Positions 1 through 64,000 of a stretch of 64,000 nt of DNA are shown here, one piece after another. Source of the stretch: an uncultured delta proteobacterium (GTDB taxonomy: Bacteria > Myxococcota_A > Polyangia > Fen-1088); the NCBI GenBank assembly GCA_963796685.1, contig CAWCMR010000013.1:96001-160000 (forward strand). The letters are read 5' to 3'. Within the stretch, counting starts at the first letter, position 1. Each line of letters opens with the position of its first letter. A program made the position numbers and the translations under genes. The notes below the pieces were generated by a model, which was given only the letters and a program-made list of their open reading frames with translations, did no database searches and had not been told where the DNA came from.

Positions 1-970
1 CACCGACAATGCGCAGATTTTTCACCTGGTAGCCAACCGGGTCCGATTCGTCGGCCGGCAGGAATTGGACGATATTCTCACCACGACGAAGCCATCGAGA
101 GGAAATCTCTTCCACTTGCAACCCGCCGGGGGCTCCGAGCGTCGCCCCGGAACGGCCCATGGGACTGTTGCCGTTGATAGTGCGCATGGCTGCCGTGAAA
201 TGCGACAACCCGGCCAGCTCGTATACCAAGAAAACCCGGTCGAAGAGCCCTGGATCCTCGCCGAGTCTGACGTGATAGGTGCCACCTTCACCCCCGCCAA
301 ACACGCTTGCTACCGAAATCGGCAGCGCACCACCGGTGCCTTTGAATTCCCGAGCCCCGGGCGGTAGGCCTTTGAACAGAGCGTCCGGTAGTCGCGAGGG
401 TTCCTGCGCCAGTGGGCCTTCTTCAAGAAATTGCCCCCAGAGCTCAATCTCTCGCAACATCGCACCTGGGTGCGAGGGCCGCCACTCGATGGTGAGGGAA
501 TCCGTCGAAGTCGGGTTGGCAAGCTCGAAGCGGTTCCATCGCGGCCCGTTTCTCCGAAGATCGATCACCTGTTCCACGGCTTTTCCACCGTCAGGTATGA
601 TGGCGAGGGCACCCTCGGCATCATCATAGACACCCAATTTCTGCACCACCGCGGCTCTTGGTAATTGCAGCCTGAATCTGGCCGGTCCCTCGGTAACAAG
701 CCCGATTCCGGCTCGCTCGTCGAACAAGGTTTCTAGCTGCGTCGGGTCACTTACGGAGTCGAGACTATTGAAACGAACCGGCCGAATACGTTCGACGGGC
801 CCGGTTGCAGCGGTAGCGCCGTCTTGTCCAGGGGGAGCAGGGAGCGCTCGTTGAGAGGTAGGACTGCCGGCAAAGACGAGCTGCCATTGGCCGACTACCA
901 TGCTGGCCAACACCAACCAAGCCATGAATTGAGCGCCCTGGGACTTCCGACCACGTGTGCCTAGTACCAT
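1..970 (-). CDS. 5' part of a large secreted protein that runs off the window start; possibly the N-terminus of an SpvB/RHS-type protein
   Basis: Hand translation of the minus strand is stop-free from ATG at 970 (SD GAGGAGG upstream) to base 1: MVLGTRGRKSQGAQFMAWLVLASMVVGQWQLVFAG...RVFLVYELAGLSHFTAAMRTING...QVEEISSRWLRRGENIVQFLPADESDPVGYQVKNLRIVG. The N-terminus looks like a signal peptide. It is absent from the ORF track because its stop lies outside the window. The family link is recalled, not searched. Confidence 0.8.
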   Translation of the reverse strand, partial: MVLGTRGRKSQGAQFMAWLVLASMVVGQWQLVFAGSPTSQRALPAPPGQDGATAATGPVERIRPVRFNSLDSVSDPTQLETLFDERAGIGLVTEGPARFRLQLPRAAVVQKLGVYDDAEGALAIIPDGGKAVEQVIDLRRNGPRWNRFELANPTSTDSLTIEWRPSHPGAMLREIELWGQFLEEGPLAQEPSRLPDALFKGLPPGAREFKGTGGALPISVASVFGGGEGGTYHVRLGEDPGLFDRVFLVYELAGLSHFTAAMRTINGNSPMGRSGATLGAPGGLQVEEISSRWLRRGENIVQFLPADESDPVGYQVKNLRIVG

Positions 971-1220
971 GGAAGAGCCTCCTCACCCGCGCCCGCAGCT
1001 ACCGCTTAGACATGTTAGGTGTCTAGCCGGAGCGCAGCAGTCTGACTAACACAAGGAGGAAGGTGAACACAATACCCATTTTTCCGCTGCATCAGAATTG
1101 TTGCGGAGGAGCCTAGTCAACCAACAGTGAATGGTTCTAAGGGATGTCTCCGTCCTTGGTGTCGACATCCGCTGTATTGGGGCTCACTTCGCCCCCTTTT
1201 CCACCCGCTGTTCTCTCCCT

Positions 1221-1239
1221 CCGGCCTCTGTGCTCTCTC
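1221..1239. repeat. CACAGAG-type intergenic repeat unit
   Basis: ccggcctctgtgctctctc lies directly after the RND stop codon and matches 14496-14525 and the reverse complement of 52518-52549. Confidence 0.6.
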
Positions 1240-4200
1240 CTACCCGTGCTTGGCCAGGGCTTCGAGGGGCGTCTCTTCGCCTTCGCGCATGACCGTGGCG
1301 TGGCCGAGGGTTCGTTCGGCGATGGAATCGATGAGGGTGTAGGCCACCGGCACGACGACCAGGGTGAGTAGGGTCGAGGTGATGAGGCCGCCGATGACCG
1401 CGATGGCCATGGGGGCGCGCAGCTCGCCGCCTTCGGAGATGCCGAGGGCCACCGGTGCCATACCGAAGACCATCGCTCCCGTGGTCATCAAGATGGGACG
1501 CAAGCGGACGGCGCCCGCCTTGAGCAGGGAATCCAGTCGGGGCATTCCCGTGCGGCGTAGGGTGTTGGTGTAGTCGACGAGCAGAATGGCGTTCTTGGTG
1601 ACGAGACCCATCAGCAGAATGATGCCGATCATGGTCATGATGTTGATCATGCTGTGGGTGAGGGCGATGGCACCGAGGGCGCCGACCATGGACAGCGGCA
1701 GCGACAGCATGATGGTGAAGGGGTGCAGGAAACTTTCGAATTGCGCTGCGAGCACGAGGTACACGATGATGATTGCCAAGAGCAGGGCCGAGAGCAGGTA
1801 GCCCATGGACTCCTTCATGATGTCGGCCATGCCGGTCCAGTCGGTGGTCATGCTGGTCGGTACGACCTTCTTGGCGATGGCTTCCACCTGTGTGGTGGCG
1901 TCGCCGAGGGGCACGCCATTCAAGTTGGCGTAGACCGTGATCTGGCGTTGCCGGTTTTGGCGCTCGATCTTTCCCGGCCCGGTCCCGCGCACGATGGCGG
2001 CCACGTTAGCCAGGTTCACGAGCTGACCGGAGTTGGATCGGACCTTGAGCGCTACGAGATCCTGGGCGTTCCGCCGGAACTTCTCGTCGAGCTTCATGCG
2101 CACGTCGTAGCGCTCGCCCTCGGAGGTCAGCTCCGAGACCTTTTCGTCGGCCATGAGACTGCGCATGGTCATGGCGATGGTGGCCATGGGGACACCGAGG
2201 TCGGCGGCCCGGTCGCGGTCGATGTCCACGACCAGCTCGGGCTTGCCGCCGCGATAGGAGACATCGAGATCGACATAGCCCTTCTGGGACTTCATCCAGT
2301 CGATGATCTGGTCGGTGGCCTTGCTGATCTCCTCGTAGTTCTTGCCCCGCACGTTGAACTGGATGGTGGCGCTGCGGAAGGCACCGCTGCCGCCACCGAC
2401 CATTTGGTAAGGCTCGACGGCGAATTTCACGTCCCCGCGGGCCAGCCAACCCGGCATCAGGTTGCGGGCGTAGGCAATCATCTGGGCCTGCGAGAAGGAG
2501 CGCTTTTTCTTGGAAACCAGGTTGACCTGGATTTCGGCCCGGTTGATTTCCGACAGCGTCGAGCCGCCGATGGTGACCAGGGTGTTCTCCACGCCGGGCA
2601 GGGAGCGCAACTTGGTGGAAATGCCTTCGGCCGTGGTTTCGGTCACGCCCAGCGCGGAGCCGCTTGGCAGCTCCAGCTTGACGGCGAACTGGCTGCGGTC
2701 CTCGATGGGCATGAATTCCTTGGGCACGATGGCGGCGAGGGCGAGGCTGGCCACGAAGACAAGGAAGGCGAAGACGACGGTCAAGGCACGGTGACGCAGG
2801 GCCGCGGCCAGAAGCCTGCTGTACGCATGCTCGATGCCGTCGAGAAATCGGTCGATGGCGCGGGCAACCGGGCCTTTGGTGGTGTGTGCACGAAGAAAGC
2901 GCGAGGACAACATGGGCGTTAGCGTGAAGGCCACGAACAGCGAGACCGAGACCGCGAAGGCCACCGTCAGCCCGAACTGCACGAAGAAGCGTCCGATGAT
3001 GCCCTTCATGGTGGCCACGGGAACGAACACGGCGAGAATAGAGGCGGTGGTGGCCATGACCGCGAGACCGATCTCGGCGGTGGCTTCGCCGGCAGCCTTC
3101 ATGGGCGATTTTCCCATTTCCAGGTGGCGGTGGATGTTTTCGATGACGACGATGGCGTCGTCGATCAAAATGCCGATGGAGAGCGACAGCGCCAGCATGG
3201 TCATCATGTTGAGCGTGAAGCCCATGGCGTGGATGAAGGCGAAGGTGGCGATGACCGAGACGGGCAGGGCGGTGGCGCTGATGAGGGTGGCTCGCCAGTC
3301 ATGCAAGAAGAACAGGATGATGAGGATGGCCAGGCCGGCACCGAACAGCAGGTCGAACTTGACGTCGTTGATGGACCGTTCGGTGAAGACCGACATGTCC
3401 GTAGCGATTTGCATGGTCAGCTTGGGCACTTGGGGCTTCAGCTTCTCCAGCGCGGCTTTCACCTTGTGTGCGACCTCGACCACGTTCGACCCCGATTGCT
3501 TGCGAACGAGCAGGGTCACCGAAGACTTGCCGCTGAAGGTGGCGTACGATCGGCTCTCCTGCTCGCCGTCCTCGACGCGGGCCACGTCGCCGATGCGCAC
3601 CGGCGAGCCGCCGGCTGCAGTGATGATGATGTTTTGCAGCTCGGTCGCGCTGTGGACCTGGCCGCGCGTCTTGATGGAAAGCTCGAGCGCGCCCGAATCG
3701 AGCCGGCCGCCCGGGATCTCCACGTTCTGCGCCGCCAGTGCCTGGGCCACGTCAGTCGGCGTGAGACCGAACGAATCCAGCTGCCGCGGATCGATCCAGA
3801 CGTGGAACTCGCGCTCTTGTCCGCCCACGATGTCGATGCCGCCCACGCCGTTGATGGCCTGCAGCCGCTGTTTGACCGTGTTCTTCGCCAGATCGGTCAA
3901 GTCGCGCTTGGGCATGTCGCCGGCCAGGGCGATGGCCAGGATGGGCGCGGCGCCGATGTCCACGCGCTCCACCAGCGGCGGCTCGAGATCGGTCGGCAGA
4001 TCCTTGAGAGCACTGGAAACTTTGTCGCGCACGTCCTGCACGGCGTCGCTAGCCTTGCGCTCCAGCTCGAACTGTACGAAGACCAGACCCACGTTTTCCA
4101 TCGAGGTCGAGCGTAGGACCTTGATGCCGTTGACGGTGCTGATGGCCTCTTCCAGCTTGTCGATGACCCGCGACTCGATGGTCTCGGGATCGGCGCCCGG

Positions 4201-4353
4201 GTACACCGCGGTCACGGTGACGATGGGGAACTCGACCTCGGGATACATGTCGATGGAGAGCTGCTGGTATCCCCACACGCCGAACACCGTCAGCACGCTC
4301 GCCATCACCGTCGCGAACACCGGGCGGCGGATGGAGATGTCTGCAAGTTTCAT
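1240..4353 (-). CDS. RND efflux transporter permease (AcrB/AcrD/AcrF family)
   Basis: 1037 aa; N-terminal SIRRPVFA; GILIDDAIVVIENI (TM4), GLVTKNAILLVD and RLRPILMT motifs. Confidence 0.97.
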   Translation of the reverse strand: MKLADISIRRPVFATVMASVLTVFGVWGYQQLSIDMYPEVEFPIVTVTAVYPGADPETIESRVIDKLEEAISTVNGIKVLRSTSMENVGLVFVQFELERKASDAVQDVRDKVSSALKDLPTDLEPPLVERVDIGAAPILAIALAGDMPKRDLTDLAKNTVKQRLQAINGVGGIDIVGGQEREFHVWIDPRQLDSFGLTPTDVAQALAAQNVEIPGGRLDSGALELSIKTRGQVHSATELQNIIITAAGGSPVRIGDVARVEDGEQESRSYATFSGKSSVTLLVRKQSGSNVVEVAHKVKAALEKLKPQVPKLTMQIATDMSVFTERSINDVKFDLLFGAGLAILIILFFLHDWRATLISATALPVSVIATFAFIHAMGFTLNMMTMLALSLSIGILIDDAIVVIENIHRHLEMGKSPMKAAGEATAEIGLAVMATTASILAVFVPVATMKGIIGRFFVQFGLTVAFAVSVSLFVAFTLTPMLSSRFLRAHTTKGPVARAIDRFLDGIEHAYSRLLAAALRHRALTVVFAFLVFVASLALAAIVPKEFMPIEDRSQFAVKLELPSGSALGVTETTAEGISTKLRSLPGVENTLVTIGGSTLSEINRAEIQVNLVSKKKRSFSQAQMIAYARNLMPGWLARGDVKFAVEPYQMVGGGSGAFRSATIQFNVRGKNYEEISKATDQIIDWMKSQKGYVDLDVSYRGGKPELVVDIDRDRAADLGVPMATIAMTMRSLMADEKVSELTSEGERYDVRMKLDEKFRRNAQDLVALKVRSNSGQLVNLANVAAIVRGTGPGKIERQNRQRQITVYANLNGVPLGDATTQVEAIAKKVVPTSMTTDWTGMADIMKESMGYLLSALLLAIIIVYLVLAAQFESFLHPFTIMLSLPLSMVGALGAIALTHSMINIMTMIGIILLMGLVTKNAILLVDYTNTLRRTGMPRLDSLLKAGAVRLRPILMTTGAMVFGMAPVALGISEGGELRAPMAIAVIGGLITSTLLTLVVVPVAYTLIDSIAERTLGHATVMREGEETPLEALAKHG

Positions 4354-4355
4354 GG

Positions 4356-5369
4356 CTAGTCCTTGCGCCCGCGGGTGGCGATCTTCTTGGCCTTGCCCTT
4401 GGTCGCTACGGAGGCGGGTGCGGCGGCGCTGCCCACGGTGACCTCGGCATAGAGGCCCGAGCGCAGGGAGTGGCTGGCATCGGGCAGCTCCGCGATGGCC
4501 GAGAAGGTACGCGTATGTGGATCCATGGCGGACACCACGCGGGTCACACGCGCCTCAACCGTTTGACCGGTGGCTGCGAAATGCGCGCGGATGGGGGTGC
4601 CGACCTTCACCCTGTCGAGATCGGTCGAGGGAATCTGGATGCGCAGGTCGATAGGATCGACCTCTTCGATGATGACGAGCGGCGTGGCCGGCATAACGGA
4701 GGCGTACTCGCCTTCGTTGACCAGGCGTTTGACGATGATGCCATTGAAGGGCGCGTGGATGGTGGCGTCACGCAACGCCTTGCGACCCATGGCCACCGCG
4801 ATTTCGGCCTGCTTGACACCCGCCTGCGCGCCCTTGTAGCGCGCGTCCACCATGTCGAACTGGCTTTGAGGTACGGCCTTGTCGCCGAGCAGGGCCTTGG
4901 TGCGGTTCCATTCGAGCTTGGCGGCATCCAGTTGCACCTTGGCCAACTGGAGAGCGGCCTCCGCCTGCTCTGTGCGCAAGGCGAAGTCCTGCGTGTCGAG
5001 CGTGACCAGGGCTTGGCCGCTCTTGACGATGTCACCGTCTCGGACGTGCACGCGCATGACGGTGCTCGACACCTTGGGCGTGAGCGTGCTGCGACGGTGT
5101 GCCTCGGTCTGGCCCGACAAGAACGCGCTACCCGGTGGGGGCGAGGGGATCTCACCCGGCGCCGCGGGTTCGGCGATCGCTTTGTCGGCGGCCGAGGGCG
5201 GGGCAGAGGGAGGCGCGGGCTTCGGCGCCACCGACGGCGTGGCGGCGTTTTCGGGCAAGCGCGCCACATTACTTTCCCGGTTGCATGCGGCGACGAGCGA
5301 CAGGGTGAGAGCGAGACGGATGAGCACGCGTGACATGGTCTGGTTCCTCGGGTGCAGGGTGGCGGTCAT
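4356..5369 (-). CDS. RND efflux periplasmic adaptor (membrane fusion protein), lipoprotein
   Basis: Lipobox LVAAC; lipoyl halves VRDGDIVKSGQAL and IHAPFNGII; LRSGLYAEV. Confidence 0.95.
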   Translation of the reverse strand: MTATLHPRNQTMSRVLIRLALTLSLVAACNRESNVARLPENAATPSVAPKPAPPSAPPSAADKAIAEPAAPGEIPSPPPGSAFLSGQTEAHRRSTLTPKVSSTVMRVHVRDGDIVKSGQALVTLDTQDFALRTEQAEAALQLAKVQLDAAKLEWNRTKALLGDKAVPQSQFDMVDARYKGAQAGVKQAEIAVAMGRKALRDATIHAPFNGIIVKRLVNEGEYASVMPATPLVIIEEVDPIDLRIQIPSTDLDRVKVGTPIRAHFAATGQTVEARVTRVVSAMDPHTRTFSAIAELPDASHSLRSGLYAEVTVGSAAAPASVATKGKAKKIATRGRKD

Positions 5370-6721
5370 GGCATGGCCTTCACGGCCGGGTATTTCTCGC
5401 CCATGGCGCGGGCGAGGTTGGACTGGGCGATGAGGTAGTCGTACAGGGCGGCCTGGTGTTGGCCGCGCGCGGTGGTCAGTTGCGTTTCGGCGTCGAGCAC
5501 GTCGAACGAGGTGTTGCTGGCGCTCTCGTAGCGCTTCTGTTCGATGCGGAAATTCTCCTCGGCCTCCTCCACGGCGTGCTTGGCGACATCGAGGGCCTCC
5601 GCCGCCGTGGTCACGCCCACGTGGGCGCTGCGCACGTCGAGGCGAATCGCGTCCTCGGCCTTGCGGCGTGCTTGCAGGGCCTGCGCGAGCTGGGCCTTGG
5701 CTTCGTCGATGCCGTAGTAGGTGCCGCCACCTTCCCAGATGTCCCAGGAGGCCGTGGCGCCGACGAACCAGGTCTTGGGCAAGCCCAACAGCGACGAAGT
5801 TTGCCGCGTGTAGTTTGCCACCGCATTCACCTGCGGCATCATCTTGGACTTGGCCATGGAAACGCCGGCACTGGCCTGATCGATGTGGGCGGCAATCTCC
5901 TTGAGCTCGAAGCGGTTGCTGACCGCCTGCTGCTCGGCCTCGTTCGCCGGGATGGGCGCGACGACGGCGGGTTCTTCGGCGAGATCGATCGCGTCGATGG
6001 GACTGTCCGGCGAGCGTCCCATGAGCGTGGCCAGCCTCCCGCGGGCCAGGATGACGCCGCCCTTGGCTTGAATCAGGCGCTGTTTGGCCGCTGCCAGTCC
6101 CAGATCGGCGCGCAGCACGTCGTTGCGCGCGACCGCACCGTGCTCGAAGAAGGTGCGTGCGCGGTTCACCTGGGCGGTCACCTGTTCGACCGAACGTTCC
6201 GCCACGTTGGCCAGGCGCTTGGCTTGCAGCAGGCGGTAGTACCCTTCGGTGACCTGAAAAGCGACATCACGCCGAGCAGACTTGCGTCTGATTTCCGCGA
6301 CGTCGATACCGAGCTTGGCCAAATGATTGGCCTCGCTGATGGTCCAAAGGGATGCGATGGGCTGGGCAACGGTGGCTCCCACAGACCATGTCCATTGCGG
6401 GCGCAGCGTGAAGGGCGTGTTCAGGATGTTCTGATCGCAAGTGGGGCAGGCAGAAGCGACCATCCCGAAAAGCGGCAGCGCGTATTCGCTGTCCCATCTC
6501 TGCACGCCGGCATCCAGCTTCAGCCGCGGGCCCCATGCGCCGGCCGCGCCCTGCTTCTTGGCGACGGCGGCGGCGACCTCGTAGTTGGCCGAGATGGTGT
6601 CCGGGCTTTCCTTCAGCGCGATGGACACGCACTGGTCGAGGGTCAGGTTTTCGGCGCGAACAGAGAGCGGCGCCAGCGTCGCGATACTCATGAGAGCCAG
6701 ACTAGTATTGGTCAATTTCAT
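5366..6721 (-). CDS. TolC-family outer membrane efflux protein
   Basis: Signal peptide; LTLDQCVSIAL; two OEP-like repeats; FDVLDAETQL; sits in an operon with MFP and RND genes. Confidence 0.95.
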   Translation of the reverse strand: MKLTNTSLALMSIATLAPLSVRAENLTLDQCVSIALKESPDTISANYEVAAAVAKKQGAAGAWGPRLKLDAGVQRWDSEYALPLFGMVASACPTCDQNILNTPFTLRPQWTWSVGATVAQPIASLWTISEANHLAKLGIDVAEIRRKSARRDVAFQVTEGYYRLLQAKRLANVAERSVEQVTAQVNRARTFFEHGAVARNDVLRADLGLAAAKQRLIQAKGGVILARGRLATLMGRSPDSPIDAIDLAEEPAVVAPIPANEAEQQAVSNRFELKEIAAHIDQASAGVSMAKSKMMPQVNAVANYTRQTSSLLGLPKTWFVGATASWDIWEGGGTYYGIDEAKAQLAQALQARRKAEDAIRLDVRSAHVGVTTAAEALDVAKHAVEEAEENFRIEQKRYESASNTSFDVLDAETQLTTARGQHQAALYDYLIAQSNLARAMGEKYPAVKAMP

Positions 6722-7362
6722 TTCTTACGTGCTCCGGGCTTGGGCTTGCCGCTGACGCCATTGAAGAACAGCTCGGTGATGAGGGGGGCATACTTGACGA
6801 AGGGCTCGCTGTCCTTTTCCTCGCCCCAGCGGTGCAAGAGGCCGAAGGCCATGCCGAAAAGGGTGCGGGCGAGGAGCTCGGGCGCAAAGCCGCCGATGTC
6901 CTCCGGTTTTGCGTTGGCCTTGAGCCAGGCGGCCAGCCGCTCGATCCTGCGCTCGAAATTGTCATGAAAGGCACGACCGACCTCGTCGCCGGCGCACATG
7001 CTCTCGTTGGTGTGGTCGCTCAAGAAACCCACGAAGACGTTGTGTCGTTTCTCGGCTAGATCGAGCTGACGCCGGAGCAGCAACTCGAAGCGTTGGCGGA
7101 ACGATAGCTCGGAGGGTATGGGTTCGTCGAAGACATGGACGTACTCGTTGGTGAGCATGGTCACCATGGCGTCGATGATCTCCTGCTTGCTCTTGAAGTA
7201 GGTGTAGAGAGACGCCGCCGTGTATCCCGCCTCGCGTGCGATGTCTTGCATGGTGGCGTTGTGCAACCCCACCCGAGAGAAGGCCGTAATCGCGGCTTCC
7301 AGGATGTCGGTGCGCGCGTGGGCGATCTCCCGTTCTCGTCGTTGTCCTGCCTTCATCTTCAC
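6718..7362 (-). CDS. TetR/AcrR family transcriptional regulator
   Basis: HTH ILEAAITAFSRVGLHNATMQDIAREAGYTAASLYTYFKSK; first gene of the efflux operon. An alternative ATG lies at 7356. Confidence 0.95.
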   Translation of the reverse strand: MKMKAGQRREREIAHARTDILEAAITAFSRVGLHNATMQDIAREAGYTAASLYTYFKSKQEIIDAMVTMLTNEYVHVFDEPIPSELSFRQRFELLLRRQLDLAEKRHNVFVGFLSDHTNESMCAGDEVGRAFHDNFERRIERLAAWLKANAKPEDIGGFAPELLARTLFGMAFGLLHRWGEEKDSEPFVKYAPLITELFFNGVSGKPKPGARKK

Positions 7363-7401
7363 CTGGTTGAATTCGGGTTATCGCAAACCAAAGATGAGTT
7401 C

Positions 7402-7430
7402 ATTGTGCCGAATGAGTATTCGGCAGTCAA
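7402..7430 (-). promoter_or_regulatory. sigma70-type promoter with overlapping palindromic operator (probable TetR site)
   Basis: Minus strand reads TTGACT (7430-7425), 17 bp, CACAAT (7407-7402). The inverted repeat TGCCGAAT-gagt-ATTCGGCA (7406-7425) fills the spacer. Confidence 0.7.
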
Positions 7431-7638
7431 TAGCATTCGTTCGGCGCAGGCGAGACTCGAGCGGCCGCTGGCCGCGCCGACCCTGTATCGCGGCAGAGGT
7501 TGGGCTTCAAGCGCGTCATTGCCTCCCGACGGCCATCCCACCCATTCCTGGCTTCCTTAGAGGCCCTTTCCATTTTCTTGAGCGCCCGTCGTGCGTGAAG
7601 CTCTTGAAGCGCGTGCGGCAAATGTATAGTCTCCCGAG

Positions 7639-9108
7639 ATGCTGCCTGATAGTTCTCTGCGAGAAGCCCTCACGTTCGACGATGTTCTGCTCGTGCCCGC
7701 CGAGAGCGAGGTCATCCCCAAGGATGTGGATGTCCGCTCATATCTGACGGCGAGCATCACCCTGGCCATCCCGATCCTGTCCTCGGCCATGGACACGGTG
7801 ACCGAAGCGCCCACGGCGATCTGCATGGCGCGCGAGGGTGGCCTGGGCGTCATCCACAAGAACATGACTATCGACGAGCAGGTGCTCGAGGTGACCAAGG
7901 TGAAGAAGGCCGAAACCGGCGTGGTCATCGACCCGGTCACCATCGATCCGGACCAGAAGCTTTTTGCGGCCCTGGAGCTGATGCGGCGGCACGAGATTTC
8001 GGGCCTGCCCGTGGTCGGGCGCGACGGCAAGCCGGTCGGTATCCTCACCAACCGCGACGTACGCTTCGAACGCAACCTGGACCAGCCGGTGCGCGACGTG
8101 ATGACGACCAACCTCATTACCGCGCCGGAAGGCATGAGCCTGGAAGGCTCGAAGGAGCTCCTGCACAAGAACCGCATCGAGAAGCTGCTGGTCATCGACA
8201 GCGCAGGCAAGCTACATGGGCTCATCACCATCAAGGATATCGAGAAGGCGCAGCAGCACCCCTACGCGGCCAAGGACGAGCTCGGCCGCCTGCGCGTGGG
8301 TGCCGCGGTTAGCCCGAGCGCGGACATGCAGGCGCGCGTGGCCGGTCTGCTGCACGCGGGATGCGATGTCATCTGTATCGACACCGCGCACGGACATTCG
8401 AGGTCGGTGCTCGACGCCGTGACCGAGGTGCGCAAGACCTTTCCCAAGGCCCAGATCATCGCGGGCAACGTGGCCACCGCCGAGGGCGCGCTGGCCCTGG
8501 CCAAGGCGGGCGCGGACGCGGTGAAGGTGGGCATGGGGCCGGGCTCCATCTGCACGACCCGCGTGGTGGCCGGCATCGGCGTGCCGCAAGTCACCGCCGT
8601 TTCGGATTGTGCGCGCGCCCTGGCCAAGACCGACGTGCGCGTGGTTTCCGACGGCGGCATCAAGTATTCCGGCGACATGGTCAAGGCCATCGCGGCCGGC
8701 GCCAACACCGTCATGATCGGCAGCCTCTTCGCCGGCACCGACGAGGCGCCGGGCGAGATCATCCTGTACCAGGGCCGCAGCTACAAGCTCTACCGGGGCA
8801 TGGGCTCGGTGGGCGCCATGCGCGCGGGCAGCAAGGATCGCTACTTCCAGGCCGAGGTCACCACCGAGGCCAAGCTGGTTCCCGAGGGCATCGAGGGCCG
8901 CGTCCCGTACCGCGGCAGCCTCTCGCAGTCGATCTACCAGCTCATCGGCGGCCTGCGTTCGGGCATGGGCTACTGCGGGTGCAAGGACCTCGACGAGATG
9001 CGCACCAAGGCCCGCTTCATCAAGATCACCAGCTCGGGCCTACGCGAGTCGCACGTCCACGACGTGATCATCACCAAGGAAGCGCCCAACTACCGCGTGG
9101 AACAGTAA
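7639..9108 (+). CDS. guaB: IMP dehydrogenase
   Basis: [23 protein letters not shown] pair, catalytic [24 protein letters not shown]. Confidence 0.99.
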
Positions 9109-9132
9109 GGCCGACGTTCCACAAAGGCGAAA

Positions 9133-10680
9133 ATGTCAGCCAAGCAAGTCATTCTCATCCTCGATTTCGGCTCGCAATACACCCAGCTCATCGCGCGCCG
9201 GGTGCGCGAACAGAACGTCTATTCCGAGATCCATCCCTTCAATCTGCCGCTCGAACGCATTCGCGCCATGCAGCCGGCCGGCATCATCCTGTCCGGCGGC
9301 CCCTCGTCCGTGTACGACGAGGGCGCGCCAAGGATTTCCGCCGAGATCTTCGACCTCGGCGCGCCCATCCTCGGCATCTGCTACGGCGTCCAGCTCACCA
9401 GCCTGCTTCTGGGTGGCAAGGTCGTGTCCGCCAGCCATCGCGAATACGGCCGGGCGTCCGTGCACCTGGAGTCGGCGTCGGAGCTCTTCCACGGCTTTAC
9501 CCCGGCCGAAGAGCTGACCGTGTGGATGAGTCACGGCGACCGCGTGGAATCGCTGCCCGAGGGATTTCGCCTGGTCGGCACCAGTCCGAACTGCCCCTTC
9601 GCCGCGGTAGAGGCCGTCGAGCGCAAGTTCTGGGGCGTGCAGTTTCACCCCGAGGTCGCGCACACGCCGCGCGGGATGGAGATCCTGGGCAACTTCCTGT
9701 TCCGCATCTGCAAGTGCGCGCCGAGCTGGACCATGGCCAACTTCGTCGACGAGGCGGTGGCCACGGTGGGGCGTCAGGCTCCGAGCGGACGCGTGATCTG
9801 CGGCCTGTCGGGGGGCGTGGATTCGTCGGTGGCGGCGTCGCTGGTTCATCGGGCGGTGGGCGACCGACTGACCTGCATCTTCGTCGACAACGGCCTTTTG
9901 CGGGCGCGCGAATCGGTGCAGGTCGAGGCGCTGTTCCGCGGCGCCTTCAAGATGAACCTGGTGGTGGTCGACGCGGCCGAGCGTTTCCTTTCCAAGCTGG
10001 CGGGGGTCGACGATCCCGAGCAGAAGCGCAAAGTCATCGGGCGCGAGTTCATCGCCGTGTTCGACGAGGAGGCGCACAAGCTGGGCGGCGCGGACTACCT
10101 GGTGCAGGGAACCTTGTACCCCGATGTGATCGAGTCCGTATCGCACAAGGGCCCGTCGGCCACCATCAAGTCGCACCACAACGTGGGCGGTTTGCCCGAG
10201 AAGATGAAGCTCAAGCTCATCGAGCCCCTGCGCGAGCTGTTCAAGGACGAGGTGCGCGCGCTCGGCGCCGAGTGCGGCTTGCCCCACGACATGCTGTGGC
10301 GGCAGCCGTTCCCGGGCCCCGGGTTGGCGGTGCGCGTGCTCGGCCCGGTCAGCAAGGCGGCCTGTGACATCCTGCGCGCCGCCGACCTCATCATCGACGA
10401 GGAGATCCGCGCCGCCGGCCTTTACGAAAGCATCTGGCAGTCCTTCGGCGTGCTCTTGCCCGTGCGCACGGTCGGGGTCATGGGCGATGAACGCACGTAC
10501 GCCAACGTGCTCGCCATCCGGGCCGTGCACTCGCGCGACGGCATGACTGCCGACTGGGTGCCGCTGCCGCACGACCTGCTCGCCACCATCTCGTCCCGCA
10601 TCGTGAACGAGGTGCGCGGGATCAACCGCGTGGTCTACGACATCTCGTCCAAGCCACCGGCGACCATCGAATGGGAGTAG
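9133..10680 (+). CDS. guaA: GMP synthase (glutamine-hydrolysing)
   Basis: [39 protein letters not shown]-terminal KPPATIEWE. Confidence 0.99.
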
Positions 10681-11288
10681 CCCGGCTTTCGCCGCTCCTG
10701 TTGCTGGTGCTGAGCGCGCTGGCGCAAGCTGCGGCGCCCAGCGCGTTCAAGCGCGCCGTGGCCGGCAGCGAGGTCGACTGGAGCGCCGGCACCCTCACGG
10801 CGCAGGCGGGCTCGGCCGCGGACATGCGCATGCCGGGGCCCAACGCGGCCCGCCCGGGCGCGGAAAGGCGGGCGCGCGCGGCGGCCGAGGCGAAGCTGCT
10901 GGCGGCCCTGCGCGAGCTCGGCCTGGACAAGCCATCCCGGACGGCGCTGGACTACGCGGCGGTTTCCAGAATCGAGTATCAATCGAACGGTGGCGTGGTG
11001 CTTTGGCTGACCCTTCGCTTGGCCGACGTGGTGCCGGCCAAGCCGGCGCCGAGGCCGCTTCGCATCGCGAGCATGCCCTTCGAGATCGCGCCCGCGTTGG
11101 TGGCGGGCGGCAAGGAGGCGCGCGTGGCCGTGGCAACCTACCGCCCGGCCGCGGATTGTCCCAAGGACGCCTTGCCGGTTCACCGCGACGGAAAGGGGCG
11201 ACTGGTGCTGCCGCCGGGGCAGGCGGAGCTGATCGATTCTCTCGCCGGATCCGCGGTTGTGATCTACCTTGAAAAGGCGCAACCATGA
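10671..11288 (+). CDS. Secreted hypothetical protein with an LPP20-like N-terminal region
   Basis: Signal peptide [21 protein letters not shown]; [12 protein letters not shown]...AERRARAAA pattern; start overlaps the guaA end. Confidence 0.6.
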
Positions 11289-11298
11289 AGACGCAACG

Positions 11299-12459
11299 AT
11301 GAAGGCGCAACGATTGATGGGTACACGCGAAATGCCGGGACGAACCTGTCGCATCTTCATCCTGCTGGGCTTGCTCGCGCCGAGAGCGGCCCGGGCCCAG
11401 GAGCCGGAGCAGAACGAAAACGTGGTGCGCGCGGAAGCGCCGATAGTCGCCGGCAACGCCGTCATTGCCAAGAAGCGCGCCCTGGCCGATGCCTTCCGCC
11501 AGGTCACCGAGCGAGCGCTGGCCGAGATCGTGAAGCAGGGGGCGCCCTTGCCCTCGCCGCTGCCGCCCGGGGTGGTGCAGCTCAAGGCCTCGCTGGCCAA
11601 TTCGGCGCAGCGGTTCGTGCGCAGCTACCGCTTGATCGAGCAGGCGACCGAAGGTGGCATCCTGCACGTCATGGTCGAGGCGGACGTGGATACGGTGCTG
11701 TTGCGCCGGGAGCTCGACCGCGCGCGCGGCTCCGCGCAGGTGGCGGCGCCGGCCGTCGCAGCGGTTCCGGTCGCGGGTTTCATGCTCCTGGCCGGGACCG
11801 CGCCCGCGACCTCGATGGCGGCGGCGGCCTTGACTGCGGCCGGCGTCCGCGTACGTGTGGATGCGGGGGCAGGTGAGGCGCAGCTCCTCGCGCTGGCCGC
11901 CAAGCAGAACGCCTACGCCCTGTTCGTCGCCGCGACCAGCGTCGACGAAGGCATGGTGCGCGGGACCACGCGCGTGTCGGTCAAGTGCGCCTTGCGCTCG
12001 CGCTTGTTCCCCGCCGGCAGCCAGGCGGCGCGCGGCCCGGCCGTCGATCGCACCGACGAGGATCGAGGCTTTGCCGCGAACGCAAGCCTGGCCCGCGTGG
12101 CTTGCTTGGAGCAGGTCTCGGGTCAGGCGGCCCGCGGGTTGGTGTCCGCGCTGCGCGCTCCCACGGTCAGCGCTCCCTTCGTGACGCTGAGGCTCGATAT
12201 CGCCGATCCCGGCGCGATCCCGACCTTGCTGCAAACTCTCAAGCGCATGGGCGCGGTGACCGCCACTGAGGTGCGTGACGTGGCCGCCAACCTGGCCGAG
12301 ATTCGGGTCTTCACGCGCATGGGCGGCGTGGCCCTTGGGCAGGTTCTGGTGCACGAGCTTGCCGGCAAGCTCACGGTCGTTCCCACGCAAAGCACGGAGG
12401 CTGTGCTCGCGCTCCGTCTGCGCCCACTCGACACGTCGGCCCTGGAGGAGAATCGTTGA
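11299..12459 (+). CDS. Secreted hypothetical protein with a FlgT_N/DUF2066-like N-terminal domain
   Basis: Signal ...IFILLGLLAPRAARAQ; VVRAEAPIVAGNAVIAKKRALADAFRQ...FVRSYRLI pattern. Start uncertain (11299 to 11332). Confidence 0.6.
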   Translation: MKAQRLMGTREMPGRTCRIFILLGLLAPRAARAQEPEQNENVVRAEAPIVAGNAVIAKKRALADAFRQVTERALAEIVKQGAPLPSPLPPGVVQLKASLANSAQRFVRSYRLIEQATEGGILHVMVEADVDTVLLRRELDRARGSAQVAAPAVAAVPVAGFMLLAGTAPATSMAAAALTAAGVRVRVDAGAGEAQLLALAAKQNAYALFVAATSVDEGMVRGTTRVSVKCALRSRLFPAGSQAARGPAVDRTDEDRGFAANASLARVACLEQVSGQAARGLVSALRAPTVSAPFVTLRLDIADPGAIPTLLQTLKRMGAVTATEVRDVAANLAEIRVFTRMGGVALGQVLVHELAGKLTVVPTQSTEAVLALRLRPLDTSALEENR

Positions 12460-12463
12460 GATC

Positions 12464-12763
12464 ATGAAAGCCTTGGTCATTTCTGCGCTGGTGATGCTGT
12501 CGTCCTTGGGTTGCGCCACGATGAGAGCCGAAAAGCCGGGCTCGCTGCACGTCGAATGCAACGTCCCCGACGCAGCCGTGTTGCTGGACGACGATCTGGC
12601 GGGACGCGCCGCGGATCTGGTGAAGCACGACAAGGCCATCCGTGCCGGCTTCTACCGGGTCGAGGTCCGCTTCCCCGGGTACTACTCGTACTTCACGGAG
12701 ATCACGGTTCCCGAGGGCGGCGCGGCGGCCGTGAAAGCCGAGCTCCACCCCCTGCTGGACTAG
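12464..12763 (+). CDS. Small PEGA-domain lipoprotein
   Basis: MKALVISALVMLSSLGC lipobox; GSLHVECNVPDAAVLLDD...AGFYRVEVRFPGY. Confidence 0.8.
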   Translation: MKALVISALVMLSSLGCATMRAEKPGSLHVECNVPDAAVLLDDDLAGRAADLVKHDKAIRAGFYRVEVRFPGYYSYFTEITVPEGGAAAVKAELHPLLD

Positions 12764-12769
12764 GCGCAC

Positions 12770-14095
12770 ATGGGCAAGGATTCGCGTCAGCAATTGATCG
12801 AGAGCCTCCGCGCCAAGGGGGGCAAGGCGATTCCCACGTCCGCGTTCGGCCGATTGCAAAAGACCGCCACGGCAGCGGCTCGGCTGGGCCTGGGCGCGCT
12901 GGCCGGCCGGCTGCGCGGCGAGGAATTCAACTTCGGCTCGCTGTCGCCCGAGGCCTTGGTCAGGCTGATTGAGACCATGGGCGAGCTCAAGGGCGTGGCC
13001 ATGAAGGCCGGGCAGATCCTGTCCTATTTCGACGGCTCGTTGCCGCCCGAGGCGCGGCGTCTTCTGTCGGTGTTGCAGGTGATGTCCCAGCCCACGGCCT
13101 TTGCGCTCATCCAACGCACCATCACGGAGGATCTGGGGGCGCGCGGCCGGGCGTTGCTGGCGCGCCTCGAACCGGAAGCCGTCGCCAGCGCGTCGATCGG
13201 TCAGGTCCATCGCGCGCTTCTCGAAGACGGCAGGCGCGTGGCCGTCAAGGTCCGGCACCCCGGCATCGAGGAGGCGATCCGCGCCGATTTCAAGACCGCC
13301 GCCGTCGGCAGCTTCTTTGCTCACCTCGCAGTTCCCGGCGCCCATGTCGAGGACTTCATGGAGGAAGCCGAGGCGCGCTTTCTCGAGGAATGCGATTATG
13401 CGCTGGAGGCGCGCCGGCAGATCCGCTTTGGCGAGATCTATGCCGGGCATCCCTCCATCGCCATCCCGGCAATCCACCGCGACCTGTGCGGGCCACGGGT
13501 TCTGACCTCCACCTGGCACGACGGCGCCGGTCTCGAGGCCTTCCTTGGTTCGGCGCGCTTCGCCGCCGAACGGGTACGGGCGGCGCGCTCTCTCTATGAG
13601 TTCTACGTCGGCACCCTGTACCGCAACGGCCTGTTCAACGCGGATCCCCACCCCGGCAATCTGCTCTTTGCTCCCGACGGCCGCGTGACCATCCTCGATC
13701 ACGGCTGCGTGCGTGAATTCGATCCCGACGTCGTGACCTGGCTGGCGCGGCTGTCGCGGGCGGTCCGCGCGGACGATCCGCAGCAGATTCAAACCGCGCT
13801 GGTCGCTGTCGGCATGTTCGAGCCCACGCGTGATTTCGCCGTCACGAGGGCGATGCTGCGCGGGTTCTACGCGCCCCTGCTCGAATCCGGACGCCACAGG
13901 GTCGAGCCCGACCAGGCTATTTCCATGGCGCAGGTGGCGAAGCTGAAGAAGAGCCTTTTGCGCATGCGCCTGCCGAGCAAGCTGATGTTCTTGTTTCGCA
14001 TTCGCATTGGCCTCTACGCCGTGCTGGCGCGCATCGGCGCCAAGCTGGATTGGATCGAGCTCGAAGAAGAGCTGGCCGATCCGGCGGCGGGCTGA
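12770..14095 (+). CDS. ABC1/UbiB/AarF family atypical kinase
   Basis: LKGVAMKAGQ (KxGQ), ASASIGQVHRA, VAVKVRHPG, ADPHPGN, LDHG. Confidence 0.95.
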   Translation: MGKDSRQQLIESLRAKGGKAIPTSAFGRLQKTATAAARLGLGALAGRLRGEEFNFGSLSPEALVRLIETMGELKGVAMKAGQILSYFDGSLPPEARRLLSVLQVMSQPTAFALIQRTITEDLGARGRALLARLEPEAVASASIGQVHRALLEDGRRVAVKVRHPGIEEAIRADFKTAAVGSFFAHLAVPGAHVEDFMEEAEARFLEECDYALEARRQIRFGEIYAGHPSIAIPAIHRDLCGPRVLTSTWHDGAGLEAFLGSARFAAERVRAARSLYEFYVGTLYRNGLFNADPHPGNLLFAPDGRVTILDHGCVREFDPDVVTWLARLSRAVRADDPQQIQTALVAVGMFEPTRDFAVTRAMLRGFYAPLLESGRHRVEPDQAISMAQVAKLKKSLLRMRLPSKLMFLFRIRIGLYAVLARIGAKLDWIELEEELADPAAG

Positions 14096-14118
14096 GCTTG
14101 GCGCGTTCCCCGTAATTC

Positions 14119-14311
14119 CGCGAAAGCTCAGCGACGTCGCGAGGCGCTGGGCTAAAGGCACTGTGAACGACGCGCTCTGGTTGTGCTCGCAGCGTCCTAA
14201 GTGTCCGGCCACGGCCACGGCCACCCTTCATTGCCCTGCCAGGCGAGAGACCCAGCCTTGGAACACCGGGGGAGCGCCTAGGCACCCCGCGACGTCGTTG
14301 CGCTTGTCGCG
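14119..14311. repeat. ~190-bp element with long imperfect terminal inverted repeats and an internal (GGCCAC)3
   Basis: 14119-14152 cgcgaaagctcagcgacgtcgcgaggcgctgggc pairs with 14276-14311 gcctaggcaccccgcgacgtcgttgcgcttgtcgcg. GGCCAC x3 at 14207-14224. Confidence 0.6.
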
Positions 14312-14417
14312 TTTTTTGCGCGTTTCCCAGCATTGACACCGGTGTGCGCCAGCGCAAGCATGCGCCCATGGGGTGCATAGGCAAAGAAACGTTCGGCGAG
14401 CGGCAACGGAAGCCAAT

Positions 14418-14525
14418 CACAGAGGGCACGGGGCGCACAGAGGTTGCGAAGGAAGAAAGGACTCAGCGCCTGGCTAGATCCTCCCCCCTTCCTTTCCGGC
14501 CTCTGCGCCCTCTGTGCTCTCTGTG
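14418..14525. repeat. CACAGAG-type palindromic (REP-like) element
   Basis: Left arm cacagagggcacggggcgcacagagg (14418-14443) is complementary to right arm cctctgcgccctctgtgctctctgtg (14500-14525). Confidence 0.7.
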
Positions 14526-14548
14526 GTAAAGAATCCGAGTCTACTTCC

Positions 14549-16174
14549 ATGAAACGCTTCGCTCTCACCATCGCGTTTGTGGTCGGTGCCTGCGCCAAGC
14601 AACCGCGTAGCATGGCCGAGACCAAGACGGTTGCGCCGCCAGCGTCAGCCAAGGCGGCTTCCGCCGCGGAGACCAAGCGCATCCGGCGGGCACAGGTCGC
14701 GGGCTCGTGGTACCCAGGGGACAAGGAGCACCTCGCACCGTTCATCGATGAGGTGCTCGACGAGGTGAAACCTCCTAAGGTCGACGGCAAGGTCATTGCC
14801 TTGATCTCGCCGCACGCGGGCTATCGCTTTTCGGGCAAGGCGGCGGCGACGGGCTATGCCCTGCTGCGCGGGCAGGATATCCGGCGGGTGATCGTGTTGG
14901 CGATTTCCCACCACCTGCCGTTCCGCGGGGCCTCCATCCCGGACGTTACGCACTTCGAAACCCCGCTCGGGCTCATTCCCCTCGACAGCGCCGCCGTGGC
15001 GCGCCTGCGCCGCAGCTCGGTGGTCGGTGACGTCGAGCGGGCCGAGATGGGGGAACATTCACTGGAGATGCAGTTGCCCTTTCTCCAGCGTGTGCTGCCG
15101 AGCTTCAGCCTGGTACCCATCCTGGTAGGAGAAATGCGCGACGCGGACTACGCCGCGCTGGCCGATGTCTTGGCCGAGATCGTCGACGCGCACACCCTGG
15201 TCGTGGCTTCCAGCGATTTCACCCATCGGGGTGAGAACTACGGCTACGAGGTTCCGGAGGGCAAGGGAACGATTCAGGAACGGCTCGCCCGCGTGGACGA
15301 CGGGTCGGTCGAACAGATCCTCAAGCTGCGGCGACGCGGTCTGCTCGACCACGCGGAGCGAACCGGCACGACCATCTGCGGGCTGCATCCCATCGCGCTC
15401 TTGCTGGAGCTCCTCTCGAAATTCCCTGGCGTGCGCGGGCAGGTCGTCAGTCGTTACACGTCGGGCGACGTGACCTCGGATTGGTCGAGCAGCGTGACAT
15501 ACGTGGATGTGGCGTTCACGGGGAAATGGCCTGAGAATTCCAAACTGACGGCGGCCAGGGTAGGGGGAGAGAAGATGTTTCCACTCAGCGACGAAGATCG
15601 GACCACACTGTTGCGCTTGGCGCGGGCCTCGCTCGAGGCCTCCGTGCACAAGGGCGCCTTCGATGCGTCGGTCAAGAAGGCGGTTCCCATGACGCCATCG
15701 CTCGGACGCAAGGCCGGTGCCTTCGTCACCTTGAAGTGCAAGATGAACGACGACGGGCGCTGCGTGGGACGCGGGGACGACTTGCGCGGCTGCATCGGCA
15801 CCATCGAGCCCACGGACTCCGTGTACGACACGGTGGCCATGCGCGCGGCCAGCGCGGCGCTGGAGGACACGCGTTTTCCGCATACCGTCAGCGTGCCGGA
15901 ATTGCCCTTCATCACCGTCGAGATCTCGGTGCTGACGCCGCCCGTGCCGGTGAAGAGCGCCGAGGAAATCGTCATCGGGAAACACGGGATCATCCTCAGC
16001 TCGGGCTGGAGTCGCGCGACGTTCCTGCCCCAGGTCGCGTCCGAGCAGGGCTGGGATCGCGAGACCACGCTGCGCCACCTGGCGCGCAAGGCCGGGCTCG
16101 GCGAAGACGCATGGAAGAAGGCGGAATACCGGGTCTACGAAGCCATTGTTTTCGGCGAAGACCAACACCGCTAG
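14549..16174 (+). CDS. amrB: AmmeMemoRadiSam protein B (MEMO1) fused to protein A (AMMECR1), with lipoprotein signal
   Basis: MKRFALTIAFVVGAC lipobox. MEMO motifs: AGSWYP, SPHAGYRFSG, EHSLEMQLPFLQ, ASSDFTH, TICG. AMMECR1 motifs: GAFVTL, LRGCIG, EISVLT, ATFLPQVA.EQGWD, LARKAG. Confidence 0.92.
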   Translation: MKRFALTIAFVVGACAKQPRSMAETKTVAPPASAKAASAAETKRIRRAQVAGSWYPGDKEHLAPFIDEVLDEVKPPKVDGKVIALISPHAGYRFSGKAAATGYALLRGQDIRRVIVLAISHHLPFRGASIPDVTHFETPLGLIPLDSAAVARLRRSSVVGDVERAEMGEHSLEMQLPFLQRVLPSFSLVPILVGEMRDADYAALADVLAEIVDAHTLVVASSDFTHRGENYGYEVPEGKGTIQERLARVDDGSVEQILKLRRRGLLDHAERTGTTICGLHPIALLLELLSKFPGVRGQVVSRYTSGDVTSDWSSSVTYVDVAFTGKWPENSKLTAARVGGEKMFPLSDEDRTTLLRLARASLEASVHKGAFDASVKKAVPMTPSLGRKAGAFVTLKCKMNDDGRCVGRGDDLRGCIGTIEPTDSVYDTVAMRAASAALEDTRFPHTVSVPELPFITVEISVLTPPVPVKSAEEIVIGKHGIILSSGWSRATFLPQVASEQGWDRETTLRHLARKAGLGEDAWKKAEYRVYEAIVFGEDQHR

Positions 16175-16397
16175 CCCGCATTGTTCACCACGATAGGCTT
16201 GCCGACGGGAATGCCTGAAGGGAGCGTTTCCTGTACCACGAAGAGTGGCGGGCTAGCTCGATTGTCATGGGAACCCTGGGAGGGTTCCCAAACCCTCCCG
16301 CGACGCTTCGCTGCCGGCAAAGCCGGCAGGCTCCGCACGCGTTTGCTAGCCCGCGCGGGATATCGTGTTAGCGCGACTCATGAGTAGTGCGGGCTAG
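16170..16397. repeat. Two CTAG-bounded inverted-repeat units flanking two hairpins
   Basis: GCTAGCCCGC (16170-16179) pairs with GCGGGCTAGC (16248-16257). GCTAGCCCGC (16345-16354) pairs with GCGGGCTAG (16389-16397). Between the units lie the hairpins gggagggtt-ccca-aaccctccc and ctgccggc-aaa-gccggcag. Confidence 0.65.
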
Positions 16398-16422
16398 AAC
16401 GATCACGCGCTATACTTCGGGC

Positions 16423-17481
16423 GTGGCTGGGGACGAGAACAGATCGGATCGCCGCCGCTTTCTGCAGACCTTGGGCGCGGGTGCCTTGGCGGTCACGGGT
16501 TGCAGCTCGTCGTGCGCGGGCTCGCACGTGGCTCGTGTGCAATCCACGCTCGTTGCGACCAGGACGCAAGCAGCGCTCGCCAAGCTGCCACCGGGCAAGC
16601 CGCGCGTGGTGGTGGTGCGGGCCAAGAAGGTTCTCGGCGATGGCTACGATGCGGATCGCGGAGCCCTGCGCGCCATGCTCGAGGCCGGTTTGATGGCGCT
16701 GTCGGGAGAGAAGAGTGGCAGCGCCGCTCTTGCCCGATACGTTCGTCCGGGCGAGCGGGTCGGTCTGAAGATCAACGGTTTGGCCGGCCGCAAGGCCGCC
16801 ACCCACGTCGAGCTGGTGGACGAGCTCTCGGCGTTGCTCGGCAAGGCCGGCATCGACGGGCGCCAACAGATCGCGTTCGATCGGTTCGCGCGGGATCTCA
16901 GGGCGTCCGGCTTTTCCAGCCAACTGCAACGTGGCGACTATCGCTGTATCGGCAACGACGAGGCCGGCCACGAGGACGAGCTGGTGCAGATGCCGTCCTC
17001 GGCCTCGCGCCTGTCCCGCGTGCTCACGACCCAGGTGGACGCCGTGCTCAATCTCCCCATCCTCAAGCAGCACATGCTGGCGGGCGTGACCGGCGCGCTC
17101 AAGAACAACTTCGGCTGCATCCACAATCCCAACAAGATGCACCTCGACAACTGCGATCCGTACATCGCCGAGGTCAACGCGGTGCCGGCCGTGCGCGACA
17201 AGCAGCGATTGGTCGTCATGGATGCGCTCCGACCGGTGGTCGACAACGGTCCCTCGTATCAACCCGGCATGGCCGAGGTGGCGAATACCCTGCTCTTTGC
17301 CACCGATCTCGTCGCCGTCGACACGGTCGGCCTCGGCATCGTGGAAGACTTGCGCGCCAAGCGCGACCTGCCGAGCCTTGCCAAGGCGGGAATGGCGCCA
17401 ACCTATCTCGCCACCGCGAGCAGGATGGGACTTGGGGTGTCCGAACGCCCGGGCATCGAGATCGTAACAATCGAGGTTTAG
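16423..17481 (+). CDS. DUF362 domain protein with a twin-arginine signal
   Basis: SDRRRFLQTLGAGALAVTGC; PGERVGLKIN, LNLPILKQH, GVTGALKNNFG, DLVAVD. GTG 16423 lies 6 nt after TATACT. Confidence 0.88.
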   Translation: MAGDENRSDRRRFLQTLGAGALAVTGCSSSCAGSHVARVQSTLVATRTQAALAKLPPGKPRVVVVRAKKVLGDGYDADRGALRAMLEAGLMALSGEKSGSAALARYVRPGERVGLKINGLAGRKAATHVELVDELSALLGKAGIDGRQQIAFDRFARDLRASGFSSQLQRGDYRCIGNDEAGHEDELVQMPSSASRLSRVLTTQVDAVLNLPILKQHMLAGVTGALKNNFGCIHNPNKMHLDNCDPYIAEVNAVPAVRDKQRLVVMDALRPVVDNGPSYQPGMAEVANTLLFATDLVAVDTVGLGIVEDLRAKRDLPSLAKAGMAPTYLATASRMGLGVSERPGIEIVTIEV

Positions 17482-17483
17482 CG

Positions 17484-18611
17484 ATGGTTTCCCGACGAGA
17501 CTTCTTCATCACCTGCGGCGGCGCGGGCTGCGCTTTGGCCGCGGGCCTTTCGGCAAGCAGCGTGCTTGGACCGTCGAGGCGGGCCTTCGCCGGCAGCACG
17601 CCGCGCGCCTTTCCTGCCCGCTTTTGGAAGAAGCTGCCGGAAAAGCGCATCGAGTGCGGGCTTTGCCCCAAGCACTGCAAGGTCGAGGATCGCGAGCGCG
17701 GCTTTTGTGGCGTGCGCGAGAACCACGACGGCGAGTACAAGACCCTGGTGTGGGGCCAGCCCTGCGCCGTGCACGTGGATCCCATCGAGAAGAAGCCGCT
17801 CTTTCACTTCCTGCCAGGCAGCCGCGCTTTTTCCGTCGCCACCGCGGGGTGCAACCTGGAGTGCAAGTGCTGCCAGAACTGGGACATCTCGCAGTCGAAG
17901 CCCGAAGACGTCGACTTCCAATTCATGCCGCCAGACGAGGTGGTGCGCGGGGCCAAGGACTACGACGCCTGCGTGACCTTCACCTATTCCGAGCCCATCG
18001 TCTTTCTCGAATACTGCATCGACACCGCCAAGGCCGCGCGCAAGGCCGGGGTGCGCACCACCATGGTCACGGGCGGCTCGGGCGAGGCCGAGCCCATGAA
18101 GGAGGTGCTGCAATACCTCGACGCCGTCAAGGTCGACCTCAAGGGCTTCACCGAGGACTACTACCAGCGCCTGTGCAAAGGCAAGCTCAAGCCCGTGCTC
18201 GACACCCTCGAGGTCATTCGCGCCAGTGGCGTGTGGCTCGAGCTGGTCCACCTGTGCGTGCCCGGTCAGAACGACAGCGAGCCCGAGATCCTCGCCATGT
18301 GCCGCTGGGTGAAGACCCACCTGGGCGCGGACGTGCCGGTGCACTTCACGCGCTTTCACCCGGAATACCAGATGAAGAACGTGCCCCCCACGCCCAACGC
18401 CACCCTGGTCCGCTGCCGCGAGATCGGCCTGGCCGAGGGGCTGCACTTCGTCTACACCGGCAACGTGCCGGGCCTGGCCGGTGAGGACACCTTCTGTCCG
18501 AAATGCGGCAAGGTCGTGGTCGCGCGGCGGGGCTTCGAGCTGGAGGCCGTGCACCTGAAGGCCGGCCGCTGCGAGTTTTGTGGCACTGTCATTCCCGGGG
18601 TATGGAGCTAG
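17484..18611 (+). CDS. amrS: AmmeMemoRadiSam system radical SAM enzyme with a twin-arginine signal
   Basis: MVSRRDFFITCGG; CGLCPKHC..CGVR; DPIEKKPLFHF; CxxxCxxC in GCNLECKCCQNWDISQ; RFHPEY; C-terminal CPKC..CEFC. Confidence 0.94.
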   Translation: MVSRRDFFITCGGAGCALAAGLSASSVLGPSRRAFAGSTPRAFPARFWKKLPEKRIECGLCPKHCKVEDRERGFCGVRENHDGEYKTLVWGQPCAVHVDPIEKKPLFHFLPGSRAFSVATAGCNLECKCCQNWDISQSKPEDVDFQFMPPDEVVRGAKDYDACVTFTYSEPIVFLEYCIDTAKAARKAGVRTTMVTGGSGEAEPMKEVLQYLDAVKVDLKGFTEDYYQRLCKGKLKPVLDTLEVIRASGVWLELVHLCVPGQNDSEPEILAMCRWVKTHLGADVPVHFTRFHPEYQMKNVPPTPNATLVRCREIGLAEGLHFVYTGNVPGLAGEDTFCPKCGKVVVARRGFELEAVHLKAGRCEFCGTVIPGVWS

Positions 18612-20779
18612 TCGCCACCTCCGGGGTCCGCCGAGCCGTCACGGTTGCCGTCGCGGCCGCGGGGTTCGCCGCGCTGCTGGCGCAAGTGGTCCTGCTGCGC
18701 GAGCTCCTCGCTTCCTCGCAAGGCAACGAGCTGGTGCTGGGCATCGTGCTCGCGCTGTGGCTGCTGCTCGTGGGGCTGGCGAGCGCTCTCGGTGGGCGGA
18801 TGGTGCGACGGCCGGAACGGGCGGCACGATGGCTCGGCCGCTTGCTGCTGTTGGCGCCGTTGCTCCTCTTCGCCTCGCTGTGGCTGACCCGCTGGGCAGG
18901 GCCGTCGGCGCTGGGACAGACGCCGTCCATTTCGGTTCTGGTGGGCGTGTCGGTGGTCGCCCTGGCACCTGCGTGCCTGCTCGGCGGACTGTGTTTCGCC
19001 TGGGCCCTGGCAGCGCTTCCAGGCCAGGGTCGCGCCGCGGGCCTCTACGCCGCGGAGACCCTGGGCTCGGCCGTTGCAGGGGCCTTGTTTCACTTCTTGC
19101 TCGCCGATCGGCTCTCCAGCTCATGGATCGTGCTCCTCGCGGGGGCCGGCTGCGTGGCGGCGAGCCTTCCCCTGGCCTTTGGGCGCAGATGGGTCGGCGT
19201 CACGACCGGCGTGGCCATGGTGGCGCTGTCGGCAATCGCCTGCCCAGCGCTCTCCACGGCCCTGGCGACGGCCCGCTTCCCGGGCGAGCACGTCCTTGCC
19301 CTGCGGCCCTCACGCTACGGGCTGCTTGCCGTCGTCGAGCGCGGCGGGCAGCGGGTGTTCTTTCACGACGGCGAGCTGTTGTTCACCAGCGAGGACGAAA
19401 TCGCAGCCGAGGAAAGCACGCACCTGCCTCTGCTTCTGCACCCGAATCCGCGACGGCTCTTGCTCGTGGGCGGCGGTCTCGGCGGGGGTCTCGTCGAGGC
19501 GCTCAAGCACGAGCCCGACCGCATCGACTACGTGGAGATGGATCCGGGCGTGTTTCCGCTCGCGCACAGGTTCGCCGACGAGGCCACGCGGGCCGCGCTC
19601 GCGGATCCCCGTGTTCACGCGGTGGCGGCCGATGCACGGCAGTGGCTACGCGAATCGGTCGGCCGATACGACGTCATCGTCATCAACCTGCCGATCCCCG
19701 AGAACGCGCTCCTGGCACGCCTGCTCAGCCGCGAATGCTTCGAGGACGCCCGTCGCGCCCTGGCCGCAGGTGGAATCTTGGCCCTGGCCACGCCCGGATC
19801 GGACGCCTACCTCGACGCGGGCGCCAGGCAACGGCACGCCTCGCTCCTGGCTGCGCTCGACGCCGTCTTCCCCGCCGTGGGCGTGGCCCCTGGCGGCCAA
19901 ACCATCCTGTGGGCGGCCGAGAAGGATGTGGATGCCCGACCGACCGTGCTGGCAGCGCGCCTGGGGCAGCGCGGGCTTCATCTCGCACAAGTCGGGAAGA
20001 CCTGGCTTTTCGATCGCCTGCTGCCCTTTCACGCCCGGGACTACCGCCGAGCCGTCGCGACGGCCCTTCCCATCGAGAATCGCGACTTTCGTCCCGTGGT
20101 GTACCTCTTCGGCCTCATCGAGACCTTGCAGCGTTTTTCGCAGCCGGTGGCCCGATCCGCGCTCGTGCTCGCGCGCGCGCGGTGGACGCCCTGGGTGCTC
20201 TTGGCCGCTGTGCTCGGCGGAGCGGCAGCGTTCGTTGGGCTCCGGCGCGGACGGCCCGCCCCTGCCTTCGCCGTGGAGGCCTCCGGTGCCGCGGGAATGG
20301 CCTTGCAGTTGGTTTTGCTCCTCGCCTTTCAAGCCCTGCGCGGAAGCCTCTACCATGCCATGGGAGGGCTCATCGCCGGCTTCATGGCCGGCATGGGCGT
20401 TGGCGCGCTGGTGGCGGGGCGATTCCTCGGCCGGCCGCGTGTGCTCGCCCGCGCTTGCGCGGGGGCGGCGGGGGCGGGGCTGCTGACTGTGTTGGCCCTC
20501 GAGCTTGGGCGTGCGTTTCCCGGTTGGAGCGCCACCCTCATCATCCTTGCCACCATCGTGGTGGGCGCCAGCGTGGGCGCGGTCTATCCCGTGGCCGTGC
20601 ACGTGGCCAAGCTCCCCAACGCCGCCTCACGGCTCTATGCCTGGGATCTCGCGGGCGCATCCATCGCCGCGGCGTTTGTCGCTCTGGTGGCCATTCCGCT
20701 GCTCGGGCTGGCCGAGGTAGCGCTGCTCTCGGCGGTCCTTTGCGCGGCGGCGGCGGTGGCGAATCTCGGATCAGCTTGA
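18602..20779 (+). CDS. Multi-TM membrane protein fused to a spermidine-synthase-like class I SAM-binding domain
   Basis: Hydrophobic N- and C-terminal blocks (QVVLLREL..SQGNEL, YAAETLGS, YAWDLAGA). The central domain has LLLVGGGLGG, YVEMDP, DARQWL, YDVIVINLP. Start overlaps the amrS end. Confidence 0.88.
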   Translation: MELVATSGVRRAVTVAVAAAGFAALLAQVVLLRELLASSQGNELVLGIVLALWLLLVGLASALGGRMVRRPERAARWLGRLLLLAPLLLFASLWLTRWAGPSALGQTPSISVLVGVSVVALAPACLLGGLCFAWALAALPGQGRAAGLYAAETLGSAVAGALFHFLLADRLSSSWIVLLAGAGCVAASLPLAFGRRWVGVTTGVAMVALSAIACPALSTALATARFPGEHVLALRPSRYGLLAVVERGGQRVFFHDGELLFTSEDEIAAEESTHLPLLLHPNPRRLLLVGGGLGGGLVEALKHEPDRIDYVEMDPGVFPLAHRFADEATRAALADPRVHAVAADARQWLRESVGRYDVIVINLPIPENALLARLLSRECFEDARRALAAGGILALATPGSDAYLDAGARQRHASLLAALDAVFPAVGVAPGGQTILWAAEKDVDARPTVLAARLGQRGLHLAQVGKTWLFDRLLPFHARDYRRAVATALPIENRDFRPVVYLFGLIETLQRFSQPVARSALVLARARWTPWVLLAAVLGGAAAFVGLRRGRPAPAFAVEASGAAGMALQLVLLLAFQALRGSLYHAMGGLIAGFMAGMGVGALVAGRFLGRPRVLARACAGAAGAGLLTVLALELGRAFPGWSATLIILATIVVGASVGAVYPVAVHVAKLPNAASRLYAWDLAGASIAAAFVALVAIPLLGLAEVALLSAVLCAAAAVANLGSA

Positions 20780-21805
20780 GGGGAGCCGCCAAGCGGATTC
20801 GTGCTCGGCCATCCATGCCAGCACGGATTCGAAGGTATCGCTGGCGCCGACATCCGCCGCCATCAGACTGGGCGAAACGTAGCGAAGGCCCTCGCTCTCC
20901 GTCGAGCGATGGAAGACGCTGCGGTCGTTCGGCTTGACCAGGACGACGTTCCCGACGTCATCGGCTGTCTGCAGCTTGAACTGGGCCGCCGCTTCCGCGA
21001 TGTCGTCGACGTACAACACCGCCACGTCCGGGTGAGCGCGCGCCGCGAGCCTGGCGAAGGCGAGCTCGCCGGTCAGGGCGTGCAGGAAGCCGCTTCGACT
21101 CAGGCGGGTCAGCAGGTCAGGTACGCCGCGCGGGCATCGATGACGGGTCTCGGCGCCGCGCGACCACAAGGGGGCGTCCAGCGACCAGCGCCGGAGCACC
21201 TCCGGCCAGTCGACAGCCTCAATCTTGCCGCGCAGCTTGCGGCGAAGCAGCCCGGCCTCCGCCAGGAACGCGACCATGCGCGAAGCGCAGCTCGTCTCCA
21301 CGCCGGCCCTTTCGGCCAGCGCGCCGAGTGCGTAGGGCGGTGTCAGGTCGATCAAGGCGCGCGCCACCCGTCCGGCCATCTCCCCGCTTAGGGAGCGCGC
21401 CGAGTGCTCGCCGCCGCCTGCGCTACCCGTGCCAGCGCGCTCGATGCACAGGTCGAGGTCGGCAAACCCGATCTGGATGTTGCCGGTCAGATCCCAATAG
21501 CCGATGCCGAACCCGCGCAGCCGTTCCCGGACTACGGGGGATAGGTAGGTCGACACCAGCAGCACCGGGTTGCGCGTGCGTGCGGCGCTCGCCGCAATGG
21601 TGCCCAGGTCGCGTGATTCGACACGGCGACGGGCCAGCACCAAGCAGGTGACCTTGCCCCGGGCACGATCGCGCACGACGATCCATTCGCCGACCTCGCT
21701 TGGACGCTTGTTCAGGCTCGATGGCGCCAGGGAGCAGCCCTTGGGCAAGAGGTTGGCCAGGACCACGAGGCCTTCGCGCAGCAGCGTGTCGGTGGCGCCT
21801 GCCAT
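20771..21805 (-). CDS. AbiEi-family (type IV TA antitoxin-like) protein
   Basis: YLSPVVRERL..GIGYWDLTGN, wHTH LAERAGVETSCASRMVAFL, LRRWS, LTGELA, GNVVLVKPND, YVSPSLMAAD. The true start is ATG 21805; the upstream part of the 739-aa ORF is out-of-frame shadow. Confidence 0.7.
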   Translation of the reverse strand: MAGATDTLLREGLVVLANLLPKGCSLAPSSLNKRPSEVGEWIVVRDRARGKVTCLVLARRRVESRDLGTIAASAARTRNPVLLVSTYLSPVVRERLRGFGIGYWDLTGNIQIGFADLDLCIERAGTGSAGGGEHSARSLSGEMAGRVARALIDLTPPYALGALAERAGVETSCASRMVAFLAEAGLLRRKLRGKIEAVDWPEVLRRWSLDAPLWSRGAETRHRCPRGVPDLLTRLSRSGFLHALTGELAFARLAARAHPDVAVLYVDDIAEAAAQFKLQTADDVGNVVLVKPNDRSVFHRSTESEGLRYVSPSLMAADVGASDTFESVLAWMAEHESAWRLPSS

Positions 21806-21855
21806 GAAACCCGAATCGTAGGGGCGCCGCGGCCCAAGCTCAAGAGCAAGTTGGC

Positions 21856-22860
21856 TCAGAACCAGTAGCCGCCGCCCGCCCGCAACCCGAAGAAACGCGA
21901 ATGGACCTCGACGTCGGCCGACTCGCCGGTGGTGGCGCTTTGCACCTGGTTGTTCTGGAAGCCCCATTGGTAGGTGCCGCGGAAATCCAGGAAGCCGTGC
22001 TGCCCCAACGCCCAGATCATGCCGAAGCCGGTCTGGACGAGGAAGCCGTGGGCCGTGCCGGGATCGGCGTAGACCTTGACCAGGTTGGAGGCAAACAGGA
22101 GCGAATATCCGGGGGCCGCGAACACCAGCAAGCGGAGCCGGCGGGCCGCGGAAACCGTCACGCCGAGCTGGGGAAGGAAGTCGACTTCGCGTCCGGTGCC
22201 GCCGAAGAGGTTGTTGTTCGAAGACGAGGCGGGGCCGGCGAGACTCCACTTGACCGAAGGCAGGAACTGCACCGCGAAGGCCAGGTACAGATAGCGGTGC
22301 AGGTCGACTTGCACGAATGGAACGATGCCGGCGGTCCCGGCGGTGCTGCCCGAATAGGCCAGCAGGGGCTCGCCTTTGTAATTGAGGCTGTAGGACAGGG
22401 TCCCTTGCGGCATGACAACGAGGGCAGCGCCGATTCGCAACCTGCCGCTCGGTAGGGGCGAGGGCGGAGGTTCGGCGCTGACCGCCGGCCGGTAACCGGC
22501 GCCGGCGTAGGCTGGAGGATAACCCGGGTAGGGCGAGGCGTAGGGTGAGTAGCCCCGCGGGTAGGTCGGGTATCCGGGAGGGTAAGGAGCAGGGGGCGGA
22601 TAGCCGTACGCGGGCGAATAGGGATAACCAGGTGGATAGGGATAGGCGGGCGGATAGGGATAGGGCGGCTGCGCTGCGCCCGGGGCAGGCGGCGGCGTCT
22701 GGGCAGGCGGCTGCTGCTGCAACCATGGGGCTGGCACGGCACTCGGCGAGGCGGTGGGCGTCGGAGGTGCCGGCGTTGCTCCCGGCGCGGGGCCGCTTTG
22801 CGCGAAGGCTGGCCCAGCCAAGAAACCTAGCGCCGCCACCGCGACCAAGGGGCTTCTCAT
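21856..22860 (-). CDS. Outer-membrane beta-barrel protein with a Pro/Tyr-rich N-terminal linker
   Basis: Signal MRSPLVAVAALGFLAGPAFAQ; YPYPP/YPPGY repeats; amphipathic strands; terminal GGGYWF. Confidence 0.8.
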   Translation of the reverse strand: MRSPLVAVAALGFLAGPAFAQSGPAPGATPAPPTPTASPSAVPAPWLQQQPPAQTPPPAPGAAQPPYPYPPAYPYPPGYPYSPAYGYPPPAPYPPGYPTYPRGYSPYASPYPGYPPAYAGAGYRPAVSAEPPPSPLPSGRLRIGAALVVMPQGTLSYSLNYKGEPLLAYSGSTAGTAGIVPFVQVDLHRYLYLAFAVQFLPSVKWSLAGPASSSNNNLFGGTGREVDFLPQLGVTVSAARRLRLLVFAAPGYSLLFASNLVKVYADPGTAHGFLVQTGFGMIWALGQHGFLDFRGTYQWGFQNNQVQSATTGESADVEVHSRFFGLRAGGGYWF

Positions 22861-23903
22861 GGCTGCACCCCCTGCAAGAGCGCGTATCGGGCAACTCTCG
22901 CTCGCATGATGTCCATGATTTCCAGCGCGCGGTTCTCGAAGGAAAGGAAGCTCGCCCCCTCGTACTTGGAGGCATCGAGGACATTGCCATAGCGGGCGGT
23001 CGCTTGCTCGATGGTCGTAAGCTGGCTCGAGTTGAGCGGCAGGTCGCACACCGTCGCGATCGGGTTCATCAGGTTGGCCCCGTAGGACTGAGGATCGAGG
23101 TGCTCGAGCCCGTAGGCGTGACCGACCTCGTGGGCGATCACGATGTCGGGCTCGGGCAGCACGAAATCGGTCAGGTTCACGCCGATGAAGACCGTGGGCG
23201 AGAAGTCCGACTCGTTCAGGACATCGGCCAAGGATGTTCCCAGGTCCGAGCCCGCGGCCGAGTTGACGAGGGCTTGCGAGAGCCCGAGGCCGGCCACCCC
23301 CCAGGCCATCTCGGAGGCGTCCGGACTGGGATCGAGTGCCGCGATCCGTTTAAGCAGCACGACGTTGATGACGTTCTCCTCGGGCTCGGAATAAGCGTGA
23401 AAGAACGCCTTGACGTTGTAAAACATGGCCTCGCCTATGGCCTGGTTGCAGTCGGTGGTGGGGTAGGCCGACGAGGCGCAACTGGGATCCACGTTCGTGT
23501 TCGTGCGCATCCAGTCGGTGATGGCCTGCTCGTTGAGCACGATGGCGTGGTCGAGCGGAACCGAAATGACGTCGTAGCGGGTGAACATGGTCACGCCGTA
23601 GTAGTCGTAGTAGCGCTTGAGCCCGCCCGCGAAGCGGACCACGTCGTCCATGGTGATGCCATTGCCGCGAAAGATGCGCAGCTCGGTACGGCGGTCGAGC
23701 TTGCGCGGCACGTACGGCGCGCACTTCGCATCCGGGGTGTAGTCGAAGAGACTCTGGTACGAGGTCGGGTCGCCGGGAGCTCCGGGAAAGCCCGGATCCT
23801 GGACGACCGGTTCGAAGAAATCCACGCGCTCGTCGGAGCCGCAGCCCGAAGTCGCCAGACCGGCCACGAGCATGAGGATGGTTACTAGAATGATGGGACG
23901 CAC
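22857..23903 (-). CDS. Metzincin zinc metalloprotease lipoprotein
   Basis: Lipobox ATSGC; HEVGHAYGLEH (HExxHxxGxxH) followed by a Met-turn (NLMNP); coupled to the barrel gene by an ATGA overlap. Confidence 0.85.
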   Translation of the reverse strand: MRPIILVTILMLVAGLATSGCGSDERVDFFEPVVQDPGFPGAPGDPTSYQSLFDYTPDAKCAPYVPRKLDRRTELRIFRGNGITMDDVVRFAGGLKRYYDYYGVTMFTRYDVISVPLDHAIVLNEQAITDWMRTNTNVDPSCASSAYPTTDCNQAIGEAMFYNVKAFFHAYSEPEENVINVVLLKRIAALDPSPDASEMAWGVAGLGLSQALVNSAAGSDLGTSLADVLNESDFSPTVFIGVNLTDFVLPEPDIVIAHEVGHAYGLEHLDPQSYGANLMNPIATVCDLPLNSSQLTTIEQATARYGNVLDASKYEGASFLSFENRALEIMDIMRARVARYALLQGVQP

Positions 23904-23993
23904 CAAGCCACTTTAGCAGTCATGCGTAAAAGTCTCTACGGCCTTCACCAGGGGGTGACAGGCCGGGGTTTGTTGGGCAGGATGGGCGGACTC

Positions 23994-25046
23994 ATGAGTG
24001 ACGACGTTCTTCGCATAGGCATGCCCGCGGGGTCGCTGGCCGATCCCAACCGTGGTGGCAATCTCGTTCAGCTGCTCGAACAGTCGGGTTTTCGCACCTC
24101 GGGCTACCAGTCCGGCGGACCGAGTAAGTTCTCGACGGTCAACTTCCTCTACGGGTGGGACGGCCGGCCGCAGGAATTCGCCACCCAGCTCGGCATCGGC
24201 GAGCTGGACGTGGCCATTGCGGGCGACGACTGGATTCGCGAGCGCGTGCTCGAGCTCAAGTACGAGTACGGTCGGGACATCGCGCTACGCCGGGTGATGT
24301 CGCTCGGGCGCGGCAGCGTGCGCCTGGTGGGCATCGTGAAACCGGACAAGGAATTTCCGGGCGTGGTCGAATTCTTCAAGGATTTGGCCGGCCGCAAGCC
24401 ACTCATCACGGCCGTGGCCGAGATGCCGTACCTGGCCCTGGAGTGGATTGGCCGCCGTCTCGAGGACGCCGGCGTGGACAAGGGGTTCGCCAAGTTCTCG
24501 GTGCAGAAGTACTCGACGCCGCCCAAGATCGACGCCGGCATCGTCATCTACGAAACCTGGGGCAAGACCGAGGCCAAGGTGAAGAACGGCGGCGCCGATC
24601 TGGGCCTGGAAATCACCCAGAGCGGCAGCGCCATCAAGAACTACGGCCTGCGCATCATCGACGAGGTCATGGAATCGGGAACGTCCATCTGGGTGAACCC
24701 CAAGATTCGCGACGACAAGCGCAAGTACGAGCTCTTGCGTATGTTCCTGCTCAACCTGCACGGCGCCATCAACGCCGAGAACAAGGTGCTGCTCTTGTTC
24801 AACGTCCCGGTCTCGAACGCCGCGGAAGTCGAGGCGTACCTCGTGCGCAACAATCTGTTCGCCGACGAGCCCAGCCGCATCAGCGGCAAGTCGTACACCG
24901 AGTACAGCATCGAAGTGGACACGGCCAGCTCCAAGCTGCCGCTGGCCCAGATCCGGTACGAGCTGGCCGTGATGGGGGCAAGGGGAATCGACACGGTTCC
25001 GCTCACCTCCTCCATCCCGTCCATCGGCGTCATCGACACGTGGTAA
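23994..25046 (+). CDS. hisG: ATP phosphoribosyltransferase-like protein (divergent long-form HisG)
   Basis: LRIGMPAGSL, RPQE..GELDVAIAGDDWIRE, WGKTEA..ADLGLEITQSGSAIKNYGLRII, plus a C-terminal regulatory-type domain. Confidence 0.75.
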   Translation: MSDDVLRIGMPAGSLADPNRGGNLVQLLEQSGFRTSGYQSGGPSKFSTVNFLYGWDGRPQEFATQLGIGELDVAIAGDDWIRERVLELKYEYGRDIALRRVMSLGRGSVRLVGIVKPDKEFPGVVEFFKDLAGRKPLITAVAEMPYLALEWIGRRLEDAGVDKGFAKFSVQKYSTPPKIDAGIVIYETWGKTEAKVKNGGADLGLEITQSGSAIKNYGLRIIDEVMESGTSIWVNPKIRDDKRKYELLRMFLLNLHGAINAENKVLLLFNVPVSNAAEVEAYLVRNNLFADEPSRISGKSYTEYSIEVDTASSKLPLAQIRYELAVMGARGIDTVPLTSSIPSIGVIDTW

Positions 25047-25050
25047 CAGA

Positions 25051-26158
25051 CTACGGCTGCTGCCAAAGGGTGCTGCAGGCGTTCGGGCCACCGCACGGCG
25101 AACAGGAATAGCCGATTTCAGGCGCGAGAGCCTGCGATTTCACCCAATCGTCGCAGGCGGATCCGTAGAGGGTGATGCTGGTGTTGTTGAAGTTGGAGTA
25201 GGACCACCCGTTTGGATTGCTCCCGTCGACTTCTGGAATGGATTCCCCGTCGATGTGAACCGTGAGCTGCGTGTTGGGTGGAATGGAGCTAGAGGTCATG
25301 GTGCAAGATGTTCTTGCGACGGCCGAGAAGAGCTCAGCGAGAGCGCTGGCGAGATCGCCGGTGTCGCTCGGCGTATAGAGTGAGCTCGTGTTGTAGGGAA
25401 GATGTATCGCCGACGGCGTCGAACTGAGCTTGGATAGACACGACCCCGGAGCGGGTTGATAGCCCACACTGAGCACGACGATGGGTACGCCGAGGGTGCC
25501 GAGATCGCCGGCTGCGCCGATGGCAATGGAACACACGTCATGGCTTTCGGAAGCGCACGATGGTTCTGACGAGGTCACCAGCAGAACGTATCGGTTGCCA
25601 TAGGAAGATGAATTCTTCTTGTCCTTGTAGTAGTCCCTTGCTGTTGCAAGCGCTTGATAGGATGGCGAGTCCGAGCCAGAGGACGGGCAAGACGGTGCGC
25701 CATGTGGATCGCTACACTCGATTGCGCTCGTCATTTGCGGCGAGTCCTGGAGCACCGGCTCGGGAAACACCGTGCTGGCGCAACAACTTCCCGCCTGACA
25801 CTGCGGGTCCGCGGCATTGCCCGGAAACTGCTCGAAACCGAACATGATTTTCGCTTGGTAGGGAGCTATCGCGTTGACAAGCGCGTCCTGCGCGGCCTTC
25901 TGTCTGGTGGAGCTCGCCGAAATACGACTGCATGGACGCCGAGCGGTCCAATACGATCAATATCTGCGGGCTCTTGGGTCCGAAGTGCAGGTCATACCAC
26001 TGCGGACTGCCGACGCAGAAAGCGTCTGGCCCGAGCCCAGCCGCGTCCCTGGCGACGTCCGCTGACTGGCCGCCGTCCTGTACGTCGTCAAGAACGACCT
26101 GTTCCGTGCATCCCGCGAGGGCGAGCGCGAGGCCGATGACACCGGCGCGCCGGAGCAT
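25051..26158 (-). CDS. vWA-domain Cys-rich lipoprotein, split by an apparent frameshift near 25914
   Basis: MLRRAGVIGLALALAGC; ILIVLDRSASM (MIDAS DxSxS). Continues in another frame as STRQKAAQDALVNAI...MFGFEQFP...YVLLVTSSEP...GWSY...ITLYGSACD. Confidence 0.8.
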
Positions 26159-26163
26159 GGGGC

Positions 26164-27360
26164 TCACCTTGGCTCGGAGGCCTTCTCCGCGGCGCGAAGG
26201 CGTTCCGCCAGCTTCTGCACATCGAGGCGGCGCTCGCTGCTCGGGTGCCTTGCGATGAAGGCGTCGGCCTCGGCCAGGGCCGCGTGAACGTCGCCCAGTT
26301 GCGAAAGCGTATCGACGATCGACAGATCGGTCTCGGTGCGCAGGAGCCCGGACGGGAATCGGGTGCGATACTTGTCCCATAGTGCAATCGCCTGGCGCGG
26401 ACGGTTGAGATTGTAGCGCGTAACCCGCGCCAGCTCATAGGCCGCGTTTTCAGCCGCCGGGCCACTTCCCTGGGAGGCTCGCGAAAGGATCTCCACCGCT
26501 CTGCTCGTGTCCCCGGCCTGCAACGCGGCCTGGGCTTCCCGCAAGCCGCGGGATGTTGCCACGGGCGGCTTGGCAGTAGACGCGACCAGCGGCTGAGGCC
26601 TTTCAGACGGTACCGAGGCGCTCTGCGGCGAAGTTGTCTCGTCGGGATAGAGCGGGCCGTTCCATGAGTCGCCCGCCACCAGGCGGGTCGAGTGGGAACC
26701 TCGCCAAACCTCGACCACCCCCTGGGTGACCTCGACGCCGACGGTGCGGCTGACCACGCTCACCACGAACTTGGTACCCACGACGGTGACCACATAGGGC
26801 CCCGCGGTCACCGAGAAGCGCCAGCCGGGTGGCTGGTGGGGAACCGACAAGCGCGCGCTTCCCTTTTCGACCGAAGGACGGTGCTGGTCGTCCCAGGTAA
26901 TGGCCGAATTCTCCGCCAGGTCGGCCACGGCACCGCCACCGAGGGCCACGCGGACGTGCTCGCCTTTGCGCGTGCTCACGACGTGACCGGGCACCCGTTC
27001 GACCTCGAGAAGCGCGGCCGGCTCCTCGCCAGGCTCCGTTTTCGCGGCCGATGTCGCGGGGAGGACCGGCGCCGGGGTCATGGCGCCCTTTGCCACCGGC
27101 CCCGATGAGGAGGCGGCCCCAGGCCACAGCTGTCGCACGTGGGGATAGGCAATCACGCCAGCCGCGACGAGCACCACCGCGGCGGCGCCTGCGAACACCA
27201 CGCGACCGAAGGACCGTGGCTGCGGAGCCTCCAGGCGTTCGGAAACCTTGGCCCACACGCGGCGATGGGTGATCTCGTCGCCCGTTCGCAGCGAGGCTTG
27301 GTCCAAGCCCTCGCGCAAGATGCGCTCCGATTCGTCACGCGGTTCTTCCAGCCACTTCAT
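26164..27360 (-). CDS. FecR-domain anti-sigma factor with a C-terminal TPR
   Basis: Short N-terminal domain, one TM (VVFAGAAAVVLVAAGVIAY), FecR motifs VTVVGTKFVV and VEVTQGVVEV, TPR with YRTRFPSG. Confidence 0.88.
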   Translation of the reverse strand: MKWLEEPRDESERILREGLDQASLRTGDEITHRRVWAKVSERLEAPQPRSFGRVVFAGAAAVVLVAAGVIAYPHVRQLWPGAASSSGPVAKGAMTPAPVLPATSAAKTEPGEEPAALLEVERVPGHVVSTRKGEHVRVALGGGAVADLAENSAITWDDQHRPSVEKGSARLSVPHQPPGWRFSVTAGPYVVTVVGTKFVVSVVSRTVGVEVTQGVVEVWRGSHSTRLVAGDSWNGPLYPDETTSPQSASVPSERPQPLVASTAKPPVATSRGLREAQAALQAGDTSRAVEILSRASQGSGPAAENAAYELARVTRYNLNRPRQAIALWDKYRTRFPSGLLRTETDLSIVDTLSQLGDVHAALAEADAFIARHPSSERRLDVQKLAERLRAAEKASEPR

Positions 27361-27935
27361 GGCACCATTCTCCTTGCAGCCTTCACCATCTCGGAACGGG
27401 CGTGGTGCAACCGGGACCAGACGGTGTTTTCCGGGCAACCGACGACGTCCGAGATCTCCTTGGCCGAGAGTCCTTCGATCTCGAACAAGACCAAGACGGT
27501 TCGCTTCTTGGGGGGGAGCTTGGCGAGCATGCGATCGAGTGTCGCGATTTGCGTCGAGCGCTCGGAAGGGTCGACGAGAACCGTCGGCTTCTCCATCAAC
27601 ATCGTCAAGCGCATGGTTTCACGCGTTCTTCGCCGCCGACCGAGCCGAATCGCATGGCGAGCGGCGATTCGGTAAATCCAAGTGGAAAGTTGAGCTTCGC
27701 CGCGGAAGTGCCGCAGGCTACGGAAGACGGCGATGAAGATATCCTGCGCCGCATCTTCGCGTTCATCGACCGGCACCCCTAAGGCGGAGGTGAAGCGGTG
27801 CGCCAAGGGCGCATACCGGTCGTACAGGGTCCGCCAAGCGGTCATGTCTCCGGCACGGCACGACCTTACGAGCTCTACGTCTGCAAGGGCTGACGGCATC
27901 GCCGATGGGGTCTGTGTCTGCTGCGTTTGTCCCAT
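27357..27935 (-). CDS. ECF RNA polymerase sigma factor
   Basis: Region 2 EDAAQDIFIAVFRSL..FRGEAQLSTWIYRIA; region 4 EGLSAKEISDVVGCPENTVWSRLHHAR. Confidence 0.95.
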   Translation of the reverse strand: MGQTQQTQTPSAMPSALADVELVRSCRAGDMTAWRTLYDRYAPLAHRFTSALGVPVDEREDAAQDIFIAVFRSLRHFRGEAQLSTWIYRIAARHAIRLGRRRRTRETMRLTMLMEKPTVLVDPSERSTQIATLDRMLAKLPPKKRTVLVLFEIEGLSAKEISDVVGCPENTVWSRLHHARSEMVKAARRMVP

Positions 27936-27995
27936 GGTTGCCTTTAATCCATTAGAGCCACAGTGACCCTGTATTCATCATTCCACATCGTCACA

Positions 27996-29036
27996 TCAGA
28001 ACCAAATGCCGAAGCCGACGGCCATGGTCAGGTACGCTGGCGGAGCCTCGAAGAGCGGGACGGTTGAGCCGCTCTGCGCTACGATTCTTTGCCGCACGAG
28101 TGCAACGCACCCAGACAGATCGGCTCTGGCAAAGAAGCGCTCCTGCCAGAAGTACTGATAGCCGGTCCGCAATCCGGCCGCCCAGGCGAATCGGATTTCG
28201 CGCCTGAGCTGGGCATTGGCATCCGCGTTCCGCCAGTCCAGCCATACCATTTCGAGGGAGCCCTGCGGACCCGCGTAGAGTCTGCCACGCCAGAGAGGCC
28301 ATGCGAGGAGGAGAGCGAGATCGGCTCCCGACCGCACGGCCGTTGCGCTGCCGGCGCCCTTCTCGTACACCCACTTGCAATCCGACGCGATGCCAACCAC
28401 GCCGGCCGAGATGTCTATCCACGGCCGCCCGCCGGCCAGCACGAGCCTGGTCACGGCCGCGCCTCCCGTCAGCTTGAATTCGTTTCCGCCCAGATCGGTC
28501 GCACCGCCGGGTATGCGTCTGCCCGCGGTCACCGACAAGGCGAATCCCGGTGTCACGGGGTTGGGCTCGGGCCGTTTGGGCTTCGCTGGAGGTGGAGGTC
28601 GTGGCGTAGGAGGAGGTGGTGGTGGTGGAGGTGGTGGTGGTGCAGGGGGAGGAGGCGGCTTGCGCTCCGGCAACTTGGGCAGCTCGACCTCCTCGAAATA
28701 GCGATCGACGATGAACGCAACCGTGTCGGCAAGCGCGGCGCAGTCGCGAGTGCGGTCGCCGACTGGCAGGGGCAGCACCCGGTACAGCTTTACCAGTCCC
28801 GCTTTGTCGACGAGGGACAGGCTCGTCTCGCCGGTGGCAAGGGGAGGCGAAAGCACCAGGGTGAGCGGATTGGCGGTCCCGGCCTGGGGACGTGGTGAAA
28901 CCAGTCTGGGTGCGTGGTTTTCGAGCGCGGCCTGGACCTGGGCGGGGGAGGGACAATGGTCCTCTGCACCGGGAGCCACAGTAACCAGGGCTGACTGGAT
29001 GAGACCGACCATGATGAGCGCGTGCACTGGGGTCAT
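27996..29036 (-). CDS. Outer-membrane protein with a Cys-containing N-domain, polyproline linker and C-terminal beta-barrel
   Basis: CPSPAQV...RDCAALAD N-domain; long PPPP linker; amphipathic strands ending GFGIWF. Start is ATG 29036 or GTG 29027. Confidence 0.8.
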   Translation of the reverse strand: MTPVHALIMVGLIQSALVTVAPGAEDHCPSPAQVQAALENHAPRLVSPRPQAGTANPLTLVLSPPLATGETSLSLVDKAGLVKLYRVLPLPVGDRTRDCAALADTVAFIVDRYFEEVELPKLPERKPPPPPAPPPPPPPPPPPTPRPPPPAKPKRPEPNPVTPGFALSVTAGRRIPGGATDLGGNEFKLTGGAAVTRLVLAGGRPWIDISAGVVGIASDCKWVYEKGAGSATAVRSGADLALLLAWPLWRGRLYAGPQGSLEMVWLDWRNADANAQLRREIRFAWAAGLRTGYQYFWQERFFARADLSGCVALVRQRIVAQSGSTVPLFEAPPAYLTMAVGFGIWF

Positions 29037-29082
29037 TGTAGCCGCGCTGGCGCCCGGCGCCCAATAGCGCATGTTTGGGTTT

Positions 29083-29115
29083 CGGTTGACGATCCGGTTG
29101 ACGATTCGGTTGACG
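29083..29115. repeat. Three 12-bp direct repeats CGGTTGACGATY in a divergent promoter region
   Basis: Units start at 29083, 29095 and 29107 (the third is partial). Confidence 0.7.
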
Positions 29116-29146
29116 TGGGCTTGCGACGAGGAAGTAAGATGTGCCC

Positions 29147-30289
29147 ATGAAACGCGGAATGCCCTCCGTTTTGCTGGTTGTCGATGTCTGCCTGGTTTGC
29201 CTGGTCTGCCTGGTCGGCCCCGTTATGGCCGCGCCCAAGCAGCTCAAGCCATCGGGCAAGGTCACTTCCACCGAGGGGCTCCTTCACGACGCCTTCGCGT
29301 TCGACGAGACCGGCAGCAAGCTGGCCACCATCCAGTTCACCGCCAAGGGGGCGGTGCAGCTTCTCGTGGGCCCGCCCGGGGGCAAGCCACGCATCACGGA
29401 CATTTCCAGCTTCACCTCCACCCCGGAGAAGATCCTGGGCTTGTCGGGATACTGGTTCGTGGTGTCGAACGAGGGGCGTCGTCGCGCCGCCATCATCGAC
29501 CCCAGCGGACATATAAGGCGCACCACCCAGTCCTTCGACGACTGTGAGATCTCCATGTCCCCCAAGGCCTTCGTTGCGTTCTCGGAGAGGAACGAACCCG
29601 AGGGAAAGCGCCGCTTCACCATCCAGGCCTACAAGCCCGATGGCGGAACGCTCATGACCACCGACGTGGTGGTTGAAGGTGACGGCAATGTCGTGGGGGC
29701 CGGCGGCGCCACCTTCCTTGGGTTCACCAACAGCCATTTTTCGGCCATGGTCGAACGGCCGGGCGCCTACAACCGCAAGACCGACGTGCGCCAGCCACCC
29801 CAGTTCGCCATCCTGGACGTCAAGAGCAACAAAGTCGGCCCGGGCAAGACTCCGCCCAAGCTCGCCAACTTCCTCGACTACGTCCGCAAGCGTGGGGAGA
29901 AGCCCGAGCTGCCTGCCGTCATCGTGCTGGCCGAGGGTCGGAACGGCTACGAGTTGGTCGGACCCGGCGAGAAGGTGCGCACGCTCAACCTCACCGTGCC
30001 GGTGCAGGATTACGATCCAACGTCGCTGCAACAGCGCTGGGTGGGAAGACGGGTGGTGTTCTCGTTGCTGGCCGACCGACCGGGGCGGAAGCAGAGCGAC
30101 ATGAACGAAGAGAAGCGCTTCGCCCTCGATTTCTTCAGCCTGGATCCCGCCAGCGCCAAGGTGACCGCGATCGGCGAGGTCGGGCTGCCGAACAGGCAAC
30201 CCTATCCATGGTCGGCGGGCGGGAGCAAGATCGCGGTCCAGCGCAAGACCGAGGACGGCAACAAGGAGATTCTCATCTACTCTCGCTGA
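29147..30289 (+). CDS. Secreted hypothetical protein, probably beta-rich or propeller-like
   Basis: Signal-like N-terminus ending VMAA; strong GC3 codon bias; TAAGAT 6 nt before the ATG. Confidence 0.7.
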   Translation: MKRGMPSVLLVVDVCLVCLVCLVGPVMAAPKQLKPSGKVTSTEGLLHDAFAFDETGSKLATIQFTAKGAVQLLVGPPGGKPRITDISSFTSTPEKILGLSGYWFVVSNEGRRRAAIIDPSGHIRRTTQSFDDCEISMSPKAFVAFSERNEPEGKRRFTIQAYKPDGGTLMTTDVVVEGDGNVVGAGGATFLGFTNSHFSAMVERPGAYNRKTDVRQPPQFAILDVKSNKVGPGKTPPKLANFLDYVRKRGEKPELPAVIVLAEGRNGYELVGPGEKVRTLNLTVPVQDYDPTSLQQRWVGRRVVFSLLADRPGRKQSDMNEEKRFALDFFSLDPASAKVTAIGEVGLPNRQPYPWSAGGSKIAVQRKTEDGNKEILIYSR

Positions 30290-31479
30290 CCGGTCTCGCC
30301 GAGCAGGCGCCCGGCCTCGGCGGTCGAGCGCAGCACGCAGTCTTCGATGGCCAAGCCACCGAAGAAGTTGCCGGTGACGTACACGTGCGCTCCGGCGATG
30401 CCCCAATCGATGGCGCGCACGATGTCCGCGTGCCCGAGTCCGGGCGAGGGGAGGGACGTCTCGTGTTCCGCGACGTGGGCAAAGGCCTTGCGGCTTGCGC
30501 CGGTAATGGAGGCGATGCGATCCAGACGCTCGTCGAGAGTGAGGCCGGCTCGAAAATGAAAGGCCAGGGCACGGAAACAATCGTCGGGGACGACGTCGCG
30601 GCTCACCGCCGAGAAGAAGACATCGTCGAAGGGAACCAGGCCGGCCACGCGCGGGAAGGTCAGGTCCTTCTTGGCGAACGTCACGCCGGTCGAGACGATG
30701 GCGGCGGTCGAAACGCGTGCCAGCGCTGCCGCCGCTTCGGGCAAGAGCAGCGAAAGCAGGCGTGCCGCTACATCGGGCGGTAGCGCAAGGATCACGTTGC
30801 GGACGGTGGCGGTGTCGCCATCCGCCAAGGTGATGGCGAAGCCCTGCTCGACGCGGGCCAGGGCGCGCGCCCCTGCGTTCACCCGCAAGGCCACGCGCTC
30901 CTCCGTGGCCAGGCGCTCGACGAGGGTCGACAGGCCGTTCTTCAGCGTGAAGGTGCGGGGAAACTCCTTGCGGCGGGGACGGCGTTTGAACAGCATCTCG
31001 GCCGGGAAATCATCGGCGCGCTGGGAAGGCACGGCCGACAGCAGCGGAGAAAAAACCCGTCTCCAATTGCGCTTGCCCACCAGGCGGCCGTAGTAATCAC
31101 CGACGGTGCGGTCGCCCTTCTTTTCGGTGAAGGCCCGCCATGCCGACAGCAGCAGCTCGCCCAGGGCGAGCTGCGAGGGAATAGAGCGCACCTTGCCCTC
31201 GACAAGCAACCGGTAAGGCGCCTTCCGGCGCTGCTCGATGGTCCCTTCGAGACGCGACGACACCATGATGTCCAGCAACAATCCGTAGGAATTGTAGAGG
31301 GTGTGCGCGCCAAGCTCGTACCAGAAGGACTCCGAGGTCCTGACCGTATGGATGCACCCGCCAGGCTGGGCGCTCTCCTCGAGCACGAGGCAACGCAGAC
31401 CGGCCCGTGCGCACAGGTGTGCGGCGGCAAGCCCGCTGATGCCAGCGCCCAGAACCGCGACGTCGAAGGTGGAGCTCAC
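30277..31479 (-). CDS. FAD-dependent oxidoreductase, protoporphyrinogen/coproporphyrinogen oxidase (HemY)-like
   Basis: VAVLGAGISGL, GGCIHT, ELGAHT, GLSTLVERL, VTGNFFGGLAIEDCV. Confidence 0.8.
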   Translation of the reverse strand: MSSTFDVAVLGAGISGLAAAHLCARAGLRCLVLEESAQPGGCIHTVRTSESFWYELGAHTLYNSYGLLLDIMVSSRLEGTIEQRRKAPYRLLVEGKVRSIPSQLALGELLLSAWRAFTEKKGDRTVGDYYGRLVGKRNWRRVFSPLLSAVPSQRADDFPAEMLFKRRPRRKEFPRTFTLKNGLSTLVERLATEERVALRVNAGARALARVEQGFAITLADGDTATVRNVILALPPDVAARLLSLLLPEAAAALARVSTAAIVSTGVTFAKKDLTFPRVAGLVPFDDVFFSAVSRDVVPDDCFRALAFHFRAGLTLDERLDRIASITGASRKAFAHVAEHETSLPSPGLGHADIVRAIDWGIAGAHVYVTGNFFGGLAIEDCVLRSTAEAGRLLGETGQRE

Positions 31480-31566
31480 GATCGTGGAAGGCTACGTGGT
31501 CGGGCCCTCGTTTGTCCATGGTATGTGGGTGGTGAAGCCAAGCTGCGATGCTATTCTTCGCGGCCA

Positions 31567-33129
31567 GTGAATCCGCACCGAGAAGATGGCGAGCATCCCT
31601 TGCGCGGCGACGCGCAAGGGTCGACGTGGCCGGAGGTGGCCGCGCACTTCTCGTGCGACAAGGACGGCGTCGTCCGCTCTTGGAGCCCGGCCGCCGAACG
31701 GGTGCTGGGGGTTGCCACCGCAGAAGCCGTGGGCACGCCCCTGGCTCGGCTCTTTCCCGGCGACGGGCCGGATTGGGCGCCAGGCGCCTCGGATGCTGCG
31801 AGCGCGTTCGCCCCTGTGGAAACGTGGATCTCGCGCGATGGCGCGGGAGTGGCCAGGGCGCTTCTTCATACCTGCTTGGCTTTGCCGTGCCAAGGCGGAG
31901 AGCGGCTGTTCTTGCACCTGGCGTGGCCCGCGGCAGGACCCGTGGCCGGGTCGGCGACCAAGATGGCCACGGGCTATGAACCCGCCGCTGCCATTGCCAC
32001 GCGCATCGCCCACGATTTCAGCAGTCTGCTTGTCCCCATTCTCGGTAACGCCCTCTTGCTGGAAGAGGAGGCTACGCGCGGCGATCACCTGCTTCACCGC
32101 TTGCAGGGCATCCGCGAGGCAACCGAGGCGGCGCGCGGTTTCGCCCAACGGTTGATGAGCATCGATCCCAGACGCAAATTCGCCCTCGAGGACGCAGACC
32201 CGAGAGCGGTCGTACGGGCTTGCTTGCTCGTGGTGCGCGCCGCATTGCGCGAGGAGATCGTCATCGAGGAGGACCTCGACGCGAAGGTCGACCTCGTGCG
32301 CGTGAACCGCAAACAAATCGAGCAAGCCCTCTTGCAACTCGCGCTCAACGCTCAGGACGCCATGCCCGTCGGAGGCACGCTGGTCGTCTCCCTCGATTTG
32401 GTCGAGAGCACGGGGAGCGAGGTGCCGGCGGGGCGTTGGGTCAGGCTGCGCGTTCGTGACAATGGTCGCGGCATGGAGCCATCGCTGCTCGCACACGTCT
32501 TCGAGCCATTCGTCTCCACCAAGGTCCCAGGGTGTGGTGCCGGCCTCGGCCTGGCGGCGGTGTCGGCCATCGTTCGCCAGCACGGAGGCATCGTCGTCGC
32601 CCAATCGCACCCCGGGCAGGGGGCGACTTTTTCCATCTACTTGCCAAGCGTCGGGTTGCCCGCCACGGAGCTGACGAGCTTGTCTGCCGCCGATTTCGCG
32701 CGCGCGCCCACGCCCCGCGAAGCCGCGGCCCCCGAGGCCACGTTGCTGCTGGTCGAGGATAACGCCATGGTGCGACGATCGGTCGAGAATATCCTGCGGG
32801 GCATGGGGTACGGTGTGCTTGCCGTGGAGAGCGGCCAGCGCTGTCTCGAGGTCGTGCGCGATCCCTCCCGGCCGGTGGATCTTCTGATCACGGATATCGT
32901 CATGCCGGAGATGAGCGGGAAGGAGCTCATCGAGCGCGTGCACGCCCTGCGGCCGGGCCTGCCGGTGTTGTTCATGTCCGGCTACGACCGGTCGACCTTG
33001 GCCACCCGCAAGCAACCCGTGGCGGCCGAGCACTTCCTTCAGAAGCCCTTCGATTCCGAGGATCTGGCCCGGGCGGTACGCAAGGCCATCGGTCGCGCAA
33101 GCGATTCGCCCGATTCCGGCAAGACGTGA
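31567..33129 (+). CDS. Hybrid sensor histidine kinase (PAS-HisKA-HATPase-REC)
   Basis: WSPAAERVLG (PAS), IAHDF, QLALNAQDAM, DNGRGM, FEPF.STK, GLGL; receiver LLVED, LLITDIVMP, MSGY, QKPF. Start approximate. Confidence 0.92.
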   Translation: MNPHREDGEHPLRGDAQGSTWPEVAAHFSCDKDGVVRSWSPAAERVLGVATAEAVGTPLARLFPGDGPDWAPGASDAASAFAPVETWISRDGAGVARALLHTCLALPCQGGERLFLHLAWPAAGPVAGSATKMATGYEPAAAIATRIAHDFSSLLVPILGNALLLEEEATRGDHLLHRLQGIREATEAARGFAQRLMSIDPRRKFALEDADPRAVVRACLLVVRAALREEIVIEEDLDAKVDLVRVNRKQIEQALLQLALNAQDAMPVGGTLVVSLDLVESTGSEVPAGRWVRLRVRDNGRGMEPSLLAHVFEPFVSTKVPGCGAGLGLAAVSAIVRQHGGIVVAQSHPGQGATFSIYLPSVGLPATELTSLSAADFARAPTPREAAAPEATLLLVEDNAMVRRSVENILRGMGYGVLAVESGQRCLEVVRDPSRPVDLLITDIVMPEMSGKELIERVHALRPGLPVLFMSGYDRSTLATRKQPVAAEHFLQKPFDSEDLARAVRKAIGRASDSPDSGKT

Positions 33130-33161
33130 TGGCAGGCGGTCCAGTGAGGCAAGTTTTCCCA

Positions 33162-35411
33162 ATGAAGAAGCTCGCGCGCACGGTCGTTTGGATTCTGGTC
33201 TCGCTCTTCGGGGCAACCGCCTACGCGGTCATCGCCACGCGCCGGGGCGAACCGCTCAATGCCGCCTGGCTGATCGTCGCCGCCCTGTGCACCTACGCCA
33301 TCGGCATTCGCTTCTATTCCAAATGGATCGCGGCCAAGGTGCTGGTGCTCGACGACTTGCGTGCCCCGCCCGCCGAGGTTCACGAAGACGGGCGCGATTT
33401 CGTCAAGACCAACAAGTACGTCCTCTTCGGCCATCACTTCGCCTCGATCAGCGGGCCGGGGCCTCTCGTGGGGCCGGTGCTGGCGGCCCAGTTCGGCTAC
33501 TTGCCCGGCACGCTGTGGATTCTCATCGGTGCGCTCCTCGGCGGCGCCGTGCAGGACTTCGTGATCCTGTTCGCCTCTGTCCGCCGCGACGGCAAGTCCC
33601 TGGCCGAGATGGTGCGCGAAGAGGTCGGCGGGCTGGCCGGCACCATCGCCATGGCGGCCATCCTGGGCATCCTGGTGATCTTGGTCGCCAGTCTCGGCCT
33701 GGTGGTCGACAACGCGCTCGCGGAAAGCCCGTGGGGCCTGGTGACCACGGCCATGACCATGCCGCTCGCCATGCTCATGGGGCTGTACCTGCGCTACGTC
33801 CGCGTGGGCAAGGTCCTGGAGATGACCGGCATCGGGGTGGTGTTCCTGGCCGGCGCGCTTCTGGCCGGCTTCGTCGTGAACTACCATCCCACCCTGGCGC
33901 CCATGTTCACGGTCGGCAAGGAGAAGCTCGCGCTCTGTCTCATCGTCTACGGTTTCGTCGCCAGCGTGTTGCCGGTTTGGCTGTTGCTGGCGCCGCGCGA
34001 CTACCTGGTCACGTTCTTGAAGATCGGCGTGGTCATTCTTCTCGCGGCCGGCATCGTGCTGGTCCTGCCGCCCATCCAGATGCCGTGGCTGACCAACCCG
34101 GAAAGCTTCACGGGCGGCATGCACCCCGTGGTTGCGGGCAGCCTGTTCCCCTTCTGCTTCATCACCATCGCCTGCGGAGCTATCAGTGGTTTCCATTCCC
34201 TGGTGTCGAGCGGGACCACGCCCAAGATGCTGACCCGCGAGCGCACCATTCGACACGTGGGCTACGGCGCCATGTGCCTGGAGAGCTTCGTGGCCATCAT
34301 GGCCCTGATTGCCGCGTGCGTTCTTCCGCCCGGCCTGTATTTCGCGGTGAACGCCCCGGCGGGATTGGTGGGTGGCACGTCCGGCGCGGTCGCCCACGCC
34401 GTATCGGCCTGGGGATTTCCGGTCGGGGCCGACCAGATCGACGCCCTGGCAAGTGCCATCGGCGAAAAGAGCGTGCTGGCGCGTACGGGTGGCGCGCCGA
34501 CGCTGGCCATCGGCATGGCCAGTATCTTCCGCGCCATCATCGGCGGCGATGCGGCGATGAAGGTTTGGTACCACTTCGCCCTCATGTTCGAGGCGCTGTT
34601 CATCCTGACCACCGTGGACGTGGCCACGCGGATCGGCCGGTTTCTGATCCAGGAATTGGGCGGTCGGATCTGGAAGCGCGCCGGCGATACCAAATTCTAT
34701 CCCGCCAACATCGGCGCCAGCCTGCTCTTCGCGGTGGCCTGGGGGTACTTTCTGTACTCCGGTGTCAAGGATCCCCTGGGCGGCGTGAACTCCCTGTGGC
34801 CGCTCTTCGGCATCGCCAACCAACTGCTCGCCTGCGTGGCGCTTTGCCTGGCCACCACCATCTTGATCAAGGCGGGCAAGGCCCGCCTGTCCTGGGTGGT
34901 CCTGGTCCCCTTGCTCGGCCTCGGCACCGTGACGTTTACCGCGGGCATCGAGAAGATCGTGCATTCCAATCCGCGCATCGGTTTCCTGGCCATGGCCGGC
35001 AAGCTGTCGGCCGATCTGGCCGCCGGCAGGGTACCCGCGGCCAAGATCGCGGCGACCAGGGCGCTCATCTTCAACTGTCGTCTCGATGCCGCAGTGGCAG
35101 GCCTTTTCCTCGCGCTCGTGGTGGCTATCCTGGTGGTTTCGGCGCGCGAATGGGCGTTGGTGCTGGCGGGAAGGAAGCCGGCAGCGTTGCGGGAGACCTC
35201 GCCCGTGTGGTTGCCCAGAACGGTCGTCGAATCCGAGCTGCGGCGGCCCTGGTGGCAACTCGGCCCGGCGCTGGTCATCCTGGGCTCGCTCGTGCGCGAG
35301 CTTTCCGGCGAGGCCGCAGCGGCGCGTTCGCATCTCCCGCCCGCTCAGTCCCTGGCCCAAACCCTGGCTGACAAGTACGACAACCCGGATCGCCCGACCC
35401 GATGTTGTTAG
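33162..35411 (+). CDS. cstA: Carbon starvation protein A (peptide/pyruvate transporter) with a C-terminal YbdD/YjiX-like tail
   Basis: GHHFASISGPGPLVGPVLA, LLAPRDYL, ACGAISGFHSL, RTGGAPTLA, WPLFGIANQLLA; ends ...KYDNPDRPTRCC. Confidence 0.95.
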   Translation: MKKLARTVVWILVSLFGATAYAVIATRRGEPLNAAWLIVAALCTYAIGIRFYSKWIAAKVLVLDDLRAPPAEVHEDGRDFVKTNKYVLFGHHFASISGPGPLVGPVLAAQFGYLPGTLWILIGALLGGAVQDFVILFASVRRDGKSLAEMVREEVGGLAGTIAMAAILGILVILVASLGLVVDNALAESPWGLVTTAMTMPLAMLMGLYLRYVRVGKVLEMTGIGVVFLAGALLAGFVVNYHPTLAPMFTVGKEKLALCLIVYGFVASVLPVWLLLAPRDYLVTFLKIGVVILLAAGIVLVLPPIQMPWLTNPESFTGGMHPVVAGSLFPFCFITIACGAISGFHSLVSSGTTPKMLTRERTIRHVGYGAMCLESFVAIMALIAACVLPPGLYFAVNAPAGLVGGTSGAVAHAVSAWGFPVGADQIDALASAIGEKSVLARTGGAPTLAIGMASIFRAIIGGDAAMKVWYHFALMFEALFILTTVDVATRIGRFLIQELGGRIWKRAGDTKFYPANIGASLLFAVAWGYFLYSGVKDPLGGVNSLWPLFGIANQLLACVALCLATTILIKAGKARLSWVVLVPLLGLGTVTFTAGIEKIVHSNPRIGFLAMAGKLSADLAAGRVPAAKIAATRALIFNCRLDAAVAGLFLALVVAILVVSAREWALVLAGRKPAALRETSPVWLPRTVVESELRRPWWQLGPALVILGSLVRELSGEAAAARSHLPPAQSLAQTLADKYDNPDRPTRCC

Positions 35412-36550
35412 TCGCTCCTTAGGACGCAATGTCCGGGCCCGCCGGATGTCGCACACGCTCCGGTTGGCGACTTGCAGTCGCTGTCCCTGTTGCAGGGCGC
35501 GGGCGCGCAGTAGCTCGACGCCGCACCCGCATTGGTAGGGTTGACCAGCTGGTATCCGAGATCTCCCGGTCCCGGAACCACGCAGGTGAGGAGAGGGTCC
35601 TGGGAGCAAGGGAAGTTGGTGCACGGGCGGAGGCAGAGTTTTCTGCCGTCGCCGAGCACGGCGCAATCCGAGCCAGGCGGGCACGAGGCAACCCCACAGG
35701 TCATGGTGCACAGACCGTCTGCGCCCAGATCGGCGCACTGACCGCTGGCGCACAGGTCGTTGCGCAGGTTTCCCTGGTCATCGCGACAAGGACTTCCAAC
35801 GTCGCCCGGAACGCCGGCGAAGCAGCCATGAATCCAGGCGCTACCCAATTTTCCCGGGGGCAGGGTTCGGCAAGTCAGGCCCGCTGCGCAATCTGCCTCC
35901 TTCGCGCATTCGCGCAGGCAGGTTGGCGCTTGCCAATCCGATGCCATCCCGGCAGGGGGCGTGGCGGTAAGAAGCCCCGCGCACACGCCCGTGTCGTCGC
36001 AGATGCCGCTCTGGCACGAAGCCGCGCACAATCCATGCGCCGGGCCGGTGCCGCACGGCGCGGTCGCCGGACACAGGCAGAACAAGCCCTGATCGCACTG
36101 CGCGCTCGCATCGCAAGGATCGCCGATAGCGTTGGGCTGCGCGACGATGAATGCGGCGTGAGTCTTGGTCACCGGGCCCCCACTCGCTCCGGTGGCCACC
36201 ACCCTGACCGGGTATACGCCAGGCGTGGCATAGATGTGGTTTGGCGCGAGGTCATTGGCGAAGGCGTTGTCGCCGAAGTCCCAAATATACTGGGTCACGG
36301 TGGTCGTGGTCAGGGGGACGAAGCGAACCGAGAAGGGTACCTTGCCCGTGCAGCTCGGCGCCTGGACATCGAAGGTGGGACAGTTCTCGACGGAAAAGTC
36401 CACGGCCAGCGAGATCTGCGCGTCGACCACGGGGCCCTCCGCGTCGAGCGAACCCAGCTCGGTCCCTGCGTCGCGCAGGTCAGAGGTGGCCTTGCTGCAG
36501 GCCAGGGCCGCGAAGGTGATAATCAGGACGCGTTTCATCCAGACACGCAT
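35408..36550 (-). CDS. PKD-domain Cys-rich lipoprotein
   Basis: MKRVLIITFAALAC; YIWDFGD..HIYATPGVYPV (PKD); repeated GDPC/GSPC Cys-rich modules. Confidence 0.85.
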   Translation of the reverse strand: MRVWMKRVLIITFAALACSKATSDLRDAGTELGSLDAEGPVVDAQISLAVDFSVENCPTFDVQAPSCTGKVPFSVRFVPLTTTTVTQYIWDFGDNAFANDLAPNHIYATPGVYPVRVVATGASGGPVTKTHAAFIVAQPNAIGDPCDASAQCDQGLFCLCPATAPCGTGPAHGLCAASCQSGICDDTGVCAGLLTATPPAGMASDWQAPTCLRECAKEADCAAGLTCRTLPPGKLGSAWIHGCFAGVPGDVGSPCRDDQGNLRNDLCASGQCADLGADGLCTMTCGVASCPPGSDCAVLGDGRKLCLRPCTNFPCSQDPLLTCVVPGPGDLGYQLVNPTNAGAASSYCAPAPCNRDSDCKSPTGACATSGGPGHCVLRSD

Positions 36551-36551
36551 G

Positions 36552-37748
36552 TTACCCGCTTGCGACGAAGACTTGGCAGATTTCCAGGTAACGCGACTCG
36601 GGCCAGCCGGGTGGGGTGGGAAAGTCGGGCGGCAAGCCACCCATCTCGAGGACAGCTCCATGGCGTCCCGAGAGGCGGATGCCTTCCTCGATGTGGCGGA
36701 GCACGGAAGGCCCGCGACGCGTGTTGGCCGACACCCACAGGATTCCGCCCGACCGAGGCAGTAGCTTGGTGGCCAGGGCCAGCAGCTGCGGGTAGTCGCG
36801 TTTCATGGACCACTGCGAAGCGCGGGCCGCCGACACGGTCGGCGGGTCCAGCATGATCGTGTCATAAAGGCTGCCGCGCTCGACTTCCTTCTGCATGAAG
36901 CGTTTGACGTCGGAGACCTCGAAACGAAACCGCTCATCGTTTGCGGGGAAGCCGGATAGACGAAAGTTTTCGCGCGCCCAGGCCAGCACGCCGGACGAAA
37001 GATCCACGCTGGTCACGCTTGCCGCACCGGCGCGCGCGGCGGCGATGGACAGCGCCCCCGTGTAGGCGAAGGTGTTGAGCACGCGTCGGCCGGTCACGAA
37101 TCGACCCATCTGTCGTCGCTGTTCGCGCATGTCCGGAAACAAGCCGACATTGAGCGCGCCGAGCAGGTGAACCTCGTAGGGCACACCGAGCTCGTGGACC
37201 ACGTACTTTGCCGGTGGTGCTTCGCCCAGAACCTCGTCCTTGTGCGAGCGATCCTGGGGATCCTTGCCGCGCACCTTGATCACCGTGCCTCGCAGGCCTG
37301 GCGTGCATTCTGCCTTCAGCGCTGCCTCGGCCAGAAGGCGTGCGTAGGGCAGAAGCGGCCGGCTGGGCGCGCAGACCACGGCGTATTCGCCGAAGCGGTC
37401 GACGGAGAAACCGGGCAGTCGGTCGCCCTCGGCGTTGACCAGGCGATAGGTCGACTCGTCGGCGAAGCCGAGCGCGTGCCTCAGGCTCAGGCTGCGGTCG
37501 AGACGCTCCGCGAAGAACGCGGCGTCGAAACCACGCACGGCCTCCAAGGCCATGACCTGGATGACCGCATTTTCCGGATCCGCGATGCCGCAGGCGACAA
37601 GCTCGCCGTGAGGATCCATCAGCTTGACCTGCCGACCGGGTTCGCAGGCGCTGGCGCCAGGCAGGCCGCCGAGTGGAAGCACGGGCAAGCCTGCGCGTAG
37701 CCGCGCGTCGACCCCGTCGGGGAGGGTCATTCCGAAGAAACCGGACAC
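36552..37748 (-). CDS. Class I SAM-dependent 23S rRNA methyltransferase (RlmI/RlmK family)
   Basis: YRLVNAEGD.LPG..VDRF, GLFPDMREQR, VLNTFAYTG, SVDLS, LDPPT. Confidence 0.9.
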   Translation of the reverse strand: MSGFFGMTLPDGVDARLRAGLPVLPLGGLPGASACEPGRQVKLMDPHGELVACGIADPENAVIQVMALEAVRGFDAAFFAERLDRSLSLRHALGFADESTYRLVNAEGDRLPGFSVDRFGEYAVVCAPSRPLLPYARLLAEAALKAECTPGLRGTVIKVRGKDPQDRSHKDEVLGEAPPAKYVVHELGVPYEVHLLGALNVGLFPDMREQRRQMGRFVTGRRVLNTFAYTGALSIAAARAGAASVTSVDLSSGVLAWARENFRLSGFPANDERFRFEVSDVKRFMQKEVERGSLYDTIMLDPPTVSAARASQWSMKRDYPQLLALATKLLPRSGGILWVSANTRRGPSVLRHIEEGIRLSGRHGAVLEMGGLPPDFPTPPGWPESRYLEICQVFVASG

Positions 37749-37781
37749 GTCAGCGCTGCCTGAGCACGATCATTTTTCTAG

Positions 37782-37854
37782 GGTGAGCGAGGGGTATCGA
37801 ACCCCCAACCCTCGGATCCACAATCCGATGCTCTACCATTGAGCTACGCCCACC
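37782..37854 (-). tRNA. tRNA-His (GUG), G-1 encoded, CCA not encoded
   Basis: G-GTGGGCG TAGCTCAATGGTAGAGC ATCGGA TTGTGGA TCCGA GGGTT GGGGGTTCGATACCCCT CGCTCAC-C, followed by CTA. Confidence 0.95.
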
Positions 37855-38026
37855 GTTTCCCCTTGCGGGGAGGGAAAGGTATGCCGTGAGCGTGGTGCCC
37901 GAGTCAAGGGGTCAATCGGAGAGAACCGAAGTCGCTCGCGATCCGCACCGCGCCGGCTTTTTCAGGTTGACGAGGCGAGCGTCTAGCCGCGAACATAGCT
38001 CTGCAGCGCAACCAGGCGAGGAAAAC

Positions 38027-38446
38027 ATGACTAGATACGCGACCGTGTTCCTGTTCCTGGCCTTTTTCGCCGTGCCGATGATGGCAAGGGCGGGAGAGGC
38101 CGACGATTTGCAGCGGCAGATCGATTACCTCAAGCAAACCACCACCGATCTCGAACGGCAGGACGACCAGAAGGCCGTGTCCAGCGACATCATGATGATG
38201 CGCTCGTGGCTGGACAACGCTTGGACCCTGCGTTCGCAGGAGAAGTACGACGAGGTCCGCATCGTCCTCGATCGGTGCGAAGCTCAGGCCAACATGGTCC
38301 GCCAGAGGCTGACGGCGGCGAAGCTGTCGGCCCAGGCCGCCGCCAAGGAGGACGAGCTCAAGCGCGCGCGCAGCCAACTCGCACGCACCAAGAAGGCCCT
38401 CGAAAACGCCAAGCTGCAGAAGGCGCGATTGGAGGGCAAGGTATGA
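38027..38446 (+). CDS. Secreted coiled-coil protein (DUF4398-like partner of the OmpA gene)
   Basis: SD GAGG, signal MTRYATVFLFLAFFAVPMMARA, helical body; ATGA overlap with the next gene. Confidence 0.75.
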   Translation: MTRYATVFLFLAFFAVPMMARAGEADDLQRQIDYLKQTTTDLERQDDQKAVSSDIMMMRSWLDNAWTLRSQEKYDEVRIVLDRCEAQANMVRQRLTAAKLSAQAAAKEDELKRARSQLARTKKALENAKLQKARLEGKV

Positions 38447-39665
38447 AAACCGTTGTCGTCGGGAGATCCGCAATGACCCCAGTGTTCCGAGCTTCCCTCT
38501 TGTTCGTCTTCGTGGCTTCGATGCTTTCGGCGGGCTGCGCGACGCCGCCCAAGCCGCGCGAGCTCGACGCCCTCGAGAAGCTGCGCGTGGATCCGGATAT
38601 GCCGGCTGCGCGCAAGAAGGCGCCCGATCTGTGCAAGAAGGCCGACAAGGCATTCGTCGCCGCCACCGACAAGTGGCACAGCAACGATCTGAACGAGTCG
38701 GTCAACAACGCGCTGCTTGGTCAGATCTACTACCGGCACGCGCTTGCCCTGTCCGACCAGGACAAGTCCAATGCCCGGATCGCCGCGGCCGAGGACGCGC
38801 TTTCCACCACCGCAGAAGAGCAGGACAAGGTCCAGAAGGATCTGGACGACACCAACGAGAAGATCGTCCTTTTGCAGAAGAGCGTTCACAAGGACGAGGA
38901 GATGAAGGCGCTGGAAGCCCAAATGGCGGCCGAGAAGAAAGCCAACGAGGAAAAGCTCGGGCAGGAGAAGATGCGTGCGGAGACCGCGGACAAGGTCTCG
39001 GACGCCGAGCTTTCGCTCAAGACCGCCGAGACCGTGAATGCGGCGAAGTACGCGCCCAGCTCTACCAATCGGCGAAGGAGATCCTGGCCAAGGCCCAGTC
39101 CGAGCTGCAAGCAGGGCAGATGCAACAGGCCCAGTCCAGCGCCGCCATCGCCAAGAAGACGGCCGACGACGCGGCGGCCGCTGCCAAGCCCAGTTATACG
39201 CGCGACTCGCAGACCGAAGCGAACCGAAAGAAGGCGGACGACCTGTTCGCCGAGGCGGGTAGAATCCCAGGGGTCAATGTTCGCCGCGACGTTCGCGGGT
39301 CGCTCCAGCGCATCATCGTCAGCATCCCGGCCGAGATGTTGTTCATCAAGAAGCAGACCGTGATTGCACCCGGCCGGGACAGTGTGTTGAATCCGATTGC
39401 GGATCTCATCAAGAAGAAGGAGTACCAGGACTTCCCGGTGCAGGTCATCGGGCACACGGACAGCAGGGGGGGAAGGCAGTCGTCCTTGTTGGCGCTGTCG
39501 GGTGCGCGGGCTCAATCGGTGTTCAACGCCCTGGTTACCCGCGGCGTCGACGTGAGACGCATGATGGCCAGCGGGCAAGGCGGCGCCGAGCCTATCGCCG
39601 ACGGCCGTAGCGCCGCCGGCCGCGCCAGCAACTACCGGGTCGAGGTCGTGTTCCTGTACCAGTAG
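38443..39665 (+). CDS. OmpA/MotB-family lipoprotein with coiled-coil/DUF4398-like region; apparent frameshift at 39055-39057
   Basis: Lipobox LSAGC; helical region to AAKYAP, continuing in another frame as QLYQSAKE...VIGHTDS..LSGARAQSV..GQG..PIA..NYRVEV. One extra C in the CCC run restores the frame. Confidence 0.88.
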
Positions 39666-39667
39666 CG

Positions 39668-39720
39668 GGGAGGAGAGGTCGCGAGGAGAGGGCCCAGAGG
39701 CGGGAGGAGAGGTCGCAGAG
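39668..39720. repeat. AG-rich direct repeats related to the CACAGAG unit
   Basis: gggaggagaggtcgc at 39668 and 39702, with gagagggcccagaggcgg between, directly after the stop codon. Confidence 0.55.
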
Positions 39721-39728
39721 CGCGAAAG

Positions 39729-39761
39729 AAGGGGCTTGGATCCACGGTCCGAGCCCCTTTT
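39729..39761 (+). terminator. Intrinsic terminator, possibly bidirectional
   Basis: aaggggcttgga-tccacgg-tccgagcccctt followed by T run; lies between convergent genes. Confidence 0.75.
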
Positions 39762-39867
39762 GCTATTCGGGTCGATCTGGCTCGCGGGCCGCGGAACCCG
39801 GGAGAGTGCACCAGGAAGAGGACACCTTTCCACGACGGATGCACGCACCCAATCGGAGCGATGACCG

Positions 39868-39918
39868 GTGGCCGTGGCCGTGGCCGTGGCCGGCTTACCG
39901 TGGCCGTGGCCGTAGGCC
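39868..39918. repeat. (GTGGCC)n hexamer array
   Basis: GTGGCC x4 at 39868-39891 and x2 at 39900-39911; reverse complement of the GGCCAC array at 14207. Confidence 0.7.
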
Positions 39919-40002
39919 GTCCTCACCGTCGAGGCCGACGGCAATGACGACCGACCACGACCTTCTGGGGCTAGGCGCCGCCCTTGGCGGTTCTTGCGTC
40001 GG

Positions 40003-41049
40003 CTATTTCCGGCCTTTGTGTCCGCCGCGCCCTTTGTGGTGAGAATCTCCCCCTCCGCCAGTCACCCACTTGAGCTTGGGCGAGATCATGACCTGCTCCT
40101 TGGGTAGCTCAGCCAGAGCATCCTTGTAGGTCTTGCTCTTGAACTGCTCCTGCTCCTTCTCGGCCGCCTCGCTGGTCTTGGCGCCCATGCCGATGGTCTG
40201 GAAGGTGATGGCGGCGTGGGACGCAATGGTCTCTTGCAGGCGCGAGAGCGAGGCGTCGTACTGCTGGCGCGAGATGGAGATCTTGATGACCGGCTCGTCC
40301 TTCCAGATTCCGATGAAGGTCAGCGACTTCAGCTGCTGGGCGTTGCTGAACATGCTGGTCATGTACTCGGCCCATGCGGCCATGGCCAGGTTGATCTTGA
40401 GATCGGGTAGGAACTCGTCCTTCCCCATCTCGAGGAAGGGATAGGAGATTTCCACCGCCTGGTTGCCGGCGTCCAGCTTGTAGGTGGTCTTGTGGACGAA
40501 CTTCTCGTCGTAGCGGGCCTGCTTCTTCTTCTCGCCGATGTGGCAGGTATCGTTGAGGTCCTCCTGCAGCTCCTGCTCGCCGCGCGTGCTGCGGATGAAG
40601 GCGCGGTCGACTTGCTCGGCGAAGTCGTACTTCACGTTGTTCTCGCACTTGGGTGCCCGGTCGGTCTGCTCACGGACGATCTTGGCGATGACGTTGCTCT
40701 CGCTACCGGCCTTGGCGTCCGCCTCGTTGGCGTAGAACCAGCCCTCGAAATGGGTGGGCTCGAAGGCCGTGCGCTTCATGGCGTAGGCGTAGAGCACCTT
40801 CATGGGCGCGTACATCTGGTCGCGCTTGACCGGCTGGAGCATGGCGAGCTTCATCATGACCTTCTGGCCATCGGACGGGCCGGTCACATCGTCGGCGACG
40901 ACGGCGAACTTGGCCACGCCAGGCGGGATATCGACCTGCGCGCAGCACGGCTTGGGGCCTTCGTCTTTCTTCTCGCAGCCCGCCGTCGCGAACATCGTCG
41001 AAAGGATCAGCAAGGCGGTACTTGTCTTCCCAGTCATCCCTGTCTTCAT
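40003..41049 (-). CDS. Hypothetical lipoprotein
   Basis: SD GGAGG; ...ALLILSTMFATAGC lipobox; strong GC3 bias; basic Gly/His/Lys tail. Confidence 0.8.
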   Translation of the reverse strand: MKTGMTGKTSTALLILSTMFATAGCEKKDEGPKPCCAQVDIPPGVAKFAVVADDVTGPSDGQKVMMKLAMLQPVKRDQMYAPMKVLYAYAMKRTAFEPTHFEGWFYANEADAKAGSESNVIAKIVREQTDRAPKCENNVKYDFAEQVDRAFIRSTRGEQELQEDLNDTCHIGEKKKQARYDEKFVHKTTYKLDAGNQAVEISYPFLEMGKDEFLPDLKINLAMAAWAEYMTSMFSNAQQLKSLTFIGIWKDEPVIKISISRQQYDASLSRLQETIASHAAITFQTIGMGAKTSEAAEKEQEQFKSKTYKDALAELPKEQVMISPKLKWVTGGGGDSHHKGRGGHKGRK

Positions 41050-41273
41050 GGTGGGGCCTCCGGTTCGGGGAAATGAAGCAGGGGGCAGCATACACACAGG
41101 ACGGCCAACCGGGAACCTCGAAAGGTCGGATTCGGTTGGTCGGGCGGGTGCCGCCCCGGCGGAAAAAAGCGCTTTCGGCGCTTGGGTTTCCCGATTCCAG
41201 CGGCGTGTTCGGAGCTATAGTCGGGGGCCTGGCAAAAGGTTACCCGACAGGCGCGGAGGCTTGGATTTCCGAC

Positions 41274-44200
41274 ATGACCAACGACATTTCCACTGCCCTA
41301 AAAACCTTGCGACTTTATCCGGAGGATGCCAAGGCGCTGGAGGCCCTCTCCGGTCTCGAGCTTCCCGAGCCCGAAACGGCCGACGCCGAGGAATTGGCCA
41401 AGGCGCTGGCCACGGAACGGGCCTTCCACGCGGACTGCAACAGTCCCGATTTGGTCGTTCGGCTCCTCGATCTCGAAGTCGCTTTGGCTCGCGACCCCGC
41501 GGTGCGCGCGGGGCTTCTCGTCGACAAGGCACGTATCCTATGGGGCGAGCTGTGGCAGTTCGAGCCCGCGCGCGCGGTGCTACGGCAGGCTCTCGAGTTG
41601 CTTCCGGAGCAGCCTGCCGCGGCGGCGATGCAGCGCGAGCTCGACGCCGAAGACTCGTCGTGGCAGGAGCAAGCAGAAGCCCTCTCGGCCCAGGCGGCCG
41701 ACGCGGGCGAACGGCCGGCGGCCTCGCCCTTGTTCGCGGCCGAGGGCGAGCTTTTGTTGCGTCATCGCTCCGTCACCGAGGAGGCCGAGGCCATGATTCG
41801 GCGCAGCTTGGAGCTCGATGCCAAAAATAGACGAGCGGATTTCGCGCTCGAGCGCTTGTTGCGGCGGGCTGACCGATGGATGCGAGCTCCGTGAGCATCT
41901 CGCGCGTCGAAGCGCGAACGCGGCCACGCACGAGCTCAAGTGCGCCGCCGAGCTTCTCCGCCGGCCGGCTGGCCGAAAAGATGGGCGATGCCGACCAGGC
42001 GCGGGAGCACTATCGGCTGGCGCTGTTGGCCGCTCCCGCCGACGAACGGGCCACCTTCGCCCTGGAGAACCTCTTCGCGGCCGGCGGCGACCCGGGCGAT
42101 TGGATCAAGATCTACGAGGCGGCCTTGCGCGCCGCCAAGCGCGGCCAGGCCGAGGTTCCTGCCGCCCTGGCGCTTGGCGAGCTGTACTGGAAACGTCTGA
42201 ACAGACTGGACGAGGCCGAACAGAGCTTTCGTCGGGTCAAGAAGGCGCAGCCCACCCATCCCAAGATCATCGCGTTCTACCGCGAGTACTACCTGTCGCG
42301 CGACGAGATCCCGCAGTTGTTGGCCCTTCTCGGTCAGGCCCAGAAGACCGAGACCGACCCCGAGGCGCGCATTCGCTTCGGCATCGAAATGGCCACCGTG
42401 GCCGAGCGTCGACCCCAGTTGGTCGAAAAGGCCATCGACGCCTGGAAGTTGCTCCTGCGCATCCGCCCGGGCTTGCCCGAGGCAGTCGAGGCCCTGCGCC
42501 GCCTGTACTCGAAGGCGGAGAAGTGGAACGCCCTGCTCGAGTTGCTCAAGGACCAGTGCGAGGCGCTCTCCGCCGGGGAGGTCGACCAGAAGGTCCAGTG
42601 CTACCTCGACATGGTTCCCATCTACCGCGATCGCCTCAAGCTCGAAGTGATGGTGATCAACACCTACGCCGCCATCCTGGCCCTGCGGCCCGATCACGCC
42701 GAGGCACTGGCCGCGCTGGCCGAGCGTTACGAGGCGCAGAGCCGCTGGGGAGATCTGGCCGGCGTGCTCATGCGCCAGGCCCAGGCCGTGTCCGATCCGG
42801 CCCGGAAGGTGGTGCTCTACCACCGTATCGCCAAGCTGTGGATCGAGAAGTTCGGCAACCACCACAACGCCATCGCGGCGCTGGAGAAGATCCTCGAGAT
42901 CGATGCCAAGGACGGGCAGGCGCGGACCACCCTGCGCGAGATCTACACCCGCGGGCGCTCGTGGCGAGCCCTCCTGGAGCTCTTCCGGCGCGAGCTTGCT
43001 TTCCTCGATTCGGAGGCTCGGCGCGCGCACTTGGCGGAAATGGCCGTGCTGGCCGCCGAGCGCCTGGCCGATTTGCGCCAAGCTATCGCTCTGTGGAACG
43101 AGGTGCTGGAGCTGGCCCCCGGCGACCGCGCCGCGGTGACCGCGCTGGCCGGGCTGTACGAACGCGAGAAGCGCTGGCCGGCCCTGGCCGAGATCCTCAT
43201 CCGACTCGCCGAATCCGCGGGCGGGGAGGGCAGCCCGGAGGGTTGTGCGCTGCTCGAACGCCGCGGTCTCATTCTGCTGGAAAAGCTGGGTGCGGGGCAG
43301 GCCGCGCTCGAAACCCTGCGCCGCGTGCACTCGGCCCAGCCCGAGAATCCGCGCGTCCTGCGCGCCCTGCGCGAAGCCTATTCGCAGACCGGCGACATCG
43401 AGGCGTTGGAATCGCTCTATTCCGTGCGCAACGCGTGGGACGACCTATGCGACGTGCTGTCGGGGCTCGCCGAACGCACCGCCGACATGCGCCTGCGCAC
43501 GCAGGCCTTCGAGCGCGTGGCCGACATCGCGCGCAACCGCCTGGGCCAGACCGAGCGGGTGATCAAGGCCTACGAAGGCATTCTGGCCACGGATCCGAGC
43601 AACCACGGCGTGGCCCGCCTGGCCGCCGAGCTGTACGAGAAGACCGAGCGATGGGGGCGCCTCATCGCCACGCTGGAGCTCCTGCTCGGCCCCGAGTCGG
43701 CACCCGCCCTCTCGCCCGAGGAAAGCTTGCCCATCCTAGAGCGGGCGCGCACCGTGTGCGAAACCAAGCTGCAGGCCAAGAGCCTGGCCTTCAAGTGGTG
43801 CGCTCGGGCCTACCGTCTGGCTCCGACCGACGCCCAGGTTCGGTCCGATTTGGAACGCCTCGGCGGCGAGGCCGAGGAATGGGACATGCTGCTCGCGCTC
43901 TTGATCGAGCGACAGGGCATGGGCGGAAAGACCGGTCCGAGCGCCGAGGAGCGTCTGTACCTTCTGCGCCGTTGTCTCCATCTGCTGGTGTCCCACGTGG
44001 ACAACCCGGTCGATCTGCAACGCTTCGCCGAGACCATCCTGGCCGAGTCCCCCGGCGATCCCGACGCCGAGCTCGCGCTCATCAAGCTCTTCACCGAGAA
44101 AGAGCGCTGGTCCGAGCTCGTGGCCTTGCAGCAAGCACGGCAGCGGCACGTGGCCGACCCCTCGCTGCGCTCCGAGGCCCTGCTGCGCATCGCCCGCATC

Positions 44201-47200
44201 GAGGAAGAGAAGCTCGGCGACCAGAAGGCCGCCACGCGCAGTCTGCAGGAGGCGGTGCAGGTCGAGCCCGAGAACCTGCGCGCCCTGCGCGAGCTGGCGC
44301 GTCTTCTCGAAGAACAGGGCGATTTTCGCAGCTTGACCGCGGTGCTCGGGCGCCAGGCAGCGCTCAGCAGCGACAACCAGCGCGCCGCCGCTCTGCTTCG
44401 TCTCGGCAGGGTCTACGAACGCGAGCTCGGCGAGCACAAGGAAGCGACCCAGGCCTATCTCGAAGCCCTCGAGATCGACAACATCGCCAGCGGGGCGGTG
44501 GAGGGCTTGGAGCGTTTGTTCGCCGCCAACGCGATTCGCAGCGAAGACATCGCGGCCGTGGCAGGGCGCCTCGCGCCTTACTACGAGCTGACCGAGGATT
44601 ACACCAAATGGGCGGAGACCCTGGAATCCCTGGTCCGCGTCGCCAAGAGCGAAGCCGAACGCAGGGGCCACCTCGAAATGTTGGCCGACCTTTACGCCGG
44701 CCCGCTCGGCGATGCCACGGCCGCCTACAGTGCGGTCCAGCGCATCTTCGAGATCGAGCCCGCCAACCACGCCACCCGGGAGCGACTGGTCCAGTTGGCC
44801 GAGCTGGTGGGCAAGTTGCCCGAAATCGCGGAGAGCGCCCGTCGCGTCTTGGCGACCGCCAGCGAGCCGACCCTGCGCCAGGAGCTGCTCATGCTGGTGG
44901 CGGATGTCGAGGAACGGCAGCCCGAACGACTGAGCGACGCCGAAGCGGCGCTGCGCGAGGTGCTGGAGATCGATCCCTTGCACCTCGGCGCGTATCGAAC
45001 CCTGTGCCGCATCTGCAAGGACTCCGAGCGCTGGAGCGCCTTGCGCGACATCATCTCCGAACGCGAGAAGCACATCCCGGACACCAAGCAGCGGGTCGAG
45101 CTGCTCTGGCAGATCATCGAAATCGACGAGGGGCTGCTCTACGACCGGCCCAATGCCACCGCCACCTTGATGCGCATCATCGAGCTCGATCACGGCGATC
45201 TCAAGGCGTACCGCATTCTCGAACGCCACTACACCGAGGCGCAGAAATGGCGGGAGCTCGACAACCTGTTGCAAACCGAAATCTCGTTGGTGTCCCGCAA
45301 CGATGTCGCCGACCTCAAGGCGCGTCGGGCGGAGCTGGCTCTGACCCGCTTCGAGGACGCCGCCGGGGCGCTGCACTTCGTGGCCGAGGTCCTCGACATG
45401 GTCCCCGCGCACGCACAGGCCGTCCCGCTGCTCGAGCGCGCGCTTCAGGTTCCGAGCGAGCGGCATCGTGCCGCGGACATGCTGGATGCGCTCTATGTCG
45501 CCAGCGGCAATTGGGCTCGGCTGGTCGAGATTCTGGATATCGAGAAGGAAGCCCTCGACGGAGCCGCCGCGATCTCCTTGCTCATGCGCAAGGCCGAGCT
45601 GCAGGAAAGCAAGCTCGATGCGCAGGCGCAGGCGCTCGACACTTGGCGCGCCGTCCTTGACCTCGACGCCCACGCCGAACGGGCGCTCTCCGAGGCGGAG
45701 CGGCTAGGTTTGGCGCTTGGCCGGCACGGCGACCTCATCGCCATGTACCAGGCCATGGCGGAGAAACGCGATCCCTCGGACGTGGCGGGCATCGCCGACC
45801 TGCTCACGCGCGCTGCCAGACTGTGCATGGCGCACGTCGCCGACCGCAAGGCCGCCATCGCGGCTTGGCGCCGCGTGCTCGATTTGGATCCGGGCAACGC
45901 CGACACGGGGGCCAAGGCGGCCGAGGCACTCAAGCTGCTCTACACCGAGGCCGACGACATGGCCGGGCTGGTTCACGTGCTCTCCACCCGGGCCGAGTGG
46001 ACGAACGATGCCGGCGTGCGTGGGCGGATCCTTCTGCGCGTCGCCGATCTGCAAGAGAACCGCCTGGACCAGATCGCCGCGGCCGTGGAAACGTATCGCG
46101 GCTTGTCCGACGGCGAGGGCGAGGTTGCCACCCAGGCCTTCGACAACCTGGACCGTATTTTCCAAAAGACCAAGCAGGCGCGCGAGCGCGTCGACCTGCT
46201 CAAGCGGCGACTCGATCACCTGGATGCCACCGCCCGCCGGGCCATGCGCTTCCAGATCGCCACGATTTTGGAAAAGGAGCTTGCGGATCTCGACGAAGCC
46301 GTGGCCGCGATTCGCCCCATCCTCGACGATTTGCCCGAGGATCGCGAGGCCCTTACCACGCTCGCGCGCCTGTACCAGACGGCGGGCGTGCCGGCCGAGC
46401 ACCTGGAAGTGCTCGAACGGTTGTTGGCCGTGGCGACCGGCGACGGTGAACGCATCGATCTGCTGCGCCAGATCGCGGGCCTTTTGCAAGGACCGCTCGG
46501 CCGCCAGGCCGAGGCGCTCGACAGATGGCGCGAGATCCTGCGCCTGGCCCCGAAGGATCCGAACGCCATGGCCGAGATGGAAGGCCTGCTCGCTGGCGAC
46601 GATGTGAGCTTGCGTTTCGCCGCCGCCGAGACGCTGGAGCCCATCTACGCCAAAGCCGGCGATCACGCGCGTCTGGCGGAGATCCTGCGCGTGTTCATCG
46701 CGCTGGCCGAGGATGGGACCACCCGCGCCACCTATCGTGCACGCCTGGCCGGAATCGAGGAGGTCCAACTCGGCGACAAGAAGGCCGCGTTCAAGACCTG
46801 GGCCGCGGCCATCAAGGACGCCACCAACGACCCCGAGCTGGACCGACTGCTCGACGCCTACGAACGCCTGGCCGGGGCGCTCGGTCCGGACACCATTCTC
46901 GACATCGTGGATCTCTACCGCGCCATCGAGCCCGACATCCTGGCCGACACCACCCGCATGCGCGTCCAGCAGACCATCGCCCAGTACGCCATCAAGCTCG
47001 GCGATCTGCCGGTGGCGACGGATTACTACAACCGCATCGTCGAGCGTCGACCCGACGACGACAACGCGCTCGCGGCGCTGGAAAGCATCTACGAAGAGCG
47101 CTCCGAAAACGAACAGCTCTACGAGGTGGTGTTGCGACGTGCCGACCTGGCCCGGAGCGCAAAGGCCGAACAGGCCTTGCGTCGTCGGGCCGCGGTTCTG

Positions 47201-50200
47201 GCCCAGAAACTGGAGCGTCACGAGGACGCCATCTCGGCTTGGGAGCGCGTGTGGTCGATGAACAGCGGTAATGCCGAGGCGGTGGCCGCGCTCGACGGGC
47301 TGTACACGACGCTGGGCCGCTGGGACGACCTGACCAATCTCATCGAGCGTTGTCTCGAGCACGGCGTGCCGGCCGGGGTGGCCATCGACCTGCGCTTCCG
47401 GCTGGCCGAGATCCAGCGCGTGCAATTGGCCAACCGTCCCCGCGCCATCGACTACCTGGGCATGGTGCTGGCAAGCGAGCCCGATCACGCCAAGGCCATC
47501 GAGATTCTGCAGGAGATGCTTTCCGATCCCGAGGTCTGCGTCGACGCGGCCAATCTGCTCGAGCCGGTCTACATCCGCCGCAACGCCTGGAAGGATCTGG
47601 TCGGCATCGACAGCTTGCGACTCAAGTTCAGCGAGGATCCCGAGCTGCGCCTGGCCTGGACGCAACGGATCGCGCAAGTCTACGAAGAGCAGATCGAGGA
47701 TCTGGACGAGGCCTTCAACTGGTACAGCCGCGTCTTCCAGGAGCGGCCCACGGACGTGGCGGCGCAAGAACAGCTTCTACGTCTGGCGCCCAAGCAGAAT
47801 CGCTGGCGCGATCTGGGCCGGCTGCTCGACGAATACCTCGACAACGAGCTGGCGAATTCGGACGAGGTGCTGGCCCTGGTCCGCATCGCCATCCGGGTCT
47901 ACGACCTCAAGCTCGGCGACCGCGACAGCGCGCGACGGCACTACCGCCGCAACCTCCAAGCCCTGCCGGGCGACCGCGAGGCGAGCCGGCTCTACGAGGA
48001 AGCCCTCGAGCGCTGGGAAGCGTGGGGCGAGCTGCGCGATCTGCTCGACGAGCAGGCACGCCTGGTCGAGACGGCCAAGGACAAGGTGGCGCTTCTTCAT
48101 CGCAGCGCCGCTCTCAGCGACGAGAAGCTCGGCGAGCAGTCGGCGGCCATCGATGCCTTGCGTGCGATTCTGGAAATCGCGCCGGACGACCAACGGGCGG
48201 CCCTCGACCTCGGTCGCTTGCTCGGCCGCGAGGAGCGCTGGGAGGATTTGCGCGATCACTTGGTGTGGATGCTGGCGCGCGCCGACGAGGCGCACGCCAA
48301 GGACGCGCTGACGCTGGAATTGGCCAAGGTCGAGAGCGAGCATCTCGCCAGTTCTTCCATGGCCGTGGACCACTATGGCGAGGTGCTGGCGCGCACGCCG
48401 GCCAATCTCGACGCCATCGCCGCGCTCGAAACCTTGCTGGGCGAAAGCGAGCTGCGCGCGCGCGTGGCCGAGCTGCTGGAGCCGGCCTTTCGCACCATTC
48501 GTGACCTGCGCAAGCTGGCCGATACCTTGGAGATCCGCCTGGAGACGCTGGACGACCCTGGGCGGCGCATCGCGGCCCTGCGCGAGATCGCGACCATCGA
48601 GATGCACCTCGGCCGTCCGGTCGAGGCCATGGCCGCGCGCGGGCGGGCCTGGCTGGAAGACGTGACCAACGCCGAGACCCTGGTCGAGGTCGAGGCCCAG
48701 GCCGCCGCGCTCAATGCCTTCGAGCGCCTGGTCGAGGTCCTGGACAAGGGCGTTGAAATGACCATGGATCCCGATCTGCGCGGCGATCTGTGCGCCTTCA
48801 AGGCCAACATTCTCGACGCGCGACTGGCCTCGCCCGAGCGGGCCATCGAGGCCTGGCGGCAGGCGTTGGTGGCGCGGCCGGATCACCAGGATGCCTTCGT
48901 CGCGCTCGAACGCCTGCTGGGCGACGCGAACCGCATCGCCGAGCTTTGCGAAACCCTGGAGAAGCACGCCGAGGTCGTGGTCGAGGCTCCGCAGCGCGAA
49001 GCCCTGATCAAGCGTGTCGCTTCCCTTTACGAAACACCGCTCGGCGATCTGGCCAAGGCCATCTCGGCGTGGCGCTCGGTCCTGGATCTGGACCAGGAAA
49101 ACCTGGACGCGCTGGATGCGCTGTCGCGCCTTTACGCAGCCACCGAGGATTGGCAGAACCTGGTCGAGATCTTGCAGCACAAGATCGATTGCACCAAGGA
49201 CACGCAACTCCTGCGTGCCCTGCACTACCAGGCGGCCGAATTGCTCGACACCAAGCTGGAGCAGATCTCCGAGGCCGCGGAGCACTTGCGGCGCATCCTC
49301 GAGGTCACGCCCGACGACGCCGACGCTCTCGACATGCTGGCCAGCATCTTCGTGCGCGAAAAGCAGCACGCCGAGCTGGTCGATGTTCTCGACCGACGCG
49401 CCCGCATGATGAAGGTCGAGCATGAGCGCGACACCCTGCTTTACCAGGCGGCCCATGTCACCGAGCACGAGCTGCTCGATCTGCCCGAGGCCATTGCGCG
49501 TTACCGCCGCATCCTCGAAGGCAATCCGGTACACGCCGAATCCCGCGCGGCGCTGTGGGCCCTGGCGCGCGGCGAAGACAGCCGCCTGCTGGCCATCGAC
49601 GCGCTCGAACCCTTGCTTCGCTTGGGCCAAGAGTGGCAACCTTTGTGCGAGATCCTCGAGCTCCGGCTCTCGGTCACGGACGCGCCGGGCGAGCGGCAGG
49701 ATATCTTGGCCGACATAGCCCAGGTGCAGGAGGCCGCGCTCGGCGATACCGCAGCAACCTTCGCGACCTGGGCTCGCGCGCTGGCCGACGATCCAAGCAG
49801 CCAGCATGCGCGCGCGGCTCTCGCACGGCTTGCCGAGGCGGCTTCGAACATGGCCGGGCTCGCGCAGGTCTACGAGGAGCGGCTCAAGGCGGTCTACGAC
49901 AGCGAATTGCAGCGCTGGTACGGCAGTCGATTGGCCGACCTCTACGAGACCAAGCTGGGCAATCCCGAGCGCGCGGTCGAGCTGTGGCGCGAGATCGAGA
50001 TGTTGCCAGGCTCCGAGGCCATGGCCTTGGCCAGACAGGAAACCATTCTGCGCAGCCTGGGCAGAATGCAGGACCTGGCCGACGTGCTGACACGCGAGGC
50101 GGAGGTCGCCCCCGATCCCAACGTTCAAGGGGAATTCTGGGCCACCCTGGGCGAGCTGCGCCTGGGCGCGCTCGCCGATCGCGACGGTGCCATCGCCGCC

Positions 50201-52511
50201 TTCCACTCGGCCCTGGACTGCGCGCCCAAGCAGGCGCGGGCGATTGCGGCTCTGCGCACCTTGGTCCTCGGCCCCGAGCCGCCGGTGGAGGCGCTCGACA
50301 TCCTCGAACCCTTGGCGGAAGAGCAAAACCAATTCACGGAGCTGGTGGCCCTGCTCGAAGCGCGTCTCACCATCGTGGACGATGCAGGCGACCAGGCGAG
50401 CCTGCTCGGGCGGATCGCCGAGATCTGCGAAGTCAGGTTGAACGATCTGCCCCGGGCGCTGGACTTCCTTGGTCGCGCCCTGGTGGCGGAGCCCGCCTCG
50501 CCCATGACGGTGGAACGCCTCGAACGCGTGGCCGAGCAGGCCGGCACGCCGGTGGAGGCCGCCAAGCGTATCGAGGCGGTCCTCGACGCCGTCGACCCGC
50601 TGCTCTTTGCCGACATGGCGTCCAGGGCCGCCCGATTGTATTTGCGCGGGGCCGAGGTTACGCCCGCCAGTGAGGACGCCGCCCTGCAACTCTACACGCG
50701 TATTCTCGAGGCCGAGCCCGAGAACACGACGGCCCTGGAAGCCCTGGACGCGCTTTACCGCCGACGCGGCGACAACCTGCGACTGGCCGAGATCATCGAG
50801 AGACGGGGCGCCGTGGAGCTCGAATCCCTCGCGTCGGTTGGCGCTTTACGCGGAGGCCGCCAGCTTGCACGAGGGCATCGGCAATCTCGCCGCCGCCATC
50901 GCGGCCTGGCGAGCGGGCCATGAGGGCGACGAAGCCAACCAGACCGCGATGGACGAGCTGTCCCGACTCTACGAAGCGGCAGGGGAGCGCGAGAACCAGG
51001 TCGAGATTCTGCGCGAGAAGGCAAGAATGCTCGACGACAACGGACAGCGTTGCGCGGTGCTCATGAAGGTGGCCTCGATCAAGTCCGGACCACTCGGCGA
51101 CGTAGAAGGTGCCGCTGAAGCCGTAAGAGACGCGCTCGATGCCGATCCCCAGGATTTGTCGGCCCTGGCGGCCCTGGTAGAGCTCGAAGAGCGGCGTGGG
51201 GACTTCGCGGCCTTGGAAGAGGCGCTCCTGCGCCAGTCCTCGGTGCTGGGTGGCCCCGAGCTGATTTCGGTTCTGGCGAAGCTGGCCCAAAACGCCGCCG
51301 AACGCTTGGCGGATTCGGATCGCGCGCTGGTGTATCTGCAGCAGATCCTGGCCGCGGATCCGGGGAATCGCGCTGCCTTCGACGAGACCGCGCGACTGCT
51401 CACCGCACTCGAGCGTTGGCACGAGCTCATCGAGCTGCTCGAACGCGGAGCCGATGCCGAGGCCCGGCAAGGCAACCGTGCCGCGGAGCTCGGTTATCGC
51501 GTGCAAGTGGCCGCCATCTGGGGCGAGAAGCTCGGCGCCGAGGACAGCGCCCTCGAGGCGTTGCAGGCGGTCCTGGCCAGCGATCCGGAGCATGTTCCTT
51601 CATTGATGGCGGTGGCGCGTATTCACGAGAACCGGGAGAATTGGCAAGAGGCGAGCCAGGCCCTGGAAAAGGCGGCCAAGGCAGCGTCGTCACCGCGGGA
51701 CAAGGCCGACGTGCTTTGCCGACGGGCGGCGATTCTGGCCGCGACCGGGGCCAAGCCCGAAGAGCTCGTGGCGATGTACCAGGCGGCCGTTTCCAACGAT
51801 CCGACGTGGCTGCCAGCCATCGCGGCCCTCGAGGCCCTGGCGCGCAAGACCACCAACCACGCGCTGCTGGTCGCGCAGCTCTTGGCCCGGCTCGAGCTGG
51901 AAAAGGACGAGGCCAAGCAGAAGACGATCCTGTCCGAAGTGGCTTCGCTGTACCTCGGCCCCCTCGGCAAGCCCGGCGAGGCCGTCGCGCCCATCGAGCG
52001 CCTGGCCAAGATGTCCCCGGGCGATCTCTCGGTGGAAGAGAGCCTGGGACGTGCCCTGATTGCCTCCGGTCGCGTGGACGAGGGCGAGTTCACCCTCGGT
52101 CAACTCGTCGAGAAGCTGGGCAAGGCCAGACGACAAAAGGACGTGGCCCGGCTGCAGTTCATGCTGGGCGGCTTCGCCGAGACGCGCGGGGATTGGGCGA
52201 CCGCCAAACAGCGCTACGTCGCGGCCTACCAGATCGACCCGACCCAGGCCGGGGTGCTCGGGGCACTGTCGCGCCTGTCGATTCGGCAACGCGACGGCGA
52301 ATCCGCCCGCCGCTACCTGCGCACGCTCTTGCTGCAGAGCTTCGACGAGAAGGCCGCAGGGATTACCAAGGCCGAGGTCTACCTTGCCCTGGGCAACCTG
52401 CACCGCGAAGCCGGCGAGAACCCGAAGGCACGCAACATGTTCGAGCGCGGCCTCGAAACCGATCCGAGGAGCGAAGCCCTGAAGCAAGCCCTGGCCTCGA
52501 CGCCGAAGTAG
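41274..52511 (+). CDS. Giant TPR protein (~3,740 aa), myxobacterial AgmK-like; three apparent frameshifts
   Basis: Continuous TPR-like repeats (AL.ALERLY...W..L) across ORFs 41022-41894, part of 41818, 41876-50923 and 50607-52511. Frames join by removing one base near each of 41880, 41959 and 50823. Confidence 0.85.
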
Positions 52512-52517
52512 GAAAGG

Positions 52518-52549
52518 AGAGGGCACAGAGGCGGAAGAGGGCACAGAGG
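52518..52549. repeat. CACAGAG-type direct repeat
   Basis: agagggcacagagg x2 (52518-52531, 52536-52549), just after the TPR gene stop. Confidence 0.7.
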
Positions 52550-52565
52550 TCGGAGGTGCAGGTTC

Positions 52566-53792
52566 CTACCCGGACGGCGTTGGCCGTGTAGCCACTGCCT
52601 CTATCCGCGCCAGCACGGCGCGGGCATTCATGGTTCGGGCGTAGACGTAGAGGGCGGCGGCGGTGTCGTCGGCGAGGACTTCTTCGCTCACGCGCAGGTG
52701 TTTGCCGACCGCGAAGACGATGGGCTGGGGCAAGCCGGCGGTGGCCATCTCGACGCGTTTCCAGACCGCGTCCCGGCTCCAGAAGCCGAGCACTTCCAGA
52801 TAGACCCGCTGGCCGGTTTCGCGATGGATGAATTCCAGGTCGGGCACGCACAGGCCGATGCCCGGCAGATCGAGAATGGCGTCGGCGGTCGATGCTTGCC
52901 AGGGCGATTCCTGGGCTTGCAGGTCGGCCAGCAGCCTTTGGACTTCATCGGGTAGCTCGGCGCGGGCGTCCACGGTTGAACCACCGGAATCACCGCGCGC
53001 GTGGTAGCGCAATGGCCGGCGGTCTTTGCCCCAGCGTAGCTCGGCGTTCACATCCCAGGTGTCGCAGGCCATGAGCACGGGCAGGGCCAGTGCGAGCTTG
53101 AGGCCGTATTTCGTCGTTTGCTCGAAGAGACTGAAGGGACCGTCGATATCGATGGCGTAGCCGGCCTCGCGTTCGAGCCTTTGCGTGGTGTAGAGCAGGC
53201 GGTGGAACTTGAGGGAGCGGAACAGCGTTCGGTAGCCGGTCGGCCTAGCACAGTGCACGCGCGCGTGCAGCCGCACGGCCCGCAAGAGCACGGCCTGGTG
53301 CTGCGCCAGATCGTAGACGGAAAGCAGCCCGTCCGGGGAGGGCAGGTCGGCCTTGCGCAAGATATGGGCGGTGGGCAGATCGGCGTAGAGCGCCTCTTCG
53401 ATGACCTCTGTCTCCAGGCCCCGGGCCTTCGCGATTTCCTCCACCAAATCGGCGCGCACGAAAGCGCCCGCGGCGCCCCGACGCACGCTGGCGGCCCGGC
53501 TGAAGATTTCGCGACGCAATTCGACCGGATCGACGGCGGTGCCTTCGTCGAATTCGCACCGGTCGAGGGCAAGCTTGAACAGGGCGCGGGCCAGGCGCAT
53601 CTCCGCCGGCTCGACCGCGATCTGGGCCCAGGCTTCGAGCAGAGCACCGCGTGGCAGTCCGACATGCGCGCGCACCACGGCGAGCGCGCTGGTGGCGAGC
53701 GCGCGGGCGCGCGGGCGCTCGGGGTCGGTCAACGCGACGACGTGCAGGCGATCGCCGCGCCTTCGGACATGGACGAGATCAGCGGTAAGCAA
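52566..53792 (-). CDS. DUF790 family (Bax1-like) endonuclease
   Basis: MLTADL start, ALYADL, YDLAQHQAVL, IDGPFSLF..TTKYG, nuclease motif VPDLEF...VYLEVLGFW. Confidence 0.9.
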   Translation of the reverse strand: MLTADLVHVRRRGDRLHVVALTDPERPRARALATSALAVVRAHVGLPRGALLEAWAQIAVEPAEMRLARALFKLALDRCEFDEGTAVDPVELRREIFSRAASVRRGAAGAFVRADLVEEIAKARGLETEVIEEALYADLPTAHILRKADLPSPDGLLSVYDLAQHQAVLLRAVRLHARVHCARPTGYRTLFRSLKFHRLLYTTQRLEREAGYAIDIDGPFSLFEQTTKYGLKLALALPVLMACDTWDVNAELRWGKDRRPLRYHARGDSGGSTVDARAELPDEVQRLLADLQAQESPWQASTADAILDLPGIGLCVPDLEFIHRETGQRVYLEVLGFWSRDAVWKRVEMATAGLPQPIVFAVGKHLRVSEEVLADDTAAALYVYARTMNARAVLARIEAVATRPTPSG

Positions 53793-55182
53793 CGTGGTCG
53801 CGCCGCCTCATGCTGGTCATGGATTCGCTGGTGCCTCCGGTAACGAGCTCGTAGAGCACGGCGCGTTTGCCTTCCCCTTTGCGCAGGATACGGCCGAGGC
53901 GCTGCACGTGCTCGCGCACCGAACCGCTGCCCGACATCACGATGGCCACGTTGGCCTCCGGGATATCGACGCCCTCGTTGAGCACCTTCGACGTGGCGAT
54001 GGCGGCATAGACGCCCTGGGAGAAGGCCTGCAAGATCGCACTGCGCTCGCTGACCCGGGTGTGGTGGGTGATGGCCGGAATGAGGAACCTGCGCGACAGG
54101 AGATAGACGGTGGCGTTGTCCTGGGTGAAGACGATGGTTCTGTCCTCGCGGTGCTGGTGCAATAGCCGCTCCACGTAATCGAGCTTGGCCGGTGCCGTGA
54201 AGGCGATTTCGCGCTGGCGGCGGTAGGCGGCGAAGGCTCGCTGTCCCTCGGGGGTGCGCGAAGAACGAATGATGAAATCGGAAAAGCCGCGCGGGCTGGC
54301 CATGGAAATGCCGTGGTCGGCGAGGAATTGGCGGTAGAGGGCGCGTTCCCGGTCGTATTCGGCACGCTCCGCGGCGGACAGATCGATGGCCACGCGCACG
54401 GTCTCGTAGCTCGACAGATATTCCCCCGCCAGCTCGACGATGTCCTTGCGGTACACGATGGGGCCCACGAGCTCGTCCAAGACGGGATCGCGGCCGTCGG
54501 TGCGTTCGGGCGTCGCGGTCAGACCCAGGCGAAAGGGCGCCAGGCAGAAGCGCGCGCCAAGGGCGTAGCTTTCGCCGGGCAGGTGATGGCACTCGTCGAA
54601 TACCACCAGACCGAATCGGCAGCCGAGGTGCTCCATGTGCAGGTACGCCGAATCGTAGGTCGTGACCGTGAGCGCCTGCACGTCGTAGTCGCCGCCGCCG
54701 ACGATGCCGATCTTCGACGCGAAGGTGGCGCGCAGCCCGTCATGCCACTGGCGAACCAGATCCAGGGTCGGCGTGACGACGAGGGTGCTACGCTGACGGT
54801 CGTCGATGGCCATGTGCGCGACAAGGGTTTTGCCCGCCCCGGTCGGCAGGACCACGACGCCCCGAAAGCCGGCGGCCTTCCAGGCCGACAGCGCGCCGGT
54901 TTGATAGGGGCGCGGTTCGCGATGCACGAGCGCGGGTGTGGCAAGGGTCTCGTAGCGTCGAGCCTCATCGCGGTACGGGACCTTCATCGTCCGCAAGGCG
55001 CGTACGATCTCCGCGTAACGGCAGGCCGGCGCACGCAGACAAGCGCTGCGCTCGTCCCACGCGCAATCTCTTGCCAGTCCGGCCGCCTGCGCAGGCAGGC
55101 CGGCAATCTCGACCGTGCCGGCCACGAAACGCAAGGATACCCCCGAGCTTGGGGTCTGCGCTGAACTATCCGTGGCCGTCAC
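53779..55182 (-). CDS. XPB/Rad25-like SF2 DNA helicase
   Basis: WDERS N-domain, PRPYQ, VVLPTGAGKT, DECHHL, GLTATPER, LNEGVDIP, QRLGRILR, LYELV. Confidence 0.92.
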   Translation of the reverse strand: MTATDSSAQTPSSGVSLRFVAGTVEIAGLPAQAAGLARDCAWDERSACLRAPACRYAEIVRALRTMKVPYRDEARRYETLATPALVHREPRPYQTGALSAWKAAGFRGVVVLPTGAGKTLVAHMAIDDRQRSTLVVTPTLDLVRQWHDGLRATFASKIGIVGGGDYDVQALTVTTYDSAYLHMEHLGCRFGLVVFDECHHLPGESYALGARFCLAPFRLGLTATPERTDGRDPVLDELVGPIVYRKDIVELAGEYLSSYETVRVAIDLSAAERAEYDRERALYRQFLADHGISMASPRGFSDFIIRSSRTPEGQRAFAAYRRQREIAFTAPAKLDYVERLLHQHREDRTIVFTQDNATVYLLSRRFLIPAITHHTRVSERSAILQAFSQGVYAAIATSKVLNEGVDIPEANVAIVMSGSGSVREHVQRLGRILRKGEGKRAVLYELVTGGTSESMTSMRRRDHVAYR

Positions 55183-55221
55183 GCGCGCGAGTCTGTCACA
55201 GCCCGGCGCTTTCGTGCGCCC

Positions 55222-55256
55222 AAGTTGGGTAGGTCGCGAAGTTGGGTAGGGTCGCG
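55222..55256. repeat. Tandem 17/18-bp direct repeat upstream of the XPB-like gene
   Basis: aagttgggtaggtcgcg followed by aagttgggtagggtcgcg. Confidence 0.6.
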
Positions 55257-55263
55257 CTCGGAG

Positions 55264-55833
55264 CTACGGATTGGCCGTGATGTCTGCCTTGCCTACGATG
55301 GTGATGAGGTCATCCACGGGGATGAACAGCAGGCTCGGCCTTTCGATCTTGTGCGCGGTCAGGCTCTCGGGGAACTCGAAGCTGACGTGGAAATGCGTGC
55401 CGTCGTTGGTCTGCAGGGTGATGTCGATGGGATGGCTTACCGCCACGCCGTGCAGCTCGACGGACGCCTGAACCGCGATCTTGGTGGTGCCGTGGGTCGG
55501 CAGCTTGAAACCGGGCAGGGCCGCACGCACCGACACCCACGGGTACTTCTCGCCATCGACGGTTTCCATCATATGGGCGTCGCGGTTGGCGTTGTCACTG
55601 TCGAAGGTCCCCACCTGGGCGCGCGCCATGACCTTGAGCCCGGAGGCATCCACGGTTCCGCGCACCTCCATCGCCTTGCTGACCCCCGCGATCTTGTGAA
55701 ATTTGTGCACCATGTGGTACTCGACCGTTCCCATCCCGGACAGATGAACGGTCTGCGCGTAGCCGACGCCGGAGCCGGCAAGGAAGGCCGCAGCCAGTGC
55801 CACGAACGGGATGATGATGCGCCTGTAAATCAT
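55264..55833 (-). CDS. YceI family lipid/polyisoprenoid-binding protein
   Basis: SD AAAGGA; signal MIYRRIIIPFVALAAAFLAG; FDSDNANRDAHM, EKYP, ELHGV, KIERPS. Confidence 0.88.
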   Translation of the reverse strand: MIYRRIIIPFVALAAAFLAGSGVGYAQTVHLSGMGTVEYHMVHKFHKIAGVSKAMEVRGTVDASGLKVMARAQVGTFDSDNANRDAHMMETVDGEKYPWVSVRAALPGFKLPTHGTTKIAVQASVELHGVAVSHPIDITLQTNDGTHFHVSFEFPESLTAHKIERPSLLFIPVDDLITIVGKADITANP

Positions 55834-56067
55834 GGGTCGGTATCCTTTCGTCGCGTTTCGGAGGTTCGTGTACGGACTCGCTTCTGTGCCGCCGCCCATG
55901 CTTCCCTTGGAACTCAGTACCCCGCGCTCGGTCGGATCAGGCAGGACGTGCGCTAGGGCGATTCGCATGACCAGAATAAGATGTCCAAGCGTGCCTCGAC
56001 GTTTCATGCGAGCTTCGCCTTCGACGTTCAAGTTCTCGATTTTGGAGCGCATATTCCGCATTTGTCC

Positions 56068-57552
56068 ATGAAGCGTCCCGTCCAGGTTTTCGCCTTCGCC
56101 CTGTTGGTCTTCGCGGTGGCGTGGAATTTTGCGGTGGCAACGACTTTTCTGGGCGACGACTATCTCTTTCGCGCTTTCGCTCGCCTGGAGGTCAACCCTT
56201 TGCTTGCCTTCGTCGCCGACAAGCACGGGGGCGAATACTACCGGCCGCTACCCATGCTCCTGTGGTGGCTGCTCGAACGGGCTTCGGGCGGACGGGCTTG
56301 GGTATTCGCGCTCGCCGCATTTCTGCAACACGCCTCGTGCGCCCTGCTGGTGGTTTTGGTGGGGCGCAGGATCGGGCTCACTGCCAAAGGCGCACCACTG
56401 GCTGGCTGTCTGTTCTTCGTTGCGCCCGCCGAACGCGAGGCTGCCCTGTGGTTCTCGGCCAGCACCGATCTTCTCGCGACCATGGCGATGCTGGGGACAC
56501 TCGTGTGCTTTCTTTCGCCTCGACCCTGGTTGCGCCGGCTTTCGATCGCGGCGGCGGCGGCGGCTTTTCTCTGCAAGGAAAGCGCGCTGGTATTGCCCGC
56601 GTTGCTCGCCGGAGCCTGCTGGTTCACTGCACGGCGCCACGGTCGTCCGCACTCCGTTGCGCGATGCCTGAGGTCGGTCTTGCCCCACGGGGTGGTGGCT
56701 GCCTTGTTTCTCGTTGCGCGCACGCTGGTCTTGCACGGGGTCGGCGGGACCAACGATCCGCTGGCGCCGGGGTGGGGCCGAGCGGTGCAACTTGCCGCGG
56801 GTTTGCTTCATGCAACGACGGGCTACGCTCCCTTGCCGGAATGGGTGGCCTTGCTGGCGGGAGCGTGTCTGCTGGCTTGGGCCACGGTGGTAGCGTTGCG
56901 CCAGAGAGCCTTGGCCGGGTTCGCGCTGTTGTGGGTCGTGATTGCGCTTGCGCCCTTGCCCGCGGCAGGCTGGGTCGTGGGTGCAAGGTATTTCTACGCT
57001 GCGGCGGTCGGGCTCATGCTGCTCCTCGCCCTGGCGCTGGAGAAGGCCGGCGGCCTTGCCTCGGCCTTCGCGATCGTCCTGTTCCTCGGCCTCGGCGCTC
57101 TGTCGGGTCAGCAACGGGCCACCGAGATCACGCTCTATCGGCGGGCCGTCGCGGCTGCCAGCACCGGGGTCGCCGAAGGCGTTTTGCGCGGGCAGCGAAT
57201 CTTCTTGGTGACCGGCGGCGTGAAGGATTTGGACCTCGCCATCAAGCTGGATCGCGATGCCCCGGCCGCCGTTCGCAGCGCCGTGGTGATTCCGGACGTG
57301 CCCGCGTCCTTCCTATGGTTGCCTCCCGAGCTGGCCGGTCGCCTCGACTTCCTGCTCGCGCGGCCGCCGTTGCCGCCCTCCGGAGCCTACCGTTTCGGCA
57401 GCGCCAGGCTGGTAGGGCTGGCGCGTCGGGAGGACGCCCCCGACCTCGACGAGGTGCTGACTCGTCTCCCCGAGCTCAGAATGCTGCGCCTTGTCTACAA
57501 GGGCAGGGAAGTTTCCGTCGAGGATCGGACCGAGCAGTACAGGCGCGAGTAG
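56068..57552 (+). CDS. Multi-TM protein, GT-C/PMT-like glycosyltransferase
   Basis: FLGDDY after TM1, YYRPL, EAALW, CKESA, ARYFY motifs; many TM segments. Confidence 0.7.
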   Translation: MKRPVQVFAFALLVFAVAWNFAVATTFLGDDYLFRAFARLEVNPLLAFVADKHGGEYYRPLPMLLWWLLERASGGRAWVFALAAFLQHASCALLVVLVGRRIGLTAKGAPLAGCLFFVAPAEREAALWFSASTDLLATMAMLGTLVCFLSPRPWLRRLSIAAAAAAFLCKESALVLPALLAGACWFTARRHGRPHSVARCLRSVLPHGVVAALFLVARTLVLHGVGGTNDPLAPGWGRAVQLAAGLLHATTGYAPLPEWVALLAGACLLAWATVVALRQRALAGFALLWVVIALAPLPAAGWVVGARYFYAAAVGLMLLLALALEKAGGLASAFAIVLFLGLGALSGQQRATEITLYRRAVAAASTGVAEGVLRGQRIFLVTGGVKDLDLAIKLDRDAPAAVRSAVVIPDVPASFLWLPPELAGRLDFLLARPPLPPSGAYRFGSARLVGLARREDAPDLDEVLTRLPELRMLRLVYKGREVSVEDRTEQYRRE

Positions 57553-57607
57553 TTTGCGTGCTTCTCGACCGCCAAGGCATCGCGTACCATGAAGCACGGC
57601 GGTCACC

Positions 57608-58489
57608 ATGGCAAAATCCCAGGCAACCCATCTCGAGCTGATCAAGTCGGCGGTCGCGCTCGCGTCCAAGCGGACGTTCGACCATTTGCTGTACGTCGGA
57701 GATCTCCTCCTGCCCGAAGACGTCTTTCGCGGCAAGTCGGGGGCGCGCAAGAAGCTGGTGCAGGCCGTGGTCAGCGAAGCCCAGCGTGCCGTGGTCGAGG
57801 CTTCGGGCGTGCGGGTCATCCCCCTGCCCCAGTACGATCTCGGGCGTGCGGAAAAGTTGAAGCTTGCCCTGGTCAGCGGCATCGCCCGCGGCATCTACGC
57901 CGAGGGCGACGTCGTGGTGGCGTTGCTTTCGGCGCGCCCGGTGGGCAAACCAGACTCGATTCTGGTGGTGAACGTCGGTCCGGATGATCAGGATGTGGGC
58001 TTCGGCTTTTTGCGCAGCGAGGGGGTATCGCCCGAGATTCTCGAAGCCCTCATCGACCTGGCGGTAACCATCGGCGTCGAGGGCTGGGAAGGCCGGCCCG
58101 TGGGCTCGCTGTTCGTCATCGGCGACTCGAACAAGGTCATGGAGCAGTCGCGGCCCCTCAGCCTGAATCCGTTCCAGGGTTATTCCGAGGACGAGCGCAA
58201 CATGCTGAATCCCGAGGTCAAGCGGGCGCTGCGCGCCTTCGCGGTGCTGGATGGAGCCTTCGTCTTGCGCGAGGACGGCGTGGTCCTGGCCGCCGGGCGC
58301 TATCTCAATTTCGAAGAGAAAGAGGTGCGCATCCCGCTCGGCCTCGGCTCGCGCCACATGGCCGCCGCCGGAATCACCCACGAGACGGATGCCATCGCCG
58401 TGGTCATTTCCCAGACCTCCGGTACCGTCCGCGTCTTTCGCCACGGCCGGGCCGTGCTCGAGCTGGCGTCGCGCGTGCGTCGCTCGTAA
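57608..58489 (+). CDS. Diadenylate cyclase (DisA_N/DAC domain), DacZ-like architecture
   Basis: EGWEGRPVGSLFVIGD, NPFQG, LDGAFV, GLGSRHMAAAGIT, ISQTSG.VRVF; soluble N-terminal domains. Confidence 0.88.
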   Translation: MAKSQATHLELIKSAVALASKRTFDHLLYVGDLLLPEDVFRGKSGARKKLVQAVVSEAQRAVVEASGVRVIPLPQYDLGRAEKLKLALVSGIARGIYAEGDVVVALLSARPVGKPDSILVVNVGPDDQDVGFGFLRSEGVSPEILEALIDLAVTIGVEGWEGRPVGSLFVIGDSNKVMEQSRPLSLNPFQGYSEDERNMLNPEVKRALRAFAVLDGAFVLREDGVVLAAGRYLNFEEKEVRIPLGLGSRHMAAAGITHETDAIAVVISQTSGTVRVFRHGRAVLELASRVRRS

Positions 58490-58547
58490 ACCAGGACCTT
58501 CAAGTAGCCCTCGGGGGCTCCGCGGCATCCAATGCCCCGGAGGAACC

Positions 58548-60077
58548 ATGCTTGAAACACCACCCCTCAAAGGTCCGGACCTCGCCCAGGGCATGGAGCT
58601 CGACGCGCTTTCGGACGGCGTTGCGGTCGAAGGGCACTTCCACGGCGAGCCGGTATTGCTGGTGCGTCGTGGTGACGAAATCTTCGCCGTGGCCGCTCGC
58701 TGTTCTCACTATGGGGCGCCACTCGAGGATGGTCTGGTGGTCGGGGAGAGCGTGCGCTGCCCGTGGCACCACGCGTGCTTCTCGCTCCGTAGCGGGGAGG
58801 CGCTACGCCCGCCGGCACTGAATGCCTTGGATTGCTACACGGTCGAGCGCGTGGCGAACCGTGTCCGCATTGTCGGGAAGCGCGGGTTCAGGCTGGTTCG
58901 CACGCCCGTTTCGGCGCCGTCTTCCATCGTCATCGTCGGAACCGGCGCCGCAGGCAGCGCGGCCGCCGAGACGCTGCGCCGCGAGGGATACCGCGGAACC
59001 ATCACCTTGCTCGGTGCCGACGCCGAAGCTCCCTACGACCGGCCCAATCTGTCCAAGGACTACCTCGCCGGAACCGCGCCCGAAGAATGGATCCCGCTCA
59101 GGTCCCGCGATTACTACCAGGAACAGGGCATCGTCCTGCGCACGGGTACGCGCGTGGCGAGCATCGACGTCAAGGCGCGGACGGTCGTGCTCGAAGGAGC
59201 CGAGGCGATTCCCTTCGGTGCCCTTCTGCTGGCGACCGGCGCTCGGCCGCGTCGCCTGGACATTGTCGGCGCCGAGCTTCCCCACGTCCTGACCTTGCGC
59301 AGCCTGGCCGACAGCCGCGCCCTGATCGAACGAGCCAAGGCCGCCAGCCGCGCGGTCGTCATCGGCGCCGGCTTCATTGGTCTGGAGGTCGCCGCTTCCC
59401 TGCGTACCCGGGGCATCGAGGTCCACCTCGTGGCGCCGGATGCCCGGCCGCTCGAACGCGTTCTCGGTGCCGAGCTCGCGGACATGATCCGGGATATTCA
59501 CGAATCCCATGGCGTGGTCTTTCACCTGGGCACCCAACCCACGGCTATTCGCGAGGGGCACGTCGTGCTGGCGACCGGCGAATCCCTGGCCGCCGATCTG
59601 GTCGTGGTGGGGGTGGGGGTCACGCCGGAGACGGAGCTGGCGGCGCGGGCGGGCCTGACTGTGGATCGCGGTGTGAACGTGAACGCCTATCTCCAGACCA
59701 GCGACCCCGGAATCTTTGCCGCGGGCGACCTCGCCCGCTGGCCCGATCCGCACACCGGCGCCCTCATTCGTGTCGAGCACTGGACCGTGGCCCAGCGCCA
59801 AGGCCAGACCGCTGCACGCAACATGCTGGGGGCGCGCGAGCCCTTCGACGCCGTGCCATTCTTCTGGAGCGCCCATTTCGACGTCACGGTTTCCTATGTC
59901 GGCCACGCCGAATCTTGGGACCGCATCGCGATCGACGGAGACGTCAAAGCCCACGACTGCCGCGTGGAGTATTGGCGGGGGACAAAGCGACTTGCCGTCG
60001 CGACGGTCAACCGCGACCGCGCCAGCCTGCAGGCGGAGGTCGAGCTGGAGACGGCGGAGCGACGACCGCGGTCCTAG
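58548..60077 (+). CDS. Rieske [2Fe-2S] ferredoxin fused to an FAD/NAD-dependent reductase
   Basis: CSHYG...RCPWHHACF; GTGAAG, YDRPNLSK, GAGFIGLE, FAAGD, VPFFWS. Confidence 0.93.
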   Translation: MLETPPLKGPDLAQGMELDALSDGVAVEGHFHGEPVLLVRRGDEIFAVAARCSHYGAPLEDGLVVGESVRCPWHHACFSLRSGEALRPPALNALDCYTVERVANRVRIVGKRGFRLVRTPVSAPSSIVIVGTGAAGSAAAETLRREGYRGTITLLGADAEAPYDRPNLSKDYLAGTAPEEWIPLRSRDYYQEQGIVLRTGTRVASIDVKARTVVLEGAEAIPFGALLLATGARPRRLDIVGAELPHVLTLRSLADSRALIERAKAASRAVVIGAGFIGLEVAASLRTRGIEVHLVAPDARPLERVLGAELADMIRDIHESHGVVFHLGTQPTAIREGHVVLATGESLAADLVVVGVGVTPETELAARAGLTVDRGVNVNAYLQTSDPGIFAAGDLARWPDPHTGALIRVEHWTVAQRQGQTAARNMLGAREPFDAVPFFWSAHFDVTVSYVGHAESWDRIAIDGDVKAHDCRVEYWRGTKRLAVATVNRDRASLQAEVELETAERRPRS

Positions 60078-60787
60078 TTTTGGCCGCCGTCCATCGTGCC
60101 GCCGTCCATCGTGCCGCCATCCATGGTGCTGCCATCCGTCGCGCCGCTATCCAGCTCCGGACCCGTGGGGCCCCTGGCGCCACCGTCAGGTGCCTGGCAG
60201 ACGGAGAGACAAGGTCGGTCGATGCAGAGAAGCTGCAGGTGCCCCCGCAGATCGAGATCGACGAGGGGAACACCCGAGTCCCAGGTCTCCACGTGCAGGG
60301 TGGCCGTGGCCGACGTGAGCGGCATGGTGAATCGGGCATGACCATGCCTTGTCGCGCCGGCATCGGGCCAAGCCACGCGCGGATCCGCGAACACGAAGCT
60401 CGACTGCACAGTTCCATCGACAGCCACGAGCTTGGCCAAGAAATAGCCGGCAGCTCCTGTCGTGCCTTTGGCAGGAGGGTTGGCGGACACGCTCACGCCG
60501 GCCTCATCTTGGCGGACCAGATCGACGTCGAGGTCGCTCAGTGCGCCCTTGTCATCCAGCGCAAGGGAGACGGCAAGCACGTAGGGTCGGTCGACACAGG
60601 CGCACCCGTAGGCGCCCTGTCCGGAGCCTGCACACGCCCCGCCATCCGGACGACCACCCGGTGGGTAGTAGTAGCGGCCGCGGAGATCTCCTCCACAACC
60701 CGCTGCCATGATGATCAGCGCCACGCCCAACTCGAACGCTGTCGAGGGCCAGGCGCCAAGAAGGACAGATACGCCTGAGGTTTTCAT
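60074..60787 (-). CDS. Hypothetical lipoprotein with C-terminal TMDGG repeats
   Basis: ...LGVALIIMAAGC lipobox; 15-bp repeats encoding TMDGG x3. Start uncertain. Confidence 0.6.
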   Translation of the reverse strand: MKTSGVSVLLGAWPSTAFELGVALIIMAAGCGGDLRGRYYYPPGGRPDGGACAGSGQGAYGCACVDRPYVLAVSLALDDKGALSDLDVDLVRQDEAGVSVSANPPAKGTTGAAGYFLAKLVAVDGTVQSSFVFADPRVAWPDAGATRHGHARFTMPLTSATATLHVETWDSGVPLVDLDLRGHLQLLCIDRPCLSVCQAPDGGARGPTGPELDSGATDGSTMDGGTMDGGTMDGGQN

Positions 60788-60978
60788 AAGTCCGAAATCT
60801 ACCACCGGCCATCATGCATGCATCCCTGGGTTGCACGCGGTTCTCGCATGGATGCACGGCAGCGACCTGAAATCGTGCCGATGGCGCGGGGTGCTCAGGC
60901 TCCGAAAGCCTACGCGTCGACATGCGGCGCCGCCGTCGTGCTCTTGCGTCCTCAAACCGATCCACAGACCAGATTGGG

Positions 60979-62254
60979 TTAATCCATCGCCTGCCGCACG
61001 CGCGCTTCCAGCTCGTCGACGGCGATCTCCGACTGCTGGCGCGTGGTCAGGTCGCGCAGGATGAGCTTGCCCGAGAGGATCTCGTTGTCGCCCACGATGA
61101 GGGCCAGACGCGCGCGCAGGGCGTCCGCGCGCTTGAGCTGCGCCTTGAGGCCGGCGTCGCGGTGCTCGATCTCGGTGCGGATGCCGGCAAGGCGCAAGCG
61201 GTGGGCGACGGGCAGGGCGAAGGTACGCGCCTTGTCGCCCAGGGCCGCGATGTAGAGGGTGAGGCCGGAGTCGAAGCTTTCCGCGGGCGCGGTCATGGCG
61301 AGGAGCAGCCGCTCCACGCCCAGGCCGAAGCCCATGGCCGGGACCTCGGGGCCGCCCAGGGACGACACCAGGCGATCGTAGCGGCCGCCACCGCACACGG
61401 TGTTCTGCGCACCCAGGTCGCCGACCTTGGCTTTGAGCTCGAAGATCGTGCCGGTGTAATAGTCGAGCCCACGCACGAGTCGCGGATCCAGGCGGCTCTC
61501 CACGCCCAGCGAGGCGAGGTGGCTTTGCACGGCCTCGAAGTGTTGCTTGGATGCGTCGCCGAGCACGTCGAGCAGGATGGGGGCCTGGGCGGCCAGGGCC
61601 TGTACGTCGGGATCCTTCGAATCGAGAATGCGCAGCGGGTTGGTGTCGAGCCGCTTGCGCGAAAACTCGTCGAGCTTGTCGGCGTGGGTCGTGAAGAAGG
61701 TACGCAAGGTCTCGCGGTAGGCCGTGCGCTCGTCGGGCGAGCCCAGGCTGTTGACCGCGACCTCAAGGTCGGAGGTCTTGATGCCGAGGTCGGCGAGCAG
61801 GGCGACGAGCATGGCGATCATTTCGGCGTCGATGGCCGGGCCAGGCAGCCCGAAGACCTCGGCGCCAATCTGGTGGAACTGGCGCAGTCGCCCGCGCTGG
61901 GCGCGCTCGTGGCGGAACATCGGGCCCATGTAGTACCAGCGCGTGACCGGCTCGCGGTTCCACTGCGAGCGCGAGATGTAGGCGCGGACCGCCGAGGCCG
62001 TCCCTTCGGGCCGCATGCTGACGCTGCTGCCGTCGCGGTCATCGAAGGTGTACATCTGCTTTTCCACCACCTCGGTGGCTTCGCCGACCGAGCGGGTGAA
62101 GAGCGGCGTGTACTCGAGGATGGGCGTGCGCAACTCGCGGTAGGCGAAGGCGTCGAGAAGGGTGCGCGCCTTCTCCTCGACGAATTGCCACTTCGCCACC
62201 TCGGGGGGCAGCACGTCGTTCATTCCTTTGACGTTCGGCGGGGAGCTCGTTCAC
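60979..62254 (-). CDS. hisS: Histidyl-tRNA synthetase; apparent one-base frameshift at 62240-62243
   Basis: RPEGTA, GPMFRHER.QRGR.RQFHQ, LVRGLDYY, GGGRYD, GFGLGVERL, QLKRAD. Removing one base from the 4-base run gives MNELPPNVKGMNDVLP from GTG 62254. Confidence 0.97.
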
Positions 62255-62275
62255 GGCGGCTTTATAGCATCTCCT

Positions 62276-63025
62276 CTATTCCACGCGAACCACGGCGGCG
62301 CCAAGGCCAGCGACGACTTGTTCGCAGGCCCGAAGGACCGTGGCTTCGCCGCGACCGTCCAGGGTGATGAGCACCTTGTGGTCGACGGCATCGATGTGCG
62401 GGTAGGAACCGATGGCGACGTCAGGGAAGTCGGCCGCGGCTCGGTCGAGAACGTGGGCGATGGCGCCCTCGCCCTCGCGCGAATAGATGGCGCGACTGAA
62501 GAAGGGCGGGGCGGCGAAGCGATCGCGAATCATGGCGAACTTGCGCTGCATGATCGATGGCACACCGGGCAGGACGTAGACATTGCGATAGGCAACCACG
62601 GGCCAGCACGAATGGGAGACGCCTTCGCCGTAGATGAGGTTGGCGCCTTCGGGCACGTCGGCCATGCGCAGATCGCGCTCGAAGAAATGCTCCCCGCTGT
62701 AGGCGCGAATCATTTCGGCCAGGGCCGGGTCACGCACCACCGGCACCGAGAAGGCCGCGGCGATGGAGGCGATGGTCACGTCGTCGTGCGTGGGGCCGAT
62801 GCCCCCCGTGGTGAAGACCAAGTCGTAGGTTGCGGACAAGGCACGCACCGTGGCCGCGATTTCCGCCGGAACATCGGGAACGACCTCGATCCGGCGCACG
62901 GCCACGCCCAGCTTGCGCAGCTCGCGCACCAGAAACCGCGCGTTCTGCTCCTCGACTTTGCCGGAAAGAACCTCGTCGCCAATCACGACGATGGCGGCGG
63001 TGGGGCCTTGTCTGCTTTCACCCAT
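62276..63025 (-). CDS. CinA-like molybdopterin-binding-domain protein (pyrophosphatase type, no deamidase domain)
   Basis: IGDEVLSG...N, VVPD, TTGGIGPTHDDVT, LPGVP, IGSYP. Confidence 0.9.
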   Translation of the reverse strand: MGESRQGPTAAIVVIGDEVLSGKVEEQNARFLVRELRKLGVAVRRIEVVPDVPAEIAATVRALSATYDLVFTTGGIGPTHDDVTIASIAAAFSVPVVRDPALAEMIRAYSGEHFFERDLRMADVPEGANLIYGEGVSHSCWPVVAYRNVYVLPGVPSIMQRKFAMIRDRFAAPPFFSRAIYSREGEGAIAHVLDRAAADFPDVAIGSYPHIDAVDHKVLITLDGRGEATVLRACEQVVAGLGAAVVRVE

Positions 63026-63061
63026 GGTTTGGGCGCAACCATACCGGGATTTGCGTGTCGT

Positions 63062-64000
63062 TCAAAACACCTCGGTCCAGGAAAAGCGGGTGAAGGCACC
63101 AGTGCCTCCATTGGGCGGGATGGCCCGTCCGGCCGTGACAGAATCCGGCACCAGGTTGGTAATCTCGATGGCCCCGCTTGAGCCGAACAGGTAGATGCGG
63201 CCTCCTAGAATTACCGGGGATGTGACGGGTTCGCTTGCCACGTCGGCACCTAACCGCTGCGTTACGCTACCAGTGGCCGACATTTGGTGGATAGTGAAAT
63301 AGGTCTGCCCTCTCGTGCAGCCGTCTACCGCAGGCACGTACCACATGGTCATGACCTGGAACCCGGACGCGTCCGCCAAGAGCACTCCGAGCGGGGTCGA
63401 TGTTGGTCGCGCATTCAGGGGCATGGAGGTCTGACACGTCACGTGGCCGTTCGAGTCGGTCTGCGTGACGCCACAGATCTCGCTGTCATTGCCCACGGTG
63501 AGCGTGATCATCCCGCCATTGCCCCAGGTCGTGTCCTTGACGATGCTAATAAATTTGCCGTTTGCGTCGGTTTGGGCGGTCTCTTTCCAGAAGATCATCT
63601 TGGACGGTGGCAACGCAGTGGTGTCGAGGTCGAGGTTGGAATTGGTCACTTGCACGGGGAAGATTTGGTGTCCGAACGCGGTGGTTGTCGAGTCTCGGTC
63701 AAGTTGAACGATGGTCGGGGAGAAGTGCAGGGGATGGTTGCAGGTTAGATTCTGGTCGAGGGTGAGTCCGGCGCCGAAGGCATAGCGGAAAAGCTGCCCC
63801 GACGTGTCGCCGAAATAGCCGGCCACGAGCTTGTCGTCCTGGCCCGTGGCGAAATCGCGGGCGGTGGCGACGTCGGTGAGCGCGGTGTACTCTTGCGTGC
63901 AGGTGGCGGTGGGAGCGATTGGGTCGGTCGTCAGAAGATTGCCTGAGGCGGCCGAGGCGGTCACCAGCGCTCGTCCTTGCGTGGTGCTGCCGCTTGTCAC
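63062..64000 (-). CDS. C-terminal part of a PilY1/PilC-like type IV pilus tip protein (partial)
   Basis: AGYFGDTSGQLFRY, WYVP..DGC..GQTYF, terminal FSWTEVF; the open frame continues past the window end. Confidence 0.7.
   Translation of the reverse strand: MTSGSTTQGRALVTASAASGNLLTTDPIAPTATCTQEYTALTDVATARDFATGQDDKLVAGYFGDTSGQLFRYAFGAGLTLDQNLTCNHPLHFSPTIVQLDRDSTTTAFGHQIFPVQVTNSNLDLDTTALPPSKMIFWKETAQTDANGKFISIVKDTTWGNGGMITLTVGNDSEICGVTQTDSNGHVTCQTSMPLNARPTSTPLGVLLADASGFQVMTMWYVPAVDGCTRGQTYFTIHQMSATGSVTQRLGADVASEPVTSPVILGGRIYLFGSSGAIEITNLVPDSVTAGRAIPPNGGTGAFTRFSWTEVF

Follow-up and report, generated by a model that had tools for sequence, protein, structure and literature searches.

The window, i.e. 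a stretch of 64,000 nucleotides from an uncultured delta proteobacterium, contains an operon of four genes (14549-20779, + strand) that is probably an AmmeMemoRadiSam system in an extracytoplasmic variant, with a membrane transporter as its docking site. The genes are co-oriented and encode a Memo-AMMECR1 fusion protein, a DUF362 protein, the radical SAM enzyme AmrS and a membrane protein; judged by sequence, every soluble component appears to bear an export signal. Radical SAM enzymes are regarded as strictly cytoplasmic, because they need SAM and a low-potential electron and their clusters are oxygen-sensitive. The original prediction of an exported, or envelope, system is supported computationally by conserved leaders, co-varying signals on the partner proteins, a transporter domain predicted to face outward, a complex model, gene fusions, and the presence of TatC (PF00902, 201 bits) on contig C8 of the same genome.

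Organization of the operon and the export signals

The first gene (14549-16174, +, 541 aa) is a fusion of amrB and amrA, in which the Memo domain occupies residues 48-319 (PF01875, 194 bits) and the AMMECR1 domain residues 355-533 (PF01871, 158 bits). The fusion scores 222.3 bits on TIGR04336 (AmrB, cut-off 26) and 142.7 bits on TIGR04335 (AmrA, cut-off 99). At its N-terminus MKR is followed by a hydrophobic run and by VGAC, whose cysteine is Cys15 (14591-14593), so that residues 1-15 are a putative Sec-type lipoprotein signal; the orthologue in L014, the closest locus, is 79% identical and also has a Cys-containing hydrophobic N-terminus. The gap to the next gene (16175-16386, 212 nt) has no feature that a pattern scan could detect above chance level, and promoter and terminator patterns at the operon were likewise at chance level only. 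The DUF362 gene (16387-17481, +, GTG start, 364 aa; 83 bits on PF04015, cut-off 24) encodes a leader with a lipobox in residues 1-39 (16387-16503), i.e. RRR at 22-24, then FLQ, an uncharged run and VTGC (Cys39).

The amrS gene (17484-18611, +, 375 aa) begins after 2 nt and lies 1.3 kb downstream of the fusion gene. AmrS scores 396.3 bits on TIGR04337 (cut-off 220) and 67.4 bits on PF04055. The TIGR04337 alignment begins only at residue 45, hence the first 44 residues are an addition. The radical SAM motif CxxxCxxC is formed by C123, C127 and C130, and is accompanied by an N-terminal CxxCxxxC...C and a C-terminal CxxC...CxxC motif. In Tat signals a twin-arginine motif is followed by an h-region without charges and then by either a cleavage site or a lipobox. 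The AmrS leader (residues 1-36, 17484-17591) apparently has all three parts: SRRDFF at 3-8 (RR at 4-5), 23 uncharged residues, and AFA at 34-36 as a signal-peptidase-type AxA site. The ATG of the membrane protein gene (18602-20779, +, 725 aa) lies 10 nt upstream of the amrS stop, i.e. the two genes overlap by 10 nt. The common orientation, this overlap, the lipobox of the fusion and the twin-arginine leaders of AmrS and the DUF362 protein had all been noted before and were confirmed in the sequence; the lipobox of the DUF362 protein adds to these observations, which did not mention it.

The operon resembles the canonical AmmeMemoRadiSam system in that AmrA, AmrB and AmrS all score above their cut-offs, are encoded in one operon and have intact motifs. 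It differs in the export signals of the soluble components, in the fusion of AmrA with AmrB and in the additional genes for DUF362 and for the MFS/spermidine-synthase-like protein; moreover, the AmrS leader lies before model position 1 of TIGR04337. The nearest solved relative of AmrS by sequence is a pyruvate formate-lyase activating enzyme (3c8f, E 2.9e-6), and the match to the glycyl-radical activase model TIGR02493 (E 8e-19) is below cut-off. AmrS differs from these activases by its extra N- and C-terminal cysteine motifs and its Tat leader, and no glycyl-radical enzyme is encoded nearby.

An ABC1 kinase and a PEGA lipoprotein encoded upstream were considered as parts of the system and rejected, as this synteny is absent in L014. 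Elsewhere the same genome has an amrS gene without a leader, which is split over two frames, and an AmrB gene that stands alone. Among the listed dataset rows, the operon appears in two DNA rows with shares of 0.05-0.07 and in no RNA row.

Leaders and partner signals in related loci

In a set of 121 AmrS sequences (the query and its 120 best matches, 49-88% identical and from several phyla by source names) the motif RR.[FL] was found within the first 60 residues in 101, and the remaining 20 are mostly N-truncated or begin within the hydrophobic run. All 12 other genomes of the genus have an AmrS match. In ten of them a leader-type gene is matched from residue 1-2 at 81-95% identity; nine of these are intact, and the match in G002 is in two pieces (1-353 and 349-375). 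RR leaders were also present in all nine assessable DUF362 proteins encoded next to AmrS. This conservation suggests that the leaders of AmrS and the DUF362 protein are not due to chance. In 29 aligned leader-bearing AmrS sequences CxxxCxxC and the family motifs are invariant. Four AmrS proteins contain CxxCH inserts, which are candidate haem sites.

The AmrS N-termini of 80 genome loci and the window were classified by inspection, aided by a simple hydropathy script rather than a trained predictor, as were the topologies of the fusion proteins given below: 32 are of RR type, 11 KR/RK, 14 Sec-like or anchor, 22 have no leader and 2 are unknown. In the AmrS tree 14 leaderless sequences form one clade (SH-aLRT 99), and all 57 leader-bearing sequences fall in the other (SH-aLRT 99), in which eight leaderless sequences are nested. 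At four of these eight loci (L028, L046, L051 and L073) a leader is absent in all frames, and a signal-bearing Memo-AMMECR1 protein and the transporter adjoin amrS, which suggests that export of AmrS is not obligatory or that AmrS hitchhikes.

The signals of the partner proteins appear to co-vary with the AmrS leader. Beside leader-bearing AmrS, all 24 assessable fusion or main copies of Memo-bearing partners have a hydrophobic or lipobox N-terminus; two additional proteins, a standalone Memo in L089 and an AMMECR1 in L022, lack such a signal. Beside leaderless AmrS, 10 of 14 Memo-bearing partners have no signal. The transporter gene lies within 5 kb of AmrS in 19 of 32 RR, 8 of 11 KR, 6 of 14 Sec-like and 4 of 22 leaderless loci. 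Nine of the ten RR-type genomes without a nearby transporter have a strong, near-full-profile match elsewhere (223-890 bits; two of the nine are in pieces). No strong match was found in five genomes of the leaderless clade or in five genomes of the same family that lack AmrS, where the best matches are partial and score 50-145 bits.

In the surveyed neighbourhoods DUF362 accompanies only 11 of the 32 RR-type AmrS loci. The suggestion that DUF362 is an Fe-S partner was not borne out and is rejected, since conserved cysteines are absent: the mature proteins have no invariant Cys across the nine AmrS-adjacent proteins, nor across 11 aligned sequences, whose invariant positions are Lys, His, Asn and Asp. 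A solved structural relative of the DUF362 protein was not found by sequence. When the ORFs within 6 kb were clustered across the 81 loci, the further conserved neighbours were all of generic kinds (sigma-54 activator, ABC ATPase), except for DUF6599 (3 loci) and a CcdA-like family (7 Sec-type loci).

The membrane protein and its predicted contact with AmrS

The fourth gene had been described as a multi-TM protein with a spermidine-synthase fold. The predicted model (pLDDT 90.8, pTM 0.90) agrees with this and is more specific: it is a 14-helix protein of MFS fold, with helices 1-7 in residues 1-225 (18602-19276), a soluble Spermine_synth domain inserted at residues 226-530 (19277-20191), and helices 8-14 in residues 531-725 (20192-20776). 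The soluble domain matches spermidine synthase 1uir (Z 29.5, 272 aligned, rmsd 2.5, TM-score 0.73). The helices match the MFS transporters 9kqa (Z 29.0, 326 aligned, rmsd 3.5), 8zmr (Z 28.8) and 8hpj (Z 26.3); fold matches include VMAT2, VAChT, OxlT, SotB and NarK (Z 26-29 over 326-351 residues). Pfam gave no MFS match to the protein itself, and one homologue has a precomputed PF07690. Homologues that are 31-35% identical (P0232, P0240) are named "fused MFS/spermidine synthase" by NCBI, and both folds of this name are confirmed here. In the AmrS-linked group the soluble domain is located between helices 7 and 8, whereas paralogues in the control genomes are weaker, partial or reordered. No paper on this family was found in a literature search.

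The soluble domain is predicted to face the periplasm, as the mean K+R count is 19.2 opposite the domain versus 3.4 on its own side, and all 44 homologues examined show a bias in this direction. It shares with SpeE the fold, the glycine loop and the ribose-binding glutamate (E121 in Thermotoga maritima SpeE, kept as E312). It differs in its predicted location and in that D101, D170 and D173 of T. maritima SpeE, which we take to be the catalytic and dcSAM-selecting aspartates, are replaced by L294, N362 and I365, respectively. With these replacements and equivalog scores below the cut-offs (138 versus 472 for the NCBIfam spermidine synthase equivalog), a true spermidine synthase was rejected. 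The adenosyl-binding residues are kept across the 44 homologues. Because the aspartates of aminopropyl transfer are lost, whereas the glycine loop and the acidic residues by which spermidine synthases hold the adenosyl group are kept, the domain more likely binds an adenosyl compound than converts it. The earlier suggestion that the membrane protein handles SAM or the substrate fits an MFS-fold protein with a non-catalytic periplasmic domain, without being demonstrated by it.

The complex modelling that had been proposed was carried out for AmrS (45-375) and the soluble domain (226-530) and gave a passing score of 0.81, compared to 0.00 for the best of three controls; 58 of 80 solved complexes had reached the mark, as had 2 of 110 mismatched pairs, and these rates apply only approximately here, because the alignments were made in this analysis. 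The runs agreed in at least 89% of contacts, with a partner pLDDT of at least 88. This supports binding of AmrS to the transporter domain in the predicted model. Note that the adenosyl-pocket residues (291-297, 312 and 344) are absent from the confident contacts, and that the AmrS interface motifs DPIEKKP and CQNW also occur in the leaderless clade.

Place of action and possible chemistry

In several relatives AmrS domains are fused to other modules. Behind a single N-terminal anchor, they are joined to FMN_bind (P0367), a CBM_11-like domain (P0371) or a beta-propeller (P0379); they also follow CcdA-like membrane modules (P0375, P0382) or FMN_bind and Fer4_5 membrane modules (P0368, P0376, P0383). 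P0421 has a Sec-type signal followed by Memo, AMMECR1 and AmrS in one chain. Where AmrS follows extracytoplasmic domains, no helix lies between them.

If the leaders were start-codon artefacts, the four genes would be ordinary cytoplasmic and membrane neighbours. The source annotation of the DUF362 gene (P0245, 317 aa) indeed begins after the leader, and later starts are annotated in many database orthologues: the leader is present in 48 of 120 annotated DUF362 orthologues, and many others begin within it. We nevertheless consider this explanation very improbable, given that the RR motif and the hydrophobic run are conserved as protein far beyond the genus, that the stretch of AmrS up to residue 148 contains no internal methionine, and that 10 of the 12 other genus genomes match from residue 1-2. 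It is also unlikely that AmrS works inside the cell, either in the cytoplasm or on the inner face of the membrane, the leader being a membrane-targeting or chaperone-binding segment, or AmrS remaining untranslocated and modifying its partners before their export. Such a location would suit the cytoplasmic supply of SAM and reductants and the four loci that pair leaderless AmrS with exported partners and the transporter; moreover, the anchor of P0369 may keep its domains inside, as the charges flanking its N-terminal helix do not favour an outside location. It does not agree well with the three-part Tat signal and its cleavage-type AxA, the conservation of the leader across phyla, the predicted outward orientation (44 of 44 homologues) of the very domain that is bound in the complex model, or the fusions that put AmrS behind extracytoplasmic domains.

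Exported AmrS could, in turn, have given up SAM radical chemistry and serve a periplasmic Memo-AMMECR1 enzyme as a subunit for Fe-S electron transfer or for structure, with the transporter domain as a tether. To our knowledge SAM has no source beyond the cytoplasm; the three cysteine motifs of AmrS do not in themselves require turnover, and the adenosyl pocket is outside the confident interface. We find this role rather improbable in view of the invariant CxxxCxxC and family motifs, the 396 bits on TIGR04337, the preserved adenosyl-binding residues of the transporter domain and the fusion of relatives to electron-donating modules, which would be expected of an enzyme that needs reduction.

In the extracytoplasmic system that we favour, AmrS would fold and receive its iron-sulfur clusters in the cytoplasm, be carried out by Tat and dock on the outward-facing transporter domain. 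Against this reading, neither a SAM source nor a radical SAM enzyme is known to us outside the cytoplasm, and the Sec-type N-termini of AmrS at 14 loci seem hard to square with clusters that are inserted ahead of export. Once docked, AmrS and the lipid-anchored Memo-AMMECR1 protein may jointly modify a molecule that is exported or belongs to the envelope, by means of a 5'-deoxyadenosyl radical, SAM or the substrate being supplied by the transporter. The electron for SAM cleavage would come from a periplasmic relay, for which relatives have a fused FMN-binding, CcdA-like or NosR-like module. CcdA/DsbD and NosR/NapH-type relays with a periplasmic FMN-binding domain, which are fused to or adjoin AmrS relatives, would solve the electron supply outside; the operon of the window has no such module and has DUF362 instead, its only candidate electron donor. 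More tentatively, the MFS transporter may export SAM to the adenosyl-binding domain and from there to the docked AmrS, with relay electrons from DUF362 here and from the other modules in relatives, and with Memo-AMMECR1 completing the modification of an envelope lipid or polymer; we see this complete scheme as possible, though somewhat doubtful.

Contexts of Memo-AMMECR1-radical SAM genes were reportedly described by Burroughs et al. 2019. In the literature that was checked, which does not include that paper, no publication reports that AmrS is exported or that any radical SAM enzyme bears a Tat signal. If the favoured reading is true, SAM (or a SAM-loaded enzyme) and reducing power cross the membrane in a widespread, export-built lineage, which would imply that bacteria possess a SAM exporter and a new class of envelope modification. 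The predicted contact between AmrS and the transporter and the electron-relay fusions open these ideas to direct testing. Knowing where the system acts, and on which transporter it docks, would narrow the search for the substrate, and the system would also offer a way into the function of the Memo and AMMECR1 families, some of whose human members are linked to disease.

The operon and its immediate neighbourhood

The operon consists of four genes on the forward strand. Gene 1 (14549-16174, +) encodes a Memo-AMMECR1 fusion that exceeds the cut-offs of TIGR04336 and TIGR04335, and its product begins with a short lipoprotein-type signal whose last residue is Cys15. Gene 2 (16387-17481, +, GTG start) encodes a DUF362 protein in which, over residues 19-39, a twin-arginine motif is followed by a run without charge and then by a lipobox. 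The radical SAM gene amrS (17484-18611, +; TIGR04337, 396 bits) starts 2 nt downstream of the DUF362 gene end. Its product aligns to the TIGR04337 model only from residue 45, and residues 1-36 contain SRRDFF, a stretch of 23 residues without charge, two arginines and AFA. Gene 4 (18602-20779, +) overlaps amrS by 10 nt and encodes a polytopic protein of 725 residues with a spermidine-synthase-type domain, here called the transporter, which is present as a single copy in the genome. On this gene-by-gene reading, i.e. from the sequence and the family matches, the four co-oriented genes with their leaders and domains had therefore been described correctly on every point in the original prediction of an exported AmmeMemoRadiSam cluster at 14549..20779. 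The four genes also occur together elsewhere, as was supposed there: the nearest locus, L014, retains the same order at 59-82% identity.

At window positions 16387-16527 the public annotation hides the signal of the DUF362 protein, since the source's gene call (P0245, 317 aa) starts after the leader. Upstream of the operon lie genes for a PEGA-domain lipoprotein (12275-12763, +) and an ABC1/UbiB-type atypical kinase (12770-14095, +), neither of which is conserved beside the operon in L014. The ORF at 21856-23049 (-) has no Pfam match, is partly conserved in L014 and shows a signal-like N-terminus, followed by a Pro/Tyr-rich region; its C-terminal half has a terminal aromatic residue, like an outer-membrane protein.

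Leaders on AmrS and signals on its partners

The motif RR.[FL] was found within the first 60 residues of 101 of 121 AmrS sequences, i.e. the query and its 120 best homologues (49-88% identity). The remaining 20 were mostly fragments or had starts called within the hydrophobic run, and one of them, P0030, is truly leaderless. Polyangia, Acidobacteria, Calditrichaeota, Armatimonadetes, Eisenbacteria and Aminicenantes are among the source names. A profile search with these proteins gave 80 genome loci (81 with the window), whose AmrS N-termini were classed by eye as 32 twin-arginine (RR), 11 KR/RK, 14 Sec-like signals or anchors, 22 leaderless and 2 unclear. The KR/RK type is mostly from Bacteroidota and the Sec-like type mostly from Omnitrophota. 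In a quick IQ-TREE phylogeny of the catalytic domains (LG+G4, all 81 rows), 14 leaderless AmrS, mostly from Pseudomonadota, form one clade (SH-aLRT 99), and the sister clade (SH-aLRT 99) holds all 57 leader-bearing AmrS together with 8 leaderless and 2 unclear rows. We note that the Tat-leader AmrS of L045, L054, L063 and L082 carry a CxxCH insert that follows the leader and precedes the first cysteine motif, possibly a haem c site or an additional metal site, and that inteins (Intein_splicing, LAGLIDADG_3) interrupt the homologues P0448, P0451 and P0466.

All 12 other genomes of the genus have an AmrS match. The leader-type gene is matched from residue 1-2 at 81-95% identity in 10 of them and is intact in nine; the match falls into two pieces in G002 (1-353 and 349-375), is likewise split in G005, and is interrupted by TGA stops in G004. 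A second copy, about 41-43% identical and matched only from about residue 21-45, is present in 11 of the 12. The window's own genome, G000, encodes TatC and also has a second, leaderless AmrS spread over two frames (C25:276197-277244, -; L002/L003), the split reflecting either a frameshift or faulty assembly. An AmrB that stands alone and is likewise leaderless is encoded at a distance of 4 kb (C25:281402-282202, +; L004). No second AMMECR1 was found in this genome (88.6% complete), the operon's own being the only such domain.

Memo or Memo-AMMECR1 proteins beside a leader-bearing AmrS have a hydrophobic N-terminus, often with a lipobox, in all 24 assessable cases (13 RR, 4 KR, 7 Sec-like; 2 further ones are cut by contig ends). 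The signal is missing in an additional standalone Memo (L089) and an additional AMMECR1 (L022). Beside leaderless AmrS, 10 of 14 partners begin directly at the domain. Judged from these N-termini, the signals on the partner proteins appear to co-vary with the AmrS leader. An RR leader is likewise found on 9 of 9 assessable DUF362 proteins adjacent to AmrS; in the orthologous group, 48 of 120 database proteins as called have the RR and lipobox leader, and many others begin within it. The DUF362 alignment has invariant Lys, His, Asn and Asp and no invariant Cys, and a sequence search found no solved relative. DUF362 is placed in the same Pfam clan as the LarA racemases (PMC11770544). A cofactor-bearing role of DUF362 would fit Tat export.

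The transporter and its predicted contact with AmrS

The original prediction asked whether Tat-type amrS co-occurs with DUF362 and the membrane protein. The transporter lies within 5 kb in 19 of 32 RR loci; DUF362, limited to RR-type company, occurs in 11 of them. The corresponding transporter counts are 8/11 for KR, 6/14 for Sec-like and 4/22 for leaderless loci; for the 48 of 81 loci with 3 kb on both sides they are 12/18 RR, 5/7 KR, 4/7 Sec-like and 4/15 leaderless. The genomes of 10 of the 13 RR loci with no transporter nearby were searched, and nine contain, elsewhere in the genome, a strong match over nearly the whole profile (223-890 bits, two in pieces); the tenth has none. Strong matches were absent from five leaderless-clade genomes and from five window-family genomes that lack AmrS, where the best matches (50-145 bits) are partial or in another order. 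A DUF6599 protein (PF20244) is found near RR-type AmrS in three loci, one at L019:7915-8622.

The AlphaFold model of the transporter (44-sequence alignment; pLDDT 90.8, pTM 0.90) places the soluble domain (226-530) between two sets of seven helices. The soluble domain resembles spermidine synthase 1uir (TM-score 0.73; Z 29.5, rmsd 2.5, 272 aligned), and the helices resemble the MFS protein VMAT2 (9kqa; Z 29.0, rmsd 3.5, 326 aligned) as well as VAChT, OxlT, SotB and NarK (Z 26-29). MFS transporters have both termini in the cytoplasm, and seven helices precede the insert; the domain would therefore be outside. Independently of this helix count, Lys and Arg in short loops average 19.2 opposite the soluble domain and 3.4 on its side, a bias of the same sign in 44 of 44 homologues. 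Two distant homologues bear the NCBI name 'fused MFS/spermidine synthase', on which the literature search found no paper. Aligned to T. maritima SpeE, whose residues D101, D170, D173 and E121 have roles known from the SpeE literature, the domain retains the glycine loop and, as E312, also E121, whereas L294, N362 and I365 stand in place of D101, D170 and D173; for this reason it would seem to bind an adenosyl compound rather than act as an aminopropyltransferase. D344 and D357 are invariant within the family alignment.

Mature AmrS (45-375) and residues 226-530, the soluble domain, were modelled together, with a separate alignment for each. The complex scored 0.81 and the best of three controls 0.00. 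Among solved complexes 58 of 80 attain the mark for such scores, against 2 of 110 mismatched pairs; as our own alignments were used, both counts are only approximate here. Contact agreement between runs was at least 89%, and partner pLDDT at least 88. Since no solved complex of this type is known to us, memorisation by the model is an unlikely source. The interface includes AmrS residues 94-100 and 131-135, beside the radical SAM cysteines, and on the transporter the N-terminal beta-hairpins and helices 461-487 and 510-518; none of the adenosyl pocket residues is contacted with confidence. As a prediction, the model lends support to binding of AmrS to the soluble domain.

AmrS fusions and the side of the membrane

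Among 1.84 billion cluster representatives searched, 1524 matched at E <= 1e-30, and 38 long proteins from the best 150 of these were scanned with Pfam, with helices assigned by a hydropathy script. In P0367 AmrS follows one N-terminal helix and an FMN_bind domain, the latter belonging to a family that occurs in those parts of RnfG, NqrC and NosR that face outwards. P0368, P0376 and P0383 combine FMN_bind and Fer4_5 membrane modules with AmrS: six helices stand between FMN_bind and AmrS, and two CxxxCP motifs lie on their charged side. In P0375 and P0382 AmrS comes after a DsbD_2 domain of the CcdA-like type. AmrS follows a signal and a CBM_11-like domain in P0371, a signal and a beta-propeller in P0379, and an anchor and an unknown domain in P0380. 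Helix counts and charges would put AmrS outside in each of these fusions. P0421 joins a Sec-type signal to Memo-AMMECR1-AmrS in one chain; about twenty AmrS-AMMECR1-Memo triple fusions of the cytoplasmic type have no leader. Moreover, 7 of 14 Sec-type loci (L025, L037, L042, L043, L048, L053, L066) have a CcdA/DsbD_2-like gene (PF13386) on the amrS strand, no more than about 3 kb away, and three times it is directly 3' of amrS.

Several observations count against an extracytoplasmic AmrS. Four loci (L028, L046, L051, L073) have a transporter nearby and a lipoprotein-type signal on the adjacent Memo-AMMECR1, yet an AmrS leader in no frame; the AmrS interface motifs are present in the leaderless clade too; and the N-terminal anchor of P0369 is ambiguous as to side. 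An enzyme working at the cytoplasmic face is nevertheless improbable in our view. Furthermore, leaders of the Sec type are difficult to reconcile with insertion of the clusters, and to our knowledge there is no SAM source outside the cytoplasm. That AmrS is exported and performs no radical chemistry appears unlikely, and that the leaders, recurrent as they are among the homologues, are start-codon artefacts is very improbable.

We found no publication on such an exported system; a 2019 paper on Memo-AMMECR1-radical SAM contexts may bear on its novelty. The AmrS fusions agree with the extracytoplasmic reading and suggest a route for electrons, and we consider it reasonably probable that the operon encodes an extracytoplasmic variant of the AmmeMemoRadiSam system, docked on an MFS transporter.
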